Position numbers and translations under genes: made by a program. From positions 40,305-104,304 of the forward strand of contig CAVYSN010000022.1 in NCBI GenBank assembly GCA_963771165.1: a stretch of 64,000 nucleotides of DNA. The letters are read 5' to 3'. Below are positions 1 to 64,000 of the stretch, one piece after another. The notes below the pieces were generated by a model that saw only the letters and a list, made by a program, of their open reading frames with translations, was not told where the DNA came from and did no database searches. The stretch comes from an uncultured bacterium. Lineage in GTDB: Bacteria > Acidobacteriota > HRBIN11 > JAKEFK01. Each line of letters starts with the position of its first letter. Within the stretch, counting starts at the first letter, position 1.

Positions 1-413
1 GCAAATCAGTGACACGCCTGTTCAGGAAAAATAAAGCCCGTTACGATCCAGCAAAGCTTGTCCACGAAGAACTTGTCGTGAGTAACGGCAGAATCGCCAC
101 TCTTCGTCATCCATTGGAACATTACACCTTCCGTTCTTTTGAGCAATATTTGCCGAAAGTGCATTCTTTTACATCACTCGCAGCGCGTGAGGCGTTTCAA
201 AAGGGGCACCGGGCCGGTTGGCTATCGCTCTGGATCTTTCCTTCGATGCGGTTCGTGAGAACATACATTTTCAAGGCCGGAGTCCTGGATGGCGTTCCCG
301 GTTTAGTGATTGCGTGGCTATCCGCCTATACGGTTTATCTGAAGATGGCCAAGCTTTGGGAATTACAAAACTCCCGCGATGAGCATTTGCCACAAATAGT
401 GAATGACAATTGA
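1..413 (+). CDS. Glycosyltransferase family 2 (KdtX/LgtF-like), C-terminal part; 5' end outside window
   Basis: RLFRK...VHE...L.HY...F.R.Y...G.LDG.PG..IA...Y.K..KLWE pattern typical of LPS beta-1,4-glucosyltransferase-like GT2. Confidence 0.8.
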   Translation, partial: KSVTRLFRKNKARYDPAKLVHEELVVSNGRIATLRHPLEHYTFRSFEQYLPKVHSFTSLAAREAFQKGHRAGWLSLWIFPSMRFVRTYIFKAGVLDGVPGLVIAWLSAYTVYLKMAKLWELQNSRDEHLPQIVNDN

Positions 414-453
414 CACAAACCGCCAAGACGCCAATGACACCAGGGTCACCAGG

Positions 454-1545
454 ATGAAGGATCATCTGGTCATTTTCCACATTAACACGGAGAAGGGGTT
501 TCGAGGTGGAGAAATCCAGACTCTGCATTTGATTCGTGGTCTTCAGGAACGGGGGCACGAGAACTGCATTTTCGCACGACCCGGATCACGAATTTTGCAA
601 GAAGCGCGAGAAAAGAAGATTCCCTGTTTCACGCTCCCGATGAGAGGAGAGTGGGATGTGATTTCCGGCCGCACGCTGCGAAGGCTGGTTCATGTTCAAC
701 AACCTGATCTACTGCATGCCCATACGGCTCATGCCTGTTCCATTGCAATGATGGCACGCTGGCCGGATAAATCTCCGCCGATTGTTTTTTCTCGAAGAGT
801 TGCGTTTCCAGCGCGAAAAACGCTTTTGAGGCGCAAATTGAAGAACGTGGATGCCCTGCTCGCTGTTTCAAAAACAGTTCGTAACCAGCTGATAGAATCC
901 GGTATTCCTGCCGAAAAGATTTTTGTCGCGGAAAGCGGAACAGACTTCTCCCTTTTTGAATCTGCTCCGGAGCGTGCAGTTGCGAGAAAGGAACTGGGTC
1001 TGCCGGAGAATGCTTTTGTCATTGGGAATATCTCGCATTTTGACGCGCAGAAAGGGCAGGAAACGCTGATCCGGGTCTTCCATGAATTTGCGAAGGATCA
1101 TCCGGATGGCTACCTGTTGCTTGCGGGAGATGGACCTAAAAAGCAGCAATGCGAGGAGCTCGTTCAACAGCTCGGCTGCGAGAAATTTGTTCTTTTCACC
1201 TCTTACAGAAGCGATGTGGAAAGGGTTTACCCTGCAATGGATATTTTCTTCTTATCATCGAGTCATGAAGGCTGGTCGGGCGTGCTGCGCGAAGCGATGG
1301 CTTGCCGCATTCCGGTGATTGCCGTTCGCCAACCAAGCACCGAAGAGCAGGTAAAATCGGGAATTCTTGTCACAGAAGATACGCGGGAGTGGCGTGAGGC
1401 TATTGAGAAGTTATTTGCAAGCGGCGAGCTTCGTTCGGAGCTGGCGGAAGGGGCGAGAGAACACGTGCGCGAATTTACAGTTCAGGCAATGATTGATAAA
1501 ACGGAGGATTGCTACAAAACCGTGCTCGGCTACAGGTCACGATAG
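454..1545 (+). CDS. Glycosyltransferase family 4 (GT-B)
   Basis: GFRGGE N-terminal motif, KGQE, EGW.G.LREAMA motif. ATG at 454 preferred over 403 because the intervening stretch is a repeat arm. Confidence 0.9.
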   Translation: MKDHLVIFHINTEKGFRGGEIQTLHLIRGLQERGHENCIFARPGSRILQEAREKKIPCFTLPMRGEWDVISGRTLRRLVHVQQPDLLHAHTAHACSIAMMARWPDKSPPIVFSRRVAFPARKTLLRRKLKNVDALLAVSKTVRNQLIESGIPAEKIFVAESGTDFSLFESAPERAVARKELGLPENAFVIGNISHFDAQKGQETLIRVFHEFAKDHPDGYLLLAGDGPKKQQCEELVQQLGCEKFVLFTSYRSDVERVYPAMDIFFLSSSHEGWSGVLREAMACRIPVIAVRQPSTEEQVKSGILVTEDTREWREAIEKLFASGELRSELAEGAREHVREFTVQAMIDKTEDCYKTVLGYRSR

Positions 1546-2171
1546 AGGTTCAAAACTCTTTTTACGTATTGCTGCGTTTCGTTAAAAGGCGGGATCCCCT
1601 GAAAACGGTCGACGGCCTTTTCGCCAGCGTTGTAGGCGGCAAGTACCAGATCCAATTGATTGTTGTACCGCCGCATCAAATTCTTCAGATGCCTGGCGCC
1701 CGCATCAATGTTTTGTTCAGGATCATACGGTCTTCGCACTCGATACATTTTTGAGGTATCCGGCATCAATTGCATCAATCCCTGCGCACCTTTGCGGGAT
1801 ATGGCCATTGGATTAAAATTGGATTCAACTTTCATAACGGCGGTAATCAATCTCCAATCCAGCTCATATTTTTCAGAAACCGAACGGACCTGTTCTGCGT
1901 AGGCAAAACGGAAACCGGCTTTTGCTGGAACCGCTTCCTCCGACACGATGGCCATGGGAGGCGGATCGGGTTCGTCCCGGATTTCACGAACCCACTCAAT
2001 CGGGATGACGATTTCGGAACGGTCACTGATTACAACCTCAACATTCGCCCCTTCCACCCTGTAAGACTTCATTCGCAATTTCTTTCCCGTACTGAGGACC
2101 ATAACGTCTGCGAACGCAAGACTGCTGATGGTTAGAATGAGGATTAGTAGAATGGGAAACTTTCTCATCAT
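1530..2171 (-). CDS. Lytic transglycosylase (SLT domain), secreted
   Basis: Signal peptide; VESNFNP.A.S.KGAQGLMQL, AAYNAG, ETQ.YV motifs. Confidence 0.93.
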   Translation of the reverse strand: MMRKFPILLILILTISSLAFADVMVLSTGKKLRMKSYRVEGANVEVVISDRSEIVIPIEWVREIRDEPDPPPMAIVSEEAVPAKAGFRFAYAEQVRSVSEKYELDWRLITAVMKVESNFNPMAISRKGAQGLMQLMPDTSKMYRVRRPYDPEQNIDAGARHLKNLMRRYNNQLDLVLAAYNAGEKAVDRFQGIPPFNETQQYVKRVLNLYRDL

Positions 2172-2271
2172 TGCCGATGGCGAAGCTTCATTATATGTCC
2201 CGGAATCATTCCCGACAAGATAATCGCCGTTGGCGAGTTTGGCGTCATGGCGGTTCGAGTTCCGCAGGACT

Positions 2272-3033
2272 TCATCGCAGCAGATCGCGGCGTAATGTCA
2301 AACCACCATCATAGAGAATTGTTTGACCTGTCATGTAAAGATCGGGATCCAGCAAAAACAGAACCAGCTGAGCAACATCGGAAGCCTTGCCGTATCGCGG
2401 AATAATCTTTTGCTCCACAAATTTCGAGTACTTTCCCTTTTGAAGACTCTCTTCTGCCATTCCTGCTTGATTCACACCAGGAGCAACGACATTGATGCGC
2501 AGGAATGGATCGCCACCAAACTCTTTGGCGAGGATTTTAGCGCCATGAATCAAAGCGGCTTTGGACATTCCATAAAAGAGCGATCCCTCGAAAGGATAGA
2601 TTCCTTGCATCGATGAAAAGAGGACAATGGCGCCCGGACGCGATTCTCCGCGCATCTTTAAAGCAAATTCCTTTGCACTGTACAGAGGAGAAGATGCATT
2701 ACGAAGAAAGGCGTCTTGCATGTGAGAGATTTGCCCTTTTTGCCAATCCACACGCGCAGGATCACCAATCAAATTCACAAGGGCGTATGGCTCATTTTCC
2801 TGTTCAAAGAAAGTGTTGGTTGCGTCCTGTATCTCTTCCGCCTGCGTAAAATCGCATTCGTAAAAGGTTGCCTTCGATCCTTTCAGGCGAGCTTTCAGCC
2901 GAGCTGCTTTTTCATCCTCTTTATGATGGATCAACATCAGGGAGCACTTTTGCTCGGCCAGGGCGGAAGCAATTTCCTGCCCGAGCCCGCCAGTTGCTCC
3001 AGCGATTAATATGGATTTGTTTTCTAATGTCAC
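2272..3033 (-). CDS. Short-chain dehydrogenase/reductase
   Basis: AGATGGLG Rossmann motif, S...YGMSK catalytic motif, NVVAPG, TGQ...DGG. Confidence 0.9.
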   Translation of the reverse strand: MTLENKSILIAGATGGLGQEIASALAEQKCSLMLIHHKEDEKAARLKARLKGSKATFYECDFTQAEEIQDATNTFFEQENEPYALVNLIGDPARVDWQKGQISHMQDAFLRNASSPLYSAKEFALKMRGESRPGAIVLFSSMQGIYPFEGSLFYGMSKAALIHGAKILAKEFGGDPFLRINVVAPGVNQAGMAEESLQKGKYSKFVEQKIIPRYGKASDVAQLVLFLLDPDLYMTGQTILYDGGLTLRRDLLR

Positions 3034-3120
3034 CGTTCTAATCTATCACCTTTACGTAGCTTTTAACCTTTCACTTTTGTTGACCTTTCACTTTTAACCT
3101 TTTACTTTTATCATACTGCC

Positions 3121-5133
3121 ATGCCTTACCCGACTTTGTTTTCGCCCATTTCAATCGGTTCGTTGAAGCTTCGAAATCGCATCATGATGGGATCCATGCA
3201 CCTTGGATATGAAGGCAAACCGGACTCCGCTGAGCGGATGGCGGAATTCTATGCGGCCCGTGCAAGGGGTGGAACGGCGCTCATCATAACCGGTGGGTGT
3301 GCCATCAACGCGGAAGCAATCGGCGGAGGAAGTTTTAGCTGTATCTACAACGCCGAGGATTTACAAACATTAAGCCGTGTAACGGATCGAGTTCATCAGG
3401 AAGGGGGAAAAATTGGGTTGCAGCTTTTTCATGCGGGCCGCTATGCCGGACGTGAATGGTTGTCCGGGCTGCAACCGGTCGCTCCATCAGCAATACGAAG
3501 CAGTTTGCATCCGGCCACGCCCCGGGCAATGGACGAACAGGACATCCAACGCACGATTGCAGATTTTGCAACCTCGGCGGTACGCGCGCGTGAAGCTGGC
3601 TTTGATTGTGTCGAAGTTATGGGATCAGAAGGATATTTGATCAATCAATTCTTTTCACCGGTCACGAACAAACGAGAAGACATGTGGGGAGGCAATCTCG
3701 AAAACCGGATCCGCTTTGCTGTCGAAGTCATGCTTGCCATCCGAAAAGCATGCGGAGGGGATTTTCCTGTTATCTTCAGGATGTCGGGAATTGACTTGAT
3801 CCCGGGAAGCAGTGGATGGGAAGAAACATTTTATTTTGCAAAGCGGATGCAGCAATGCGGCGCGAATGCCTTAAACATCGGCATTGGCTGGCACGAATCC
3901 CGGATTCCCACAATCTCCATGCTGGTCCCGCGCGCATATTACAGTTTTGCCGTGGCGCGAATCAAGCAACACGTAACGATTCCGTGCATCTGCAGTAATC
4001 GAATCAATGACCCGGACGTTGCGGAAGATTTGATCGCCGCGGGAAAAGCGGATCTTGTGAGTCTCGCCAGACCTTTACTCGCGGATCCTGACTTCGCCGT
4101 GAAAGCAGAAACGGGGAGAAGCGATCTGATCAATACCTGCATCGCTTGCAATCAAGCTTGCCTGGACAATGCTTTTCGCAATGAAGCTACGACTTGCATC
4201 TTGAATCCGGAGGCCGGCCGGGAAAAAGTGATGGCAAAACAGGAGGCCGCCTATAAAAAGAACGTTGCCGTTGTTGGGGCCGGACCGGCCGGTCTGGAGG
4301 CATCCAAAGCTCTGGCCGAACGCGGGCATCGCGTCACTCTTTTTGAAAGGGGAGCAAGAATTGGAGGACAACTCCTTCACGCCATCCTGGTCCCTGGAAA
4401 GCAGGAATTCTTGCAGACAATCCGTTACTATCAGAGCTATCTGCAAGAGTATGGCGTGGATGTCCGGACAAGCTGTGAGCCTTCGCACGATGAGCTTCAG
4501 AAATTCGACGCCGTGATCATTGCAACGGGCGCGCGTCCGAAATCACCGGACATTCCAGGCTCAGAGCAGACAAACTGCATCAACTATGAATATTTTTTTA
4601 ATCATCCTGAGTCCGTTCATGCCGCCGGATCGATTGCAATCGTAGGAGCTGGTGGAATCGGTTGCGACGTAGCCCATTTGATGGCGGATGCTGAAAATTC
4701 TTATCCGCCCTCTTCCTTTTTTGATGACCCAAATCGTGTCGCTTTTTATGAAGAATACTTGCAATCGCTTCCACGAAACCACGAGATCACTCTGATGCGT
4801 CGCGGAAAAAGGATCGGCGAAAAGCTCGGGCCGACCACTCGTTGGGCACTAATCCAGTTGCTTGAGAATCGGGGCGTGCAGATGTTGACACAAATTCAAT
4901 ATCAGTCGATTACGGAGAATGGCTTGCACGCATTAGCACGAAACGGCAAAGAAATTTTTGTGTCCGCGGACAAAATGATTTTCGCCGTCGGACAGGTTCC
5001 TAATTCCGATCTTTATGAGCGGCTCCGTCCAAATCTTGAGAAATGCTATTTGATCGGCGCCGCGCGACTGGCGTCAGAAACAAACGCTCAGGCCGCAATC
5101 TGGGAAGCTGCAGACGTGGCACGCAGAATCTAG
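3121..5133 (+). CDS. fadH: NADPH-dependent 2,4-dienoyl-CoA reductase
   Basis: MGSMH, GSEGYLINQF, GWHESRIPTI, CIACNQACLD Fe-S motif, two GxGxxG motifs, 670 aa. Confidence 0.93.
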   Translation: MPYPTLFSPISIGSLKLRNRIMMGSMHLGYEGKPDSAERMAEFYAARARGGTALIITGGCAINAEAIGGGSFSCIYNAEDLQTLSRVTDRVHQEGGKIGLQLFHAGRYAGREWLSGLQPVAPSAIRSSLHPATPRAMDEQDIQRTIADFATSAVRAREAGFDCVEVMGSEGYLINQFFSPVTNKREDMWGGNLENRIRFAVEVMLAIRKACGGDFPVIFRMSGIDLIPGSSGWEETFYFAKRMQQCGANALNIGIGWHESRIPTISMLVPRAYYSFAVARIKQHVTIPCICSNRINDPDVAEDLIAAGKADLVSLARPLLADPDFAVKAETGRSDLINTCIACNQACLDNAFRNEATTCILNPEAGREKVMAKQEAAYKKNVAVVGAGPAGLEASKALAERGHRVTLFERGARIGGQLLHAILVPGKQEFLQTIRYYQSYLQEYGVDVRTSCEPSHDELQKFDAVIIATGARPKSPDIPGSEQTNCINYEYFFNHPESVHAAGSIAIVGAGGIGCDVAHLMADAENSYPPSSFFDDPNRVAFYEEYLQSLPRNHEITLMRRGKRIGEKLGPTTRWALIQLLENRGVQMLTQIQYQSITENGLHALARNGKEIFVSADKMIFAVGQVPNSDLYERLRPNLEKCYLIGAARLASETNAQAAIWEAADVARRI

Positions 5134-5168
5134 CAGGGGAAATCGCCCCCGCACTATAATAGAAAACG

Positions 5169-5666
5169 ATGTTGGACGTAAATCAAATTGCTCCGGATTT
5201 TTCATTGCCACAATTAGGTAACGGGGAGTTTCGATTTTATGAGTCAGCTTCCAAGAACTCATTACTGATTTTTTATAAGTTCAGCTGCGGAACCTCCCGT
5301 TTTACGTTTCCGTTCCTGCAGAAGATTTACGAGGCGTACGGAGATACTCTGAACTTTGCCGCCATTGCGCAGGATGAGGCGGAAGCTTCTGCAAACTTTC
5401 GTGACGATCTGGGAATTACGATTCCAATACTCCTGGATATGAATCCTTATCCTGTGAGCAGGGCTTTTGGAATTCATACGGTTCCTTCGATCTTTTTTTT
5501 GGATGCAAACCCCAAGATACTCTTCACATCTTATGGTTTCGTGAAACAAGATATTTTGAATCTAGCCGACATCCTTGCAGAAAAATCCGTGCGTCCGCAA
5601 ATCGAGGTGTTCGATTCTGTTGAGGTTCCAGAAATCAAACCGGGGTGAGGAGCAAGAAATCGCTGA
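5169..5666 (+). CDS. Peroxiredoxin/TlpA-like thioredoxin-fold protein, probable C-terminal selenocysteine (TGA 5646-5648 read as Sec: ...KPG-U-GARNR*)
   Basis: APDFSL...FYKFSCGTS...VPSIF redoxin fold. In-frame TGA followed by GARNR-stop and a SECIS-like hairpin. Without recoding the CDS ends at 5648. Confidence 0.8.
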
Positions 5667-5686
5667 GGTCTTCAGCATACACCTCC
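5649..5686 (+). promoter_or_regulatory. Bacterial SECIS element (candidate)
   Basis: GGAG/CTCC lower stem, GCTGA/TCAGC upper stem, GGTCT apical loop; AGGTCT lies at +18..+23 after the TGA. Confidence 0.75.
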
Positions 5687-5697
5687 AGTTAGAACGT

Positions 5698-5762
5698 GGG
5701 CGCGATGAATCGCGCCCCTACAAACTCATCCAGGCAATGTAGGGGCGACATTTATGGCCCCC
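5698..5762. repeat. GTAG-type REP pair
   Basis: GGGCGCGATGAATCGCGCCCCTAC plus degenerate GTAGGGGCG copy; near-identical copies at 18051, 49242, 50817. Confidence 0.8.
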
Positions 5763-5807
5763 GCGTTCCAATAATGAGTAGTTTGCGTCTTCGCGCCTTT
5801 GCGTTAA

Positions 5808-7826
<2,019 letters not shown>

Positions 7827-7856
7827 GGGCAGGTCTAAGACCCGCCCGCCGTGTGA

Positions 7857-9140
7857 TTAAAATCGCACAACCGTCGACAGAATGAATTGGTCTGAAAGAT
7901 TTGCCAGATCCACGGCCCAGTCGATCTGGAAATGCGAACCGAATACGAAACCATTTCCCATAGTGAAATGATTCTCGTCTTCACGCTCTGAAAAGATAGT
8001 TGCCAGAACATCCTGGCCAAACTGGTTGAATCCTGGAGCCTGGGCAACAATCAGGCTGCTGGCCGAACGACGGTAATAACCCGTTCTCAACGCAATCGGC
8101 ACCTTCCCGGCGAAAACAACAAACTCGGTACCTACGTGAAAATCCCACGCGTCGTCTATGTCGTAGACAATGTCGTCGTTTGTTGATCCCGCTGTGATCA
8201 GATTTCTACCGACTGATATATCTTCAACCAGATCAGAATTTTCAACACGAACGACATCCATAACGAGCGTAATGTTGTCATTTGGCTTCACAGCGAAGCC
8301 CATCCCAAATGTATCTGGAAGCTTCAAAACATTGACAAACGTACCCGGCAGCGCTGATGCGGGTCCGCTTTCAGTCTCGTCCACCTCAAATTTGGGATTC
8401 TTTTTGTAAACGGCTCCGATCGAAAAGCGACTTCCGGTATAGATCAGGCCGGCGTTCCACGCAAAAGCGCTGTCACTATCATCGATGTCGGTCTGATAAA
8501 GGGGTATGAGTCCGGCATCAACAATGAGAACATTCTGAACGTTGGCTTGCCAATCGAGATCTGAGTATCGCGCCGTTGCTCCAACCGAGAAGCGATCGCT
8601 CAGCTTAACACCAAATGAAAAGTTGTAGTTGACTATCGTTTGGTCTTGAGTGGCCGTGGTTCCGAAGGCTTGTGATGCCGCTCCGGGGACACTCAGAATG
8701 AACACTTCATCGATTCCACCTTCTGTCTTGCTGACCTCATGTCGCGAGAATGCCACTGTGGTGCGACCAATCGGATAAACCACACTCAAAAAAGAAGGTT
8801 GATTCAGTTCGTCCAAACTGTTATCGGACCCGATTGTCAGACCTGCGAAGCCGCCTTCTACGATGTTAAAAGAGTTCAAGCGATCCGCATCGAATTCTGT
8901 GTTTCGGTATTCGAATGAAACCTCGGGTTTTGTGAGAATTGTGAGTCCGGCCGGATTTGCTTCCGATGCAGTTGCATCATCAGCAAGGCCAATAAAGGCG
9001 AGACCCATCGCGCCGGAGCGCGCTCCGGGGTTCACAATTGAGAGTTGAAAATTACGAAAAATCTCTTCGTCAGTGATTGCAAAAACATCAGACGAAAACA
9101 ATAAGACGCAGCACGTGAAAATTAGAAGGAACTGTCGCAT
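7857..9140 (-). CDS. Outer-membrane long-chain fatty acid/hydrophobic compound transporter (OmpP1/FadL family)
   Basis: Signal peptide, GAR..AMG.AF...ADD.TA...NPAGL hatch motif, terminal Phe; GGAGG RBS before ATG 9140. Confidence 0.8.
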   Translation of the reverse strand: MRQFLLIFTCCVLLFSSDVFAITDEEIFRNFQLSIVNPGARSGAMGLAFIGLADDATASEANPAGLTILTKPEVSFEYRNTEFDADRLNSFNIVEGGFAGLTIGSDNSLDELNQPSFLSVVYPIGRTTVAFSRHEVSKTEGGIDEVFILSVPGAASQAFGTTATQDQTIVNYNFSFGVKLSDRFSVGATARYSDLDWQANVQNVLIVDAGLIPLYQTDIDDSDSAFAWNAGLIYTGSRFSIGAVYKKNPKFEVDETESGPASALPGTFVNVLKLPDTFGMGFAVKPNDNITLVMDVVRVENSDLVEDISVGRNLITAGSTNDDIVYDIDDAWDFHVGTEFVVFAGKVPIALRTGYYRRSASSLIVAQAPGFNQFGQDVLATIFSEREDENHFTMGNGFVFGSHFQIDWAVDLANLSDQFILSTVVRF

Positions 9141-9184
9141 GTCCCCCTCCTTTTTAATCAAGAAAGAACTATACCCGAAAAGCT

Positions 9185-9763
9185 CTAAAAATAAAAAGTA
9201 GCACCGACATTTACAAGATAGGCATCAAATTCATATCGGATCACAGCCGTTTCAAAATCGAGAAATACTTTTCTTATATCGCCACCAATCGAAACATGGT
9301 TGCCGATGAAAGCTTCAACGCCCACACCGATGTGGAATGCCTGTTCTGTATGTTTGATCGTGCCACTTCCTGTGACATATGGCAGATCGATATCGCCTGT
9401 GACAGTGGCCGTCAGAAAATACCAACCGGTTCCTGCGACCACGTAAGGGGAGACGGGAAGCATGGCGAGAGGATAAACAATCCCTGAAAACTGAAGTGGC
9501 ACAGTATCAAGCTCGATGGAACCGCCGCGAACGTTGAAGTTGTCCTCGCGTTTTTGTAAGCTCACTTCGGCCATCATATATTTCATCACGCGCAACCGTG
9601 CCTGCCCACCCCAAAACATGCGCGATTCATCGATTTCATCCTCGTTATAACTCAACACGCTTGTTGTAATCCCGAGACCGAATTGGAGCTCATCCGCAGA
9701 GGCGATGCAAGGCAAGGCTAAACCCACAAAAATCATCATCACCAGTGTATATTTCATTCTCAA
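9185..9763 (-). CDS. Outer-membrane beta-barrel protein (8-stranded OmpA/OmpW-like)
   Basis: Signal peptide, SPY..AG.G, H.G.GVE, C-terminal TFYF. Confidence 0.8.
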   Translation of the reverse strand: MRMKYTLVMMIFVGLALPCIASADELQFGLGITTSVLSYNEDEIDESRMFWGGQARLRVMKYMMAEVSLQKREDNFNVRGGSIELDTVPLQFSGIVYPLAMLPVSPYVVAGTGWYFLTATVTGDIDLPYVTGSGTIKHTEQAFHIGVGVEAFIGNHVSIGGDIRKVFLDFETAVIRYEFDAYLVNVGATFYF

Positions 9764-9971
9764 ACCTCCGGAACCATTGTAACAGAACCGCGCGTGCGCG
9801 TTTTATTGCAGTTGTAGATTAGATATCAAATTGAAAAATTCACTTGCACGAGGAAACAGGCAGCTACATGACTTGTGTTTGAAAGAGATTGCGAGGCGGT
9901 TAATATGAAATTTGGTGTATGCGAACTACAATCTGAAATGGATCTCCCCTTTTGCTATGATGATGAGCGGG

Positions 9972-10964
9972 ATGCGAAGGTACATTTTGCGGCGTCTTGT
10001 TCTTCTCATCCCCATCCTGTTCGGTGTTACGTTCATATCTTTCCTGCTGATCACGCTCTCCCCGGGCGATTTTCTGACAACGATGTCACTCAATCCTACG
10101 GTCTCTTCAGAAAGAATTGAAAAGCTGCGAACTGAATTCGGATTGGACAAACCCTGGTACGTTCAGTATGGATTCTGGCTCTATCGATTGAGTCCCTACG
10201 AATTCCCATACGGATTGAAGTGGCCTGATTTCGGTTACTCATTTTCGAACAGGATGCCGGTCCTGACTCTCATGGGGGAAAGGTTTTGGAACACACTTTT
10301 GCTCTCCTTCAGTGCCGAGTTCTTGACCTGGCTGATTGCAATCCCTCTTGCCCTTTTTCTGGTGGCAAGGAGAAACACCTGGTTAGACCCTTTTTGTTCG
10401 AGTTTTCTTTTTCTGGGCATATCGTTCCCACAGATCCTTCTGGCGCTTCTTGCGCTGGTTTTTGCAGCGAGAACCGGCTGGTTCCCGGTAGGAGGCATGC
10501 GCCATTTTGGTACCGAAATGGCACCATTGTGGTACCGTTTTGGTGATCTGCTGCACCATCTGATTTTACCGGCTGTTGTTTTAGCCTTTGCGGAGATTGC
10601 CGTTCTGGTTCGCTATGCCCGAAGAGGAATGCTGGATACACTTTCAGCAGACTTCATACGCACGGCCAGGGCAAAAGGATGGAGTGAAAATGGTTTGCTC
10701 AGGAGACATGTTCTTCGGAACGCAATCAATCCCCTTCTAACACTTTTTGGTTTTAGTTTTGCAAATCTGCTCAGCGCTTCTTTCATTGTAGAAATCATCA
10801 TGGGCTGGCCGGGTCTCGGGCGGCTTGCTTATGATGCGATGTTATCCAGGGATCTTTATCTGTTAATGGCTTCCCTGACTGCAGGAACGATTTTGCTTGT
10901 CATCGGGAATTTGTTGGCCGATGTCATGCTGGCTCTTTCCGACCCGCGGATCCGTTATGAGTAA
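9972..10964 (+). CDS. Peptide/nickel ABC transporter permease (OppB/DppB family)
   Basis: YILRRL, PGD, GLDKP...QY, TARAKG.S, H.LRNA, DPRIR. Confidence 0.93.
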   Translation: MRRYILRRLVLLIPILFGVTFISFLLITLSPGDFLTTMSLNPTVSSERIEKLRTEFGLDKPWYVQYGFWLYRLSPYEFPYGLKWPDFGYSFSNRMPVLTLMGERFWNTLLLSFSAEFLTWLIAIPLALFLVARRNTWLDPFCSSFLFLGISFPQILLALLALVFAARTGWFPVGGMRHFGTEMAPLWYRFGDLLHHLILPAVVLAFAEIAVLVRYARRGMLDTLSADFIRTARAKGWSENGLLRRHVLRNAINPLLTLFGFSFANLLSASFIVEIIMGWPGLGRLAYDAMLSRDLYLLMASLTAGTILLVIGNLLADVMLALSDPRIRYE

Positions 10965-12357
10965 AGCCGGTCAAACATTGAAACGCTCTCCTCTCGCAAC
11001 GGCAGGGGCAATCCTCTTGATTCTGTTTTATGGAGCAGCTCTCTTCGCCAACTTTCTGGGCCCTTATTCCGCTGATTCGGAATTTCGAGATCATTTCTTT
11101 CATCCCCCAAGCGTCATTCATTTTCGAAATGCTGACGGACAATTCGTTACTCCGTATGTTGCACAGACCTATCTCGTGGATTCGCGAAAACATCTCTTCC
11201 AGGAAGGGAGCCCTCTGTGGGTTGGACGTGTGCGGCATGAAATGAACAAAAATCCTTACATCGCCGAGTCGATTGAAACGGAAGAGCCGTTTGCAATCAT
11301 CAAGAATTCGCGTAACGAAATTCTAAGAACAATCATGACTGCAAAGGAAACGGGAGAGAATACCGGTCTTTTTGCCGGTTTTACCACAATCGACCCAAAC
11401 CGCACCGGAAAAGAATTTGTTGTAGAGAGCGACGGTAAAAAAAGGGCGTTCGTTTTCCACAATGATCAATACGTTGCACCATCAGATCATTCTGAAATCC
11501 TCCTGCTGAACCGATCGGGAGGAACAATAACTTTTTATAAACCTTCAGCGGAGATGTTTAAGCTCCGATTGTTCACGCGCGGAGCAAACTACAAATTATT
11601 CGGGATCTTTGAGACGGATATTCATCTGATTGGTGTGGATCTACCCGGCCATCTGTTTCTCATGGGAACAGATCAAGCGGGACGTGATATTTTTTCACGG
11701 GTCCTGGAAGGCTCTCGAGTTTCGCTGACGGTCGGACTGATCGGCGTTCTGATCAGCACAATCCTTGGCATGTGGATCGGAGCGATCGCAGGATATTTTG
11801 GAGGCAGAACAGACTCATGGCTCATGCGAGGCGCCGATGTAGTGCTGTCGATCCCGGCTCTGTATTTCATTCTTTCGGTGCGCAATGCCTTTCCAGTGGA
11901 CCTTGCATCGGAAGTCACCTTTGCGCTGGTGATTGTTGTGTTGAGCCTGACCGGTTGGGCAGCTATGGCGCGTGTGATCCGCGGAATGGTGCTTTCCCTG
12001 CGCGAACAGGAATATGTTCTGGCTGCGCGCTCTCTTGGTGCGAGTTCCGGTCGAATCCTGCTGCGGCACATTCTCCCGAATACGCTGGGGTATGTGATCG
12101 TGCGCGCAACTTTGCTGATTCCGGCTTACATTCTCGCGGAAGTGACTCTCAGTTATCTTGGCATCGGCATTCAAGAACCCGCGGCAAGCTGGGGAAATAT
12201 GCTGAGCGCCGCTCAGGAATTGCGAGTGCTGGAGCAGTTTACCTGGATCCTGGCTCCTGGAGTTTTTCTATTTCTGACGGTGCTCGGTTTTAATTTTCTT
12301 GGCGATGGCCTGCAGGATCTTCAAGCGGTACGCGAGACACAAACGCATAACGGTTGA
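10957..12357 (+). CDS. Peptide/nickel ABC transporter permease (OppC/DppC family) with enlarged extracytoplasmic insert
   Basis: MGTDQAGRDIFSR, EYVLAARSLGAS, H.LPN, FNFLGDGL. Confidence 0.92.
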   Translation: MSKAGQTLKRSPLATAGAILLILFYGAALFANFLGPYSADSEFRDHFFHPPSVIHFRNADGQFVTPYVAQTYLVDSRKHLFQEGSPLWVGRVRHEMNKNPYIAESIETEEPFAIIKNSRNEILRTIMTAKETGENTGLFAGFTTIDPNRTGKEFVVESDGKKRAFVFHNDQYVAPSDHSEILLLNRSGGTITFYKPSAEMFKLRLFTRGANYKLFGIFETDIHLIGVDLPGHLFLMGTDQAGRDIFSRVLEGSRVSLTVGLIGVLISTILGMWIGAIAGYFGGRTDSWLMRGADVVLSIPALYFILSVRNAFPVDLASEVTFALVIVVLSLTGWAAMARVIRGMVLSLREQEYVLAARSLGASSGRILLRHILPNTLGYVIVRATLLIPAYILAEVTLSYLGIGIQEPAASWGNMLSAAQELRVLEQFTWILAPGVFLFLTVLGFNFLGDGLQDLQAVRETQTHNG

Positions 12358-13114
12358 GTGAAAAATAGAAGTGTCCGGAAGCGTCTTTGGCCTGAAGATC
12401 CTTGATCCATTCCTCTATCGCAGCTGCAGACATTTTTTCGGATCGGACCAGGTAGTCTGTAATCAGGTTTGTCAGTTGAAAACTGTAGCTGTCGCCCGCG
12501 AACGAATTTTCTGTAATATGAAAGATCTCACCATCGATTTGATTCAGTCCGGCGCGGATCAGAAATTCACGAAGTTTCCGCCCTTCCCATCCGTCCGCTT
12601 CATGATCGGACCACAACAAAGCAATCTCTCGCGTTCGATCTTTCAAATTGCTGTTCCAGACGATTGTGTCCCAATCTGTATCAGCCACGAATAATTTGCC
12701 GCCTGGTTTGATTACCCGCATTGTTTCGCGAAGCATTCCAATTGGATCCCTGGAATATTCCAGAACTTGAATGATCATAGCGGCGTCAAAACTTTTGTCA
12801 TCGTATGGAAGATTATGAGCATCTCCCGCTTCGTATTGAATGATGTTCTTGTAAGGAGAATTCTGAAGCTGATGTCTCGCGATCGCCAGCATCGGTTCGC
12901 TGTCGTCGATACCGTTGATCCGGCATCGCCCGTTCAAGAATTCCGCGAGCGCTACTGCGTTCGCTCCGGTTCCGCAGCCTAAATCCAGCACACTCTCGCC
13001 CGGTTGTAAATCGAATAGTGCAAAGTATTTTTGACGAAGCTTGCGGAGCTCTTCTGTTTGGAAAAGGCGTTTTAGCTGTGACGCAACGTTTTCATCGAAT
13101 TCAAAGCCAGTCAT
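12290..13114 (-). CDS. Class I SAM-dependent methyltransferase
   Basis: VLDLGCGTG, GDA..LPY.D.SFD, KPGG, DTDW. Confidence 0.9.
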   Translation of the reverse strand: MTGFEFDENVASQLKRLFQTEELRKLRQKYFALFDLQPGESVLDLGCGTGANAVALAEFLNGRCRINGIDDSEPMLAIARHQLQNSPYKNIIQYEAGDAHNLPYDDKSFDAAMIIQVLEYSRDPIGMLRETMRVIKPGGKLFVADTDWDTIVWNSNLKDRTREIALLWSDHEADGWEGRKLREFLIRAGLNQIDGEIFHITENSFAGDSYSFQLTNLITDYLVRSEKMSAAAIEEWIKDLQAKDASGHFYFSLNRYAFVSRVPLEDPAGHRQEN

Positions 13115-14559
13115 TCAGTCTTGAACTTGTATTCACTCAATTTGTCGATCGACTGATAGTTGGGAAGCGTAAAAATGAATTTGCTGCCCCGGCCAAGCTG
13201 GCTTTCAACCCAGATCCTTCCGCCGTGGGCCTGAACAATTCCGCGGCAAATACTCAAACCAAGTCCGGTTCCCGGTTCTTTCAACTTTGACGCGCCTGCC
13301 GTTCTGAAGAATTCATCAAAAACCTTATCCCGATCCTCGTCCGCTATTCCGATTCCCGTGTCCTTCACAGTGACCTGCGCAAAGCTTGCTACAAATGTTT
13401 CCCCTTGAACTTCCAAAGCAGGAATTTCATCGGCATGCACCTGTATCGTACCTTTTTCATGAGTGTATTTGATCGCATTATCGAGAAGATTTAGTGCAAG
13501 TTGAAAGACCTTATCCGAATCGAGACTCATTAGAATCGGTCGTTTCGCAAAAACGAGCAGTAGTTGTTGCTGTTTTGCCTGGGCGCGGGGTTTTATTGTT
13601 TCGGCAGCCTTATCGATTATCGCCGTCAGATCGCATTGTGTCTTATGGATCTGCTGTTGTCCGGACTTAACCCGTGAGAGATCCAGGAGTTCTGTCACAA
13701 GGCGGGCCAGGCGTACGGCTTCATCATGGATAATTGACGCATGGCCTGTGACCTGGTCCTGAGAAGTCACCTTTCCTCCTTTGAGTCGTTCCGAGTATCC
13801 CTGAATCACAGTCAAAGGTGTACGGAATTCGTGGGCCATCATGTTGATGAAATCTGATTTCTTGCGGTCCAGAGCTCGCAGTTCCTGATTCTCACGTTCG
13901 ATCTTTTCCTTTTGAAGAGCCTCTTCATACAATCTGGATTTCGAAATCGCACGCGACGCGTGCTCCGCTAAGGCCTCAAACGTGATCAGGTCTTCTTCTG
14001 TAAAAGTGCGCATAACGAAACGGCTGTCCACATAGATAATGCCGGTAACGACCTTGTCTTCTTTCAGGGGCACGCAGAGAATCGTTCGCAGGTCGAGATT
14101 GGTAACGCTATCGGACGTTTTCAAACGCTGTTCAGCCTGAGCATCGCGCACCCATGCAGGTTGTCCGCTTTCTGCAACGCGATTTGCAACAGTCATGCTG
14201 ATTTTGAAATTTTCCTGTCCCAGATCTTTTTTCGCAGCCGACCTGGCAACCCGAAACTCCATGGTGGCCTTTTTGTGAGGATGAGGCGTGATTACAGGAT
14301 CGTAAAGTCTGTGATCGAGCTTGATTGGGTTCTCCAACAGCATAAGAAATCCCCGTTCGGCCCCGGTGATTTCAACAGCAGAGTCCACAACTCGTGTCAA
14401 CAATGACTGCATGTCAGTGGTGGAGTTCAAGTCTTTCAGAAGATCCAGCAGGATGTTCAGCCGCCTTAATTCCTTTGCCTCTTCGCTTAAAGCTGCAAAG
14501 TCACCAGGAAAGGTCTGCGGATGTAACGTCTCTTTTTCTTTGTCTTTTTTGCTGAACAT
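13111..14559 (-). CDS. GAF-domain sensor histidine kinase (cytoplasmic)
   Basis: GAF (AERGFLML, CVPL, IYVD), H-box HEFRTPL, NAIKY, DTGIGI, GTGLGL. Confidence 0.95.
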   Translation of the reverse strand: MFSKKDKEKETLHPQTFPGDFAALSEEAKELRRLNILLDLLKDLNSTTDMQSLLTRVVDSAVEITGAERGFLMLLENPIKLDHRLYDPVITPHPHKKATMEFRVARSAAKKDLGQENFKISMTVANRVAESGQPAWVRDAQAEQRLKTSDSVTNLDLRTILCVPLKEDKVVTGIIYVDSRFVMRTFTEEDLITFEALAEHASRAISKSRLYEEALQKEKIERENQELRALDRKKSDFINMMAHEFRTPLTVIQGYSERLKGGKVTSQDQVTGHASIIHDEAVRLARLVTELLDLSRVKSGQQQIHKTQCDLTAIIDKAAETIKPRAQAKQQQLLLVFAKRPILMSLDSDKVFQLALNLLDNAIKYTHEKGTIQVHADEIPALEVQGETFVASFAQVTVKDTGIGIADEDRDKVFDEFFRTAGASKLKEPGTGLGLSICRGIVQAHGGRIWVESQLGRGSKFIFTLPNYQSIDKLSEYKFKTE

Positions 14560-14737
14560 GGCTTTTAAAACGAGGGATTATGATAACTCAAACAGCGAAC
14601 ATCATGCAAAAATTGTAGTGGTAGAGCACTTTCAGTAGCAGCGAAAGTATCTTGTAGTGGGCCACGGTCTGACCTGATTTGAAGTCCGATGAGTCGACTA
14701 ACATGCGGGCCACTGCATGATAATTAGGAGCTTTTTT

Positions 14738-15487
14738 TCAAGCGCCCTTTTCGGTCGCATCAATTGTCATTTTCTCACAATTTTCACTTCGCGGAATGAA
14801 AATTGGACAAAGCCGTTTGCTCCAATTTCTGGAAAGTGTGATCTTCAATACAAGATCCAGCACGAGCCCCACCAATCCGGGAATGAACAAGGAGAAATTG
14901 AGTTTCCACGGGACCGGGATAATCAACCAGAGCGCCGGTGTGCCGGCTGCGATACCAAGATATAAGAAAGCGATTACCCGAATGACGCTCCACGGATTCC
15001 AACCCATCCAAAGAGCCTTGCCCGGATGGGAGCTTCGTCTCGCAAGAGAAGCTACGTAGAAGTTCATGTAATTCAATAAGGCGGAACCAAGTATAAGAGC
15101 CAGAAAGTTCGCGCTAAAAAGCGCCAGAACACAATATATAAGAGTTTGTTTTAGATGAAAGAAAAACACGTGTCCTGCCGACCCCTCAGGCAGATCACCT
15201 GTCTCGATCCAACGAAACATGTTTTCTGTGTACTCTCTGCCACGCCAGATGACGGAAACCATTTGGTCCGGCCGTTTTAACGAAAGACGGAAGATTGTAA
15301 TCGAAAGCACGATCGTCCACCAAAGGAGAATCAAGAATCCGCGAAGGAGAGAGTATTGTGCTTCCAGTAGAAATGGAAAATATCCGGCGATTGCCGTCAA
15401 TACAGGTAATGCGAGGCGTGAACCGATCCATCGAGACAAAAAAACTGCGGTTGGTGTGAGGAAAAGCACCATCCAGTATGAGATCAT
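14738..15487 (-). CDS. Hypothetical polytopic membrane protein
   Basis: Multiple hydrophobic segments; start set at 15487 to avoid overlap with pfkA. Confidence 0.65.
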   Translation of the reverse strand: MISYWMVLFLTPTAVFLSRWIGSRLALPVLTAIAGYFPFLLEAQYSLLRGFLILLWWTIVLSITIFRLSLKRPDQMVSVIWRGREYTENMFRWIETGDLPEGSAGHVFFFHLKQTLIYCVLALFSANFLALILGSALLNYMNFYVASLARRSSHPGKALWMGWNPWSVIRVIAFLYLGIAAGTPALWLIIPVPWKLNFSLFIPGLVGLVLDLVLKITLSRNWSKRLCPIFIPRSENCEKMTIDATEKGA

Positions 15488-15500
15488 TATAATAAAGTAC
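15488..15500. promoter_or_regulatory. Candidate bidirectional leaderless promoter
   Basis: 13-bp spacer TATAATAAAGTAC between divergent ATGs: TATAAT 7 nt before + ATG, TACTTT 6 nt before - ATG. Confidence 0.55.
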
Positions 15501-16586
15501 ATGAAAATCGGACTTTTAACAGGAGGTGGAGATAGTCCGGGATTGAACGCTGTGATTCGTGCTGTGGTGAGAACCGCCACGATGCATTACGGTTTTTATG
15601 TAATGGGAATCGAAGATGGCTACGAAGGATTGCTGTCTCCGATGAAGGTTCGCCCCTTGAGTCTGGAGGATGTCAAAGGAATTTTACAAATCGGGGGAAC
15701 GATACTAGGCACCAGCAACAGGGGTAATCCTTTCGCATTTCGGGTTAGAAATCAGCAGGGTGAAATAGAAGTTCGTGATCGTTCCGAAGAATTATTTGAG
15801 AATTACAGACGTTTACGGCTGGATGGATTGATCGTTGTAGGCGGAGACGGAAGTCTAAAACTTGCAAATATTTTGATGGAAAAAGGAATTCCTGTCGTTG
15901 GTGTGCCGAAAACAATTGACAACGACATATCCGAAACCGAATACACCTTCGGTTTTGATACTGCAGTTGCCACTGCGACCGAAGCCCTTGATAAACTTCA
16001 CACAACCGCTGAAAGCCATCATCGCGTGATGTATTTGGAAGTGATGGGACGCAACTCCGGCTGGATTGCGGTTTCCGCAGGACTTGCCGGCGGAGCGGAT
16101 GTTATTTTGATCCCTGAAATTCCTTTTCGAATGGACCGGATTTGCGAAAAGATACAGGAACGGATGGCGATGGGAAGAAATTTTAGCATCGTTATTGTGG
16201 CGGAAGGCGCTAGGCCTGTGGGTGGCACGCAGGTGTATGCAGAAAAACCGGAGAAGAGTCTGGGAAGCGGACGTCTTGGCGGGGTAGCGGAACAGGTTTG
16301 CGGGGAAGTGGCCGGTTTGATTCAGCAGGAATCGCGTGTTACTGTTCTTGGTCATTTGCAAAGGGGCGGAAGTCCAACTCCCTTTGACCGTGGGCTGGCA
16401 ACACGATTCGGGTCTACTGCTGCACATTTTGTGGCAGAAAAAAAATTCGGAATGATGTGCGCGTTGCAATGCAATGAAATCGTTGCCGTCCCGATCCCAC
16501 ATGCAATCCGCAAAGCCAAAACCGTGCCACCGGACGGTGAGCTTGTCAGGATTACGCGTTCACTCGGCATCTCCTTTGGCGATTAG
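15501..16586 (+). CDS. pfkA: 6-phosphofructokinase (group III type, ATP/PPi)
   Basis: TGGGD.PGLN, GGDGS, PKTIDND, EVMGR, LGHLQRGG; true start MKIGLL at 15501. Confidence 0.95.
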   Translation: MKIGLLTGGGDSPGLNAVIRAVVRTATMHYGFYVMGIEDGYEGLLSPMKVRPLSLEDVKGILQIGGTILGTSNRGNPFAFRVRNQQGEIEVRDRSEELFENYRRLRLDGLIVVGGDGSLKLANILMEKGIPVVGVPKTIDNDISETEYTFGFDTAVATATEALDKLHTTAESHHRVMYLEVMGRNSGWIAVSAGLAGGADVILIPEIPFRMDRICEKIQERMAMGRNFSIVIVAEGARPVGGTQVYAEKPEKSLGSGRLGGVAEQVCGEVAGLIQQESRVTVLGHLQRGGSPTPFDRGLATRFGSTAAHFVAEKKFGMMCALQCNEIVAVPIPHAIRKAKTVPPDGELVRITRSLGISFGD

Positions 16587-16784
16587 CTCTTCAACGCAAA
16601 GACGCAAAGGAAAAACACTTTTTATACTTCGCGACAAGGCGTCTTTGCGTTAATGAGCTTCTTCGCTTATATAAATACCCCGTTGGCGAAGGAGCAAGAC
16701 GCATGCCCGGCTAGTCCGCCCCTGTACCGAGGCTGCTTTCAGGAAAAGTGTCTTACGAGCGTTACGAGAACGCGAATGAATGTC

Positions 16785-17981
16785 TCAGGCTTGTGACAGG
16801 ATCGGCCTCGGCTCTCTAATCCGCAAAAGCAGGAAGGTTGAAACCAAACCTGTAGCAAACATGAAAATCCACATGGGAGCTGATCCGAATTCTTCCATCA
16901 AAAAGGTACCAAGCCATGGTCCAACCGTAAAGGCAATGCTAAAAGCCATTGTATAGAATCCCATGTATTGACCCTGCCGGTTCGGTGGTGCAATTTCAGC
17001 AACGTAAGCGGAGCATCCGGGAAGGAAAATCATTTCGCCGAAAGTCCATATGATGACGGTTGCAAGGACTGACCACCAGTCGCGTGCCAATGCCATACTC
17101 CCGAATCCAAGACCAATTAGAAAGCATCCGATCGACAGCGCTCGCCGAAAACTCCAATGGGATGTGTAGAAATTTAATGGCACCTCAAATAAAATCACCA
17201 GAATCGTATTGAACGTGAAAGACAATCCAAAAGCTGATTCCGATAATTTTAAATCACGCACCATGTAGAGGGGCATCGTTGAAATATGCTGAAAAAAAGT
17301 GATCAGAACGGGCAGTAAAGCGATCAAAAAATAAACAAACGCACGGTCACTCCATGCAGGAGCAGAAATCGCGGGGACATAATCCTTCAATTCCCGGTCC
17401 GCCTTTTTCGGGTTGCTTACACGCAGAGCGACGACCGCGATGATGCCCCCCGCTAAAGAGGTTAAACCATCAACCAGAAAAATGTAAAAAAACGAAACCT
17501 CCGCTAAAAACCCACCCAGAGCAGGTCCCACACTCATACCGATATTCACGGCTTGCCGGAAGAATGCAAAAGCGGTTTTTCTTTGTTCCGGCGCAACCGT
17601 TGATGTCACCAGTGTTGCGCTTGCGGGCCGAAACATCTCGGATGTTATAGCCAGCAAAAGAGTCATTACGATGACGCCACCAAGAGTTGTGACAAGTGGA
17701 AAAGCACAAAGGCAAATGCTGGAAAGAAAGAGTGAAAGCTTCAGGATACTGGCAGCGCCGAAGCGATCGCAAAGCATTCCGGAGAGGGGAGCTGTGATCA
17801 TTGCTCCGATTCCGTAGAGCGCTATGATGAATCCGGCTTGTGAAACGCTGAAATGAAGCTCACGTGTAAGGTACAACACCATAAACGGCAGCACCATTGT
17901 GCCGAGACGGTTGATCAGAGTTGTGATGAAAAGGACCCACAAGTCGCGCGGAAGTCCTCGCATCTGTGACCAGAATTTCAT
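16785..17981 (-). CDS. MFS transporter
   Basis: About 12 TM segments, G.L.DRFG motif A, 398 aa. Confidence 0.92.
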   Translation of the reverse strand: MKFWSQMRGLPRDLWVLFITTLINRLGTMVLPFMVLYLTRELHFSVSQAGFIIALYGIGAMITAPLSGMLCDRFGAASILKLSLFLSSICLCAFPLVTTLGGVIVMTLLLAITSEMFRPASATLVTSTVAPEQRKTAFAFFRQAVNIGMSVGPALGGFLAEVSFFYIFLVDGLTSLAGGIIAVVALRVSNPKKADRELKDYVPAISAPAWSDRAFVYFLIALLPVLITFFQHISTMPLYMVRDLKLSESAFGLSFTFNTILVILFEVPLNFYTSHWSFRRALSIGCFLIGLGFGSMALARDWWSVLATVIIWTFGEMIFLPGCSAYVAEIAPPNRQGQYMGFYTMAFSIAFTVGPWLGTFLMEEFGSAPMWIFMFATGLVSTFLLLRIREPRPILSQA

Positions 17982-18017
17982 GCGGGTTCGATTTTACCGC
18001 AGAGTACGCGGAGTTAT

Positions 18018-18074
18018 GTAGCGACGCAATTCATTGCGCTCATAAGATGCGGGCGCGATGAATCGCGCCCCTAC
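18018..18074. repeat. GTAG-type REP inverted pair
   Basis: GTAGCGACGCAATTCATTGCG...GGGCGCGATGAATCGCGCCCCTAC. Confidence 0.8.
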
Positions 18075-18087
18075 TTGGCGGTTAAAT

Positions 18088-20268
18088 TTAATCTGTTAGG
18101 AGGAAATCGATTTCGCGTTTATCGCGATCCACTCGTACAACCTGAACCTTCACCGGATCACCGAGCCGATAAACTTTTCCAGTTCGTTTCCCTTTAAAGA
18201 AATGCCTTTTATCGTGGTAAACGTAGTGATCATCATCCATGTATTTCAGCGGAATCAGGCCGTCAATAAAATAATCCTTTAATTCTACGAACATCCCGTA
18301 AGGCGCGATACCTGAAATATAACCTTCGTACACATCTCCCAGCTTGTCCTTCATGAACTCGACTTTCTTTAGCTGAAGGAACTCTCGTTCTGCCTCATCG
18401 GCGCGGCGTTCTGTGATCGAACAATGTTCTGAAATCTCAGGAATTGCCTGTCCGATTTTCTGTATCCGCTGCATGGCAGGTTTTTTGTTCGTCACAATCG
18501 CTTTTAAGATGCGATGAACAATCAGGTCGGGATATCTTCGGATGGGTGATGTGAAATGTGTATAGCTATCAAGGGCAAGACCAAAATGACCGAGGTTTTG
18601 CGCATCGTAACGCGCACGCGCCATGCTTCGCAATAACAATACGTTGACAAATCTTTCCTCGGGCTTTCCTTCCACTCTGCTAAGCAATCTCTGAAGATCT
18701 TTCGGCTGAATCTTTTTTGGGTCGGTTGGCAGCTGATAACCCAGGGATGCAGCGATCGCGGCGAAGTCCATAATTTTTTCCGCAGGTGGCAGCTCATGAA
18801 CACGATAGATCGATGGAAACTTGCTTTTGCTGATATGAGTGGCCACCACCTCATTGGTCAACAGCATGAATTCTTCAATGATGCGATGAGCAATATTGCG
18901 CTCCGCTTTAACAACACCCGTCATCCGCCCTGTTGTTAAATCAATAATGATTTCCGGCTCGGGTAAATCGAAATCGATGCTTCCCCTTTTCCGGCGATTC
19001 TGCATGAGAAGCAGGGCGAGTGTTTTCATAGAAAAAAACATGTCCAGAATTGGTTCATAACGACGAAGCAACTCGGGATCATGATCTTCAACGATTCCTT
19101 TTACGGCGGAATATGTCATGCGTTCGTTACTATTAATCACGCTTGGATATATGTGATAGTCGATCAGATCGCCATTGCTGTCGATCCGCATGACGACCGA
19201 CATTGTCAGGCGATCGACTTGCGGATTCAGGCTACAGATTTCATTCGAGAGCTTCTCCGGTAGCATTGGAATGACAACATCGGGGAAATAGACGGAGTTC
19301 CCCCGATCGAGCGCCTCCTCATCAAGCGCGGAATGTTCGCGCACGTAATGAGCCACATCTGCGATATGAACACCCAGCAAAAAATTCCCGTTCTTAAATG
19401 CAGTGAGACTGATGGCGTCATCAAAATCCCGTGCTTTCTGGCCATCGATAGTCACAGTATCCCACTGGCGAAAATCTTTTCGCCCTTCGTAATCTTCTTT
19501 ACGGACTGCTGCTACTTCTTCAGCCTCTTGAATCACAGGAACGGCAAATTCGCGGGGCAACCGGTATTTGCTGATAATGATTTTTGCATCCAGATCCGGC
19601 TCGCCTTGAAATCCGAGCAATGAAACAATCCGGGCTTCCGGCGGCGAAGTATCTGGAATCAATTCTGCCTCCACCATCATTCCATCCGTGGCGCCGTTGA
19701 AATTCCTGGTGCTGACAATGGGTGAAAGCTGCAGCTTCTTGTCCCAGGGAATCACCCGCCCGTAGCTTCGGCCGGTTTCAAAAATGCCAACCAGATTTTT
19801 CGTTTTGCGGTCAAGGATCTGAACGACCTGACCTTCGGCTTTTCGCTGCCCCTGCGGCTTGACGATTCGGACCAGAACACGGTCGCCATGCAGTGCGCCC
19901 CCCATTCCACCGGGGGGAATGAAAACATCTTCCTTGTTCTTATCGGTCGGTAAAACGAATGCAAAACCGCCGCGGTATTGTTGCATCGTCCCTTCCAAAC
20001 GGGTTTCTTCCGCTCTGTGAGGTCTTGCTTCCTTTTTTCTGGATGGCTTTTTCTCCGATCGCCGTAATTGAAACAGGCCTTCCTGGACCTGCTTTACCTG
20101 ACCCTTGTTGGAAAGCTGTCTCAAAAAACGGCGGAAATCCTTGAAATCCTTTTTTTTAACTCGAAGCCGTTTGGCCAGCTGTTTGGAGCTGTAAGGCGCA
20201 TTGGGATGCGCAGATAGAAACTGAATCACCTGCTCTTCGAGTGGGTTCTGATCTGATTTTTTCTTCAT
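18088..20268 (-). CDS. rnr: Ribonuclease R
   Basis: TIDG..ARDFDDA, HFTSPIRRYPD, C-terminal S1 domain. Confidence 0.97.
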   Translation of the reverse strand: MKKKSDQNPLEEQVIQFLSAHPNAPYSSKQLAKRLRVKKKDFKDFRRFLRQLSNKGQVKQVQEGLFQLRRSEKKPSRKKEARPHRAEETRLEGTMQQYRGGFAFVLPTDKNKEDVFIPPGGMGGALHGDRVLVRIVKPQGQRKAEGQVVQILDRKTKNLVGIFETGRSYGRVIPWDKKLQLSPIVSTRNFNGATDGMMVEAELIPDTSPPEARIVSLLGFQGEPDLDAKIIISKYRLPREFAVPVIQEAEEVAAVRKEDYEGRKDFRQWDTVTIDGQKARDFDDAISLTAFKNGNFLLGVHIADVAHYVREHSALDEEALDRGNSVYFPDVVIPMLPEKLSNEICSLNPQVDRLTMSVVMRIDSNGDLIDYHIYPSVINSNERMTYSAVKGIVEDHDPELLRRYEPILDMFFSMKTLALLLMQNRRKRGSIDFDLPEPEIIIDLTTGRMTGVVKAERNIAHRIIEEFMLLTNEVVATHISKSKFPSIYRVHELPPAEKIMDFAAIAASLGYQLPTDPKKIQPKDLQRLLSRVEGKPEERFVNVLLLRSMARARYDAQNLGHFGLALDSYTHFTSPIRRYPDLIVHRILKAIVTNKKPAMQRIQKIGQAIPEISEHCSITERRADEAEREFLQLKKVEFMKDKLGDVYEGYISGIAPYGMFVELKDYFIDGLIPLKYMDDDHYVYHDKRHFFKGKRTGKVYRLGDPVKVQVVRVDRDKREIDFLLTD

Positions 20269-20376
20269 ATCTCAAACTTTCAACTGAATGCAATTTAACG
20301 CAAAGAACCCGGGATGCAAAGTAAAAATGATTTTTCTTTGCGCTTTTTCATTACTGTTGGTCAACTCTTTGTTTTT

Positions 20377-20520
20377 TGTGTAAGAAAGGAGATGCAGAGG
20401 TATTTGAGATAAGGGGATGTTTCCAGTCAAAAATCAAAAGAGCTAATCTCCTGATCCCCATAATCTTCTTGATCCCCTTTCTTACAATTGCGGCTTTGAC
20501 GCTTTGCGTCTTTGCGTTAA
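20377..20520. repeat. ~145-bp dispersed hairpin element, copy 1
   Basis: Aligns by eye with 36192-36336. Confidence 0.75.
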
Positions 20521-20534
20521 ATTACAAGTTCACC

Positions 20535-21290
20535 ATGAATGTGACCTGTACGCAATGCGGTGGTTCTGTTGCTGTTGATCCAACGACTCCCTTTTTGAAT
20601 TGTAACTACTGCAGTTCCGCTTTGTATCTTGACAAATCAAAAGTCGTTTTCCATTTTGTTGTCAGCCCAACGATCGCAATGGATGAAGCGCTGGGGAAAC
20701 TTCGGCGCTGGATGGCGGGTAATGAAACCGTGAAGGATCTGGACAAACTGGCAACGATCCAAAATCAGGAACTGCTGTATTTTCCGATGTGGCGTTTTGT
20801 TGTCCGGGACGATACAGGAGAGCACGAATTCAGCGAGCCGGCATCTTCCTCTTCCATTGCCGATTTACGAAGACTACCTCTTTCAGGCGGCAACCTGAAG
20901 TTTTTCTCACCAACCCAATTCCAGGGAATGCCGTTGAAAGAGCCGGATGTTCTTCTCGATTCCGCAGCGCAGTGGTTACAAACGGAAAAAGGAGCGGCGC
21001 GGGAAAATATTAAGGAAACGAACTTGATCCATGTTCCCTTCTACATTTTCAAATATCAATTCGGCGGAAAGGACTATCAGGCGGTCATAGACGGCACGAC
21101 CGGACGGGTCCTGGCATCCATATTTCCCGCTAAGGCGGAGCTGCCTTTTATCGGTATTGCCGTATTGTCCGCGTTTGTATTCTTAATAGTGGGATGGATC
21201 GCTCCAAATGTGTGGATCCGATTTGTCCTTTATCTGATTGCGGTGGTTCCGCTCTCAATTGTTAGCTACGTGATTGTGAAAAAATACTGA
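20535..21290 (+). CDS. Zinc-ribbon membrane protein 1
   Basis: CTQCG...CNYC, YFPMWRF, HVPFY..Y...Y..IDG.TG, two C-terminal TM helices; start 20535 (upstream ORF part is repeat DNA). Confidence 0.8.
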   Translation: MNVTCTQCGGSVAVDPTTPFLNCNYCSSALYLDKSKVVFHFVVSPTIAMDEALGKLRRWMAGNETVKDLDKLATIQNQELLYFPMWRFVVRDDTGEHEFSEPASSSSIADLRRLPLSGGNLKFFSPTQFQGMPLKEPDVLLDSAAQWLQTEKGAARENIKETNLIHVPFYIFKYQFGGKDYQAVIDGTTGRVLASIFPAKAELPFIGIAVLSAFVFLIVGWIAPNVWIRFVLYLIAVVPLSIVSYVIVKKY

Positions 21291-22279
21291 TGAGTGAAAT
21301 CATTTTACGCGGCGTTAGCTGCCCTTCCTGCGCCGGAAGCCTGGAAGTTGCGGAGGGAACAACCCTTCTGAATTGCCAGTTTTGCGGTGCAGGATTGATG
21401 GTCCTGGGCGACCGTGGGTTATCGCGGTATTACGTTCCGATCTCCATTGCGAAAGAACAGGTCTTGGAAAAGATTCAAGCATGGTTCCGTAAAATTGACA
21501 AAGCTCCCGATTTGCGAAAAGAAGCAAAAATCACAGAAATGTTTCCGGTTTTTATTCCATTCTGGCGAGTCCGGGCAACCGTCATCGGCTGGGTTCTTGG
21601 AGATGTCAAACAGGGATCGGGCAAGAACAAAACATACAAGCCGGTCGAACGTCACGTGCACCAGGATTATGAATTCACAACTCCTGCGTGTGACATTGGT
21701 GAATTCGGAGTCAAATGGGTCGATCTGAAGGGAGATGAAATACGCTCTTTTGATTTGGAAACTGTTCAAAGTCATGGCATGACGTTTGGAGTCATGACAA
21801 CGCCCACCGAAACGATCAAACTTTGTGAACAGCACGTTCATTGAATGGGGCGAAAAATCTGCAGGAGTGGATCGAAAGACTTTCAGCCGTCTGCACCAGA
21901 TCGGTTCGAACTGCGAACTTGTTTATTACCCGTTGTGGGTCACCCGCTATGATTACAAGAACAGGATTTACCAGATCACTGCAGATGCCGAAAGCGGTCA
22001 ATTATTGTACGGTCAGAGCACCCGGGAACAATCTATATCGCGTTGGATGGCTGATGGGAAGCATTTTTACGGGTGATTTTATTCTTAACCACCGGATTGC
22101 GGGGCGGGGTTGATGACAACATCGTGGTCTTTTTCATTGGAGCCATCCTGATCATGGCGTACGGTTATGGTAAGTACCGCCATGGCGGAGAAATGAAAAT
22201 TGAACAAAAAGATAAGATGAAATCCGATCTGGCTTCTCAACTTTTCGACCAGGTCAAAATCGGACTCAAACGATCATGA
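21290..22279 (+). CDS. Zinc-ribbon membrane protein 2 (three +1 frameshifts at ~21833, ~22014, ~22087)
   Basis: CPSCA...CQFCG, FIPFWRV, YYPLW..RY.Y..R.Y....DA.SG; removing 3 single bases gives one 328-aa ORF paralogous to protein 1. Confidence 0.75.
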
Positions 22280-22897
22280 ACAAAGGGATCCAGCTCATTT
22301 CGTTGCGCTGTTCAAAATGCAGTCAGCAGCTTTCCGGCGGCAAAAAAAGCCTCGTTTTGTATTGCTCTGCCTGCGGAACAGGATTTGAGATCGTCCGCCA
22401 GCAGGAGCTGGTCTTGACGCCGGTTTACTTTGCCAGAAAAGTCAAGACGGATTCAGCCTTCCTACCCTTCTGGGCGTTTGATTCCACTTTGCAGCTTGCA
22501 GAACGGAAAGGAAAAGGCGGCTTTTTCAGCAGCCCGCAAGGACTTGCTCACATGTTCGGACAACGGCAAAGCGATTCGATTTTATGTGGCCGCCTTTCAG
22601 GCGGATTTAGGCTCCAAAAGTCCAGTCGGCTTAAAGCTAACCTATGAGCAGCCGGATCTGGAATTCTTGCATCCGCAAGAAAAACTTCCAACTGTGGAAA
22701 TATCGCAGGAAGACGCCAAAAAGATCGCGGACTATCAACTGATCTCGAGCGAAATCGAGCAGAAAGACACGCTCCGCACATTGGAATATCAACTCAGCCT
22801 TCAAAACCCCATGTTGATGGCCATCGCTTGTAGAGTTAAGTGTAGGGCTCTCTCGCAACGCAAATTGGCGCTCAGCGCCAAGAGTGCGCAAGGTTGA
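22276..22897 (+). CDS. Zinc-ribbon protein 3 (one +1 frameshift at ~22558; 3' end uncertain)
   Basis: CSKC...CSACG, FLPFWAF; ATGA overlap with previous gene. Confidence 0.7.
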
Positions 22898-22937
22898 ATC
22901 CTTTGACAGCGTCGTTCGTTTATATAAGACTGAACAT

Positions 22938-23534
22938 ATGAACGAGCCTGCATCGGATGAAGTATTGATGTTGCGCTATAAAGATGGAGATTTGAGCGCT
23001 TTCGAAGTCATCATCGAGAAGCATCAACAGCCGTTGTTTTCCTTCGTTTATCGCTTCTGCAATGATTATCATCAGGCTCAAGATCTTGTTCAGGATGTTT
23101 TTTTACGATTGGTTAAAATGTCGAAAAATTACGAACCACGGGCGAAATTTACGACCTATCTCTATACGATCGCGCATAATGCATGCATCGATCATATTCG
23201 CCGCAAGAAACGAAGAATCACCGTATCGCTATCCGATCACGTGGATGCGGAAAACCAGATGACTCTGGAGGACACTATGAAGGATGAACGCGCGAATCCT
23301 CAGCGCGATTTTCAGCAAAAAAGCTTCGAACAAGCGCTCCACCAGGCCGTCGAAGATTTGCCTCCGGAACAGCGGGAAGTATTCTTATTGAGAGAGCAAC
23401 AAAATCTCGCGTTTGATGAAATCGCGCGAATTGTTGGATGCTTACCGAGCACGGCAAAGAGCCGGATGAGGTATGCTCTTCAAAGCATCCGGGAGAGGTT
23501 GCAAAATAAGTTCTCATTGGCAGATATTGTATGA
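22938..23534 (+). CDS. ECF RNA polymerase sigma factor
   Basis: AQDLVQDVFL, FTTYLY.IAHN.CID, LP.EQREVF.L, STAKSRMRYA. Confidence 0.95.
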   Translation: MNEPASDEVLMLRYKDGDLSAFEVIIEKHQQPLFSFVYRFCNDYHQAQDLVQDVFLRLVKMSKNYEPRAKFTTYLYTIAHNACIDHIRRKKRRITVSLSDHVDAENQMTLEDTMKDERANPQRDFQQKSFEQALHQAVEDLPPEQREVFLLREQQNLAFDEIARIVGCLPSTAKSRMRYALQSIRERLQNKFSLADIV

Positions 23535-24682
23535 ACATGAATTGTAAAAAAGCGGAAGAATACCTGGTCGATTATCTTTATCAGGAACTTCCTGCTAAAA
23601 AAACGCTGGAGATTGAGAAGCATCTTCGAGGTTGCAGTCATTGCAATAGCACTCTGGAAAGCTGGCGCGCGATTCACCGCGCTTATCAACGCAGCGCGGA
23701 AGAGCCCCAGATTGCCCCTTACACGAAGCAAAAGATTCTTGCTCTGGCGGAAGAGGAACTTTTACGCGCTCCATCCTGGAGAGAGAGATTTCTGTGGGGA
23801 CTCAAAATTGCAACGGTTCCGATAGCGATCTTTATTCTGGTTCTTTTTTTGAATACCAAAGAAAAGAGAACGGATCTCGCAATGCAGAAGGAAGTGGCGC
23901 CGTCCGCACCGGTCAGCCAAACCGAAAAATTTGAAGAGACAGCAGCGAAACCGCAACCGAATCAGAGTTTAGACGGTCTGAGATCAACTGAGCTTGCCGA
24001 CTCCGAAGCAACCGAGCCAAAAAGAAGGGAACAGGAATCGGTTTCCATCGATGCATTGTCGTCCCGTTTGAAAGAGGAGCGATCGGATAAAGATGATGCA
24101 GAGAAGAAGAAGGATGCAGTCGGTTATGCCAGTCCTTATGGAGCGGCCCCTCCATCCGCGCCATCGGCTAGCGCCCCCCAGGAAGTAGCGCGGGAAAATG
24201 ACTACCGGGATGAAGTCGCCCAGAATGAGCCCTCGCAGAAGGCAGCAAGGATCTCGGCAGTATCCAAGAATGCGGCGGACGAGCCCTTTGAACAGGCACA
24301 GCAGAGTCTTCAAAACAAAGATCTGAAAGAGGGTCAGGATCTTCTTCGCATGGCGATTTCTAACGATCCACAGAAAACTTTAGCAGGGAAACTTCATCAA
24401 AAAGGAATTTCCTACCAAAATAAGGGTGAGTATGTGAATGCCATCATGCAGTATGAGCAGGTTCCCACCAATTACAGAGATTACGCAAAGATGGATGACG
24501 TGCTGCTAAGGCTCGGTGATTCCTATGCTGAAGTTGGTCAATTTGATAATGCCGTAAAAGCGTACAACCAGGTATCACGCGACCAGCAAAAAGTAGCGCG
24601 GGAACGGATTCAGCGCCTCCAAAAAAAGCAGGAAGCCGAAGAGCAACTACGGTCGCTTGGCTACGTGGGTGAGAAAGAGTAA
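23531..24682 (+). CDS. Zinc-binding anti-sigma factor (zf-HC2) with TM helix, low-complexity linker and C-terminal TPR
   Basis: HLRGCSHC ZAS motif, single TM, TPR-like helices; ATGA overlap with sigma. Confidence 0.88.
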   Translation: MNMNCKKAEEYLVDYLYQELPAKKTLEIEKHLRGCSHCNSTLESWRAIHRAYQRSAEEPQIAPYTKQKILALAEEELLRAPSWRERFLWGLKIATVPIAIFILVLFLNTKEKRTDLAMQKEVAPSAPVSQTEKFEETAAKPQPNQSLDGLRSTELADSEATEPKRREQESVSIDALSSRLKEERSDKDDAEKKKDAVGYASPYGAAPPSAPSASAPQEVARENDYRDEVAQNEPSQKAARISAVSKNAADEPFEQAQQSLQNKDLKEGQDLLRMAISNDPQKTLAGKLHQKGISYQNKGEYVNAIMQYEQVPTNYRDYAKMDDVLLRLGDSYAEVGQFDNAVKAYNQVSRDQQKVARERIQRLQKKQEAEEQLRSLGYVGEKE

Positions 24683-25529
24683 CCCCTTCGCTGGCAAATC
24701 TGGGGTTTGCCTCGCATTCCTACTCATTCTTTTCGGATGCACGCCAAAAATCCAAAAGCTTGAGATCGTTCGGATTGGAAACTTGCGGTTGGATTCGGTT
24801 ACACCGGAAATCGTCACGTTGCGCGCAGAACTCGCAATCAAGAATCCTTATGGTTCTTCCGCCCGATTAAAAAACATCAGTTTCGATCTTGCACTCACGG
24901 ATCGCTTCATCGCTTATGGAAAACGTAACGCCTCTACGGAAGTGAAGGCTGGATCTGTTGCGATTCTTGATGTACCGCTTGCGCTTCAATGTAAGCAGGT
25001 TACAGAACAAGACTTCGCTTCCCTGTTTTCACCGGAGATTCCGTACCGCCTTCAAGGTTCCGCGATTCTTGAAGAGCCATTCGGACCTCGAACGCTCCCG
25101 ATTGAGATTCGAAATCGAATCAAAGCACCGGATCGCTTACAGATTTTTCTTCAGGACAAGACAGCTTCAGCCATCCTTTCCCTCGACCGGTTTGAGACTC
25201 GACAATTTCTCTCCATGATCCGCAATCGAAAGCTGAAAGTGCGGTTCAACAACCCCTTCTCGTTTCCATTGATCATCCATGACTTCCGGTACGAAGTGAA
25301 ACTCGCAAATCAGGTTGTGGCGGATGGAGAATCGGAGAGTCCGTTGCCACTTTCGCCAGGGCAAAACCGCCTGGAGTTGGATATTCATACCAAACCGGTG
25401 AACGCATTGGAGGGTCTATTCAAAGGTTTTCTCGATAAGCAAATGCCGGACATGAGCCTCTCATCGGAATTCCGAATTGTACGGGAAAACCGCGATCTCA
25501 TTGTGCGGTTGATCTACATCCCTGATTAA
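24657..25529 (+). CDS. LEA type 2/WHy-domain lipoprotein (tandem domains)
   Basis: Lipobox LFGC; IKNPY and FNNPF 'NPN'-like motifs in two repeats. Confidence 0.75.
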   Translation: MATWVRKSNPFAGKSGVCLAFLLILFGCTPKIQKLEIVRIGNLRLDSVTPEIVTLRAELAIKNPYGSSARLKNISFDLALTDRFIAYGKRNASTEVKAGSVAILDVPLALQCKQVTEQDFASLFSPEIPYRLQGSAILEEPFGPRTLPIEIRNRIKAPDRLQIFLQDKTASAILSLDRFETRQFLSMIRNRKLKVRFNNPFSFPLIIHDFRYEVKLANQVVADGESESPLPLSPGQNRLELDIHTKPVNALEGLFKGFLDKQMPDMSLSSEFRIVRENRDLIVRLIYIPD

Positions 25530-25667
25530 CTCAAACCACCAAGACACCGAAGAAACCAAGAAGAAAGAAATTTATTTTTGGTAAGTGTGACACTCTTGGC
25601 GTTTTGGCGATTGGATTTAAATCTTTTCGTTCGGCCGCCCGTTTATAACCAGTGGAGGGTCAAACGT

Positions 25668-27069
25668 ATGAAAAAGCCAATATGGATCGTCGGTTTATTC
25701 ATCGCAATTGCAACAATTGCTCTTGTTTATGCAACCCAAAATAATTCCTTGAAGTCAGGTCCGGTCATCGGGAAGAAGTTCATTCCTAAACATTCAAATA
25801 CTCATGGAAATGTTTTAGTCGAATGGAAGTTGGCCAATCCGTATATGTTTCGTCAGGACGGACTGGGGGATGCCTTTCTGGATTTGCGAGTCACAGGAAA
25901 GAACATGGCCGGTTCGGAAAGAAAACCAATGAACCTGGTTCTTGTCATCGATCGAAGCGGCTCGATGGCAGATGAAGGGAAACTGGAACAGGTCAAACAG
26001 GCAGCCGCGGCCATAGTGAACCAGATGAACTCAAAAGACAGGCTTGGGATTGTAATTTACGACGACGTTGTAAACACGATCCTTCCTTCTTCAGCTGTCG
26101 AAAATACGGAAACGATCCGCGAACTCCTGTACTCTCTCTCACCCGGCGGCAGCACAAATCTGGCGGGTGGATTGCAGCAAGGATTTGAAGAAGCTCGCAA
26201 AAACTTCCGCGCGGATCATGTGAATCGTGTCATTTTACTCTCAGATGGCCTCGCGAATGTCGGCATCATCGATCCCGCACAAATCGCGGCACTGGCACAG
26301 AGAATCCGGGAACGTTCCGTCTCGATTTCCACAATGGGAGTTGGAATCGATTTTAACGAGACCTTAATGGCAAATGTCGCCGATCATAGCGGCGGCAATT
26401 ACTACTACATTAGTAAGGAAGTCAATATGGCGGACATCTTCCGCCGCGAATGGAATCTAATGCAAAGCCTGGTCGCAAATAATGCTCTGGCAACACTCGA
26501 ACTCGCCAACGGAGTAGAAGTGGCCGACGTGGCAGGCTTCCAGTGGAGAGCGGCAAAGAGGACAGCTGAGCATACAGGTTCCGGATATTTACAGTGGGGA
26601 AACGAAACGAATACTCATCCATCTGCGCGCACCGGCAAATGTGAAGAGTATGGTGGCGTTAGGCAAAGCCGAATTTACTTATACGGACATCACGCAGGAT
26701 AAGCCGCAAACGGTTGCCCAGTCATTCACACCTTCCATAGAAGTCATCGAGGACCGGAAGGTTGTTGCCGCCAACTACGACCGCGAGGTTCAATCCAAGG
26801 TCGCGGCTGTGGAAGCCAGCAAGAAAATGGAAGAGGCCTATCGCAGGCTGGAAGAAGGGGACAAAGACGGAGCGCACGAAATCGCTCAGGAGACTCTCTT
26901 CGAACTAAAGGCGTTGGGGTACGCGGGTAATGAAAAACAGATCACGCGTTACGACACCTTCGTGAATGACCTTGGTGCGCCGGCTCCCATGGCGCCGGGT
27001 CGTCAAAAGGACATTCTGAAAAAACAAAAAGCAGCAGACCGTAACGCACAGCAGTCAACTTCTCAATGA
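25668..27069 (+). CDS. vWA domain protein (YfbK-like), secreted/anchored; +1 frameshift at ~26552
   Basis: MIDAS DRSGSM, GGSTN, LSDGLANVG; removing one base joins both ORFs into 466 aa. Confidence 0.85.
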
Positions 27070-27082
27070 GTGAGGTGGGCCG

Positions 27083-28090
27083 ATGTGGATACTTGATTCA
27101 CTTTCAGAAGTTCATCTGAGGAAGCCTTTTTTAGTCCTTTGGATTACGCTGGGAGCAGTATTTCTGCTCCTGGCGACTTTCTTTTCACGCAACGGGCTGT
27201 ATCATCCGGCTACATTTTCGGCGCTCGCTGTGTGCGTGTGGCTCCTGTGGCAAAAGGAACGAACGCGCTGGAATGCCTTGATTGTCCCGGGCATGGCGGC
27301 GGCCTCGTTTTTGCTCGTTCCTGATTACCTGTTTCTATTCTGTTTAGTTTTCACTCTGGCGGTTGGAAAGGTTGTGTTTGCGGAAAATTTCAGAATCTGG
27401 AAATGGCTTGCGTCTTCAAGCCTGTTTTTCCTGACTTTTCCAATCGTGGATTCCTGGCAGGGAATTCCAGAGCTTCAAAAGCTTCTGCCGGTTCCGTTGA
27501 CTCATTTGATTCACGCCGCGGTGCTCGCCTTCTGTATTCAATTTTCCTTGCTGTCCTTTCAGCTCCGAAAGGATTCCGTGATCGAAGCATTCGACCATTA
27601 CGCCTGGAAAACATCCGGCGATGCACTCCGGCTTGCGACAGAAAGTGTCGCTCTTTATACGAAAATTAAAACCATGATGAAGACAAAAGAGCCCAACGTA
27701 AGGATCCAACAGGATCTGGAAGACTACACGGAACGCGTTCTTCATCAATGCTATCGGCTGCAGGAAACCACAACCGAGATCTCGAATGTTCCACTGAACT
27801 CGCTGGAACAACAGATTTCCTTTTTGAAGGACAGACTTCAGTCGGTACAGGATTTTGCAACGAGGATGCAGTATGAACAAGCGCTCCATAACAAGGAGAA
27901 GCAGCTCGAACATTACGAGACTTTACTGATGCAGCAGGAGCGTTTGCTTTCGCAGATCATCAACTACAATTCCTCTCTGGAAAACGTTCGTTTTGCCTAC
28001 GCGAATCAGGACTGGCAAAGGTCCTCCGGGTCCAGTGAGAACATTGAAATGTTCATGGATCTTGTCAGAGCGCGTGCGGAAGCGTTGTAA
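27083..28090 (+). CDS. Hypothetical membrane protein with C-terminal coiled coil
   Basis: About 5-6 N-terminal TM segments then Q/E/L-rich helical region. Confidence 0.75.
   Translation: MWILDSLSEVHLRKPFLVLWITLGAVFLLLATFFSRNGLYHPATFSALAVCVWLLWQKERTRWNALIVPGMAAASFLLVPDYLFLFCLVFTLAVGKVVFAENFRIWKWLASSSLFFLTFPIVDSWQGIPELQKLLPVPLTHLIHAAVLAFCIQFSLLSFQLRKDSVIEAFDHYAWKTSGDALRLATESVALYTKIKTMMKTKEPNVRIQQDLEDYTERVLHQCYRLQETTTEISNVPLNSLEQQISFLKDRLQSVQDFATRMQYEQALHNKEKQLEHYETLLMQQERLLSQIINYNSSLENVRFAYANQDWQRSSGSSENIEMFMDLVRARAEAL
28040..28090 (+). repeat. 51-bp direct repeat, copy 1 (3' end of gene 27083-28090)
   Basis: 47/51 identical to 30118-30168. Confidence 0.85.
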
Positions 28091-28271
28091 CCGCCAGGAC
28101 CGAGCGGGTGGGAAGTAAATCTGTGAGTGATAAGGTCCTGCCGACCCACAGGAATACGGATGTCCGCCGGAATTACTGCCATGGACTGCGCAGCATGTTG
28201 AACCAGATCGCGACGATATACTATGATCTTGTTTGACCCGTGAAAGCCGAAACGGATCGGAATTTATCTAA

Positions 28272-30086
28272 TTGTCACTTTCAACCCCTGTAGCCTTTCT
28301 GATTTTTAATCGTCCTGATTTAACAGAGATTGTCTTCAAAGCGATCGCAAAGGCTCGCCCGAAACAATTGCTGGTGGTAGCCGACGGTCCGCGCTCGCCC
28401 GAAGAGGCTGAAAAATGCCTGCAAACCAGAGCCGTGATTGAGCGTGTGGATTGGGACTGCGAAATTCTGTGCAATTTTTCTGAAGTGAATCTGGGGTGTA
28501 AACGCCGTGTCGCAAGCGGCATCGATTGGGTGTTTTCGCAAACAGAGGAAGCGATCATTTTGGAGGATGATTGTCTGCCTGACCCTTCTTTCTTTGAATT
28601 CTGTCAAATATTACTGAAGCATTATCGTGAAGACGAGCGCATAATGCACATCAACGGAGGCAACTTCTTATTCAATCAAATCCCTATTGGAGATAGCTAC
28701 TATTTCTCCAGATACAATTTTGGCGGTTACGGTTGGGCTTCGTGGAGTAGAGCCTGGCAGAATATTGATTTAGACTTGAAATCATGGCCAGATTCTAAGG
28801 AGAAAAAGTTTCTTGAAAAGGTTTTTGAAGACCCTTATGAACAAAACTATTGGCAGAAATTGCTAAATAAAACGTTTAACGGGGAGATCGATACTTGGGA
28901 TTTTCAATGGTTCTATGCTTGTTGGGCAAAAGGCGGTTTGGCAATAACCCCCCATGTGAATCTTGTTTCCAATCTTGGATTTCGCCCTGATGCCACGCAT
29001 ACAAATACTCCTTTTGAAAGAACGTATCTAGCCGATATGCCTAGAGGAAAAATCGCGGACATCGTTCACCCGCAATCTGTCCTCAGGCACAAAGAAGCGG
29101 ATAAACATACCTTCGAAACCTATTTTGGGCGGAATAACCTCAACCAGAAGAGGCAATCGGCATTTGTTGAAAAAGCGAACTCCATGTCAAGGCCTCAGGT
29201 AGCCGTTCTGGTCCCTACGTACAACCGTTGGCACGAGGCGCGTGTGACGCTTTCTCTGCTGTTGCAAAGCGACTATGAAAATCTAGAGATCATTCTTATC
29301 GAAGATGGCTGTAGCGATGACACGGTTGAAAATTCCAAAAAAGAATTTCCCGGTCTCACTGTTTTGCACGGCGAAGGTAATCTCTGGTGGAGCGGCGCGA
29401 TTAATAAAGGCTTAAATTATGCGTTAAATAAAGGCGCGGAGATAATCGTTTGGATCAATGATGACAACCATGTTGAGCCTCAGACCCTCAGGCTTATGGT
29501 AGATAGTTTCAATCGCATGGGCAAACGCAGCGTCATTTGCGCTCGAACGAAATCGACGGATACAAAAATAAAGGAATGGGTTGGCAATCCGCCGTTTTGG
29601 CATGAGGAGTCCGGCAAATGGGTTCCGCCTGCTCTGTCTTCGCCTGATATTGCAATAAAGCATCCACCCGGAGGGCGCGGCGTATTGATACCGGCGCAAT
29701 GTTTTCGAGAAATTGGTTTTGTCGATCAAAGCACCTTCCCGCATTATCATGCAGACATTGATTTTCACTACCGAGCGATGAAAGCCGGTTTCAAATATTA
29801 TCTTGCCCGTGATGCTTCTGTATGGAATGTGCCGAACGCAAAACATAAAGATAGCGCCGATCAATTCTCACTCAAATGGGCGCGGCATTTTTTATTCAGC
29901 CGACGTTCGCCGATGAATATGCTGACGCTCAGGCGGCTTCTGAAACGACATCTTTCCCCGGCAGCGTATCGAGACATCTATTTCAAACTGCTGTGGAATA
30001 CTTTAAAGTGGATGGCTTCCGGCTGGGCAACGCGAAGGCGCCTCGTTCGTAAATCGCCGCGCCATCAAACGAAGTTTGGTTCTTGA
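28272..30086 (+). CDS. Two-domain glycosyltransferase fusion (GT-A 'HlpA-like' + GT2)
   Basis: IFNRPD...ADGPR...NLGC...ILEDD...WASW...DTWDFQW, then VPTYNR...EDG.SD...LWWSGAIN...NDD...HYHADIDF. Confidence 0.88.
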   Translation: MSLSTPVAFLIFNRPDLTEIVFKAIAKARPKQLLVVADGPRSPEEAEKCLQTRAVIERVDWDCEILCNFSEVNLGCKRRVASGIDWVFSQTEEAIILEDDCLPDPSFFEFCQILLKHYREDERIMHINGGNFLFNQIPIGDSYYFSRYNFGGYGWASWSRAWQNIDLDLKSWPDSKEKKFLEKVFEDPYEQNYWQKLLNKTFNGEIDTWDFQWFYACWAKGGLAITPHVNLVSNLGFRPDATHTNTPFERTYLADMPRGKIADIVHPQSVLRHKEADKHTFETYFGRNNLNQKRQSAFVEKANSMSRPQVAVLVPTYNRWHEARVTLSLLLQSDYENLEIILIEDGCSDDTVENSKKEFPGLTVLHGEGNLWWSGAINKGLNYALNKGAEIIVWINDDNHVEPQTLRLMVDSFNRMGKRSVICARTKSTDTKIKEWVGNPPFWHEESGKWVPPALSSPDIAIKHPPGGRGVLIPAQCFREIGFVDQSTFPHYHADIDFHYRAMKAGFKYYLARDASVWNVPNAKHKDSADQFSLKWARHFLFSRRSPMNMLTLRRLLKRHLSPAAYRDIYFKLLWNTLKWMASGWATRRRLVRKSPRHQTKFGS

Positions 30087-30117
30087 TAAGCGCGAGCCGT
30101 TTGAAGAGAACTTTTTC

Positions 30118-30168
30118 AACATTGAAATATTTATGGATCTTCTCAGAACGCGTGCGGAAGCGTTGTAA
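30118..30168 (+). repeat. 51-bp direct repeat, copy 2 (orphan gene 3' end)
   Basis: Encodes NIEIFMDLLRTRAEAL* versus NIEMFMDLVRARAEAL* upstream. Confidence 0.85.
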
Positions 30169-30248
30169 GGAGCGCAGGCGTCCCAACTGCCGGTGGACCG
30201 ATTGTTTTTCCTGACTGCCGGTTTTCATTGCGATGTTACAATCCCATT

Positions 30249-31757
30249 GTGACCGGGACTTATTTTTGTCGAGCCGCTCTGCTTGCGCTTTTAGGAATCA
30301 CCCTTTTTTATTTCGCAGAGACTTTGAGGGCTGATTGGGTACGGCTGACGAGCCACTATATTTTCAGCGGTGTTGAGCCGCAACCGGTGTACGGTTCGAT
30401 GCGAGTGGTTTCCGGGGTTCCGCTTTACGAAAATTACTTAACTCATACTCCGCATGTACCTCTTGCGTACGGCCCGCTTTGTTACTGGATTCCCGGATGG
30501 ATCGCAAGAGTAATGGGCCAGACGAATGCGTTGGATGTCCTCCGGCTGGGGCGATTCTTCACTCTGATCTGTATGGTGGGCGCCTTTATTACAATCGCTC
30601 TTCTTTCGCAGCGGCCGCGAACCGCAAAAGCAATTGTTCTTGCGGCGCCACTCTCTCTAGTTTGGTTCCCTTACATCACCGAATGGAATGTAAGATTTTC
30701 GCCTGACGCACCGGCTCTGTTTTGCAGCCTGGCCGGTTGGATTTTTGCCAGGCGGGGAGCCCTGCAGACAAGCAGAAGGGCTTATACATGGATGATCGGG
30801 GCCGGAATTCTCTGGTCGTTGGGTTTCTTCTTTAAGCCGACAATTCTAGCGGGACAGATCGCTTTTCTCGTTGAACTTTTTGCGGGGAAGAGACGCTTCG
30901 GTGATCGATTGCGAACTTCGCTACTCTCACTTGGAACCTATGGTGTCGTTTCGATCTCAGTTGCATTGATCTTAAACTGGCATACAGCGGGGTTATGGCG
31001 CATGAATCAAATCGACGCAAACACCGTCAGCAGCACATCGATCTCATTCATTCGAGAAAGTCTTTTGAATTTTCGAGGCACGGGAATGCTTTCTCTCGCG
31101 GCACTGGTTTTGTTTGCTGCATTTCATTGGAAGCGAGAACCACTCTTTATCGCATTTTTTCTTAGCCTCGGTTTCGACCTTACGCTGATGACCAAACAGG
31201 GAAGCAACGTGAACTACTTGATAGGAAGTCTCGCAATCTGGGCAGTTGGCACATCCGGAATTTTGCAAAAGGCATGGGCGTTGGATGGTGACGATGGCGT
31301 GTTACGTCCGCGGTTCGTCACGCCGTGGGCAGCGCTTCTAACTATTCTGCTTCTCCTGGGATCGAATCGTGCAGGCGTGATTGCGAGAGAGGTTCGAGTC
31401 CCGTCGAGGCAGGAAATCGAGAAAATTGATCAAGCCGTGACATCCTTTCCCGCAAATCGAGTGCTCGGTCTCGAGCCCTTTTACGGCATGCTTCGTGGTT
31501 TACCGATTCTATATTCGGACGGTTATCACGCCGCGCTGCTATCATCAGCCGGACGAATCAGTTTGACAGCAGAAGCGGAACGGATCCGGAGGGGCGATTA
31601 TCACGCCATTGTCGCTAACCGCTTGTTGATATCGAAGGTTCGTTGGCATGGGGCGCCCTTTGTCGATCAAGAACTGCGTGAAGCGATCGAAACAAATTAC
31701 GAGCCGGCGTTATCGGGGAGCTGGCTCGTGTTGTGGCTTCCGAAGTCGCGCATGTAA
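30249..31757 (+). CDS. Polytopic membrane protein, GT-C/ArnT-like
   Basis: YGPL loop, R..PD motif, FFKP, G.NVNY; many TM segments. Confidence 0.6.
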   Translation: MTGTYFCRAALLALLGITLFYFAETLRADWVRLTSHYIFSGVEPQPVYGSMRVVSGVPLYENYLTHTPHVPLAYGPLCYWIPGWIARVMGQTNALDVLRLGRFFTLICMVGAFITIALLSQRPRTAKAIVLAAPLSLVWFPYITEWNVRFSPDAPALFCSLAGWIFARRGALQTSRRAYTWMIGAGILWSLGFFFKPTILAGQIAFLVELFAGKRRFGDRLRTSLLSLGTYGVVSISVALILNWHTAGLWRMNQIDANTVSSTSISFIRESLLNFRGTGMLSLAALVLFAAFHWKREPLFIAFFLSLGFDLTLMTKQGSNVNYLIGSLAIWAVGTSGILQKAWALDGDDGVLRPRFVTPWAALLTILLLLGSNRAGVIAREVRVPSRQEIEKIDQAVTSFPANRVLGLEPFYGMLRGLPILYSDGYHAALLSSAGRISLTAEAERIRRGDYHAIVANRLLISKVRWHGAPFVDQELREAIETNYEPALSGSWLVLWLPKSRM

Positions 31758-31775
31758 ACCCTCGGGTTGCATGCG

Positions 31776-32117
31776 TTAAAAACTGAAATGCACATCTTCC
31801 TCATCGGGAAGATCCATGAATTCCAACACGGAATGTCCGACCCGTTCTTGAAATTGTTCAGAAAAAGATTTGTACATTCCGAAATTCTCATCAAGCGTCA
31901 CTTTTTCAACGCGCATCATGGGCAGAAACATAGTGCTGAGACTCATGCTTTCCGTACTATTTGCAACAGAACGGATCCAGTCCTGAAAGGAGTTGATGTC
32001 GATTCCGCGAAGAGTGATGCCGAAGCTGTTGATCGAAAGCAGAACACCCCAGATTTTCTCGCGAGGATTCTGAAGACTCAGAATGACAGCCGATCTGGTT
32101 GTTAGGTTCTTAGGCAC
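31776..32117 (-). CDS. Conserved hypothetical small protein
   Basis: [10 protein letters not shown]....[12 protein letters not shown]...F.PM.RVE; GTG start overlapping thiolase stop. Confidence 0.7.
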
Positions 32118-33291
32118 GTTCCACCACCGCAGCGATCCCCTGCCCCCCACCGATGCACAAACCTGCGACACCCAGGTTGTAATTGTGATCTTCCATTGCA
32201 TGCAGCAAGGTGACCAGCACTCTTGCTCCGCTTGCTCCGATGGGATGGCCCAATGCGATCGCTCCTCCGCGTATATTGACTCGTTCCGGATCAATTTTCA
32301 ACTCCGACAGAACAGCCAGAGATTGAACGGCAAACGCTTCATTCAATTCAAACAGATCGATATCAGAGATTTTCAGGTTTGCCTTTTTCAATGCTTTCTG
32401 CACTGCATGGATCGGACCAAGCCCCATCACGGAAGGCTCCACACCCGCGGATGCATAAGAGCGAAGGTATGCCATCGGCTTGATTCCACGATCCCTGCGC
32501 ATTTGCTTCGGTCATCAGAACAATCGCTGCGGCCCCATCGTTGATGCCGGAAGCATTGCCGGCTGTTACGCTGCCCGATTCCTTGAACGCAGGTTTGAGT
32601 TTTGCAAGCGATTCTGCATTCGTTTCGCCTCGCGGGTATTCATCCGTATCGAACATTTTAGGCTCCCCTTTCTTTTGGGGTATGCGGAACAGGCACAATT
32701 TCACGTTTAAATTTTCCTTCGGCGATGGCCGCAACAGCGCGCCGCTGGCTTAACGCCGCAAATTCATCTTGTGCCGACCTGCGTGATTCCGTACTTCTCC
32801 GCAATATTTTCCGCTGTGATGCCCATGTGTACATCGCACATCGCACAGGATAATCCATCGCTGATCATGGAATCGATCAGTTCGCCATGACCCAGGCGAT
32901 AGCCGTACCGGGCATCCTTCAATAAATAAGGAGCACGGCTCATATTTTCGGTGCCACCCGCTACGATGATTTGTCCATCTCCGCAATGGATCGCCTGCGC
33001 CCCCAGTGTAATCGCTTTCATTCCCGAGCCACAGACTTTGTTGATTGTCGTTGAAGGCACGGTCACAGGAATCTTTGCCTTGATTGCAGCCTGCCGTGCG
33101 GGATTTTGCCCGAGTCCTGCTTGTAAAACATTTCCTATTAAAACTTCATCGACCTCATCAGGACGAACCGTCGATCTGGTCAATGCTTCCTGAATGCAGA
33201 TGGCTGCGAGATCGACGGCAGGTGTTTGAACCAGTGCGCCGCCGAATTTCCCGATCGCCGTTCTGACTGCAGATGTAATTGCGATTCTCAT
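32110..33291 (-). CDS. atoB: Acetyl-CoA C-acetyltransferase (thiolase), split by three +1 frameshifts (~32781, ~32684, ~32497)
   Basis: [24 protein letters not shown] motifs all present; corrected length 392 aa. Confidence 0.92.
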
Positions 33292-33396
33292 ATGCCCTCC
33301 GGGCGTTGAAAGCGTTGAAGATGATAGAATTGGATCAAACTGTTTGTACAAGCACTTTGATCTCTGTCGACACAGTCAACACCTTCTATCTCCTGA

Positions 33397-34059
33397 TTAA
33401 ATCTCGTACTCCTTCAGGTTTTCAGCAACGCGCAATGTTGGTTCTGTTGCCGCCTGGACCTGATCAGCCGTCACACCCGGCGCAACTTCTCTCAACAGCA
33501 AACCTTCTTCGGTAACTTCAATCACGGCAAGATCCGTTACAATCAAGTCGACCACACCCACACCGGTCAACGGAAGATTACATTTCTTCAAAATTTTCTT
33601 TTCGCCGTCTCTCGCCGTGTGCTCCATCGCGATGACCACCTTTTTTGCTCCGGATACAAGATCCATAGCCCCGCCCATTCCCTTTACCATTTTTCCAGGA
33701 ATCATCCAGTTTGCCAGATTCCCTTCTTCATCCACCTGCATCGCGCCAAGAATCGACATGTCCACGTGACTCCCGCGAATCATGGCGAAAGAGTCGGAGC
33801 TTGAAAAATAGCTGGTTCCCGGTTGCTCTGTGATCGTTTCCTTCCCTGCGTTGATCAGATCCGGATCTTCTTTTCCTTCTTCCGGATAGGGACCGATGCC
33901 GAGCATGCCATTTTCCGACTGCAAGACGATATGGATTCCTTCAGGAATATAGTTGCTGACCAGTGTTGGCATCCCGATCCCGAGATTGACATAAAATCCG
34001 TCTTGCAGCTCTTTAGCCACTCTTCGGACGATAAGTTCTCTTTTCGATACGCTTTTCAT
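33397..34059 (-). CDS. scoB: 3-oxoacid CoA-transferase subunit B
   Basis: [12 protein letters not shown] catalytic motif, GMGGAMDL. Confidence 0.95.
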
Positions 34060-34714
34060 AATGAACTCCCTGAAAGATTCTTTTTACAAAAATACCCGGT
34101 GTATGGACGTGATCACCATCGATCGAGCCAACAGGAACAAGTTGTTCGACTTCTGCAATTGTGATTCCAGCGGCTGTCGCCATCATCGGATTAAAATTAC
34201 GCGCGGTTTTGCGATAAACGAGATTCCCCATCGCATCCCCTTTCCAGGCTTTGACCAGAGCAAAATCGGCTTTCAGCGCTTTTTCAAGAATGAATTCACG
34301 ACCATCGAAAGCGCGCTTCTCTTTGCCCTTTTCAACAAGTGTTCCGACTCCTGTCGGTGTGAAGAACGCAGCAATGCCGGCGCCTCCTGCTCGAATCCTT
34401 TCTGCAAATGTTCCCTGCGGTACCAGATCCACTTCGATCTCACCATTCAGACATTGCTGCTCAAAAAGTTCATTTTCACCAACATAAGTGGAAATCATTT
34501 TTCTGATCTGCCGGGTCTGAAGCAGTAATCCGAGACCATAATCATTCACGCCCGCATTATTACTGATTACAGTAAGATCCCTGACCCCCTTCTCCCTTAA
34601 CGCAGCAATGAGATTCTCAGGAATTCCACAAAGACCAAAGCCCCCAACCATTAAAGTTGCTCCATCTTTGATGTCGTGGATCGCATCGAGAGCGTTCGCA
34701 ACTGTTTTGTTCAT
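34013..34714 (-). CDS. scoA: 3-oxoacid CoA-transferase subunit A
   Basis: [35 protein letters not shown]. Confidence 0.95.
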
Positions 34715-34716
34715 GC

Positions 34717-35118
34717 TCACCCCTGTTTTAATTCTATCAACAATCCACCGCAAGATTGCGGATGGAGAAATGCGACAAGCGAACCGCCTTCTCCTTTACG
34801 CGGAGATTCATCGATGAGCCGTACACCTTGAGCTTTCAGCCGATCCAATTCCGCCTGAAGGTCCTCAACCAGAAAACAAAGATGATGGATGGATTCTCCT
34901 TTCTTTTCCAGGAACCGTGCAACTCCGCTATCGGCAACAGTCGGCTCAATCAGTTCAATATGGGTCGTACCATCCGCACTTTCGAGCATTGCCACGCGGA
35001 CAAACATGTGTGGGACCTCTTCAATATTCTTCAAACGAAATTGTAATACGTCCGTGTAGAAGGGTAATCGATCTTCAATTTTTGCAACAACTATAGCAAT
35101 GTGATCGATGTCTCTCAT
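34717..35118 (-). CDS. mce: Methylmalonyl-CoA epimerase
   Basis: IDHIAI, IELIEP, E.IHH.C, FLHP...G.LIEL; next to meaB. Confidence 0.9.
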   Translation of the reverse strand: MRDIDHIAIVVAKIEDRLPFYTDVLQFRLKNIEEVPHMFVRVAMLESADGTTHIELIEPTVADSGVARFLEKKGESIHHLCFLVEDLQAELDRLKAQGVRLIDESPRKGEGGSLVAFLHPQSCGGLLIELKQG

Positions 35119-35156
35119 AAGTTAAAAGTTAAAAATTAAAAGTGTGCGCGCTTCCT

Positions 35157-36117
35157 TTAACCTTTAACCTTTAACTTCTCGAGAAGTTCGCGAACGACTG
35201 TGTACGGGTCGACGCGACGCAATGCGATATCCTCAATCCTTTGCGAGATTCCGAATCGTTCAAATCCCCTGTCAACAATTTGGGTAAGGATTTCCGACTC
35301 CAGTGCATCAATAAGACGTTGGCGATTCTGCAAAAGGATTTTACCCTGAAGTTTTCCGCTTTTTTTCAAATACACACCGTGCTCAGCGATGACGCCGGCA
35401 AGGACATCGATGCCAATATTGTTCGTGGCTTGAGTTTTCAGGATGCGCGGCCGCCAGTCTTCATCCGAAACCGCTTGAAAATAGGATAGCGAATTCTGAA
35501 GTTCCATTTCCATCTTATCCGCATCCGCCCGGTCGGACTTATTGACAACAAGCAAATCAGCGATCTCCATCAGACCTGCTTTCATGGCCTGCACCTCATC
35601 TCCAAGACCAGGCATTAATACTACAACCGTAGTATTTACAAGCTTCACGATGTCGATTTCGTCCTGGCCCGACACCGACCGTTTCCACGAGAATCACGTC
35701 TTTGCCTGAAGCATTCATCAGATCCATGACATCGAACGTGGCGGCAGCGATTCCGCCCAGCTTCCCGCGCGTTGCCATACTGCGGATAAAGACTCCCGGA
35801 TCCGTGTAGTGTTGTTGCATCCGGATCCGGTCTCCGAGAATAGCTCCACCCGTGAATGGACTGCTCGGATCGACTGCAATCACCCCGACGGTCTTTCCCT
35901 GACCCCGATAGATCGAGATCAACCGGTCCACGATGGAGCTTTTTCCCACACCGGCAGGACCGGTAATGCCGATCAAAAGGATATCTCGACCTCTGGTGTA
36001 AACCGATTTCAAAATTTCATAAGCTCGGGGATCTCTGTTCTCTACCAGAGTAATCGCACGAGAAAGAGCCTTTGCATCACCTTTCAGTAACCCTTCAATA
36101 AGATGATCAACAGACAT
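35157..36117 (-). CDS. meaB: Methylmalonyl-CoA mutase-associated GTPase MeaB/ArgK; +1 frameshift at ~35667
   Basis: G.AGVGKS, DPSSP.TGG.ILGDRIRM, ETVGVGQ.E, NKSD; corrected length 319 aa. Confidence 0.92.
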
Positions 36118-36191
36118 AGACTGAATTCTCTGCGGCTTAATTCTACTTTCCTTGCGACTTTGCATTACAGTACGTCAAATCTATATTTTTA

Positions 36192-36336
36192 TGTGTAAAA
36201 AGGGGGATGTGGGGATATTTGAGATGAGGAGATGTTTCCAGTTGTAAATTTAATAAAGCTTATCTCCTGATCCCCATCATCTCCTCGATCCCCCATCTTA
36301 CACTCCCGGCCTTGCGATTTTGCGTCTTTGCGTTAA
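36192..36336. repeat. ~145-bp dispersed hairpin element, copy 2
   Basis: Aligns by eye with 20377-20520. Confidence 0.75.
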
Positions 36337-36340
36337 AGAT

Positions 36341-37480
36341 CTACTTCAGGATTTGCTTCGCAATGGCGATCCTTTGAATCTCGGAGGTGCCTTCCCCGAT
36401 CGTAAGAAGTTTTGCATCTCTGTAGTATTTTTCAGCAAGAAACTCTTTAATGTACCCGTAACCGCCGTGGATTTGAACGCACCGGTCCGCGGCACGGACG
36501 GCAGCTTCACTCGCATAAAGTTTGGCCATGAATGCTTCTTTGGCAAACTTATGCCCGTTTTGACGAAGCCATGCGGCACGATAAGTTAACAAACGTGCCG
36601 CCTCAATTTCAGTGGCCATATCAGCGAGCATCCATTGAATGGCTTGATAATCGGCAATGGGGTGACCGAATTGCCTTCGTTGTTTCGAATACTTTAGAGC
36701 TAATTCCAACGCTCCCTGCGCAAGGCCAACGGATAGGGCGGCGATTGCAATCCGCCCACCTTCCAGAATTTGCATACTTTGCCTAAAACCCATTCCTGCT
36801 TTACCGATCACGTTTTCATCAGGCACTTCGCAGTCTTCGAAATTCAGCGAAGATGTATCGCTTGCGCGATGTCCTAATTTATCTTCCTTTTTGGATGCTC
36901 GAAAGCCGGGCGTGCCCTTCTCTATAATGAATGCAGTAATTCCGTCCTTGGGGTTGCTCCGATCCGTCACCGCCATAACAACAGCGATATCCCCCACGGT
37001 CCCATGCGTAATGAAATTTTTCGTTCCATTCAAAATCCAACCGCCGTTCTTCTTATGCGCAACGGTCTGAAGCCCCTTAGCGTCACTGCCCGCATTCGGT
37101 TCTGTCAAAGCCCACGCGCCGATCTTTTGACCAGAGGCAAGCTGGGTCAGGTATTTTTTCTTTTGCTCTTCATTTCCAAAAAGAAAAATATGATTCGAGC
37201 AGAGTCCGTTGTGCGCCGCCACTCCCAAACCAATGGAAGGATCAACGCGTCCCAGTTCTTCGATGACGCAAGCATAATCCAGATACGTCATTCCGGCGCC
37301 GCCGTATTCGTGGGGGAAGACAACCCCGAGCAGGCCCAGTTGCCCGAGCTTGGTCATGATTTCGAGCGGGAATTCCTGCGTTTCATCAAAGTATCGGACT
37401 TTCGGAGCTATTTCGTTTTCGGCAAACTCCCGCACCATCTGGCGGGTTAATTCCTGATCTTCGCTAAAAGTAAAATCCAC
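36341..37480 (-). CDS. Acyl-CoA dehydrogenase
   Basis: LTEPNAGSD, K.FIT.G, R.QFG, QIHGGYGY, IGEGTSEIQR. Confidence 0.96.
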   Translation of the reverse strand: MDFTFSEDQELTRQMVREFAENEIAPKVRYFDETQEFPLEIMTKLGQLGLLGVVFPHEYGGAGMTYLDYACVIEELGRVDPSIGLGVAAHNGLCSNHIFLFGNEEQKKKYLTQLASGQKIGAWALTEPNAGSDAKGLQTVAHKKNGGWILNGTKNFITHGTVGDIAVVMAVTDRSNPKDGITAFIIEKGTPGFRASKKEDKLGHRASDTSSLNFEDCEVPDENVIGKAGMGFRQSMQILEGGRIAIAALSVGLAQGALELALKYSKQRRQFGHPIADYQAIQWMLADMATEIEAARLLTYRAAWLRQNGHKFAKEAFMAKLYASEAAVRAADRCVQIHGGYGYIKEFLAEKYYRDAKLLTIGEGTSEIQRIAIAKQILK

Positions 37481-37489
37481 AAAACTCCT

Positions 37490-38692
37490 CTACATGACGT
37501 TGATGAACACCGGAATCTTCAACTGCGGTTGGTCCACGTTATCGGTGTTCACAACAATCTCGCCTCTGGTATTGCCTTTCTTGTTTCTGTCCATATCGAG
37601 CAAGCGAACGGTCAATTGATATGTGCCTGGATTAGAACCAGCTGCTTTCTTGTCCACTTTGACGGAGGGCAAAGTGGAACGAAGATCGAGGACATGAAAA
37701 GTCTTACCGTTTGAAATTTGAATGGAAATCTCCTGCGGATCCGGCAGATCTGCAAGTTTCAAAGGTTTAACGGCTGTAGATTGCACCCAGCCGATGCGCT
37801 GAACCGGAACCGATTGAGCCGTACCTTCTTTCTGAAAAGTGATCACCTGCAACCAGCCTTTCGATTCATTAATCACTTTGAGTTTGCGCCCCGCTGCCAC
37901 TTTTTCCACTACTGCCGCGGCCGGATCGGCTGCCTGCATAACATTCACTGACTCGTTTACCAGTACTTCTTCCGGATATCCCTTCAAAACGAAGGAAATA
38001 ATTCTTGGAGTCACCTGTAGCGGTCCTTGAACCATGATGATCACGGGTACGATAACTTCCTTGATCGGACCTTCGACAGGGATTTGGATTTCCGTGGCGT
38101 GCGTCCCGATGATGTCGGACTTTTTGAGATCAACAGTTAATTTTTGTCGTCCGTTTTTGTCCGGCGTTAACTTTGCGGAAATCAATTCGGACCTTACAAC
38201 AGGAGGCAAGAGTTTCACGGAAGGATCCGGCATCAGGAATAAATCCATAGTTTTCAGAGTACCTTTGCTGACCGAAAAACGTATTTGCTCGGTTGGTTGA
38301 ACATCCACCAGTGTCTTTATTGTTGCTTTGATAACCACTTTTGCGTCGGGACGTTTCGGATCATTCGTTTTTATGTCAACCAATTTCTGAACAGGACCTT
38401 TCGAATGCCCAATATCGACGCTTGCGTAAATTTTACCTTCCGAACCGGGAGGTATGACCTTGTCAAATCTGGTCACGGTGCAGCCTCACCCGGGTTTTAC
38501 ATCAAAAATCCGTAGTTCTCCGTTCCCTGTATTCTTGATCACAAAAACGTGTTCAAGAGGTGCACCTGTTCGAACCACAACGCCCGCATCATAGATCTCC
38601 TGATCGATAACCATGCTCGGCTTTCCATCTTGAGCGAAGGAAAGTGTCAGAACGAACAGCAGAACGATGAAAATTGGCAAAACTCGTTTCAT
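37490..38692 (-). CDS. Secreted DUF1573-type (Ig-like) protein, probable selenoprotein (TGA 38486-38488 in KPG-U-GCT)
   Basis: Two ORFs in the same frame joined by one TGA: signal peptide, F.IKNTG...L.I..VKPG*GCT......IPPG.EG.I, TNDP; 400 aa if read through. Confidence 0.85.
38454..38476 (-). promoter_or_regulatory. Candidate SECIS hairpin
   Basis: GTGACC-AGATTTGACAA-GGTCAT stem-loop at +10..+32 after the TGA, G at second loop position. Confidence 0.45.
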
Positions 38693-38793
38693 TTGGGGTT
38701 CAACTCCCGTTGCGAAAAATCACTTCACAATATCATAAAAGGCCGGTGGCCTAAAGTTCAAGGTTGAATGTTCTGGGTTACACTTCTTTACAG

Positions 38794-39576
38794 ATGAACA
38801 AAGACAAATTCAATCTTTATTTGAAAAGCGTTCAAACGCCGAAAGAGGACGCGAAATTTCTCTACCGCCGTTTCAAAAAGGTTTCCGGCCGTCCGCTCCG
38901 AACGCTTCGGGAGGATTTCTGTGGAACGGCGAACCTCATCTGCGAATTCGTACGAATTCATTCGAAGAATCACGGAATTGGGATTGATTCGGACACCCGG
39001 CCGTTGGGCTGGTGCAAGAAAAACAATTTTAAACAAATGAGCCGCGACCAGCAGAGACGGGTTTCACTTCTTCAGGCTGACGTTTTAAAAGCACGAACCG
39101 CCGAGGTCGATATGATCGTTGCTCTCAATTACAGCTATTCGGTTTTTCACACACGCGCTGAAATGCTGCGATACCTGAGAGCTGCCAGGAAAGCTCTCTT
39201 GCCTCGAGGAATCTTTATTCTGGATGTCCATGGAGGCAGCTCCGTCCCCATTGAGGACCAGGAGGTCTGGGATTTAAAGCAGTTTAGCTATGTCTGGGAG
39301 GTTAGTAAGTTCGATCCGATAACACATCGTATCGTTTGCAAAATTCATTTTCTGCTTCCAGATGGGACACGTTTGCAAAATGCTTTTGTCTACGATTGGC
39401 GGCTGTGGACTCTGCCTGAATTGCGAGAATTGTTTGAAACAGCCGGTTTCAGGAATATTCATGTGCTCTGGGAAGGCACTGACACGAGAACAAACATGGG
39501 AAATGGTATTCTGCGCAGGGTCCGAAAAGGCCGTGCGGAGGAAGCATGGTATGCAATGGTGGTCGGCCAGAAATAA
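38794..39576 (+). CDS. Class I SAM-dependent methyltransferase
   Basis: LREDFCGT, ALNYSY, AF.YDWRLWTLPE. Confidence 0.82.
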   Translation: MNKDKFNLYLKSVQTPKEDAKFLYRRFKKVSGRPLRTLREDFCGTANLICEFVRIHSKNHGIGIDSDTRPLGWCKKNNFKQMSRDQQRRVSLLQADVLKARTAEVDMIVALNYSYSVFHTRAEMLRYLRAARKALLPRGIFILDVHGGSSVPIEDQEVWDLKQFSYVWEVSKFDPITHRIVCKIHFLLPDGTRLQNAFVYDWRLWTLPELRELFETAGFRNIHVLWEGTDTRTNMGNGILRRVRKGRAEEAWYAMVVGQK

Positions 39577-39654
39577 AAGAATTTCTTACAGAAGATAGCA
39601 AAGGGAGCAAAGGTTAAATTATTCTTCGCTACCGTGCCTATCTTCTGTGGAAAT

Positions 39655-40398
39655 TCAAGCTTTCTCGTATTTACGGAAATATTTCAAGGTGCGAGCCAGA
39701 TCATCCGGCAAAGGAGCTTCCAGAACCAGCGTTTTCCCTTCGGCCGGTTCGCGGAACGAGAGTCGAAAAGCGTGCAAGGTCAAACGAGACAAAAATGGCT
39801 TTTCTTTGCCTTCCTTTTCCTTATAGTTCTTTTTCAACTGAGATAAGTAAATCGGATTTGCATCTCCATAGACAGGATCAAACAGCAACGGATGGCCGAT
39901 GGCCATTAAATGAACCCTCACTTGATGGGTACGGCCGGTTAATGGATTGACTTCCACCAGAGTACTGTTTTTAAATCTTTCCAGCACTTTGTAAACCGAA
40001 ATACTTTGCTTTCCCTTCGCATTTACAGTCATCGTTCCCGGTTTTTTGGATGATTCTAAAAGGGAAAAGTTGACTATGCCTTCGTCTTTTGACATGACCC
40101 CTTTCACGAGGGCGTAATAGGTTTTGTTGACTTCCCCCTTTTCAAATTGGCGGCTGAGATAGGTTTGAGTTTTTACATTTTTCGCCAGAATCGTTACGCC
40201 GCTAGTATCCTTGTCCAGGCGATGGACCACACGTATATTAGGATGTCCGCCGCCTACCTGCCGGCGTATGTATTCACGAATCATGTCCTGAATGGTTGGG
40301 ATGCTCGGATTCCAGCGGTCGGGAGTCACGAGCAGGCCGGCCGGTTTGTTGACCGCTATAAGATTTTCATCCTCATAGAGGACATCCAGATTCATCAT
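39655..40398 (-). CDS. RluA-family pseudouridine synthase
   Basis: NKPAG, HRLDKDTSG, TGRTHQVRVH, LHA. Confidence 0.95.
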   Translation of the reverse strand: MMNLDVLYEDENLIAVNKPAGLLVTPDRWNPSIPTIQDMIREYIRRQVGGGHPNIRVVHRLDKDTSGVTILAKNVKTQTYLSRQFEKGEVNKTYYALVKGVMSKDEGIVNFSLLESSKKPGTMTVNAKGKQSISVYKVLERFKNSTLVEVNPLTGRTHQVRVHLMAIGHPLLFDPVYGDANPIYLSQLKKNYKEKEGKEKPFLSRLTLHAFRLSFREPAEGKTLVLEAPLPDDLARTLKYFRKYEKA

Positions 40399-40548
40399 GG
40401 ATAAGATCTTATCGGAAATTTAAGAGTTTGTACGAAATTGGCCAACGCATTATCTTATGAATCGTAGTGGCAGTTTGTAACGACCGCGTCTCGCGGGGCG
40501 AGTTCGAGCTTAAGAGCCCGGCGGAGGGCGTTACAAATCCAAATAACT

Positions 40549-42543
40549 ATGTCATTTCAGCTAAAAACCGAGTTCTCACCACGCGGAGATCAGCAGCAGG
40601 CGATTGAACAGTTGACCGGCGGGGTCCTGGCCGGTGAAAAACATCAAACGCTTTTAGGCGTTACCGGATCGGGGAAAACTTTTACGGTTGCTTCAGTTAT
40701 CCAGAAAGTAGAAAGGCCGACGCTTGTCATCGCGCACAACAAAACCCTTGCGGCGCAGCTTTATCAGGAATTCAAGCACTTCTTTCCTGACAATGCGGTG
40801 GAATATTTCGTGAGTTATTACGATTACTATCAGCCCGAGGCTTATGTCCCTTCGACCGACACGTACATCGAAAAAGAAGTTTTGATCAACGAAGAAATCG
40901 ACAGGATGCGGCTCTCGGCCACGCGGGCTCTTTTTGAAAGGAGAGATACCATCATCGTTGCGAGCGTTTCATGCATCTACGGTCTCGGCTCGCCCGATTC
41001 CTTTTTTTCTATGCTTCTTTCCGTGGACACCGGCTCGGAATATTCCATGCGGAAGATCCTGGAACGTTTGGGTGAACTTCAATATCAACGAACCCAGGGG
41101 GAACTGAGCCGCGGCCGTTTTCGCGTTCGCGGTGATATGGTTGAGATTTTTCCTTCCTATGATGACAAAGCAATCCGTATCGAATTATTTGAAGATAAAG
41201 TCGAAAGTATTATAGAGTTCGATCCTGTCATCAACCGCAAGATCCGGCAGCTTCGGCGGACCATCGTTTTCCCAAAGAGTCACTACGTCACTCCGCAACA
41301 CCGGCTGAAGCGTGCTATGGAATCCGTTCTTGTGGAGTTAAAGGAGCGAACGGCCCAACTGGATCAGGAAGGCAAGTTGGTGGAAGCCCAGAGACTTCAT
41401 CAGCGCACAATGTACGATCTTGCGATGTTGAAGGCGACCGGCTTTTGCCATGGAATTGAAAATTACTCGCGGCATTTGGACGGTCGGACCGCCGGGTCCC
41501 CTCCGGCCACACTGACAGACTATTTCCCGAAGGATTACCTGGTCATCATTGATGAAAGCCATGTGACAATTCCCCAGGTGCGAGGAATGTTCGCGGGGGA
41601 TCAATCCAGAAAACGAGTGCTTGTGGAGCACGGATTCCGGCTTCCGTCTGCGCTCGATAACCGACCGTTGAATTTTCAGGAATTCGAAGCACGCGTGAAT
41701 CAAGTGATTTATGTTTCAGCAACACCGGGACCTTATGAGCTGCAAAAGAGCGGCGGCGTTGTCGTTGAGCAGATTGTTCGGCCCACCGGGCTGACAGATC
41801 CTGAAATTGTAATCAAACCGATCAAAGGGCAAATGGACGATCTGCTTCATGAGATCAAGGCCCGGGCGGCGCGAAGCGAACGTGTTCTCGTTACGACCCT
41901 CACCAAAAAGATGGCCGAAGATCTCACGGAATTTCTTTCTGAATACGGTGTGCGAGTCCGCTATCTTCATTCTGAAATTGATACTCTTGAAAGAGTGGTG
42001 ATCTTGCGAGATCTGAGGCGTGGGATCTTTGATGCCCTCGTTGGAGTCAATTTGCTCAGAGAGGGGCTCGACTTGCCTGAAGTCAGTTTAGTCGCGATTT
42101 TAGATGCAGATAAGGAAGGCTTCCTGCGATCCGCAAACAGCCTGATTCAAACGTCCGGCCGGGCGGCACGGAATCTAAACGGTCAAGTGATCATGTATGC
42201 GGACATCATCACCGGCTCCATGAGAGAGGCGATCTCAGAAACCGAACGAAGACGCACGTTACAGGTTCAATATAATCAGGAGAACGGGATTACGCCTCAA
42301 TCGATCATCAAACGAATCGATGATGGAATGGGGGGACCGGAAGAGGCAGATTATTTTACGGTGCCGGTCTCGGAGGATCCCGAGCTCAAGGATGTGCGAT
42401 CCATCTCGCAGATCCATGACATGATCACGGAAGCCGAGAAGGAAATGCTCACAGCAGCGGAAAAACTGGATTTTGAACGCGCGGCAACGCTTCGCGATAA
42501 AATCAAAAGGCTCAAGGAACGCGAAATCGGTATTCTCCAGTAA
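40549..42543 (+). CDS. uvrB: Excinuclease ABC subunit B
   Basis: [31 protein letters not shown]-terminal UVR. Confidence 0.98.
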
Positions 42544-42630
42544 TTCACCGCGGAGAACGCAGAGAACGCCGAGACAAGAAGATTTCCTCCGCGATCTCCG
42601 CGTCCTCTGCGGTAAAAAAAGACGAATCGT

Positions 42631-44448
42631 ATGGAACGGACTCGAGAAAAATTGCTCGAACGGGTGAAGCAACTCCCGAACAAGCCCGGAGTGTACCTGT
42701 TCAAAAATAAGAAAGGCCGGGTGATCTATGTCGGCAAAGCAAAATCGTTAAAACATCGAGTGCGATCCTACTTCTACGATGTCACGGGAGGGCCGCTCAC
42801 ATATTGGATGGTTGCCGATGCAGCCGACCTGGATTTCATTGTGACCGATTCGCCTGTCGAAGCATTGATACTCGAAAACAATCTCATCAAAAAAAACCAG
42901 CCGCGCTACAACATCCTGCTAAGAGACGACAAAACGCATCCATATATAAAACTAACTGTGCACGAGGCATTTCCGCGTGCTTACATTGTCAGGCGTGTCC
43001 GCAAAGATGGAGCTGCTTATTTTGGTCCCTTTATTCCCGCCTCACTGGCCAAAAAAACGCTAAATCTAATCTACAGATATTTTCTCTTAAGGCAGTGCCA
43101 TATCAAGATTACGGATGAACCTCAACGCCTTTGTTTGCTTTATCACATGCATCGCTGTCTTGGTCCTTGTGCGCAAATGGCGCCAAAAGAAGAGTATGAC
43201 CGCGCAGTTGCGGACGTGCGAATTTTCCTGGAAGGGAAAAAGGATGATCTTCTCGCGCGACTCCGACAAAAAATGTACGAATATTCGGAACGCCGGCAGT
43301 ATGAGCTCGCAGCGAATTATCGCGATCTTGCGAATACTGTAGAGGAATTGAACACCCGCCCCAAACTCATTTCGTATGAATTGGAGGATGCAGATATTTT
43401 CGGGTATGCGCGTTCAGCGGACAATATAGCCGTGCAAATCTTCTTCATGAGGAATGGCCAGATTGTCGGACGACATGAATTCTTTTTTGAGAGTAAGCTC
43501 GTCACAGACAGCGGAAGCTTGCTGTCTCATGTGCTCATGCAGTTCTACAGCTTGCAACGTTTCCTGCCGAAAAACATCTACGTTCAGCACAACTTTCCGG
43601 ATCGCGAAGCAATCGAACAATTGTTGACCGAGAAAAAAGGGAGCAAAGTTAAGGTGTATGTGCCTGCGCGAGGTAAAAAGAAAAAATTACTCCAGCTTGT
43701 GATTAAGAACGCTCAGATTGCTCTGGAAGTCAATTCGAGCGCGGGAAGGGTACGTAGCCATGAAACCTTGAAAGCTCTTCAAGAAACTATTAACATGAGC
43801 ACGCTGCCTTATCGCGTTGAAGCTTTTGATATTTCCAATATCCAGGGAACAAATTCGGTTGCTTCGATGGTTGTTTGGGAAGCGGGGCGTCCGAAAAAGA
43901 GCGATTACCGGAAATTCAAAATCCGTGGTGTTGTCGGACCGGATGATTTCCGCTCGATGGCAGAAGTGGTTGAACGACGCGTAAAACGGGCTGAGGAGAA
44001 GGAATGGCCGATGCCGGATCTGATGATCATCGATGGTGGGAAGGGACAATTGAATGCGGCTCTGGATGTTTTGCAACGATATGGCATGAGCGATCAGCCG
44101 ATTATGGGACTGGCGAAGCGGGAAGAGGAAATATTTTTGCCGGGGCGTTCTGAATCGATCCGATTAGAGGATCGTTCACCGGTATTAAAGTTCATTCAGC
44201 AGGTTCGAAATGAAGCGCATCGGTTCGCCATTACCTTCCACCGGCAGCTTCGAAGCAAACATTCGATGGAAATGGCCTTTGATGAGATTCACGGAATCGG
44301 ACCGAAACGAAAACAAATTTTACTGCAGCACTTTGGAAGTCTTGAAATGGTTCGAATGGCGACGAAAGAAGAATTGCAGAAACAGCTCGGTCCCGTGCAA
44401 GGAGAGCGGTTGTATGGCAAAATCCACCCGGAAGCAGCGCAAGAATAA
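42631..44448 (+). CDS. uvrC: Excinuclease ABC subunit C
   Basis: GIY-YIG (PGVY, YVGKA), DISN, DGGKGQ, EAHRFA, HhH. Confidence 0.98.
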   Translation: MERTREKLLERVKQLPNKPGVYLFKNKKGRVIYVGKAKSLKHRVRSYFYDVTGGPLTYWMVADAADLDFIVTDSPVEALILENNLIKKNQPRYNILLRDDKTHPYIKLTVHEAFPRAYIVRRVRKDGAAYFGPFIPASLAKKTLNLIYRYFLLRQCHIKITDEPQRLCLLYHMHRCLGPCAQMAPKEEYDRAVADVRIFLEGKKDDLLARLRQKMYEYSERRQYELAANYRDLANTVEELNTRPKLISYELEDADIFGYARSADNIAVQIFFMRNGQIVGRHEFFFESKLVTDSGSLLSHVLMQFYSLQRFLPKNIYVQHNFPDREAIEQLLTEKKGSKVKVYVPARGKKKKLLQLVIKNAQIALEVNSSAGRVRSHETLKALQETINMSTLPYRVEAFDISNIQGTNSVASMVVWEAGRPKKSDYRKFKIRGVVGPDDFRSMAEVVERRVKRAEEKEWPMPDLMIIDGGKGQLNAALDVLQRYGMSDQPIMGLAKREEEIFLPGRSESIRLEDRSPVLKFIQQVRNEAHRFAITFHRQLRSKHSMEMAFDEIHGIGPKRKQILLQHFGSLEMVRMATKEELQKQLGPVQGERLYGKIHPEAAQE

Positions 44449-44523
44449 CTTTGAAACAAAAGATAGCAAAGGGAGCGAAGATTTAAAAATCTTTGCTATC
44501 TTCGCTTCCTTCTGTAAAAAACA

Positions 44524-45075
44524 ATGAAGATTTATACAAAAACCGGAGATGGTGGTGAAACGGGGTTGTTTAAGGGCCCACGTGTACCGAAACATGATTT
44601 GCGCGTCGAAGCTTACGGCAATGTTGATGAATGCAATGCCCTGCTTGGCTTGTGTTTGTGTTACGTCCAACATCTGGAAATCAGACAAATCCTCTCTTCC
44701 ATACAACATGAATTGTTTGAGGTCGGGGCCGACCTTGCAACACCCGCCCAACAACAGGATGATTTGCAATGGCGGATCGATGCGGAAATGACAGCGCGGC
44801 TGGAGAAAAGCATCGATCATTTTGAGGCACAGCTGCCCGCATTGATGAATTTTATTCTACCCGGCGGGTCGCTCGCCGGCGCGTCTATTCATCACGCAAG
44901 AACCGTGTGCCGTAGAGCTGAACGGAGCACGACACGTCTTGCACAGGAACAGCAGATCAACCCGGAAATTATTCGTTATCTGAATCGCTTATCCGACCTC
45001 TTATTCGTCCTTGCACGATCGGAAAACCAGCATTCGAATTCGCCGGAAACGATATGGAAGAGACGGAACACGTAG
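44524..45075 (+). CDS. pduO: ATP:cob(I)alamin adenosyltransferase (PduO type)
   Basis: IYTKTGD.G.T, AYG.VDE.N, R.VCRRAER, YLNRLSD. Confidence 0.93.
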   Translation: MKIYTKTGDGGETGLFKGPRVPKHDLRVEAYGNVDECNALLGLCLCYVQHLEIRQILSSIQHELFEVGADLATPAQQQDDLQWRIDAEMTARLEKSIDHFEAQLPALMNFILPGGSLAGASIHHARTVCRRAERSTTRLAQEQQINPEIIRYLNRLSDLLFVLARSENQHSNSPETIWKRRNT

Positions 45076-45746
45076 AACAGAAGCATCCTCGCGGCGTTAT
45101 GGACGCCGGCTATCATCAGGATCGCCTGAAGAGTCCGGGACCCCGTTACCGATTTAAACGTCGAGGGGCGGAAGTCGTACGTATTTTAAAAACATTTGCT
45201 ATAAAAAATCCATCCATCCTGGACATTGGCACTGCAGACGGCCTGCTCCTGGATCTGGTCTGTTCAGAGGCAAAACCGTTGATTGCGGTCGGGCTGGATC
45301 GTTCCTGGGGACTATTGAAAGCGAATACACGTAAGAATCCAATCCTTCAGGCAGACGCGGAAAAGCTTCCGTTCCCGAATGCATCCTTTGATGCTGCTAT
45401 CGCCACTGCGATTATTGAACATGTCCCGCATCCGGATGTTTTCATGGAAGAGATCAAGAGAATTTTGAAACCCGGTGGAGTTTGTGTCGTGACAACTCCT
45501 GTACCGCTATTTGAAGAAGTCGCTTCAAAACTCGGGTTTTTAAAAGAAGATGATCACCAGGAAACTTTTGACTTGAAGAAATTGACTGCTCTGATTGCCG
45601 GAAAACATTTCGAAATCCTGGAAGCAGAAAAATTCATGATGTCCCCGGTCGGTTTTCCAGCTGAACTGCGCATCGAGCGCATGATAAAGAAGATTGGGTT
45701 GCGCGCCATTCTCCTGAATCAGCTTGTTGCCGCAAGAAAACAGTGA
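45054..45746 (+). CDS. Class I SAM-dependent methyltransferase
   Basis: ILDIG.ADG, DAEKLPF...SFD, IEHV, LKPGG. Confidence 0.88.
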   Translation: MEETEHVEQKHPRGVMDAGYHQDRLKSPGPRYRFKRRGAEVVRILKTFAIKNPSILDIGTADGLLLDLVCSEAKPLIAVGLDRSWGLLKANTRKNPILQADAEKLPFPNASFDAAIATAIIEHVPHPDVFMEEIKRILKPGGVCVVTTPVPLFEEVASKLGFLKEDDHQETFDLKKLTALIAGKHFEILEAEKFMMSPVGFPAELRIERMIKKIGLRAILLNQLVAARKQ

Positions 45747-47371
45747 AAGCGTTTGCACAAGCGTTTTCCTCGATTGATGAGAAATCTATTCGTTTCCTGG
45801 ACATTTTTTCTTTAACGGCGATCGGAATTGCTCATCCGCTTCAGGAACAGCTTGCCGGTAATCCGGAATTCTTCATTGTTAAACATAGCGAAGCTATTGA
45901 CATAATTGCCCTCACATTGATTTTAGGTTTGCTGCTGCCTCTGATGTTTATTGGTTTGATTTCATGGGCGGGTCTGATTCAAAGGAAGGCGAAACGGCCG
46001 GCCTTTTTTTGTGTACTGTTTCTTTTATTGATGGTCATGACATCGACGGCTCTGAACCGGGTGTTTCCAATGCCTGCTGTTTTGCAACTCGTCATCAGTT
46101 CGTTTTTAGCTGCTCTGATTCTGTTTGGCTATTTACGGTTCCGGTCGATTCGATCCAGTTTTCCATACATCGGCATTGCAATTCTTCTGGTGCCTGCTTT
46201 TTTTCTGAGCAACCCTTCGATCCGAAAGTTTTTAGTCCCACCAAACATCGTTCGCGAATCATTGCCCCGAATCTCCTCCGATATCCCTATCGTTATGGTT
46301 CTCTGGGATGAATTCCCCCTTGTTTCTTTGCTGGATAAAGAAAACCAGATTGATGCCAATCTCTATCCGAATCTGTCATCTCTTTCGAAGAACTCATATT
46401 GGTTTACGAATGCAAGCACAATCTCGCCGTGGACGGGCCCCGCAGTTACCACGATCTTAACCGGCAACTATCCCAAGTCCGACACTCTGCCAACGTTCTA
46501 CGATCACCCGAAAAATCTATTCACAATGTTAGAGGGGGCCTACACCTTCAAAGTTATTGAACGACAAACGAGATTATGTCCTACCGATTTATGCAATGAA
46601 CAGTGGGTCAAGCCAGGTTTTTTGCTCAGAATGCGTAGGACGGTTGAAGATGCTTCGGCAGTGTTCCTTCACATCGTTTTGCCGCAGGCCTTTGAAGAAT
46701 CATTGCCGGACATATCGAAAGACTGGGCGGATTTCTGGATGAAGGAGGAAGATCGTCATACGGAATTTCAAATCTTTCTTGATTCCATCGATCGGACAGA
46801 AACTCCGACACTCTTTTTCATCCACTCAGGTCTTCCTCATGCTCCCTGGACTTATTTGCCCTCCTCAGAGGTTCAAAAATACGTTTTGCAAACCATGCCG
46901 GTGGCCGAAAGAAAGAACGAAAACCTGTTAGATTTTCAAGCACATCTTTTGCAAGTTTCGTTTGTCGATGAACTGATTGGCAGGCTAATTGAGAAATTGC
47001 ACCGTGCAGGTTTATATGATCGATCTTTGATTTTGATCACAGCCGATCACGGAATCGGTATCAGCCGCAAGAAAATTGATCGCACCATCACGGATGAGAA
47101 CCTTCGCGATATTATGCTGGTTCCGCTTTTTATCAAACTTCCGCATCAAAAATCCGGAAAGAGGATGGATCGAAATATCGAAACAGTGGATATCGTTCCC
47201 ACGATTGCTCAAATCCTGAATGGCGAGACTCCCTGGAGCGATGGTGCTTCTGCTCTCGATCTGACCCGCCCTGAAAGAGATCACAAAACTGTGTATTCAG
47301 GGAACAAAATTCTGCGGATCGGGGCCCACGTGAATCTGAATGGCACGTTAAAAAAAGAACTTTTCCCGTAA
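45743..47371 (+). CDS. Membrane-anchored sulfatase/alkaline-phosphatase superfamily protein
   Basis: N-terminal TM bundle, WDE, W-T nucleophile position, PHAPW, TADHG, VPLFIK. Confidence 0.8.
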   Translation: MKAFAQAFSSIDEKSIRFLDIFSLTAIGIAHPLQEQLAGNPEFFIVKHSEAIDIIALTLILGLLLPLMFIGLISWAGLIQRKAKRPAFFCVLFLLLMVMTSTALNRVFPMPAVLQLVISSFLAALILFGYLRFRSIRSSFPYIGIAILLVPAFFLSNPSIRKFLVPPNIVRESLPRISSDIPIVMVLWDEFPLVSLLDKENQIDANLYPNLSSLSKNSYWFTNASTISPWTGPAVTTILTGNYPKSDTLPTFYDHPKNLFTMLEGAYTFKVIERQTRLCPTDLCNEQWVKPGFLLRMRRTVEDASAVFLHIVLPQAFEESLPDISKDWADFWMKEEDRHTEFQIFLDSIDRTETPTLFFIHSGLPHAPWTYLPSSEVQKYVLQTMPVAERKNENLLDFQAHLLQVSFVDELIGRLIEKLHRAGLYDRSLILITADHGIGISRKKIDRTITDENLRDIMLVPLFIKLPHQKSGKRMDRNIETVDIVPTIAQILNGETPWSDGASALDLTRPERDHKTVYSGNKILRIGAHVNLNGTLKKELFP

Positions 47372-47377
47372 TGGTGG

Positions 47378-48055
47378 TTAAAAAAACTTGACTAATTCTT
47401 GAAAATTTTGCACCGAGATCCGGCCGGGCCTTTTATAACCTACAAAGAAAATACCGGCGGCTTCAGCAGCTTTTGCATCGTAGATCGAATCTCCCACGTA
47501 ACAAACATCCTCTTTCTTGAGAGAGAGAAGCTCGACTGCCTTGAATAACAGATCCGGCGCCGGCTTTGATTCAACAACCTGATCCGCACCAATCACTGCA
47601 TCCGGATACTCCATCAAACCGGCGTAATTCAAAAGATCCCGCACAACCATTGTTGGTGAATTGCTCGCAACGGCAATCTTTCTCGACGATTGACGAAGGC
47701 CTTTCAACAGGAGATCAGACCCCGGTTCGTTTCGAGCCCACCTGGTATATTCCGGAAACCTCCTTTCGTAAAAAGAATTCAACTGTTCCAGGCTCCATTC
47801 GGGAAAAAAAGCATCCCGGTCCGCTTCCGATCCTTGTCCCCATCGTTTGTGGAATTCTTCCGCTGACACGGGTGTTTTCCCTTGCTCCCGCATGGCATCC
47901 TGCAACATATGGAACCAGCAATCGTAGGAATCAACAAGCACACCATCGAGGTCAAACAGCACGGCCTTGCAAGATCGAAGAAAAGAGTCGCCCACGCTAT
48001 TGTTTGTATTTGGTTTGAGTTTTCCGGTTGAGGTAGTCAAAAAGAATGTATTCAC
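47378..48055 (-). CDS. HAD-family phosphatase (start uncertain)
   Basis: FDLDGVLVDS, SN, KPAPD, VGDS..D. Confidence 0.9.
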   Translation of the reverse strand: MNTFFLTTSTGKLKPNTNNSVGDSFLRSCKAVLFDLDGVLVDSYDCWFHMLQDAMREQGKTPVSAEEFHKRWGQGSEADRDAFFPEWSLEQLNSFYERRFPEYTRWARNEPGSDLLLKGLRQSSRKIAVASNSPTMVVRDLLNYAGLMEYPDAVIGADQVVESKPAPDLLFKAVELLSLKKEDVCYVGDSIYDAKAAEAAGIFFVGYKRPGRISVQNFQELVKFF

Positions 48056-49226
48056 CGAGGTTGTAAGGAGAGGTGAAGTAGGCTTTGCCCCGACACATTT
48101 GCGTCAATTTTTTTACAAAAGCAACGAGATCATAATCGGACGCAAGCATAAATGTGTTGATGAGAATACCCCCTTTCCGGCATTTGGACGCTTCGTCGAA
48201 AGTATGGCTGACGATCATCGGATCAAGACCGAACGCATTCCGGTAGACCTGACCATTTTCCAGTGTCATCGCAGAGGGTTTTCCGTCTGTGATCATGATA
48301 ATTTGCTTCATATCTTTGCGTTCACGTGACAGGATTCGCTGCGCCAATCGCAAACCATCTCTTGTATTTGTGTAAAATGGGCCGACTTTGACTGTCGCGA
48401 GTTTCTTCAAGGGGATTTCTTCAGCGCCATCATGAAACAGAACCACATGAAAACTGTCGCCCGGATATTGTGTCCGTATTAAATGAGCAAGCGCCAGGGC
48501 AACTTGTTTTGCCGGTGTAAATCGATCCTCACCATACAAAATCATGCTGTGGCTGCAGTCGAGCAACAGAACAGTCGCGCACGAGCTCTGATATTCAGCC
48601 TGTTGCACCATCAAATCTTCCTTTTCCAAGGGAAAAGGAATCTGTAGTCCGGCTCTCTGAATGCATTTCAGAAAAGTGGAACTGATGTCCAGATTCAAAG
48701 TATCGCCGAACTCGTACTGCTTGGGAGCTTCGGATGCTTCTACTCCTGTCGATAAATGGTGAGTATCGTGCCTGCCGATGCTGCTTCGGCCGACCGCACC
48801 GAGTAAATCTTTTAGTTTCTTGAAACCCAGAAAGTCAATGCTTTTGTCCGTGAGTTCAATTCGCGCATCCATCGGATTCTGTTGTGAGTGATCCGACTGT
48901 GGAACAATTTCGCCCGGCTCGTCGGACCAGTCGGAACCATCCTGCCTGATAAATCCTTCTTCTTCCATCCTTTGCAAAATATAGTGAATCAATTGCTGAA
49001 GCTGCTCGTCCGTCATGGATTGCGTGTTATCCCATTGCGACATTTCATCCATCAACATGTCATACAGATCTTGCATTGTCAGATCTTCATTTGTTGGATT
49101 GAAGCGGCTGTAGAAATCTTGAAAACCGGATTGAAGCAGGTGATTAGAAAGTTTTTCCAGCAGATCTTCCAGGGATAATTCAGACCAATCTTCAAAGAAC
49201 TTTGTGTAATTGGTGTACTTCGCCAT
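47997..49226 (-). CDS. vWA domain protein (partner of Mg-chelatase-like ATPase)
   Basis: DCSHSM MIDAS, YTNT, ITDGKPS. Confidence 0.88.
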
Positions 49227-49241
49227 GCAACACACCCCACC

Positions 49242-49265
49242 GGGCGCGATGAATTGCGCCCCTAC
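49242..49265. repeat. GTAG-type REP
   Basis: GGGCGCGATGAATTGCGCCCCTAC. Confidence 0.8.
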
Positions 49266-49278
49266 TTTCCACTTTCAC

Positions 49279-50757
49279 TTAATTGTAGTGCTTCTTCACA
49301 CGGTCGTAATTTTGTTGAAAAATCTGTTCCTGGCTTTTCTTTGCGGCAGTATAGATTCCCTTCTCTTCACTGCGACTGATTTTTTTCTGCGAACACAAAC
49401 CTTCCAGGATGAACTCGCAACCCGCAACCAGCACACCCTTTTCACCATGGCCATCCAGCCCCAGCGATGAAACTTTATCAACTAGAGTAGGCACCCGTTT
49501 AAAATCTTTTAGACACTCATCGTTCGAAGCGCTCTGTTTCACGCGCAAAGTGCCACCATTTTCAAACCAGAGGATGATTTCGCTGAGCTCTTCACCCGGG
49601 CCAAAATACTTGATGAACGTTTGACCAATGGCAGACCGTATGATGTCGCGAGCAACCTGTTCCGCACCACGCAGCTCTCCTTCATATTCAAGCTCCAGTT
49701 TCCCTGTAATGGAAGGGAGTGCCTGATAAACATCTGTGACCTTGGCCACTGGCTTTTCTTTATTGACGATGCCCCGGCGTTCTGCATTACTCACGACGTT
49801 TTCCAAACATGTAATCGGCAACCGTTGCGAAACTCCCGATCTCTTGTCGACTCGCTTATCCTTGCGAGCCTGAAAAGCCACCTCTTCAACGATCTCCCGA
49901 ACGAAGATCGGAAGCTGCGGCCCATCCTGGCTCCGTTGGGTCCATGCTTCCTGTTCCGTGATCTTGATTCCTTCATCAATGCTGGCGGGGTAATGCGTGT
50001 GAATTTCAGATCCGATACGGTCTTTTAAAGGAGTAATGATTTTCCCGCGTGCCGTATAATCTTCAGGATTCGCAGAAAAGACCATCATAATATCCAGCTT
50101 AAGTCGAATCGGATAGCCTTTGACCTGGATATCCCCTTCTTGAAGAATGTTAAAAAGTCCCACTTGAACTTTGCCGGCAAGGTCGGGAAGCTCGTTAATG
50201 GCAAAAATACAACGATTTGCGCGAGGAACTAGCCCGTAGTGAATCGTCAGTTCGTTGGAAAGCTGCAGGCCGCTTCGCGCTGCTTTAATCGGGTCGACAT
50301 CACCGATCATATCTGCGACCGTGACATCCGGTGTGGAAAGTTTTTCAACAAAACGGTTTGCTCGATGGATAAAACGGATCGGGGTTTGGTCCCCCATGGA
50401 TTGCACGAGGTCACAACAACTGCGGCAAATAGGCCTGTAAGGGTGATCGTTAATTTCACAGCCCGCGATCACCGGCATAAACTCGTCAAGCAAATTTACC
50501 ATCTGTCGCATAATCCGGCTCTTAGCCTGACCACGCAAACCGAGGAATATGATGTTGTGACGCGAAAGGATCGCATTCATAATCTCCGGAATCACCGTAT
50601 CGTCGTAGCCGACAATCCCCGGAAAGAGCACATCCTTCTGTTGTAGTTTCTTAATTAGATTGTCACGCATCTCATCTTTGACTGAACGATTTTTGATGCG
50701 TGATTCACTCCATTCCGTCTTTTTTAGATCGGCTAACGTTTGGGGTTGATGACTCAT
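49279..50757 (-). CDS. Mg-chelatase ChlI-like AAA+ ATPase
   Basis: GLRGQAKS Walker A variant, INELPDL, ANPEDYT.RGKIITPLKDR. Confidence 0.88.
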   Translation of the reverse strand: MSHQPQTLADLKKTEWSESRIKNRSVKDEMRDNLIKKLQQKDVLFPGIVGYDDTVIPEIMNAILSRHNIIFLGLRGQAKSRIMRQMVNLLDEFMPVIAGCEINDHPYRPICRSCCDLVQSMGDQTPIRFIHRANRFVEKLSTPDVTVADMIGDVDPIKAARSGLQLSNELTIHYGLVPRANRCIFAINELPDLAGKVQVGLFNILQEGDIQVKGYPIRLKLDIMMVFSANPEDYTARGKIITPLKDRIGSEIHTHYPASIDEGIKITEQEAWTQRSQDGPQLPIFVREIVEEVAFQARKDKRVDKRSGVSQRLPITCLENVVSNAERRGIVNKEKPVAKVTDVYQALPSITGKLELEYEGELRGAEQVARDIIRSAIGQTFIKYFGPGEELSEIILWFENGGTLRVKQSASNDECLKDFKRVPTLVDKVSSLGLDGHGEKGVLVAGCEFILEGLCSQKKISRSEEKGIYTAAKKSQEQIFQQNYDRVKKHYN

Positions 50758-50816
50758 GGCTTATTGCTCATTCGATTCGCTCTCCTCGAACAAGGTATAA
50801 TTCTAAGCATATTGTT

Positions 50817-50864
50817 GTAGGGGCGCAATTCATTGCGCCGGGGCGCGATCAATCGCACCACTAC
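50817..50864. repeat. GTAG-type REP inverted pair
   Basis: GTAGGGGCGCAATTCATTGCGCC-GGGGCGCGATCAATCGCACCACTAC. Confidence 0.8.
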
Positions 50865-50893
50865 TTTGGGCTGGCAAAAAGAGGTCCATACAC

Positions 50894-51826
50894 ATGAGGA
50901 TTGCAGTTTACGGTACCGGAGGCGTTGGTGGTTACTTTGGCGGACAACTCGCGTTGGCAGGTGAACAGGTTTTTTTCATTGCGCGCGGAGAACATCTACA
51001 AGCGATCCGCGAAAAAGGACTTCATGTTGCGAGCACAAAAGGTGATTTTCACATTCTGAATGCTCTTGCAGATGAAAAGCCTTCAGAGATTGGAGTAGTC
51101 GACATCGTACTGGTTGCTGTTAAAGCCTGGCAAGTTCCTGAAATCGCACCGGAATTGCAGCCTTTACTTGGCCCCGATACGTTTGTGGTTCCCCTGGAAA
51201 ATGGAGTGGAGTCCGCCGATCAACTCGTTTCCGTAATTGGAAAAGAAAGGGTGGTTGGCGGGCTGTGTAAAATCATCAGTTACATAGAAGCACCAGGGAA
51301 GATCAAGCATGCCGGCGCAGAACCATTCATTGCGTTCGGGGAATTGGACAACAGCCGGAGTGAAAGGACTCAAAAACTTTTGCAAGCCTTTCAAAGAGCC
51401 GGAGTCGCTTCGAAAATTCCGGAAGATATTCACGCGGCAATCTGGGAAAAATTCCTGTTTATTGCATCCATCAGCGGAATGGGCGCTGTCACAAGGGCGC
51501 CGATCGGTGTTTTACGGTCCATTCCTGAAACTCGTTCCATGGTGGAACAAGCGATGAAGGAGATTTATAACGTTGCTCTGGCGAATGGAATTCATCTGAA
51601 GGATTCAGTGATTTCCAAGACGATGGGATTTGTCGATCAGCTCCCGGCTTCTGGAACAGCTTCTATGCAAAGAGATATCGCAGACGGAAAGCCCTCCGAA
51701 CTGGATTCGCAGAATGGAGCGGTCGTAAGATTAGGAAAAGAAAAAAATGTGCCAACACCGGTTCACACGTTTATCTATTACTGCCTGCTTCCTTCTGAAT
51801 TGAAAGCGCGCGGAAAGATTCTGTAG
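50894..51826 (+). CDS. panE: 2-dehydropantoate 2-reductase
   Basis: GTGGVGG, VKA, ENG, WEK, SMQRD...G.PSE. Confidence 0.92.
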   Translation: MRIAVYGTGGVGGYFGGQLALAGEQVFFIARGEHLQAIREKGLHVASTKGDFHILNALADEKPSEIGVVDIVLVAVKAWQVPEIAPELQPLLGPDTFVVPLENGVESADQLVSVIGKERVVGGLCKIISYIEAPGKIKHAGAEPFIAFGELDNSRSERTQKLLQAFQRAGVASKIPEDIHAAIWEKFLFIASISGMGAVTRAPIGVLRSIPETRSMVEQAMKEIYNVALANGIHLKDSVISKTMGFVDQLPASGTASMQRDIADGKPSELDSQNGAVVRLGKEKNVPTPVHTFIYYCLLPSELKARGKIL

Positions 51827-51860
51827 CGCCGGCGGGCTCGCCGGCCAGGCGGCGATACCA

Positions 51861-52190
51861 TTATCCTAAATTCTGATTCAGTACTTGCACGATTTCGTTC
51901 TTGGGACGATTTCCGATCAAAACGGTTTTGATTTCGCCGTTGCTGAATAGGATTAAGGTGGGAATCGATCGAACTCCGTATTTGGCTGCCGTTCGTTCGT
52001 TTTCATCGACATTCAGCTTTCCGACTTTCAAGCGCCCCGAGTAGCTGTCCGCAATGCTGGCAACTGTAGGCGCAAGCGCATGGCAAGGCCCGCACCATTC
52101 CGCCCAGAAATCAATAAGAACCGGCGTTTCTGATTTCAATACTTCCTGCTCCCAATTCGCATCTGTAACTTCTTTGATATTCTCAGCCAT
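51861..52190 (-). CDS. trxA: Thioredoxin
   Basis: DFWAEWCGPC, SIPT; GGAGGA RBS before ATG 52190. Confidence 0.96.
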   Translation of the reverse strand: MAENIKEVTDANWEQEVLKSETPVLIDFWAEWCGPCHALAPTVASIADSYSGRLKVGKLNVDENERTAAKYGVRSIPTLILFSNGEIKTVLIGNRPKNEIVQVLNQNLG

Positions 52191-52261
52191 AATTTCCTCC
52201 TGAGACTCCACCGTCTCGGCAATAAAATAAGTTCAAAGCTCCAAAGTTTACGCTTGACGAT

Positions 52262-53704
52262 CTAAGATTTCAACTGAATCGCCTGATCATAAAGGGACAG
52301 GTACCTCAAAGCAGAGCTTTTCCACGAAAAATTCGAGCGCATACCATTCTGAATCAATGCATTCCACGCGTGTTTGTCCTCGAATTTTCCTCTTGCCCTT
52401 TTGATCGCTTCCAAAAATGCATCGGATGTGTAAGATTCAAATTTGAAACCATTCCCGGTTTGACTTTGATCGCTCCATTCTTCCACAGTATCATCCAGAC
52501 CGCCTGTGGCGCGAACGACAGGAATAGTTCCATATTTCAAGCTATACATCTGATTCAATCCACAAGGCTCGTAACGGCTCGGCATTAAAAATAGATCAGC
52601 CCCAGCTTCCAGCTGGTGGGCGTAGGGTTCGTCAAAGCTCAAGACCACGCTCACCTGGTCCGGATGCCTTGCCTCTAACTTCTGGAAAAATCTTTCGTAT
52701 CGAGAACCTCCTGTTCCGAGTACCATCAGAAAAGTTTTCATATCGAGAATCGCATCGGCCACTTCTTCCACTAAATCTAAACCCTTTTGCATTGCAAAGC
52801 GGGTAATCATCGCAAGAACGGGACTGTCACTCTCCGTTTCAAAGCCGTTCATCGACAGCAGATGACGGCGGCACTCTGACTTCCCTGATAAGTCGCGAAA
52901 ACTGTATTTCCTTACAATGTGTTCGTCCGTTTCAGGATTCCAAAGATCTTCATCGATTCCATTTAACACCCCGAATAACCTCTCCTTGCGGCTGCTTAAA
53001 ACACCCTGCAGCTTGCAACCGAATTCATCCGTTTGGATTTCCTGACTGTAACGGTGACTGACAGTGGTCAGGATATCCGAGTACAATAACCCTGCTTTTA
53101 TGAAACTTAGCGTGCCATAAAATTCCAGGCTGTCGGGAGTGAAATATTCAGGACCCAATTCTAAGAGTGAAAAACTTTCCCGGGGAAAATTACCCTGGTA
53201 CGCAAGGTTATGAATTGTGAAAAGCACGGGTGTTTTCGTCAAGGGGTCGTGATAATAATGAGTCCGAAGAAACAATGGAAAAAGTGCTGTAGGCCAATCG
53301 TTGCAATGTAAGACGTCCGGGCGCTTTCCTTTCCTTTTAAAATATTCGAGGCAGGCACGTGTAAAAAATACAAAACGTTCGTCATTGTCGTCGTAACTAC
53401 CGGAAGAATCGCCATAAATTCCTCCTCTTTGAAAATACTGCGGCGAATCAATGAATACGAACTGGACTCCTTCATGAAGTCCCTCAATGATCGAATATGT
53501 CACCTGCCTTCCGGCAAACTGAAGTCGCAGAGGACTGATTAAGCCTGTCGGAAGCATGGGTGCATATCCGTACAGCGGTATCATCAAAGTGACCTGATTA
53601 CCCAGCTTAACGAGCGCCTTCGCTAACGAAGTAACCATGTCCCCGAGACCGCCGGTCTTCCCAAAAGGAACGGCTTCCGATGAAACGATCGCAATCTTTA
53701 ACAT
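52262..53704 (-). CDS. glgA: Glycogen synthase
   Basis: KTGGLGD, HCNDW, HNLAYQG, PSRYEPCGL. Confidence 0.96.
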   Translation of the reverse strand: MLKIAIVSSEAVPFGKTGGLGDMVTSLAKALVKLGNQVTLMIPLYGYAPMLPTGLISPLRLQFAGRQVTYSIIEGLHEGVQFVFIDSPQYFQRGGIYGDSSGSYDDNDERFVFFTRACLEYFKRKGKRPDVLHCNDWPTALFPLFLRTHYYHDPLTKTPVLFTIHNLAYQGNFPRESFSLLELGPEYFTPDSLEFYGTLSFIKAGLLYSDILTTVSHRYSQEIQTDEFGCKLQGVLSSRKERLFGVLNGIDEDLWNPETDEHIVRKYSFRDLSGKSECRRHLLSMNGFETESDSPVLAMITRFAMQKGLDLVEEVADAILDMKTFLMVLGTGGSRYERFFQKLEARHPDQVSVVLSFDEPYAHQLEAGADLFLMPSRYEPCGLNQMYSLKYGTIPVVRATGGLDDTVEEWSDQSQTGNGFKFESYTSDAFLEAIKRARGKFEDKHAWNALIQNGMRSNFSWKSSALRYLSLYDQAIQLKS

Positions 53705-53923
53705 GAACCTGCTCGATTATACATGTCGCAAACGCCACAGTGGACTGGCAGATAACGCCATCTCATTGTTGCACTTTCAAACATTAAGCCCGGTGCAGTA
53801 TTGTGCAAGTGACTGGGTAACAAGACTTTAATTTTTGCATGATTCCTGGCATTGTTCTTGGAGTGTTCTGAATCGCGCGATAGGTGCATTTCGCGGACAG
53901 TACGTCGAACGAAGGAGACAAAC

Positions 53924-55045
53924 ATGGATAAAATTCGCGTAGCAATCGCAGGTGTAGGAAACTGTGCCAGTTCATTGGTACAGGGAGTGGAATACTATAA
54001 GTTAACAGCGCCAAATGATCTCGGACTTATGCACTACGAGATGTGCGGTTACAAACCATATGATATCGATTTTGTGGCCGCTTTTGATATAGACGCCCGA
54101 AAGGTAGGCCGTCCTCTTTCGCAAGCCATTTTCGCAAAGCCAAACTGCACGCAGGTTTTTTGCGCCGATGTTTCTGATAACGGTGTAACTGTTCAAATGG
54201 GAAAAATTCTGGATGGCGTTGCGGATCATATGCGTGATTATCCGGAAGAACGCAGTTTTGTTCCCGCAAATCTGCCCCCCTCTGACGTCGAATCAATTCT
54301 ACGCGAAACTCAACCGGATGTTTTGCTTTGCTATCTGCCGGTCGGTTCGGAACATGCGGCGCGGTACTATGCAAAAGCCTGTTTAAATACGGGCGTAAGC
54401 TTCATCAACTGCATCCCGGTCTTCATCGTTTCCAATAAGGAATGGGCTGAAAATTTTAATAAAGCCGGAATCCCTGTTATTGGAGATGATGTGAAATCGC
54501 AGCTTGGAGCGACCATTCTTCATCGCACCCTGATGAAAATCTTCCAGGAACGCGGAATTCGAATTGAACGTACGTATCAGTTGAATACAGGCGGGAACAC
54601 CGATTTCCTGAATATGTTAAACCGGCACAGGTTGAAATCGAAGAAAATTTCCAAAACCGAAGCGGTTCAATCAACAATGGAAAACCGGTTGAAGGATGAA
54701 AACATACATATTGGTCCTTCCGATTATGTGCCCTGGCAAAATGACAACAAAGTTTGTTTCATCCGAATTGAAGGGCGCGGTTTTGGCGAAGTTCCGATGC
54801 ACATGGAATTGAGACTTTCGGTGGAAGATTCACCGAACAGCGCAGGCACAGCTATCGACGCAATTCGGCTGATCAAGGTTGCGCGCGACAGAAAAATTTC
54901 CGGTCCACTTTACCCATCATCGGCTTACTTGATGAAACATCCTCCAATTCAAATGGATGATAGTGAATCGCGCCGGCTGATTGATGAGTTCTTGGGTATC
55001 AAAGTGGAAGAAGTCTCCGACGCGTTAATGGCAGAAGCGATCTAA
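53924..55045 (+). CDS. ino1: myo-Inositol-1-phosphate synthase
   Basis: GVGNCASS, GDDVKSQLGAT, GGNTDFLNM, DSPNSAG; AAGGAG RBS before ATG 53924. Confidence 0.95.
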   Translation: MDKIRVAIAGVGNCASSLVQGVEYYKLTAPNDLGLMHYEMCGYKPYDIDFVAAFDIDARKVGRPLSQAIFAKPNCTQVFCADVSDNGVTVQMGKILDGVADHMRDYPEERSFVPANLPPSDVESILRETQPDVLLCYLPVGSEHAARYYAKACLNTGVSFINCIPVFIVSNKEWAENFNKAGIPVIGDDVKSQLGATILHRTLMKIFQERGIRIERTYQLNTGGNTDFLNMLNRHRLKSKKISKTEAVQSTMENRLKDENIHIGPSDYVPWQNDNKVCFIRIEGRGFGEVPMHMELRLSVEDSPNSAGTAIDAIRLIKVARDRKISGPLYPSSAYLMKHPPIQMDDSESRRLIDEFLGIKVEEVSDALMAEAI

Positions 55046-55142
55046 GGTCAGGAGAACCGCCAAGACGCGGAGGACGCCAAAAACCCAGAGAGTTTTTTTT
55101 GAAAGTCTTGGCGTCTTGGCGTATTTAGTGTCTTGGCGGTTA

Positions 55143-56249
55143 CTAAAAGGCTTCTTTATTGACGATATACGGCATCTTTTTAGGGTCGCCATCATATCTG
55201 CGTTCGAGAAGGTCCACGACAGCCTGAGCGGTTCGTCCGCCCATTCCTACATTCGGATCAGGACTGAGTCGTGTCTGGCGTGCTCCGCTTGCAAAGTGAT
55301 GAAACTTTCGAAGCTTCAAATTCAAGCGTGTATCCCGTAGCGGGCTATCCATTGGCAGCGGCTCGACTTCAAACACATCGAGCGCTGCCCCAGCGATCCA
55401 ATCCTCCATCAATGCCTTGTACAGGGCCTTCTCATCTACAATCGGTCCGCGCGAGGTGTTGATCACGTAAGCAGTGTTTTTCATCATCTTGAACTGTGGT
55501 TCGCTCATCAAATGATAGGTGGGATTTTTACTTTCGTTCGGCATCAATAAGGGAACATGCAAAGTCACATAATCCGCATTTTGCAGAGCCTCTTCAAAGG
55601 AAACATACCGAATTGTCTGGCGGTTCATTACGAATTTTGCCTCCGCGCGCTGATCCATCATTTTTTGAACCGTCTCTACAAATGAGTGATCCTGATAGTC
55701 CGAATCAAAGCAAAGCACATTCATGTCAAATCCTACTGCCTTCTTGATAAAGGATTTTCCGATTCGACCTGTCCCTATCACAGCAACCGTACGTCCGGTT
55801 ACTTCATCACCAAGAAACGGTTCATACGGATGCCACGACGGCCATTTCCCTTCTTCAACCAGGCGTTCGGAAGGATAAAGCTTGCGGGCTACGGCCCCCA
55901 TGATAAAGAATGCGAATTCGGCAGTCGCGTCGGTTAAAACATCTGCCGTGTTGCTAAAAGGGATCTTGTACTTGTTTGCGGCATTGCGATCGATATTATT
56001 AAACCCGACTGCATCTTGAGCCACAATTTTCAAAGTATCCTTGCCCGCTGCAAAAACTTCTTCATCGATAGGATCACGCAATGTTGTGATGAGTGCATCG
56101 ATGCCGGATCGCACTTTTTCAAGGATCAAACTCTTTGGCGGAGCTTCGACCTTGTCGTAAACTTCAAGATCATACCCACGGCTGCGCAAAACTTCGAGCG
56201 GTTCTTTCCCGATATCGGCAGTAGCAAAGATTCTGATTTTTTCACCCAT
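55143..56249 (-). CDS. D-isomer 2-hydroxyacid dehydrogenase (glyoxylate/hydroxypyruvate reductase-like)
   Basis: GTGRIG, NTSRG.IVDE, LDVFE.EP. Confidence 0.9.
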   Translation of the reverse strand: MGEKIRIFATADIGKEPLEVLRSRGYDLEVYDKVEAPPKSLILEKVRSGIDALITTLRDPIDEEVFAAGKDTLKIVAQDAVGFNNIDRNAANKYKIPFSNTADVLTDATAEFAFFIMGAVARKLYPSERLVEEGKWPSWHPYEPFLGDEVTGRTVAVIGTGRIGKSFIKKAVGFDMNVLCFDSDYQDHSFVETVQKMMDQRAEAKFVMNRQTIRYVSFEEALQNADYVTLHVPLLMPNESKNPTYHLMSEPQFKMMKNTAYVINTSRGPIVDEKALYKALMEDWIAGAALDVFEVEPLPMDSPLRDTRLNLKLRKFHHFASGARQTRLSPDPNVGMGGRTAQAVVDLLERRYDGDPKKMPYIVNKEAF

Positions 56250-56330
56250 ATTTTTTACCACGGAGTCACGGAGATCACTGTGATATAAAACCGATTTTCT
56301 CCGTGTTCTCTGTGACTCCGTGGTGAAAAA

Positions 56331-57509
56331 TCACACAGGGATCAGTTTATGACTGCGTAGAGTTTTGTGAATACGAGCCAGAGCTTCTGCAATTTTTTCT
56401 CTGGAATTTGCATAGGAAAACCGTAAATATCCCTCGCCATTTGCGCCGAACGCTGTTCCGGAAAGACAAGCCACTCCCCCTTCTTCCAGAATCAAGTCCG
56501 CAAGCTTCTTGGAAGGAATACCGAGTTTCTTTACATTTGGAAAAGCATAGAAGGCTCCATCAGGAGTCTTGCAACTGAAGCCGGGCACATCATTCAATCC
56601 TTTGACGATAAAATCGCGCCGCTCTCGGAAAACTTCGATCATCTCTTCCGGTTTCGATTGATCCCCGCGCAAAGCCTCCAGACCGGCTAATTGAGTAAAC
56701 GTAGACGTGCAAGAAGTTGCATTTGTTTGAAGTTTGCAAACCTGCTGCGCAAGGTCTTGACGCATGACTCCATAACCCAGACGCCAACCTGTCATCGCAA
56801 AAATTTTTGAAAATCCATCCAGAATGATCGTTCGTTCCTTCATCCCTGGAAGAGAAGCGATTGAATGATACTCAGAGGTGTAAAGAATTCTCCTGTAAAT
56901 TTCATCGGACAGGATCATGAAATCGTGATTCTTTACCAGATCGGCGATTCGCTGAATGTCGGAACGCGGAATCACTCCACCCGTCGGATTGTGAGGGGAA
57001 TTCAGAATGAGAAGCTTGGTTTTCGAGCTGATTCTTTTCTCCAGCTCATCAACATCCAGACTCCAATTGTTTTCCTCCTTCAGCGAAATCGGAATCGCTT
57101 TGGCGCCAAGGTACTGAATCATGGATTCGTAAATAGGAAAGCCGGGATTTGGATAAAGGACTTCATCTCCCGGATCGACAAGCGCGAGAATTGTAAAAAA
57201 AATGATTGGCTTTGCGCCGGGTGTAACAACCACTTCCGCCGGATCGACTTGAATGCCCCGGGTACGGGCTGTATCCTCGGCGATTGCCTGGCGAACTTCC
57301 GGTAATCCTGCCGAAGGTCCATAATGATGGGCGCCATGACGGAGCGCATGTACGGCAGCATCGACAATGTTATCAGGTGTGTCGAAATCCGGCTCCCCGA
57401 TCTCCAGATGAACGATGTCCTTGCCTTGCGCTTCGAGTTGGCGAGCGCGAACAAGAACATCAAAAGCCGTCTCTGTGCCGAGACGAGACATCCGTTCGGA
57501 CAATTTCAT
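56331..57509 (-). CDS. PLP-dependent aminotransferase class I/II (aspartate aminotransferase-like)
   Basis: GEPDF, NSPHNPTG, DEIY, GFSK..AMTGWRLG. Confidence 0.95.
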   Translation of the reverse strand: MKLSERMSRLGTETAFDVLVRARQLEAQGKDIVHLEIGEPDFDTPDNIVDAAVHALRHGAHHYGPSAGLPEVRQAIAEDTARTRGIQVDPAEVVVTPGAKPIIFFTILALVDPGDEVLYPNPGFPIYESMIQYLGAKAIPISLKEENNWSLDVDELEKRISSKTKLLILNSPHNPTGGVIPRSDIQRIADLVKNHDFMILSDEIYRRILYTSEYHSIASLPGMKERTIILDGFSKIFAMTGWRLGYGVMRQDLAQQVCKLQTNATSCTSTFTQLAGLEALRGDQSKPEEMIEVFRERRDFIVKGLNDVPGFSCKTPDGAFYAFPNVKKLGIPSKKLADLILEEGGVACLSGTAFGANGEGYLRFSYANSREKIAEALARIHKTLRSHKLIPV

Positions 57510-57668
57510 ATCGCCGATATTATACGCAAACTTGAAGAGAATTGGCAGATACTGTATAAAGCAGTCAGTCATGAGTTATGAGCGATGAGTCATGAGTCCT
57601 ACCAATGATAGACGGTAATTCTCATTGCTCATAGCTCATTGCTTTGGCACTGAATAAAGGAGTAGCGA

Positions 57669-58832
57669 ATGGATGAATTGTTAGCGCAGGATCAGCGTGA
57701 CTTGAAATACCGGGCACGCGAAGTGGCGGAGAAATATGTCCGACCGCAGGCAGCACAATTAGACCGGGAAGGAAAATACCCCTGGGAAATCATGCAAAAG
57801 ATCGGTGAATATGGATTGATGGGCGTTTGGGTTCCTAAAGAATATGGCGGCGGTGGCGGCGGAGTTATGGAACTCTGTCTCGTGGTTGAAGAACTCAGCA
57901 AAGCGTGTGGAGGCGTTGGAGTTGCATATGCTGTAAACGCGTTAGGCTCTTTTCCGATCATGATTGGGGGGAACGAGGAACAAAAAAATACTTATCTTCG
58001 CGATGTTGCAACCGGTAAAAAGTACATTGCGTTTTGTTTGTCCGAAAAAGAATCCGGCAGCGATGCGGGCAGTTTGAAAACAACTGCCACTCGTGATGGG
58101 GATTCTTACATCATTCATGGCGATAAGAAATGGACAACCAATGCAAACGCTGCAGAGCTGTACACCGTCTTTGCCAATTTCAATCCGGAGAAAGGGATGC
58201 GGGGCATTTCCGCATTTCTTGTTGAGAAAGGTCATCCCGGATTTACGATCGGAAAAGAAGAAGATAAGATGGGGATCCGGTGCGTCCCAGTTCACGAAAC
58301 ACATTTCAATCAATGCCGTGTCCCTGCTTCCCAAATGCTTGGCAAGGAAGGAATGGGATTCATGCTGGCGATGGCAACTCTGGACAGAGCCCGTCCGGGA
58401 GTTGCAGCTCAGGCTCTCGGACTGGGTCAAGGTGCGCTCGATCTTGCATTGGATTATGCGTCGAAGCGCAAACAATTCGGACAGAACTTGCTCGGTTTTC
58501 AAGCCATTCAATTCATGCTTGCAGATCACGCTACAGAATTAGAAGCCGCACGCCAGCTCGTGTATGCTTCCGCGCGTGCTGTTGATTCCGGCATCAAAGG
58601 ATTTTCAAAGCTATCCGCAATGGGAAAACTCTTTGCCAGCGATGTTGCGATGAAAGTCACCACAGATGCGGTTCAAATCTTCGGAGGTTATGGCTACTGC
58701 AGAGATTATCCGATTGAAAAGTACATGAGGGATGCGAAGATCACGCAGATCTATGAAGGAACCAATCAGATCCAGCGGCTCGTAATCGCAAGGACTTTGA
58801 TCAAGGAATTAGCAAGCAAAGGTGAAAGCTAG
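57669..58832 (+). CDS. Acyl-CoA dehydrogenase
   Basis: LSE.ESGSD, RKQFG, QIFGGYGY, IYEGTNQIQR. Confidence 0.96.
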   Translation: MDELLAQDQRDLKYRAREVAEKYVRPQAAQLDREGKYPWEIMQKIGEYGLMGVWVPKEYGGGGGGVMELCLVVEELSKACGGVGVAYAVNALGSFPIMIGGNEEQKNTYLRDVATGKKYIAFCLSEKESGSDAGSLKTTATRDGDSYIIHGDKKWTTNANAAELYTVFANFNPEKGMRGISAFLVEKGHPGFTIGKEEDKMGIRCVPVHETHFNQCRVPASQMLGKEGMGFMLAMATLDRARPGVAAQALGLGQGALDLALDYASKRKQFGQNLLGFQAIQFMLADHATELEAARQLVYASARAVDSGIKGFSKLSAMGKLFASDVAMKVTTDAVQIFGGYGYCRDYPIEKYMRDAKITQIYEGTNQIQRLVIARTLIKELASKGES

Positions 58833-59836
58833 TCCATCGGTTTTGTGGGGTGGGCCTCCGTGCCCGCCGATGATGCAGAGTTGTCGGGCAGGGACGCCCG
58901 ACCCACGTTTTTGATAACACTTAGAATCGCTTCGTCGCTTGCTTCGTGAGTGATCACGCAGGATGGACCGATCAGCCATTTGTTGATTGAAGCAAGTGGG
59001 CGGCAATCTTCGGCAACGCGTTTCCAATCCACCGCAAGCTTGACGGGATCCACGCCCCCCAGAACGAATTTTCCAGTCTGGTGCGCGACCTGAGCCGGTG
59101 AAGGAACGCCATCGGCGAAAAAATCATAGCTATATATATCGACGGGATAATTTAGCATCCGGTCTAAATGGGTATGCTCACCGCAGATGTGTAAAATTAA
59201 AAGTGCATTCCGTTCCTGCAATGGACTTAGAATCGGCAATTCGTATGCACTGCCGAATTCTTCGTATTCGCTCCACGTCATCCAATCAGAGTTGGCCCAC
59301 TTCGTAGCAAAAAAAAATCCATCAGCACCGGCGGCCAGAGAATGCAACGCAAAATGCAGGAACGTTTTTTGAATCTTACCTAAAAGACTATGAATTGCTG
59401 CTGGAGCGCTTTTCCTCAAAGCATTGAAAGACTCACGTCCGGTCATCAACCGGTGGGCAATTTCAATCGGGGAGAATATGGTTTGCACAATCGGCAAGTC
59501 TGGCCCGAAGTACTGCCGCAGATTCCGCGTAACCTGTAGCTGTTCACCCAGAGCCCCTTTTGCAGGGTCCAGAATCGTGATTCGGTCCACGTCTTCAGCT
59601 CGCGTCACAACCGTTAATCGCAGTTCGGGCTCACGACGCTCATCATCAAAAAACTCGTATTCCGCACCCCAATCCAGAACGTGATAACACGCAGGAGGAT
59701 TCAATTTCAGAAAGTCCCACTTCCATTTTTCCTGCCAGTGAATCATGGAAGAAGTAAGCTGATCGACTGTTTGCTCGCGGTTGTAAAAATGGCGCCAGAG
59801 ACTCATCCATCTGTATTCCGGTAATTTCTTTTTCAT
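58829..59836 (-). CDS. Uroporphyrinogen decarboxylase-superfamily (UROD/MtaA-like) protein
   Basis: WRHF, DFLK, TIFSP, GADG.F, LHICG, GPSC; lacks HemE RQAGR motif. Confidence 0.75.
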   Translation of the reverse strand: MKKKLPEYRWMSLWRHFYNREQTVDQLTSSMIHWQEKWKWDFLKLNPPACYHVLDWGAEYEFFDDERREPELRLTVVTRAEDVDRITILDPAKGALGEQLQVTRNLRQYFGPDLPIVQTIFSPIEIAHRLMTGRESFNALRKSAPAAIHSLLGKIQKTFLHFALHSLAAGADGFFFATKWANSDWMTWSEYEEFGSAYELPILSPLQERNALLILHICGEHTHLDRMLNYPVDIYSYDFFADGVPSPAQVAHQTGKFVLGGVDPVKLAVDWKRVAEDCRPLASINKWLIGPSCVITHEASDEAILSVIKNVGRASLPDNSASSAGTEAHPTKPMD

Positions 59837-60738
59837 TCTTCCAACAATTTGTTCTCAAGAATTTGTGAAGGACTGAAACCTTCCATCTGTAGATAATAGT
59901 CCGCCGCATCATAAAGAGCCTGCGCAGGAATCAATCCGATCAATTCCGTTCCCACGATATTCACCCCGTAACGCGCAGCTTCGCGCCGGACCATCTCAAC
60001 AGCCCGAAATACAGGAGTCTTTTTGTAATCGGTCAGGTTCATTGAAACCTGTGCAATATTGCGATCGTGCAATATGACGCCCATAGCCTTTACAAAGCGT
60101 AAACCGCCGCTCGAATGCCGGACCGCTTTTGCAATTTTATTAGCGATCTCTAAGTCCGGCGTACCCAGGTTGACGTTAAATGCAATCAGAGGCATGCGTG
60201 CTCCGATCACAGTAACACCGAATGTTGGATGCAGCTGTGCTGGTCCGGCGTCAGGCTTCCATTCCTCTTTCTGAATTTTTTCCGCGAAACCCTCAAACTC
60301 CCCTTTCCTGATGTTTGCGAGATCGCGACGCGCTTCTGTGGATGCCGCAAATTCATAAAAATAAACCGGAATTTTGAATCGTCCTGCGACTTCTCTGCCC
60401 AGATCTTTTGCGAGCCCCACACAATCCTCCATTGTCATATTCTTGATCGGTATGAAAGGAGTAACATCCACCGCTCCGGCACGCGGGTGCTCGCCCCGAT
60501 GCTCGCGAAGATCGATTTCACGCAGGCAAACTTCGTAAAGTTTTAAGAGCTGCTCTCTTAATCCTTCCGGTGATCCGGCCAGACTGATCACGGTGCGGTT
60601 ATGATCCAGATCCGGCTTAACATCCAGAATGCGAGTATCGGCGATGCCCTGAATCTCTTTTAAAATTCTTTGGAGGACGTCCGTTCTTTTCGCTTCGCTT
60701 ATATTCGGCACAGACTCTACAATTTTGTTCAGGCTCAT
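59833..60738 (-). CDS. ftcD: Glutamate formimidoyltransferase (formiminotransferase domain only)
   Basis: ESVPN.SE, DHNRTV, HPR.GA.DV.PF, QVSMNL. Confidence 0.92.
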   Translation of the reverse strand: MSLNKIVESVPNISEAKRTDVLQRILKEIQGIADTRILDVKPDLDHNRTVISLAGSPEGLREQLLKLYEVCLREIDLREHRGEHPRAGAVDVTPFIPIKNMTMEDCVGLAKDLGREVAGRFKIPVYFYEFAASTEARRDLANIRKGEFEGFAEKIQKEEWKPDAGPAQLHPTFGVTVIGARMPLIAFNVNLGTPDLEIANKIAKAVRHSSGGLRFVKAMGVILHDRNIAQVSMNLTDYKKTPVFRAVEMVRREAARYGVNIVGTELIGLIPAQALYDAADYYLQMEGFSPSQILENKLLEE

Positions 60739-60850
60739 TCAACCTCCTTAAGGAGCGCGGGCGTCCCGCCTGCATTAAGGGCCGCAGGCATCTTGCCCGA
60801 CTAGGCGTTACTATTGTGAAAGGTTTCAGTGAAAGATACAATGATTTCAC

Positions 60851-62389
60851 ATGTACGTAAGGCTCGTCATAGTTCTCGTACTGCTCGGGGGCCTTTTTTC
60901 AGCGTGCAAGGATCCGGCTCCGCCTGCGGTCTCACAAAAAAAACCACTGGTTATCCTTGTTGGTACCGATCTGTCGACTTTCGATCCACAAATTTCTTTC
61001 GAAGTCGACAGCAGTTACGTTTTGGTAAACATATTTGACTCATTGGTGGAATTTGATGCTTCTTTTCGACTTTCTCCGGGGCTCGCAAAGCGATGGACCA
61101 ATCCGGATGATCGAACCTGGCGATTTTATTTGAATGAACAAGCCAGCTTTTCTGATGGAACTCCCCTGAAGGGTTCCGATGTGAAATTCAGCATTGAAAG
61201 AATAAAATCGCTGAAAAACTCTGACTTGCGCGGCTTCGCTGAACACATTAGCGAGATCCGCATTTTAAATGATCACACCATCGACATCAAAACCGATCGC
61301 CCGTTCAGCATTCTAAGTAATCTCGTTTTCATTCCAATTCTTTCCGAAAAGAATGTAAAGGCAGCAGGTGACCAAATGAATGAACGCCCTGTCGGCACCG
61401 GCCCTTATAAGTTAGCATCACGGGTAAAGGGCAAAAAAATTACCCTGGCCGTCAATGAATTTTACAAACCAAAACCGGAAATCGACACGGTTGAATTTGT
61501 CATCAGCAGTGATGTCGAACGAGTACTCGAAAATGTGCTCACAATGAAACCAGATGTCACGCTTACTCTTCCCTTTCGTAAAATTGAAGAATTCCAAAAG
61601 CAGAATCCCCCTGACCTGAAATTGTTGAGATCAAATGGCATTACTGTCGAGTATCTGATCTACAACCTGAAACCTTCAATACCCGGATTTGAGAAGAATC
61701 CGTTGCTGGACATCAACCTCCGAAAGGCTCTGGCGCAAGGGATCGACCGCGCGGAAATTGTTCAAACCATTTTTAAGGGTTTCGGACGTCTTGCGACTCA
61801 ATTAATTGCACCCGAAGTTTTCGGATACGATTCAAACATTCGACCGCCGGAATATAATCCTGTGGAAGCGAAGCGGCTCATCCAGGAAGGCGGATACAGC
61901 GGTCTGGAAGTTCCCATCTACACCCTGAAGGGGGGCAGTTACAGGTTTGAAAATTTACTCATTCGATATTGGAGTGAGATCGGAGTGAAGCCTTCCCTCC
62001 GGATCTGGAAAGATGCGAATGAAATGAACCATGCTTTAAACGCCGGAGACTTTGTGTTGGCCCTTGGCGGCTATGTTTGCACGAGCGGTGATGCCGGAGA
62101 ATTATTGACTTTTGGCTTGCACACGCGGACCGAACGGGGTAGTTACGGAAAGGGTAATTATGCTCATTACAGCAACCCTGAAGTGGATCGCATTATTGAG
62201 GAGAATCTGCGAGTTCTGGATGCAAAAGCGAGACTCGATATGATCCAGCGTGCGATGCGAACCGTAAGCGCGGAAATTCCTTACTTACCCCTTTTGATTT
62301 ATGACGACGTATACATCGTCTCAAAGAAAATCTACTGGACCCCGCCGGCTAGCGGCGAACTCAAGATCCGCAACATCGCGTATCGTTGA
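60851..62389 (+). CDS. ABC transporter substrate-binding lipoprotein, family 5 (peptide/nickel)
   Basis: Lipobox FSAC, PGLA..W, FSDG.P....DVKFS, GTGPYK. Confidence 0.92.
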   Translation: MYVRLVIVLVLLGGLFSACKDPAPPAVSQKKPLVILVGTDLSTFDPQISFEVDSSYVLVNIFDSLVEFDASFRLSPGLAKRWTNPDDRTWRFYLNEQASFSDGTPLKGSDVKFSIERIKSLKNSDLRGFAEHISEIRILNDHTIDIKTDRPFSILSNLVFIPILSEKNVKAAGDQMNERPVGTGPYKLASRVKGKKITLAVNEFYKPKPEIDTVEFVISSDVERVLENVLTMKPDVTLTLPFRKIEEFQKQNPPDLKLLRSNGITVEYLIYNLKPSIPGFEKNPLLDINLRKALAQGIDRAEIVQTIFKGFGRLATQLIAPEVFGYDSNIRPPEYNPVEAKRLIQEGGYSGLEVPIYTLKGGSYRFENLLIRYWSEIGVKPSLRIWKDANEMNHALNAGDFVLALGGYVCTSGDAGELLTFGLHTRTERGSYGKGNYAHYSNPEVDRIIEENLRVLDAKARLDMIQRAMRTVSAEIPYLPLLIYDDVYIVSKKIYWTPPASGELKIRNIAYR

Positions 62390-62398
62390 TACGGCTAT

Positions 62399-63067
62399 CT
62401 ACTGCAGTTTCTCCAGTTTCTCCTTCGCATCAGCTATCTTTTTCTTTGTGGCGGCGAGCTTATCATCAGGAGCGCCTGCTTCCAACTCCTTTCGATATTT
62501 AGCATCCCAAGCCTTAACGAGCTGTTCGAGCATCAATCTTTCGTCGTTGTTCGAAAGCTGCTTCGTGCCCTTCGAACGGTAATGAGACAACGCCTTTTTT
62601 GCCTTCGACAGTTCGATTTGGGTTTCTTGAGAAGGGCTAACCTGGTTCTTGTCATGCAAAGCTGAAATCCACGCATCAAACGCCTGTTCTGTCGGATCCG
62701 AAGAGGGGGGCTGGGAAGCCGTTTGGGCATTGCGGTTTTGTTTTGCTACGTCCGCCAAAGCTGAAGGCTCTGTTCCAGTCCTCTTGCTGGTAGCAGGACC
62801 CGGCCGATCCATGGTTCGGACGTCATCCTTCGACAGGTAATCGGCATTCAGTTGCTTCATGCGTTCGAGATCCAGCGTCTCTTTCTTGTACAGGAGTCTC
62901 GCCCCGCTACTGATGATCGTTACGGAGGTTTCATCTTCAGCGACCAGTTTACCTTCTATGATTTTTCCATTCTTCTTAACCACCACTTTGAACTCTGCAA
63001 AACAAAGAAGTGGAATAGCAAGAAGAAGAATCAGGATCAGTGAACGGGAAATGGTTCTATTTAACAT
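62399..63067 (-). CDS. Hypothetical secreted protein
   Basis: Signal peptide, K.G..IEG...ED N-terminal beta module, helical C-terminus. Confidence 0.7.
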   Translation of the reverse strand: MLNRTISRSLILILLLAIPLLCFAEFKVVVKKNGKIIEGKLVAEDETSVTIISSGARLLYKKETLDLERMKQLNADYLSKDDVRTMDRPGPATSKRTGTEPSALADVAKQNRNAQTASQPPSSDPTEQAFDAWISALHDKNQVSPSQETQIELSKAKKALSHYRSKGTKQLSNNDERLMLEQLVKAWDAKYRKELEAGAPDDKLAATKKKIADAKEKLEKLQ

Positions 63068-63085
63068 AAAACTAGCATAATTCTT

Positions 63086-63538
63086 CTAGCGTTTGACTGC
63101 AATTCCCATGACTTCGAACCTGGCGTTCCGTAACAGAGGTCCCGACCCGATAAAAGCTCGAGCGGGAAAATTCTTGGAAAAATAGGTCCGGTAAACGCCG
63201 TTAAATTGGTCGTATAGATCCAGATTTGGACAAAACACTTGAACGGAAACAAGGTCGTCCATACTCATCCCTGCAGCCTGCAAAGTCGCTTTCATTCCGT
63301 CCAAAATGAGTCGAATTTCCGCCTCGACATCTTCCGGGACCTTGCCCGTTGCCGGATTCACGCCAAGACGCCCGGCCAGATACAGTGTGTCTCCTGCCAG
63401 AACTCCGTCGCTGAACGGCAGCTGAGGATTCTTGTTCGGTAGATTGATAAAGCGGTTCATCCCGTCTTTCTGTGAATAGACGAACACACTGTTGGTAAGA
63501 ATAAGAAACAGAACCAGTATCCAATAAGACTTTTTCAT
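63086..63538 (-). CDS. RidA/YjgF family protein with N-terminal signal peptide
   Basis: PFS, LYLAG, FN.VY..YF...PAR, FEV.GIA; AGGAGG RBS before ATG 63538. Confidence 0.9.
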   Translation of the reverse strand: MKKSYWILVLFLILTNSVFVYSQKDGMNRFINLPNKNPQLPFSDGVLAGDTLYLAGRLGVNPATGKVPEDVEAEIRLILDGMKATLQAAGMSMDDLVSVQVFCPNLDLYDQFNGVYRTYFSKNFPARAFIGSGPLLRNARFEVMGIAVKR

Positions 63539-63624
63539 TCGCTCCTCCTGCTTTAGCATTCTACCGAAATTTCAAAAGTAATTGGACAACGCGATGAGCT
63601 TAGACGACCAGAATCATCACGCCA

Positions 63625-64000
63625 TCAATGTGTGACGAATGGAGGGCGTCGAATTTTCCTGGCGCAGGAAATGTCAAGATTCTTTACGGAGGCAGTCTGG
63701 ATATAGCCGGCAATAATATTTTCGATGCATCCCGTCATTCCATTAAAAGAATGGCTTGCTTCCTCTGCTGTGACCGGAAGAGAGTTAGGAAGAGTCAACG
63801 CGGCTTCCTGCGCAAGTCTTGGAGGCGTTACAGGATCCAACCCGCCGGAAATGAGCAGAATCGGGAGATCTGAACGAACCGGCTCGTGGTAGTTTTTTGG
63901 AATCTGACCGCGTGGCCAGACTTCGCATGCTTTTTCGATTGCACGAAACCAGGTTATTCCGTGGAAAGTGCCTGCTGTTTCTCTCTGCGCGGCTTCCCTT
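63625..64000 (-). CDS. Alpha/beta hydrolase, TAP-like C-terminal domain (5' end outside window)
   Basis: Open frame from window edge: C..WP...P.LLISG.LDPVTP...SH...C. Confidence 0.85.
   Translation of the reverse strand, partial: REAAQRETAGTFHGITWFRAIEKACEVWPRGQIPKNYHEPVRSDLPILLISGGLDPVTPPRLAQEAALTLPNSLPVTAEEASHSFNGMTGCIENIIAGYIQTASVKNLDISCARKIRRPPFVTH

Follow-up and report, generated by a model that had tools for sequence, protein, structure and literature searches.

Here, we present evidence that a gene in a 64,000-nt stretch of DNA from an uncultured member of the Acidobacteriota (the window) encodes a selenoprotein whose selenocysteine (Sec) lies in a short C-terminal tail. The open reading frame at 5169–5648 ends in ...VPEIKPG followed by TGA (5646–5648), where gene callers halt. 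The best explanation of the data, to which we assign a probability of roughly 0.8, is that this UGA is read as Sec through the action of a hairpin at 5662–5676, in a protein of the TlpA/ResA-like type. Very probably, this is an unannotated selenoprotein gene belonging to a new, widely distributed family or subfamily, of a kind that is itself well known and with Sec unusually placed. Comparison of related sequences demonstrates the recoding signal; the function of the protein is something that we infer. The features of the gene are as follows.

5169..5666, + strand: putative selenoprotein CDS, 165 residues (Met1–Arg165) and the true stop; gene callers halt at 5648
5286..5297, + strand: active-site motif C40-G-T-S43; C40 is invariant and position 43 is Cys in most relatives
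5646..5648, + strand: TGA, predicted to encode selenocysteine U160; kept in 28/28 distinct loci and aligned with Cys in homologues
5649..5663, + strand: putative tail codons for G-A-R-N-R (GGA GCA AGA AAT CGC); codon changes across loci preserve the amino acids
5664..5666, + strand: TGA, the predicted true stop; part of the SECIS hairpin's 5′ arm
5662..5676, + strand: predicted SECIS hairpin, GCUGA (5662–5666), GGUCU (5667–5671) and UCAGC (5672–5676); 5 bp, with a sixth G-U pair possible
5649..5686, + strand: outer pairing of GGAG (5649–5652) with CUCC (5683–5686), present in the window

A preliminary description of this DNA had pointed out that the called stop is followed in frame by GGA GCA AGA AAT CGC TGA, and the sequence at 5649–5666 is exactly that. 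It had also anticipated that standard annotation would miss the tail. This is borne out by the 67 close homologues returned by a word-indexed database search: 66 of them have their C-terminus exactly at KPG, KAG or RPG, and the remaining one is a fragment. When the DNA of 61 related genomes was read through stops, nine genomes gave an orthologue match that crosses the TGA and runs to the end of the extended query, and four had no stop at that point. With public genome and metagenome contigs added, the first set came to 23 distinct loci, which belong to Acidobacteriota, Bryobacterales, Oligoflexia and soil metagenomes. Left out of this set were L024, L026 and L028 (on the same contigs as L043–L045), L050 (identical to L049) and L061 (a partial match without the C-terminus). 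TGA follows [KR][PA]G in 23/23 of these loci; one of them, L033, comes from an unpublished genome (G035), and without it the count is 22/22. A second set was drawn from 101 genomes of the phylum to which the Oligoflexia contig belongs. Eight of these have a homologue at E ≤ 1e-10, namely six with one TGA (the starting genome included), one Cys form and one that is unreadable because of masked bases. The five further Sec-type loci obtained in this way read ...FKPG-U-GARNAKT/A or GSRSATA, then TAG. In total, TGA follows [KR][PA]G in 28/28 distinct loci from two phyla, whose proteins are 27–76% identical to the window protein. Varied stop codons among homologues had been named beforehand as an observation that would speak against Sec, and none of the 28 loci varies. 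For comparison, only 45% of long frames in the window's genome end in TGA.

Beyond the TGA, all 23 loci of the first set share a tail of 4–7 codons with the pattern x-[AS]-[RK]-[NKSG]-x, followed by a stop. The second stop is TGA in 20 of the 28 loci and TAG in eight; in the first set alone, the numbers are 20 and three. Within the tail, codons switch between loci while the amino acids are retained: Arg is specified by AGA, CGA, CGC or AGG, Ser by TCN or AGC, Gly by GGA, GGC or GGG, and Asn by AAT or AAC. Past the second stop, the frame shows no conservation. The five downstream codons, whose conservation had been proposed as a check, are indeed conserved in their coding pattern, and we take the alignments to indicate that the tail is under coding constraint at the level of the protein.

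Cys-containing orthologues had likewise been suggested as a check on the TGA, and they exist, both as stand-alone proteins and within fusions. An exhaustive HMMER search over 1.84 billion cluster representatives (50%-identity clusters) gave 3582 matches at E ≤ 1e-3 and 303 at E ≤ 1e-10. Among the best 150 representatives, 105 end at [KRQ][PAS]G, 10 have the motif followed by Cys, and 35 are fragments or have other ends. Between the stand-alone Cys forms and the Sec forms the alignment is residue for residue, as illustrated by ...EIKPG-C-GSKN-end; among the stand-alone forms are P0167 (...KPGCGSKN-end), P0189, P0179, P0108, P0135, P0116, P0093 and L082. The Cys form found in the Oligoflexia-phylum set reads ...KMG-C-GAKNFMEK. 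Apart from one protein with Ser, the Sec column otherwise holds only Cys among homologues. In four Acidobacteriota genomes, the domain makes up the N-terminal part of fusion proteins of 545–638 aa, in which Cys is aligned to the Sec position (BLASTP 4e-25).

The hairpin of the window begins 13 nt past the UGA at 5646–5648, and its GGUCU loop lies 18 nt past the same UGA. The published bSECIS consensus comprises a loop of 3–9 nt with G in the first two loop positions, a stem of 4–16 bp, a spacing of 16–37 nt and a minimum free energy of ≤ −7.5 kcal/mol (PMC13188914, Fig. 2 legend). All four constraints are satisfied by the window element, with its GGUCU loop, 5 bp, spacing of 18 and −9.6 kcal/mol. 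Sequence AGGTCT occupies +18..+23 after the TGA, as the preliminary description had noted, and the E. coli element that it cited for comparison does match: K-12 fdhF has AGGTCT at exactly +18..+23 after the Sec TGA. Both genes have a hairpin after the UGA, with GGUC at the start of its loop. The window element differs from that of fdhF in that its stem is short (5–6 bp) and lacks the bulged U, a nucleotide important for E. coli SelB. It differs as well in containing the gene's real stop, which leaves the 3′ half of the hairpin outside the coding region; the view that the SECIS straddles the true stop stands, with TGA 5664–5666 in the 5′ arm. The outer GGAG/CUCC pairing, which has no counterpart in the homologues compared, is probably fortuitous. 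An Rfam scan yielded nothing near threshold (IRE_I at 15.7 bits versus 34, on the wrong strand). On the plus strand, there is no T tract 3′ of the hairpin. The reverse complement of the hairpin has a terminator-like score on the minus strand.

On its own, the window hairpin is not beyond chance, and its significance rests on the comparative data. The fold of a 61-nt segment has z = 0.57, with 142 of 200 shuffles folding equally well or better. Of the 1534 TGA-ended frames of at least 200 codons in the same genome, 272 (17.7%) carry a perfect hairpin, 5 bp or longer, that starts at +12..+16, and 110 (7.2%) carry one with G in the first two loop positions. Across relatives, a perfect hairpin with a stem of 5 bp or more is present in 22 of the 23 first-set loci, starting at +12..+16 after the TGA, and in 5/5 second-set loci, starting at +15..+18. 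This amounts to 27/28 loci with a perfect hairpin in the same place; the exception, L033, has a bulged stem of 4 bp. The loops are G-rich throughout (GGUC(U), GUC, GUU, GGU, GGC or AGUUU), and the stems are unrelated between lineages (GCUGA/UCAGC, CUGAG/CUCAG, AGGUUCC/GGAACCU, GACCUGC/GCGGGUC, UGAGGCA/UGCCUCA, AAGCCUA/UAGGCUU). With six deep lineages taken as independent and a background of 17.7%, the probability of a hairpin in at least five of six is 9e-4.

A covariance model trained on nine loci recovered the eight near-clade loci outside its training set, each where the hairpin was expected, with E-values from 9e-9 to 0.04. In a 16-locus alignment, 95.8% of cells pair, compared to 27–57% when the partner is slid; shuffles of this alignment give 88.6 ± 1.9% pairing, and 0/500 reach 95.8%. 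Covariation within the near clade is modest, with double changes in only 2 of 6 pairs. Such changes are few, as the real stop codon forms part of the 5′ arm. A simple script for the four bSECIS constraints passes 13 of the 23 loci; among the failures are five hairpins weaker than −7.5 kcal/mol and five masked by alternative folds. RNAalifold predicts no structure for the ungapped alignment of loci, since the hairpins in it are offset from one another by one base, and the hairpin tables and covariance model were used in its place. A MAFFT alignment of the 23 downstream regions was set aside, as it misaligned distant lineages.

The window's genome has selA, selB, selD and a gene for tRNA-Sec (selC; ARAGORN anticodon tca), that is, all four of the genes whose presence had been proposed as a check. 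Its own selD contains an in-frame TGA followed at +18 by an 8-bp stem with a GUU loop. This Sec-selD element has the architecture of the window hairpin and serves as a positive control from within the genome. Gene selA is found in 54 of the 61 relatives, including 9/9 genomes with the Sec form. With selA so common among the relatives, its co-occurrence with the Sec form does not discriminate and is uninformative. The Oligoflexia genome has selA and tRNA-Sec; selB was found there only below the family cut-off.

The gene lies between two others on the same strand.

3121..5133, + strand: upstream flavoenzyme gene, 670 aa, with Oxidored_FMN and Pyr_redox_2 domains (Pfam), like 2,4-dienoyl-CoA reductase; 35 nt away
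5820..7826, + strand: downstream ligA (NAD-dependent DNA ligase), given as context

Throughout the near clade, these genes stand in the order flavoenzyme gene, selenoprotein gene, ligA. In the Oligoflexia-type loci, the gene directly upstream encodes a 2Fe-2S ferredoxin, and distant loci have no ligA downstream. One may speculate that the upstream protein is a candidate electron donor, the flavoenzyme in the near clade and the ferredoxin in the Oligoflexia-type loci. Because the neighbours differ between lineages, no partner is established.

How else might the TGA and its surroundings be explained? The TGA could be an ordinary stop, with the hairpin acting as a regulatory or transcript-end element ahead of ligA and the tail reflecting conservation of the RNA. 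That the single-sequence hairpin is no better than chance, that its reverse complement looks like a minus-strand terminator and that ligA is the next gene throughout the near clade are all in keeping with such a scenario. We nevertheless consider it very unlikely. TGA is retained in every one of the 28 loci, the codon switches in the tail occur at the amino-acid level, and Cys-containing proteins read straight across the same motif; moreover, loci that lack a downstream ligA keep TGA, tail and hairpin, and the plus strand has no T tract following the hairpin. A somewhat smaller chance still attaches to read-through of the UGA without Sec, by near-cognate Trp, Cys or Arg. Downstream hairpins can in principle stimulate read-through, and one is present here. 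However, the column pairs only with Cys (one Ser apart), which is the signature of Sec, and the loop and spacing match those of known SelB-dependent elements in a genome that has the Sec machinery. Finally, the fused Cys forms run on past the same motif, as would be expected if the tail were what is left of a longer, fused ancestral gene, now decaying and no longer translated. We find this scarcely credible, given that two phyla retain the length and residues of the tail, followed by a clean stop, and that stand-alone Cys forms share the short tail within a normal ORF. Insertion of Sec at UGA 5646–5648 remains the reading that we prefer.

The product is likely a 165-residue cytoplasmic selenoprotein, with a predicted TlpA/ResA-like thioredoxin fold. 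Pfam assigns it to AhpC-TSA (PF00578; 7.5e-12, 45.7 bits, cut-off 26) and Redoxin (PF08534; 3.4e-8, 33.9 bits, cut-off 26.6). An AlphaFold2 model made from a 25-sequence alignment has a pLDDT of 95.2, and the best solved structures identified with Foldseek are ResA and DsbE-type oxidoreductases (PDB 1su9, 3gl3, 4nmu; E 3e-11 to 1e-10; query-normalised TM 0.72–0.73), the ResA match being at 2.8e-11. Against the ResA model NF002854, the protein scores 44.6 bits versus a cut-off of 170, which places it below ResA subfamily membership. Its alignment to the ResA profile begins at position 37 of the profile and residue 3 of the protein, which itself opens with the domain's first strand, leaving no room for a membrane anchor. 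It differs from its best structural matches, ResA, TlpA and DsbE, both in this absence of an N-terminal anchor and in the presence of a 25-residue C-terminal extension that carries Sec. The peroxiredoxin motif PxxxTxxC, as written in PMC13188914, is absent: in the corresponding sequence, L-I-F-Y-K-F-S-C40, Lys replaces Thr at −3 and there is no Pro at −7.

The active site of the window protein is CGTS (CxxS), as originally described, and not CxxC. The accompanying suggestion, that the Sec tail stands in for a lost second Cys, fares less well. Among the 67 close homologues, CxxC is found in 46 and CxxS in 21, and CxxS occurs in 11 of the 105 truncated cluster representatives, most of which have CxxC. 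Because CxxC is the majority state and CxxS a minority state, the Sec tail is not a substitute for a missing second Cys. Ten columns of the 25-sequence alignment are invariant, among them C40, the cis-Pro P106 and U/C160. Nor does the structural prediction favour a flexible tail, as had been proposed. AlphaFold2 models the tail as ordered, with a mean pLDDT of 96 for residues 151–160 and 88 for residues 161–165, and with short beta bridges at 156–157, at 160–161 and, just before the cis-Pro, at 104–105.

We propose that the hairpin at 5662–5676 recruits SelB carrying Sec-tRNA(Sec) to the UGA at 5646–5648. The ribosome would then add G-A-R-N-R and terminate at UGA 5664–5666, in the 5′ arm of the hairpin. 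Failure to insert Sec would yield a 159-residue product ending in KPG, which is probably also made. Substrates of thioredoxin-fold proteins pair with the loop just before the cis-Pro. In the full-length protein, the ordered C-terminal tail may run back towards the active site and lie in the substrate groove, where U160 would form a selenenylsulfide with the invariant C40. We put the odds of such docking and bonding at about even; the C40–U160 contact we infer from the AlphaFold2 confidence values, the secondary structure and the joint invariance of the two residues. In the CGTS clade of the window, C40 and U160 are the only possible redox pair. In the CxxC majority, U160 would add a third centre to the redox relay.

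A parallel may be drawn with animal thioredoxin reductase, whose C-terminal Gly-Cys-Sec-Gly redox arm may shuttle electrons to or from a buried dithiol, and which has reportedly been expressed in E. coli with an engineered SECIS after the stop. In both cases, Sec is carried on a C-terminal tail and the SECIS overlaps or follows the stop. The two differ in that the window protein has no Cys adjacent to Sec (PG-U-G), no flavoprotein domain in the chain and a tail that is modelled as docked. By analogy, the function of the tail may resemble that of the thioredoxin reductase Sec tail.

It is also possible, if improbable, that Sec is inserted and its selenol is not paired with C40. It might instead bind a metal, metalloid or selenium, or act in trans on a partner, perhaps the fused domain. 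Several observations make this idea worth weighing. The PGC motif of the Cys fusions sits at the junction with a C-terminal domain of about 370 aa, for which neither Pfam nor NCBIfam gives a match even at E up to 10. Directly downstream of the fusion gene, three of the four fusion genomes have a UGSC selenoprotein gene. Most members of the family keep a full CxxC and have no need of a third redox residue. And Sec in the UXX-star families may be a metal ligand (PMC13188914). On the other hand, C40 and U160 are invariant together, and the tail is modelled as docked rather than free. Furthermore, the fused domain was not found in the window's genome (an assembly 73% complete) or beside distant Sec forms. 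UGSC (PF24696) was likewise not found in that 73%-complete assembly, nor was it found in the other five searched genomes of the window's family, both same-genus genomes included. Homology between the PG-U-G tail and the UGSC motif itself was considered and rejected, as the contexts differ (EALAD-U-GSCT versus KPG-U-GARN).

Taken as a whole, the broadest picture that we would draw, and draw only tentatively, is of a large uncatalogued family in which Sec greatly outnumbers Cys (about 105 truncated Sec-type versus about 10 Cys-type proteins among the best 150 representatives). The docked Sec arm would form a selenenylsulfide with the active-site Cys, making the protein a single-domain bacterial counterpart of the thioredoxin reductase arm. 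In some lineages, it would be fused to the 370-aa domain beside a UGSC gene, in an unrecognised multi-selenoprotein redox pathway.

Several families of thioredoxin-fold selenoproteins have already been catalogued, namely a Prx-like thiol:disulfide oxidoreductase and a Redoxin family protein, together with a UGC-containing TlpA family and Prx-SUH (PMC13188914, Table 1). Like the window protein, these have the PF00578/PF08534 fold, and their Sec pairs with Cys in homologues. In the catalogued families, however, Sec lies within a CxxC-type motif (UxxC, CxxU, UGC), whereas the window protein retains Cys in the motif and carries Sec at a distance of about 120 residues, in a PG-U tail at the C-terminus. 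Bacterial selenoproteins in which Sec is the C-terminal residue or close to it include SaoC, KCU-star and UXX-star (bioRxiv 10.1101/2022.07.06.499078; the names appear also in PMC13188914). SaoC offers a natural precedent for a SECIS beyond the stop: its UGA-UAG precedes a 7-bp stem whose loop is GGU (bioRxiv 10.1101/2022.07.06.499078). The three resemble the window protein in having Sec a few residues from the end and a SECIS wholly or partly past the stop; they are unrelated families, and the tail described here, 4–7 residues long across its family, is attached to a redoxin domain.

The models for UXX-star, GUXX-star, KCU-star and UGSC (NF041114, NF041211, NF041212, NF033934, NF041046, PF24696) give no match at E up to 10. 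The same is true of the VPGUxxT family model NF041383 with respect to the protein; the genome has matches to it elsewhere, below the cut-off. No model in NCBIfam release 20 matches the window protein above a weak generic level, and none of the 119 selenoprotein families and subfamilies in a 2026 catalogue fits it (PMC13188914, Table 1). The portions of the deep-Sep and BSepDB descriptions that were consulted contain nothing on a Sec-tail redoxin family. Our literature search found no account of such a family, and an earlier description is possible.

If the gene is indeed decoded in this way, a probable catalytic residue would be missing from hundreds of database entries that bear the name "peroxiredoxin" or "TlpA family protein disulfide reductase", and selenoproteomes would be undercounted in soil Acidobacteriota and in the Oligoflexia-related phylum. 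A tail of 4–7 residues escapes homology-based selenoprotein finders because these rely on sequence conservation both before and after the UGA. Screening for orthologues that end at one conserved residue, always followed by TGA, could reveal more such genes. The family would also offer a natural SECIS that spans a stop codon, and a small, soluble natural system with Sec outside the CxxC motif, in which natural CxxC, CxxS and Cys-tail variants can be compared.

The genes around the Sec-tail redoxin gene and ligA are as follows.

Window 2272-3033, minus strand, short-chain dehydrogenase
Window 3121-5133, plus strand, flavoenzyme, 2,4-dienoyl-CoA reductase-like
Window 7857-9161, minus strand, FadL/TodX-type outer-membrane channel

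Together, these neighbours suggest that the selenoprotein and ligA are set amid the metabolism of lipids or hydrophobic compounds. At the related locus L045 (945-2922, on the contig shared with L028), the upstream flavoenzyme gene is matched in two different frames, with the junction at residue 388, which suggests a frameshift or else an assembly error. In the two Oligoflexia-type loci (L047, 1655-3501; L060, 3-2019), the order is S1/P1 nuclease, 2Fe-2S ferredoxin and Sec-tail redoxin, and here the ferredoxin may be the redox partner of the redoxin.

On the minus strand, at window 5661-5677, the SECIS hairpin in reverse complement, with ATTTCTTGCT after it, is scored as terminator-like; we find no convincing minus-strand gene that ends there. 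In the same genome, selD (G000:C21:339068-340000, locus L001) encodes a selenoprotein itself (…KSGG-U-AGK…), and its SECIS has an 8-bp stem and a GUU loop at 18 nt past the UGA.

Four Acidobacteriota genomes encode a PG-C redoxin domain fused to a domain of ~370 aa, for which Pfam and NCBIfam hold no family.

L031 367-2004, minus strand, redoxin plus ~370-aa domain
L035 382-2019, minus strand, redoxin plus ~370-aa domain
L034 358-2274, minus strand, redoxin plus ~370-aa domain
L032, redoxin plus ~370-aa domain

In three of the four, a gene of the UGSC selenoprotein family lies ~13-180 nt downstream of the fusion gene (L071; L070; G026:C36:1275921-1276424), with a single in-frame TGA in the motif EALAD-U-GSCT. 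The ~370-aa domain is also listed as a stand-alone protein in the ESM Atlas, where a 417-aa cluster has a similar fold and 16% of its members carry the UGSC Pfam family.

In the stand-alone homologue P0214, Ser replaces Sec/Cys (…TKPG-S-ASRNRRIP) and the active site is CPTS; it may be a derivative without redox activity. Across 61 related genomes, many further Acidobacteriota thioredoxin-fold matches have one in-frame TGA each within the active-site motif, for example L036 (G032:C4:260951-261352; …WSPT-U-LAC…). These look like the UxxC type, which is already known. Thioredoxin-fold selenoproteins appear to be abundant in the phylum Acidobacteriota.

Follow-up and report, generated by a model that had tools for sequence, protein, structure and literature searches.

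A DUF1573-domain gene of an Acidobacteriota bacterium with a predicted selenocysteine in a Sec-Gly-Cys motif and two adjacent hairpins past its UGA

Selenoproteins of the DUF1573 'UGC' family have been listed since 2007-2008 under the name OS_HP2 (Olavius symbiont hypothetical protein 2), which is entered with the motif UxC/UGC and with pfam07610 in the GOS table of PMC2398784, and the entry 'DUF1573 domain-containing protein, UGC' also figures in the reviews PMC9312934 and PMC13188914. The family is seen there as table rows, and no description of the SECIS, the architecture or the function of OS_HP2 was found in the literature searched. The gene reported here is a further member of this catalogued family, since it presents the same Pfam domain and places U at the first Cys of C-G-C, as in those rows. 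By the NCBI cut-off, it is a relative within DUF1573 and not a member of OS_HP2, considering that its best NCBIfam match, NF041425 'OS_HP2 family (seleno)protein', reached 83 bits with the whole protein and 84 bits with the domain against a cut-off of 100 bits, and that 18/18 Acidobacteriota-type Sec and Cys domains tested also fell below this value (53-94 bits). As a further difference, the domain stands here at the head of a protein of 400 aa, in which two further beta-sandwiches and an SH3-like domain follow, and the gene lies in a fixed housekeeping neighbourhood.

Cys pairs on Ig-type folds have been described in other envelope proteins. CsgC, which is periplasmic and has an Ig fold, is reported to carry an invariant CxC motif and to have an E0' of -139 mV, and the CGC tripeptide is cited at -167 mV in the same source (PMC3173608). 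Cox11 has an Ig-like beta fold in which a surface loop carries the motif CFCF, and the two Cys of this motif bind Cu(I) (PMC9172173). As for the RNA signal, PMC13188914 gives the SECIS consensus of Zhang and Gladyshev for bacteria as a stem-loop with a loop of 3-9 nt, a spacing of 16-37 nt, a conserved G and a required stability of -7.5 kcal/mol.

The gene was found on the minus strand of the window, which is the whole 64,000-nt stretch of DNA that was analysed, and its features are as follows.

38732..38761, minus strand: promoter-like TTGAAC-18-TATGAT 5' of the gene, with 9/12 consensus matches; weak
38704..38708, minus strand: ribosome-binding-like GGGAG, 11 nt 5' of the ATG; putative, read from the sequence
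37490..38692, minus strand: whole selenoprotein gene, 400 codons plus the TAG stop, with one in-frame TGA
38633..38692, minus strand: putative signal peptide spanning roughly aa 1-20, with MKR, then a hydrophobic core and a probable cleavage at SFA/QD; conserved in orthologues
38324..38608, minus strand: DUF1573 (ASH/PapD-like) beta-sandwich, aa 29-123, with U69-G70-C71-T72; Pfam, domain model and 2qsv_A match
38486..38488, minus strand: TGA codon 69, predicted to be read as selenocysteine
38480..38482, minus strand: TGC codon 71, which encodes the protein's single Cys, the partner of U69 in the U-G-C motif
38454..38476, minus strand: hairpin 1, GUGACC/GGUCAU, with a 6-bp stem and an 11-nt loop, beginning 9 nt past the UGA; kept or extended in orthologues
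38435..38453, minus strand: hairpin 2, ACCU.CCG-GUU-CGG.AGGU, whose loop begins 40 nt past the UGA; within the candidate SECIS, the part that is best conserved
38423..38476, minus strand: codons 73-90, where synonymous change is suppressed (identity of 0.87-0.94 vs 0.46 gene-wide)
37988..38302, minus strand: second beta-sandwich, aa 131-235, from the structure model
37757..37987, minus strand: SH3-like domain, aa 236-312, from SH3_3 scores and a small beta-barrel in the model
37493..37756, minus strand: C-terminal beta-sandwich, aa 313-400, without Cys, from the structure model
36341..37480, minus strand: acyl-CoA dehydrogenase gene (Pfam), 9 nt downstream; a conserved neighbour that is not part of the selenoprotein

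The sequence and the ORF list agree on a single frame of 400 codons from the ATG at 38692-38690 to the TAG at 37492-37490, whose sole interruption is the TGA at 38488-38486, directly followed by GGC TGC ACC (38485-38477). The original prediction had held that ORFs 38486-38692 and 37490-38476 lie in a shared frame and are parted by TGA-GGC-TGC-ACC alone, and both this layout and the 400-aa read-through were confirmed: the two ORFs are one gene, and when the TGA is read as U exactly 400 residues result (VKPG-U-GCT, IPPG further on), with no further stops or frameshifts. A 328-aa ORF had been called from the GTG at 38476. Upstream, the number of promoter-like sites in the region was not above that of shuffled sequences, so the TTGAAC-18-TATGAT site is weak.

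We propose, with a probability of about 0.85, that this is one gene whose UGA 69 is decoded as Sec by means of a two-hairpin RNA element, and that its product is an exported multi-domain envelope protein with a U-G-C centre. According to this proposal, the SelA/SelB/SelD/tRNA-Sec system of the organism would insert selenocysteine at UGA codon 69, the decoding would be directed by an RNA element that occupies the 66 nt past the UGA as two adjacent hairpins, and the 400-aa product would leave the cytoplasm through a Sec-type signal peptide, carrying in order a DUF1573 beta-sandwich, a second beta-sandwich, an SH3-like domain and a third beta-sandwich.

The Pfam DUF1573 (PF07610) match runs across the TGA from aa 29 to aa 123, with an E-value of 5e-18 and 65.3 bits against a gathering threshold of 26.1, which bears out the earlier placement of the TGA on the first Cys of the CGC(T) motif of this domain. 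In 39/39 aligned DUF1573 domains, C/U-G-C was invariant, and conservation elsewhere in these sequences was limited to structural residues of the N, G and P-G type; as read from the alignment and not from a curated statement, C-G-C-T would be the defining mark of the domain. The model of the whole protein reached a pLDDT of 87.9, and a model of the first domain one of 95.1; both place the U69/C71 motif in what appears to be a tight, exposed turn between two strands of this domain, and aa 5-18 were modelled as an N-terminal helix with low confidence. As for the SH3-like segment, SH3_3 (PF08239, threshold of 27 bits) scored 24.6 bits in the whole protein and 28.5 bits when aa 236-312 were scanned alone, and precomputed PF08239 matches are present on orthologues. 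No Pfam family exceeded the cut-off in aa 131-235 or in aa 313-400 when each region was scanned. Taken with the sequence, Pfam and the model support the signal peptide and the multi-Ig architecture with an SH3-like insert that had been proposed.

The solved fold closest to the first domain was that of 2QSV, an uncharacterised Porphyromonas gingivalis protein, with 99 residues superposed at an rmsd of 1.6 A (Z 13.5; 23% identity). 2QSV was also the sole significant PDB profile match for this domain (E 1.8e-5); it lacks the C-G-C motif, however, and presents 'RNPAL' at the aligned place. The whole protein gave no match in PDB by sequence at E up to 1, and Foldseek with the whole model retrieved generic multi-Ig chains only (HYDIN, cadherins, SbsB).

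This architecture bears on whether the TGA could be a true stop, leaving either a decaying pseudogene or a 68-aa secreted peptide followed by a separate 328-aa protein from the GTG at 38476. Gene callers do split the gene accordingly, 24 similar truncated proteins are found in the database besides the 328-aa ORF, and SelA looks broken in the assembly. Nevertheless, such a stop would break a beta-sandwich that is predicted to fold as one unit (pLDDT 95), and the 328-aa product would be devoid of a signal peptide. Moreover, both sides of the TGA stand in one conserved frame in every orthologue, the rest of the gene is free of stops and frameshifts, and termination would leave the synonymous constraint past the TGA unexplained. 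We therefore consider a true stop very improbable and retain the reading of one gene with an in-frame Sec codon.

The comparison with homologues revealed an alternation between Sec and Cys. Across 53 related loci, the codon at the TGA position was TGA in 21, TGC/TGT in 32 and GAC in 2, two of the loci carrying both TGA and Cys codons in tandem copies; the alternation anticipated by the original prediction was thus found, and TAA or TAG, which had been named as evidence against it, occurred in none of them. An identical in-frame TGA was present in 18 orthologous loci of other assemblies, with the protein conserved on both sides (tblastn HSPs covering aa 1-135, 46-78% identity), a recurrence that, judged by sequence comparison, is beyond chance. 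Among the relatives, G010 (same genus), G007 and G008 presented TGA, and G009 (same genus) and G006 presented Cys, and a tree of 25 rows required at least three Sec/Cys changes. C-G-C occupies the motif in six orthologues of 400-411 aa from the database. Another 24 match over 81-82% of the query; nine of these were aligned, and all nine start with (M/V)T.[FY]DK, just past the stop. At phylum level, 24 among the 150 DUF1573 matches listed had one in-frame TGA, and in 18 of the 20 TGA-bearing regions fetched the TGA lay at U-G-C-[TS] and was followed by two hairpins.

These data also address a base-call or assembly error for TGC or TGT, by which the gene would be an ordinary Cys-form DUF1573 gene. 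The assembly is indeed faulty, with frameshifts in MeaB, thiolase and SelA, and Cys forms are known in the same genus (G009). The faults seen are indels and not substitutions, however, and the same TGA recurs in the 18 orthologous loci of other assemblies and in G007, G008 and G010, a conservation that supports the base call at codon 69. In addition, the gene in the window has CCT as codon 81 and TCG as codon 84, a downstream signature that it shares with the Sec forms and that is altered at both codons in the same-genus Cys form L083. Such an error is thus extremely improbable, and the gene is a real selenoprotein gene with U in a Sec-Gly-Cys motif, Sec insertion being predicted.

The Sec machinery, whose absence had been set as a ground for refutation, is present in the genome. 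A tRNA-Sec was detected at 65.6 bits and was called by ARAGORN as tRNA-SeC with anticodon tca, and SelA, SelB and SelD were found at 339, 397 and 352 bits, respectively. SelA is split into three pieces over two frames in this assembly, which is 73% complete; since MeaB and thiolase in the window are likewise frameshifted and SelA is intact in 5/5 relatives, the split probably reflects assembly indels, a truly broken SelA being less likely. SelD itself has a TGA at its catalytic Cys (SGG-U-AGK), and so does a peroxiredoxin of the same genome (TPG-U-T). A TGA-containing FdhA (formate dehydrogenase) was not found in the genome, and no second convincing selenoprotein gene emerged in the window from a hairpin filter and a hexamer coding score, both of which are noisy genome-wide screens; the first recoded TGA implied by the original prediction was not located by them.

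In bacteria, near-cognate tRNAs are known to read UGA, so the codon might be read through without selenium, by insertion of Trp, Cys or Arg or by a reassigned code. Against this stands the fact that TGA is the commonest stop of the genome, ending 788 of 1925 long frames, which indicates a standard code. Likewise, where in-frame TGAs were found in other known families, namely in SelD and Prx alone, they occupy the place of the catalytic Cys, codon 69 alternates with Cys codons and never with Trp or Arg, and tRNA-Sec and SelB are both encoded. This explanation is, accordingly, also very improbable, and decoding as Sec is preferred.

The RNA past the UGA presents constraints of its own. In 16 non-redundant Sec-form genes, synonymous codon identity at codons 76-90 was 0.93-0.94 vs 0.46 overall, and pairs of Sec forms showed 0.50-1.00 at codons 70-90 vs 0.32-0.66 in the rest of the gene. 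In contrast, Sec forms paired with the distant Cys forms L025 and L059 had 0.25-0.40 in the same zone, and the Cys-Cys pair L025/L059 showed no excess (0.65 in the zone vs 0.68 elsewhere). The same-genus Cys form L083 was intermediate, with 0.47-0.78 when paired with Sec forms, and in it a synonymous TCG>TCC change disrupts hairpin 2. Amino-acid changes turn the C.A mismatch of hairpin 2 into a G-C pair in L053 and a U-A pair in L084. A hairpin stood at the place of hairpin 1 in 18/18 other Sec-DUF1573 genes examined, and the windows of both hairpins folded more stably in 20 Sec than in 26 Cys sequences (-9.6 vs -6.0 kcal/mol for hairpin 1 and -9.7 vs -6.8 kcal/mol for hairpin 2). A modest GTGACC/GGTCAT hairpin had been noticed after the TGA, and it was located at 38476-38454 as GTGACC-N11-GGTCAT; this hairpin is the first of two, and constraint is stronger on the second one, which has the GUU loop (38453-38435).

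Folding energies were no better than those of shuffled sequences (z -0.4 to -1.4), and the hairpin 2 stem overlies conserved P-P-G-x-E-G codons, so part of the pairing follows the protein sequence. The covariation that had been suggested as a check was moderate at the family level (a score of 0.158, vs 0.146 when the structure was displaced by +3) but nearly absent within the orthologue group, where the sequence is invariant. RNAalifold with 26 sequences yielded no family-wide consensus, as the register of the hairpins differs from clade to clade, and no Rfam family reached the gathering score in the window, the two snoRNA matches around the TGA being at chance level (E about 8).

Neither hairpin matches the bacterial SECIS consensus in every respect. 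Compared with its values as given in PMC13188914, hairpin 1 has an 11-nt loop, a 15-nt spacing and no conserved G, and hairpin 2 has a 40-nt spacing and -6.2 kcal/mol; the canonical element is one stem-loop, whereas two adjacent hairpins occur here. The likeness to it, as far as described there, lies in a coding-region stem-loop just past the UGA and, in hairpin 2, in a 7-pair stem with a 3-nt loop beginning with G-U. By comparison, SelD of the same genome presents a textbook SECIS, with a 9-nt spacer, an 8-bp stem, a GUU loop and a 17-nt spacing. We slightly favour the idea that SelB binds hairpin 2, with its GUU loop, and that the folding of hairpin 1 brings this hairpin near the ribosome. 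A broader and rather unlikely extension would be that a bipartite SECIS operates in the orthologue group and in Sec-DUF1573 genes generally. The GUU hairpin, 40 nt from the UGA, would then lie beyond the 16-37 nt consensus window, and an obligatory hairpin 1 would fold the intervening 23 nt away, so that hairpin 2 could reach the ribosome entrance. In this extension the RNA would also set the protein sequence, with Pro81 in Sec forms vs Ala81 in Cys forms, and Acidobacteriota would have an abundant class of envelope selenoproteins performing selenol-based disulfide exchange.

The neighbourhood of the gene is conserved. The acyl-CoA dehydrogenase gene reported 9 nt downstream on the same strand was verified by Pfam and by its coordinates, and it is kept in 8/8 orthologous loci that reach that far. 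TGA and TGC forms of the same genus share the RluA-methyltransferase-gene-ACAD-MeaB neighbourhood, and the Cys form L025 has a UvrB-RluA-gene-ACAD-MeaB synteny identical to that of Sec forms. Distant DUF1573 loci presented heterogeneous neighbours (Mur ligase, citrate synthase, multihaem cytochrome, TlpA-like redoxin), the TlpA-like redoxin gene being 3' of tandem DUF1573 genes in two related loci, L031 and L065. No consistent partner gene emerged around the orthologues or the distant DUF1573 loci examined.

The original prediction of an extracytoplasmic selenoprotein with a redox or metal-binding role held as regards the selenoprotein, and its function would be that of an envelope redox centre or of a soft-metal site. 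The redox-capable residues of the protein are U69 and C71 only. By analogy with CxC redox sites, there is an even chance that the U-G-C pair acts as the centre of an envelope thiol-disulfide oxidoreductase or isomerase, cycling between selenol/thiol and selenenylsulfide, and the remaining domains would hold the substrate or the cell wall. The TlpA-like redoxin gene of L031 and L065 is in keeping with a redox role. CsgC and nDsbD may offer the best model for a U-G-C site on such a fold: they are periplasmic Ig-type beta-sandwiches in which a Cys pair, placed where a loop joins a strand, is the sole functional feature, as described for CsgC in PMC3173608. They have no detectable sequence relation to the protein reported here, and the middle residue of the CsgC motif is L/V instead of Gly. 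CsgC is not known to have a Sec form.

It is possible, if rather unlikely, that U-G-C is instead a soft-metal site for Cu(I), Hg(II), Cd or Zn, formed within the chain or across a dimer, in an envelope metallochaperone or metal scavenger. The Cu(I)-binding CFCF of Cox11 on an Ig-like fold (PMC9172173) and the seemingly exposed turn of the modelled motif are consistent with it, and the bacterial selenoproteins catalogued in the tables of PMC2398784 and PMC9312934 include metal proteins (MerP, MerT-like, cation ATPase and CobW-like). On the other hand, the 39 domain sequences showed no other conserved residue of the ligand types His, Met, Asp and Cys, and no metal-resistance or cytochrome-oxidase assembly genes were nearby in any locus examined. 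Cox11 has a membrane anchor, a third essential Cys, a conserved Lys and oxidase genes, none of which is seen here, where there are only U69 and C71, a cleavable-type signal peptide and no oxidase genes nearby. CsgC, nDsbD and Cox11 were not in the best 50 of 48,161 chains matching the domain model, an absence that does not exclude likeness.

None of these findings overturns current knowledge. They indicate, rather, that a conserved envelope protein of this lineage has been mis-annotated, since gene callers split the gene and the databases hold the 328-aa fragment and the 24 similar truncated proteins. Judged from the matches listed, DUF1573 domains with Sec seem to be frequent in this phylum. 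Furthermore, the Sec and Cys orthologues found in one genus with identical synteny, together with the repeated switches on the tree and an RNA element visible as a synonymous-site footprint, constitute a natural series for the study of SECIS rules and of the replacement of Sec by Cys.

The candidate selenoprotein gene begins at ATG 38692 and runs on the minus strand to a TAG at 37492–37490, its sole interruption being an in-frame TGA at 38488–38486. Standard ORF calling splits it into a 68-codon ORF (38486–38692) and a 328-codon ORF starting at GTG 38476, with GGC TGC ACC as the spacer. The layout originally predicted, with two ORFs in one frame, TGA-GGC-TGC-ACC between them, a modest GTGACC/GGTCAT hairpin 3′ of the TGA and an acyl-CoA dehydrogenase (ACAD) gene downstream, was matched in every detail. 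When the TGA is read as U, a protein of 400 residues results, MKRVLPIFIVLLFVLTLSFAQDGKP...IFDVKPG-U-GCTVTRFDKVIPPGSEGK..., which has no Cys-type residues besides U69 and C71.

Features of the locus (window coordinates)
38761–38732, minus strand: weak promoter-like site upstream of the selenoprotein gene
11 nt upstream of the selenoprotein-gene ATG, minus strand: GGGAG, read from the sequence
38476–38454, minus strand: hairpin 1 (GUGACC, 11-nt loop, GGUCAU), starting 9 nt past the UGA
38453–38435, minus strand: hairpin 2 (ACCU.CCG-GUU-CGG.AGGU), abutting hairpin 1
start 9 nt past the selenoprotein-gene stop, minus strand: ACAD gene (Pfam and sequence)
35157–36165, minus strand: MeaB GTPase gene in two overlapping ORFs, with a 1-nt frameshift near 35596–35675
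32110–33351, minus strand: thiolase gene in three ORFs (Thiolase_N 1–169, Thiolase_N 201–259, Thiolase_C)

The Pfam DUF1573 domain (PF07610) covered residues 29–123, including the TGA, with 65.3 bits (cut-off 26.1). Alignment of 21 Sec-form and 18 Cys-form DUF1573 domains (39 in all) left just N54, G56, U/C69, G70, C71 and G83 invariant, so that the TGA occupies the first Cys of the sole conserved functional motif, as had been proposed from the CGC(T) motif of the family. The top NCBIfam model was NF041425, ‘OS_HP2 family (seleno)protein’, which scored 83 bits over the whole protein, below its 100-bit cut-off, as did all 18 Acidobacteriota-type domains tested (53–94 bits). By the NCBI cut-off, the 400-residue protein and these 18 domains are relatives within DUF1573 that lie outside NF041425 proper.

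The alternation of TGA and TGC expected among homologues was observed. The six full-length orthologues in the protein database (400–411 aa, 64–68% identity) all carried P-G-C-G-C-T, and 24 further proteins covered only 81–82% of the query; all nine of these that were aligned started at (M/V)T.[FY]DK, which holds the first start codon past U-G-C-T. Genome and metagenome collections yielded 53 related loci, two of them with tandem Cys and Sec copies; the residue-69 codon was TGA in 21 cases, TGC/TGT in 32, GAC in two and TAA/TAG in none. Close orthologues (44–78% identity over residues 1–135), whose HSPs read through the stop, comprised 18 with TGA vs two with TGC. In the comparison of 13 genomes of the class, an orthologue was present in five of the six other genomes of the family. 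The two from the same genus differ (TGA in G010, Cys in G009); of the other three, G007 and G008 have TGA and G006 has Cys. A maximum-likelihood tree of 25 rows, 8 of them scored as Sec solely because the database protein starts just past the motif, required at least three Sec/Cys changes; Cys forms were nested among Sec forms, which, under midpoint rooting, suggests change from Sec to Cys. The gene order RluA, divergent methyltransferase, selenoprotein gene, ACAD and MeaB was common to Sec forms and the distant Cys form L025, with identities among syntenic loci of 82–92% for ACAD and 42–78% for the DUF1573 protein. Elsewhere, Krumholzibacteria-type contigs carried tandem DUF1573 genes, the first Cys and the second Sec in L031:3001-4943 and L035:944-2364 and both Cys in L065:943-2281, and in L031 and L065 a TlpA-like Redoxin/Thioredoxin_8 gene lay 3′ of them on the same strand. 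At L063:2238-5314, a 556-aa DUF1573 protein (Cys form) was directly followed by a multihaem cytochrome c554-like gene.

Synonymous sites provided evolutionary evidence on the RNA downstream of the UGA. Synonymous codon identity across 16 non-redundant Sec-form genes was 0.87–0.94 at codons 73–90 vs 0.46 gene-wide, and Sec–Sec pairs had 0.50–1.00 over codons 70–90 (most 0.75–0.95) vs 0.32–0.66 elsewhere in the gene. Sec forms compared with the distant Cys forms L025 and L059 remained at background level (0.25–0.40), and the pair L025/L059 itself presented no excess (0.65 vs 0.68 elsewhere). The same-genus Cys form L083 was intermediate (0.47–0.78) and differed at exactly two hairpin 2 positions, one of them through a synonymous TCG>TCC change that opens a base pair. 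At the sole C.A mismatch of hairpin 2, L053 has a G-C pair, through Pro>Ala and Glu>Ala changes, and L084 a U-A pair, through Pro>Ser; a Lys>Arg change lengthened hairpin 1 in L084 and L085. Judged from these comparisons, a putative RNA element 3′ of the UGA is certainly under selection. At codon 81 (38447–38449), FDKVI-type Sec forms read I-P-P-G and Cys forms mostly I-A-P-G. The hairpin 2 stem is formed in part by this Pro codon, and protein sequence at that point therefore seems to be constrained by the RNA element.

Across 301 genomes of the phylum, including one flagged as unpublished (G035), DUF1573 was found in 155 (E up to 1e-8), and 24 of the 150 matches listed held one in-frame TGA, so far as such a scan goes making Sec forms look common in Acidobacteriota. 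In 18 of 20 TGA-bearing regions examined, the TGA was at U-G-C-[TS] and was followed by two hairpins although the protein sequences differ considerably; in L104 and L108 no TGA was found at that site. Comparing 20 non-redundant Sec with 26 Cys sequences, the latter higher in G+C, the first hairpin window was more stable in Sec (–9.6 vs –6.0 kcal/mol, Mann-Whitney p 5e-5), as was the second (–9.7 vs –6.8 kcal/mol, p 0.002), with p-values that overstate the case because the sequences share ancestry. The helices were near-invariant within orthologues (98.5% paired, no double changes). Formal covariation was weak. In the family alignment (26 sequences), helix 1 was 72.5% paired, with double changes at five of seven pairs; the score of 0.158 exceeded all 500 shuffles but was only slightly above that of the structure slid by +3 (0.146), and RNAalifold returned no common structure for this alignment.

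The energies themselves were unremarkable (z –0.4 to –1.4 vs shuffles), at –6.2 kcal/mol for hairpin 2 alone and –12.9 for both hairpins together. Against the bacterial SECIS consensus, as outlined in an excerpt of PMC13188914, hairpin 1 misses on its 11-nt loop, 15-nt spacing and conserved G, and hairpin 2 on its 40-nt spacing and energy. Hairpin 1 is canonical in other clades (e.g., GGCCGU-GGUC-ACGGCC in L091); in the clade of the window, hairpin 2 is slightly favoured over it as the SelB-binding hairpin.

The Sec machinery, whose absence would have spoken against recoding, was found in the genome (4.46 Mb, 22 contigs, 73% complete): tRNA-Sec (65.6 bits; called tRNA-SeC, anticodon tca, by ARAGORN), SelA (339 bits), SelB (396.6 bits) and SelD (351.6 bits). 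TGA ends 788 of 1925 long frames, indicating the standard genetic code. Outside the window, SelD has an in-frame TGA of its own (...KSGG-U-AGK..., G000:C21:339098) with a SECIS in good agreement with the consensus (9-nt spacer, 8-bp stem, GUU loop, 17-nt spacing), and a peroxiredoxin/BCP on contig 9 has another (...RTPG-U-TIE..., G000:C9:408948-409313). The original heading implied another recoded TGA within the window; crude screens, which a short or unusual selenoprotein gene might escape, gave no convincing second candidate among split frames whose two halves both had coding potential or among TGAs adjacent to Cys. The SelA match is broken into three segments that occupy two reading frames (G000:C14:159672-160742, outside the window); were this split true, the Sec pathway of the organism would be broken. 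SelA is intact in all five relatives and window genes are likewise frameshifted: the canonical MeaB motif ...ETVGVGQ.E... runs on in another frame, probably through an assembly indel, and the three thiolase ORFs imply two frameshifts. Together these breaks suggest an indel-prone assembly, and we infer that all three splits are assembly indels.

The AlphaFold model of the whole protein (mean pLDDT 87.9, 14 sequences) comprised three beta-sandwiches and an SH3-like barrel at about residues 242–312 (SH3_3, 28.5 bits scanned alone but 24.6 in the whole protein, cut-off 27), in agreement with the multi-Ig architecture and SH3-like insert foreseen, and its low-confidence N-terminal helix (residues 5–18) was consistent with the predicted signal peptide. 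In the first-domain model (pLDDT 95.1, 39 sequences), which resembles PapD/ASH/MSP-type sandwiches, U69-G70 form the turn joining strands 60–67 and 71–76. Its best solved match was 2QSV (Z 13.5, rmsd 1.6 Å, 99 residues), an uncharacterised P. gingivalis protein that lacks the C-G-C motif, followed by VesB/VesC C-terminal domains and HYDIN; PDB searches found no C-G-C-bearing member with a solved structure. The analysis shows an exported beta-sandwich protein in which Sec-Gly-Cys, placed in an exposed turn, is the one reactive feature that is conserved.

The U-G-C pair may serve a redox role, at even odds (about 0.5), and would act as a selenenylsulfide/selenol-thiol couple in disulfide exchange. 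This proposal draws on the redox activity of CxC motifs (an excerpt of PMC3173608 gives –167 mV for the CGC tripeptide and –139 mV for CsgC), on bacterial selenoproteins being mostly redox proteins (from part of PMC2398784), and on the TlpA-like redoxin gene lying 3′ of DUF1573 tandems at two related loci. CsgC, a periplasmic protein of Ig fold whose invariant CxC lies where a loop meets a strand (same excerpt of PMC3173608), parallels the U-G-C turn of the DUF1573 domain. The main rival, a soft-metal site, finds its parallel in Cox11, which carries a CFCF motif on an Ig-like fold (passage of PMC9172173) and is possible at distinctly lower odds; it shares with disulfide exchange the want of a conserved partner gene and of further conserved ligand residues. 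A role other than redox or metal is rather improbable.

OS_HP2 (Olavius symbiont hypothetical protein 2), the earlier name of DUF1573 ‘UGC’ selenoproteins, was described as a new family of selenoproteins from the Olavius symbiont metagenome (Table 2 of PMC1976440, in excerpt), and the GOS study listed it as pfam07610 with motif UxC and 354 Cys homologues (PMC2398784). This kind of protein is therefore known, and the main texts searched held no account of the SECIS, architecture or function of its members. On sequence evidence, the gene described here is a genuine selenoprotein gene of this already known kind, and its locus offers a clear synonymous-site footprint of the candidate SECIS, in a two-hairpin arrangement slightly off the consensus.
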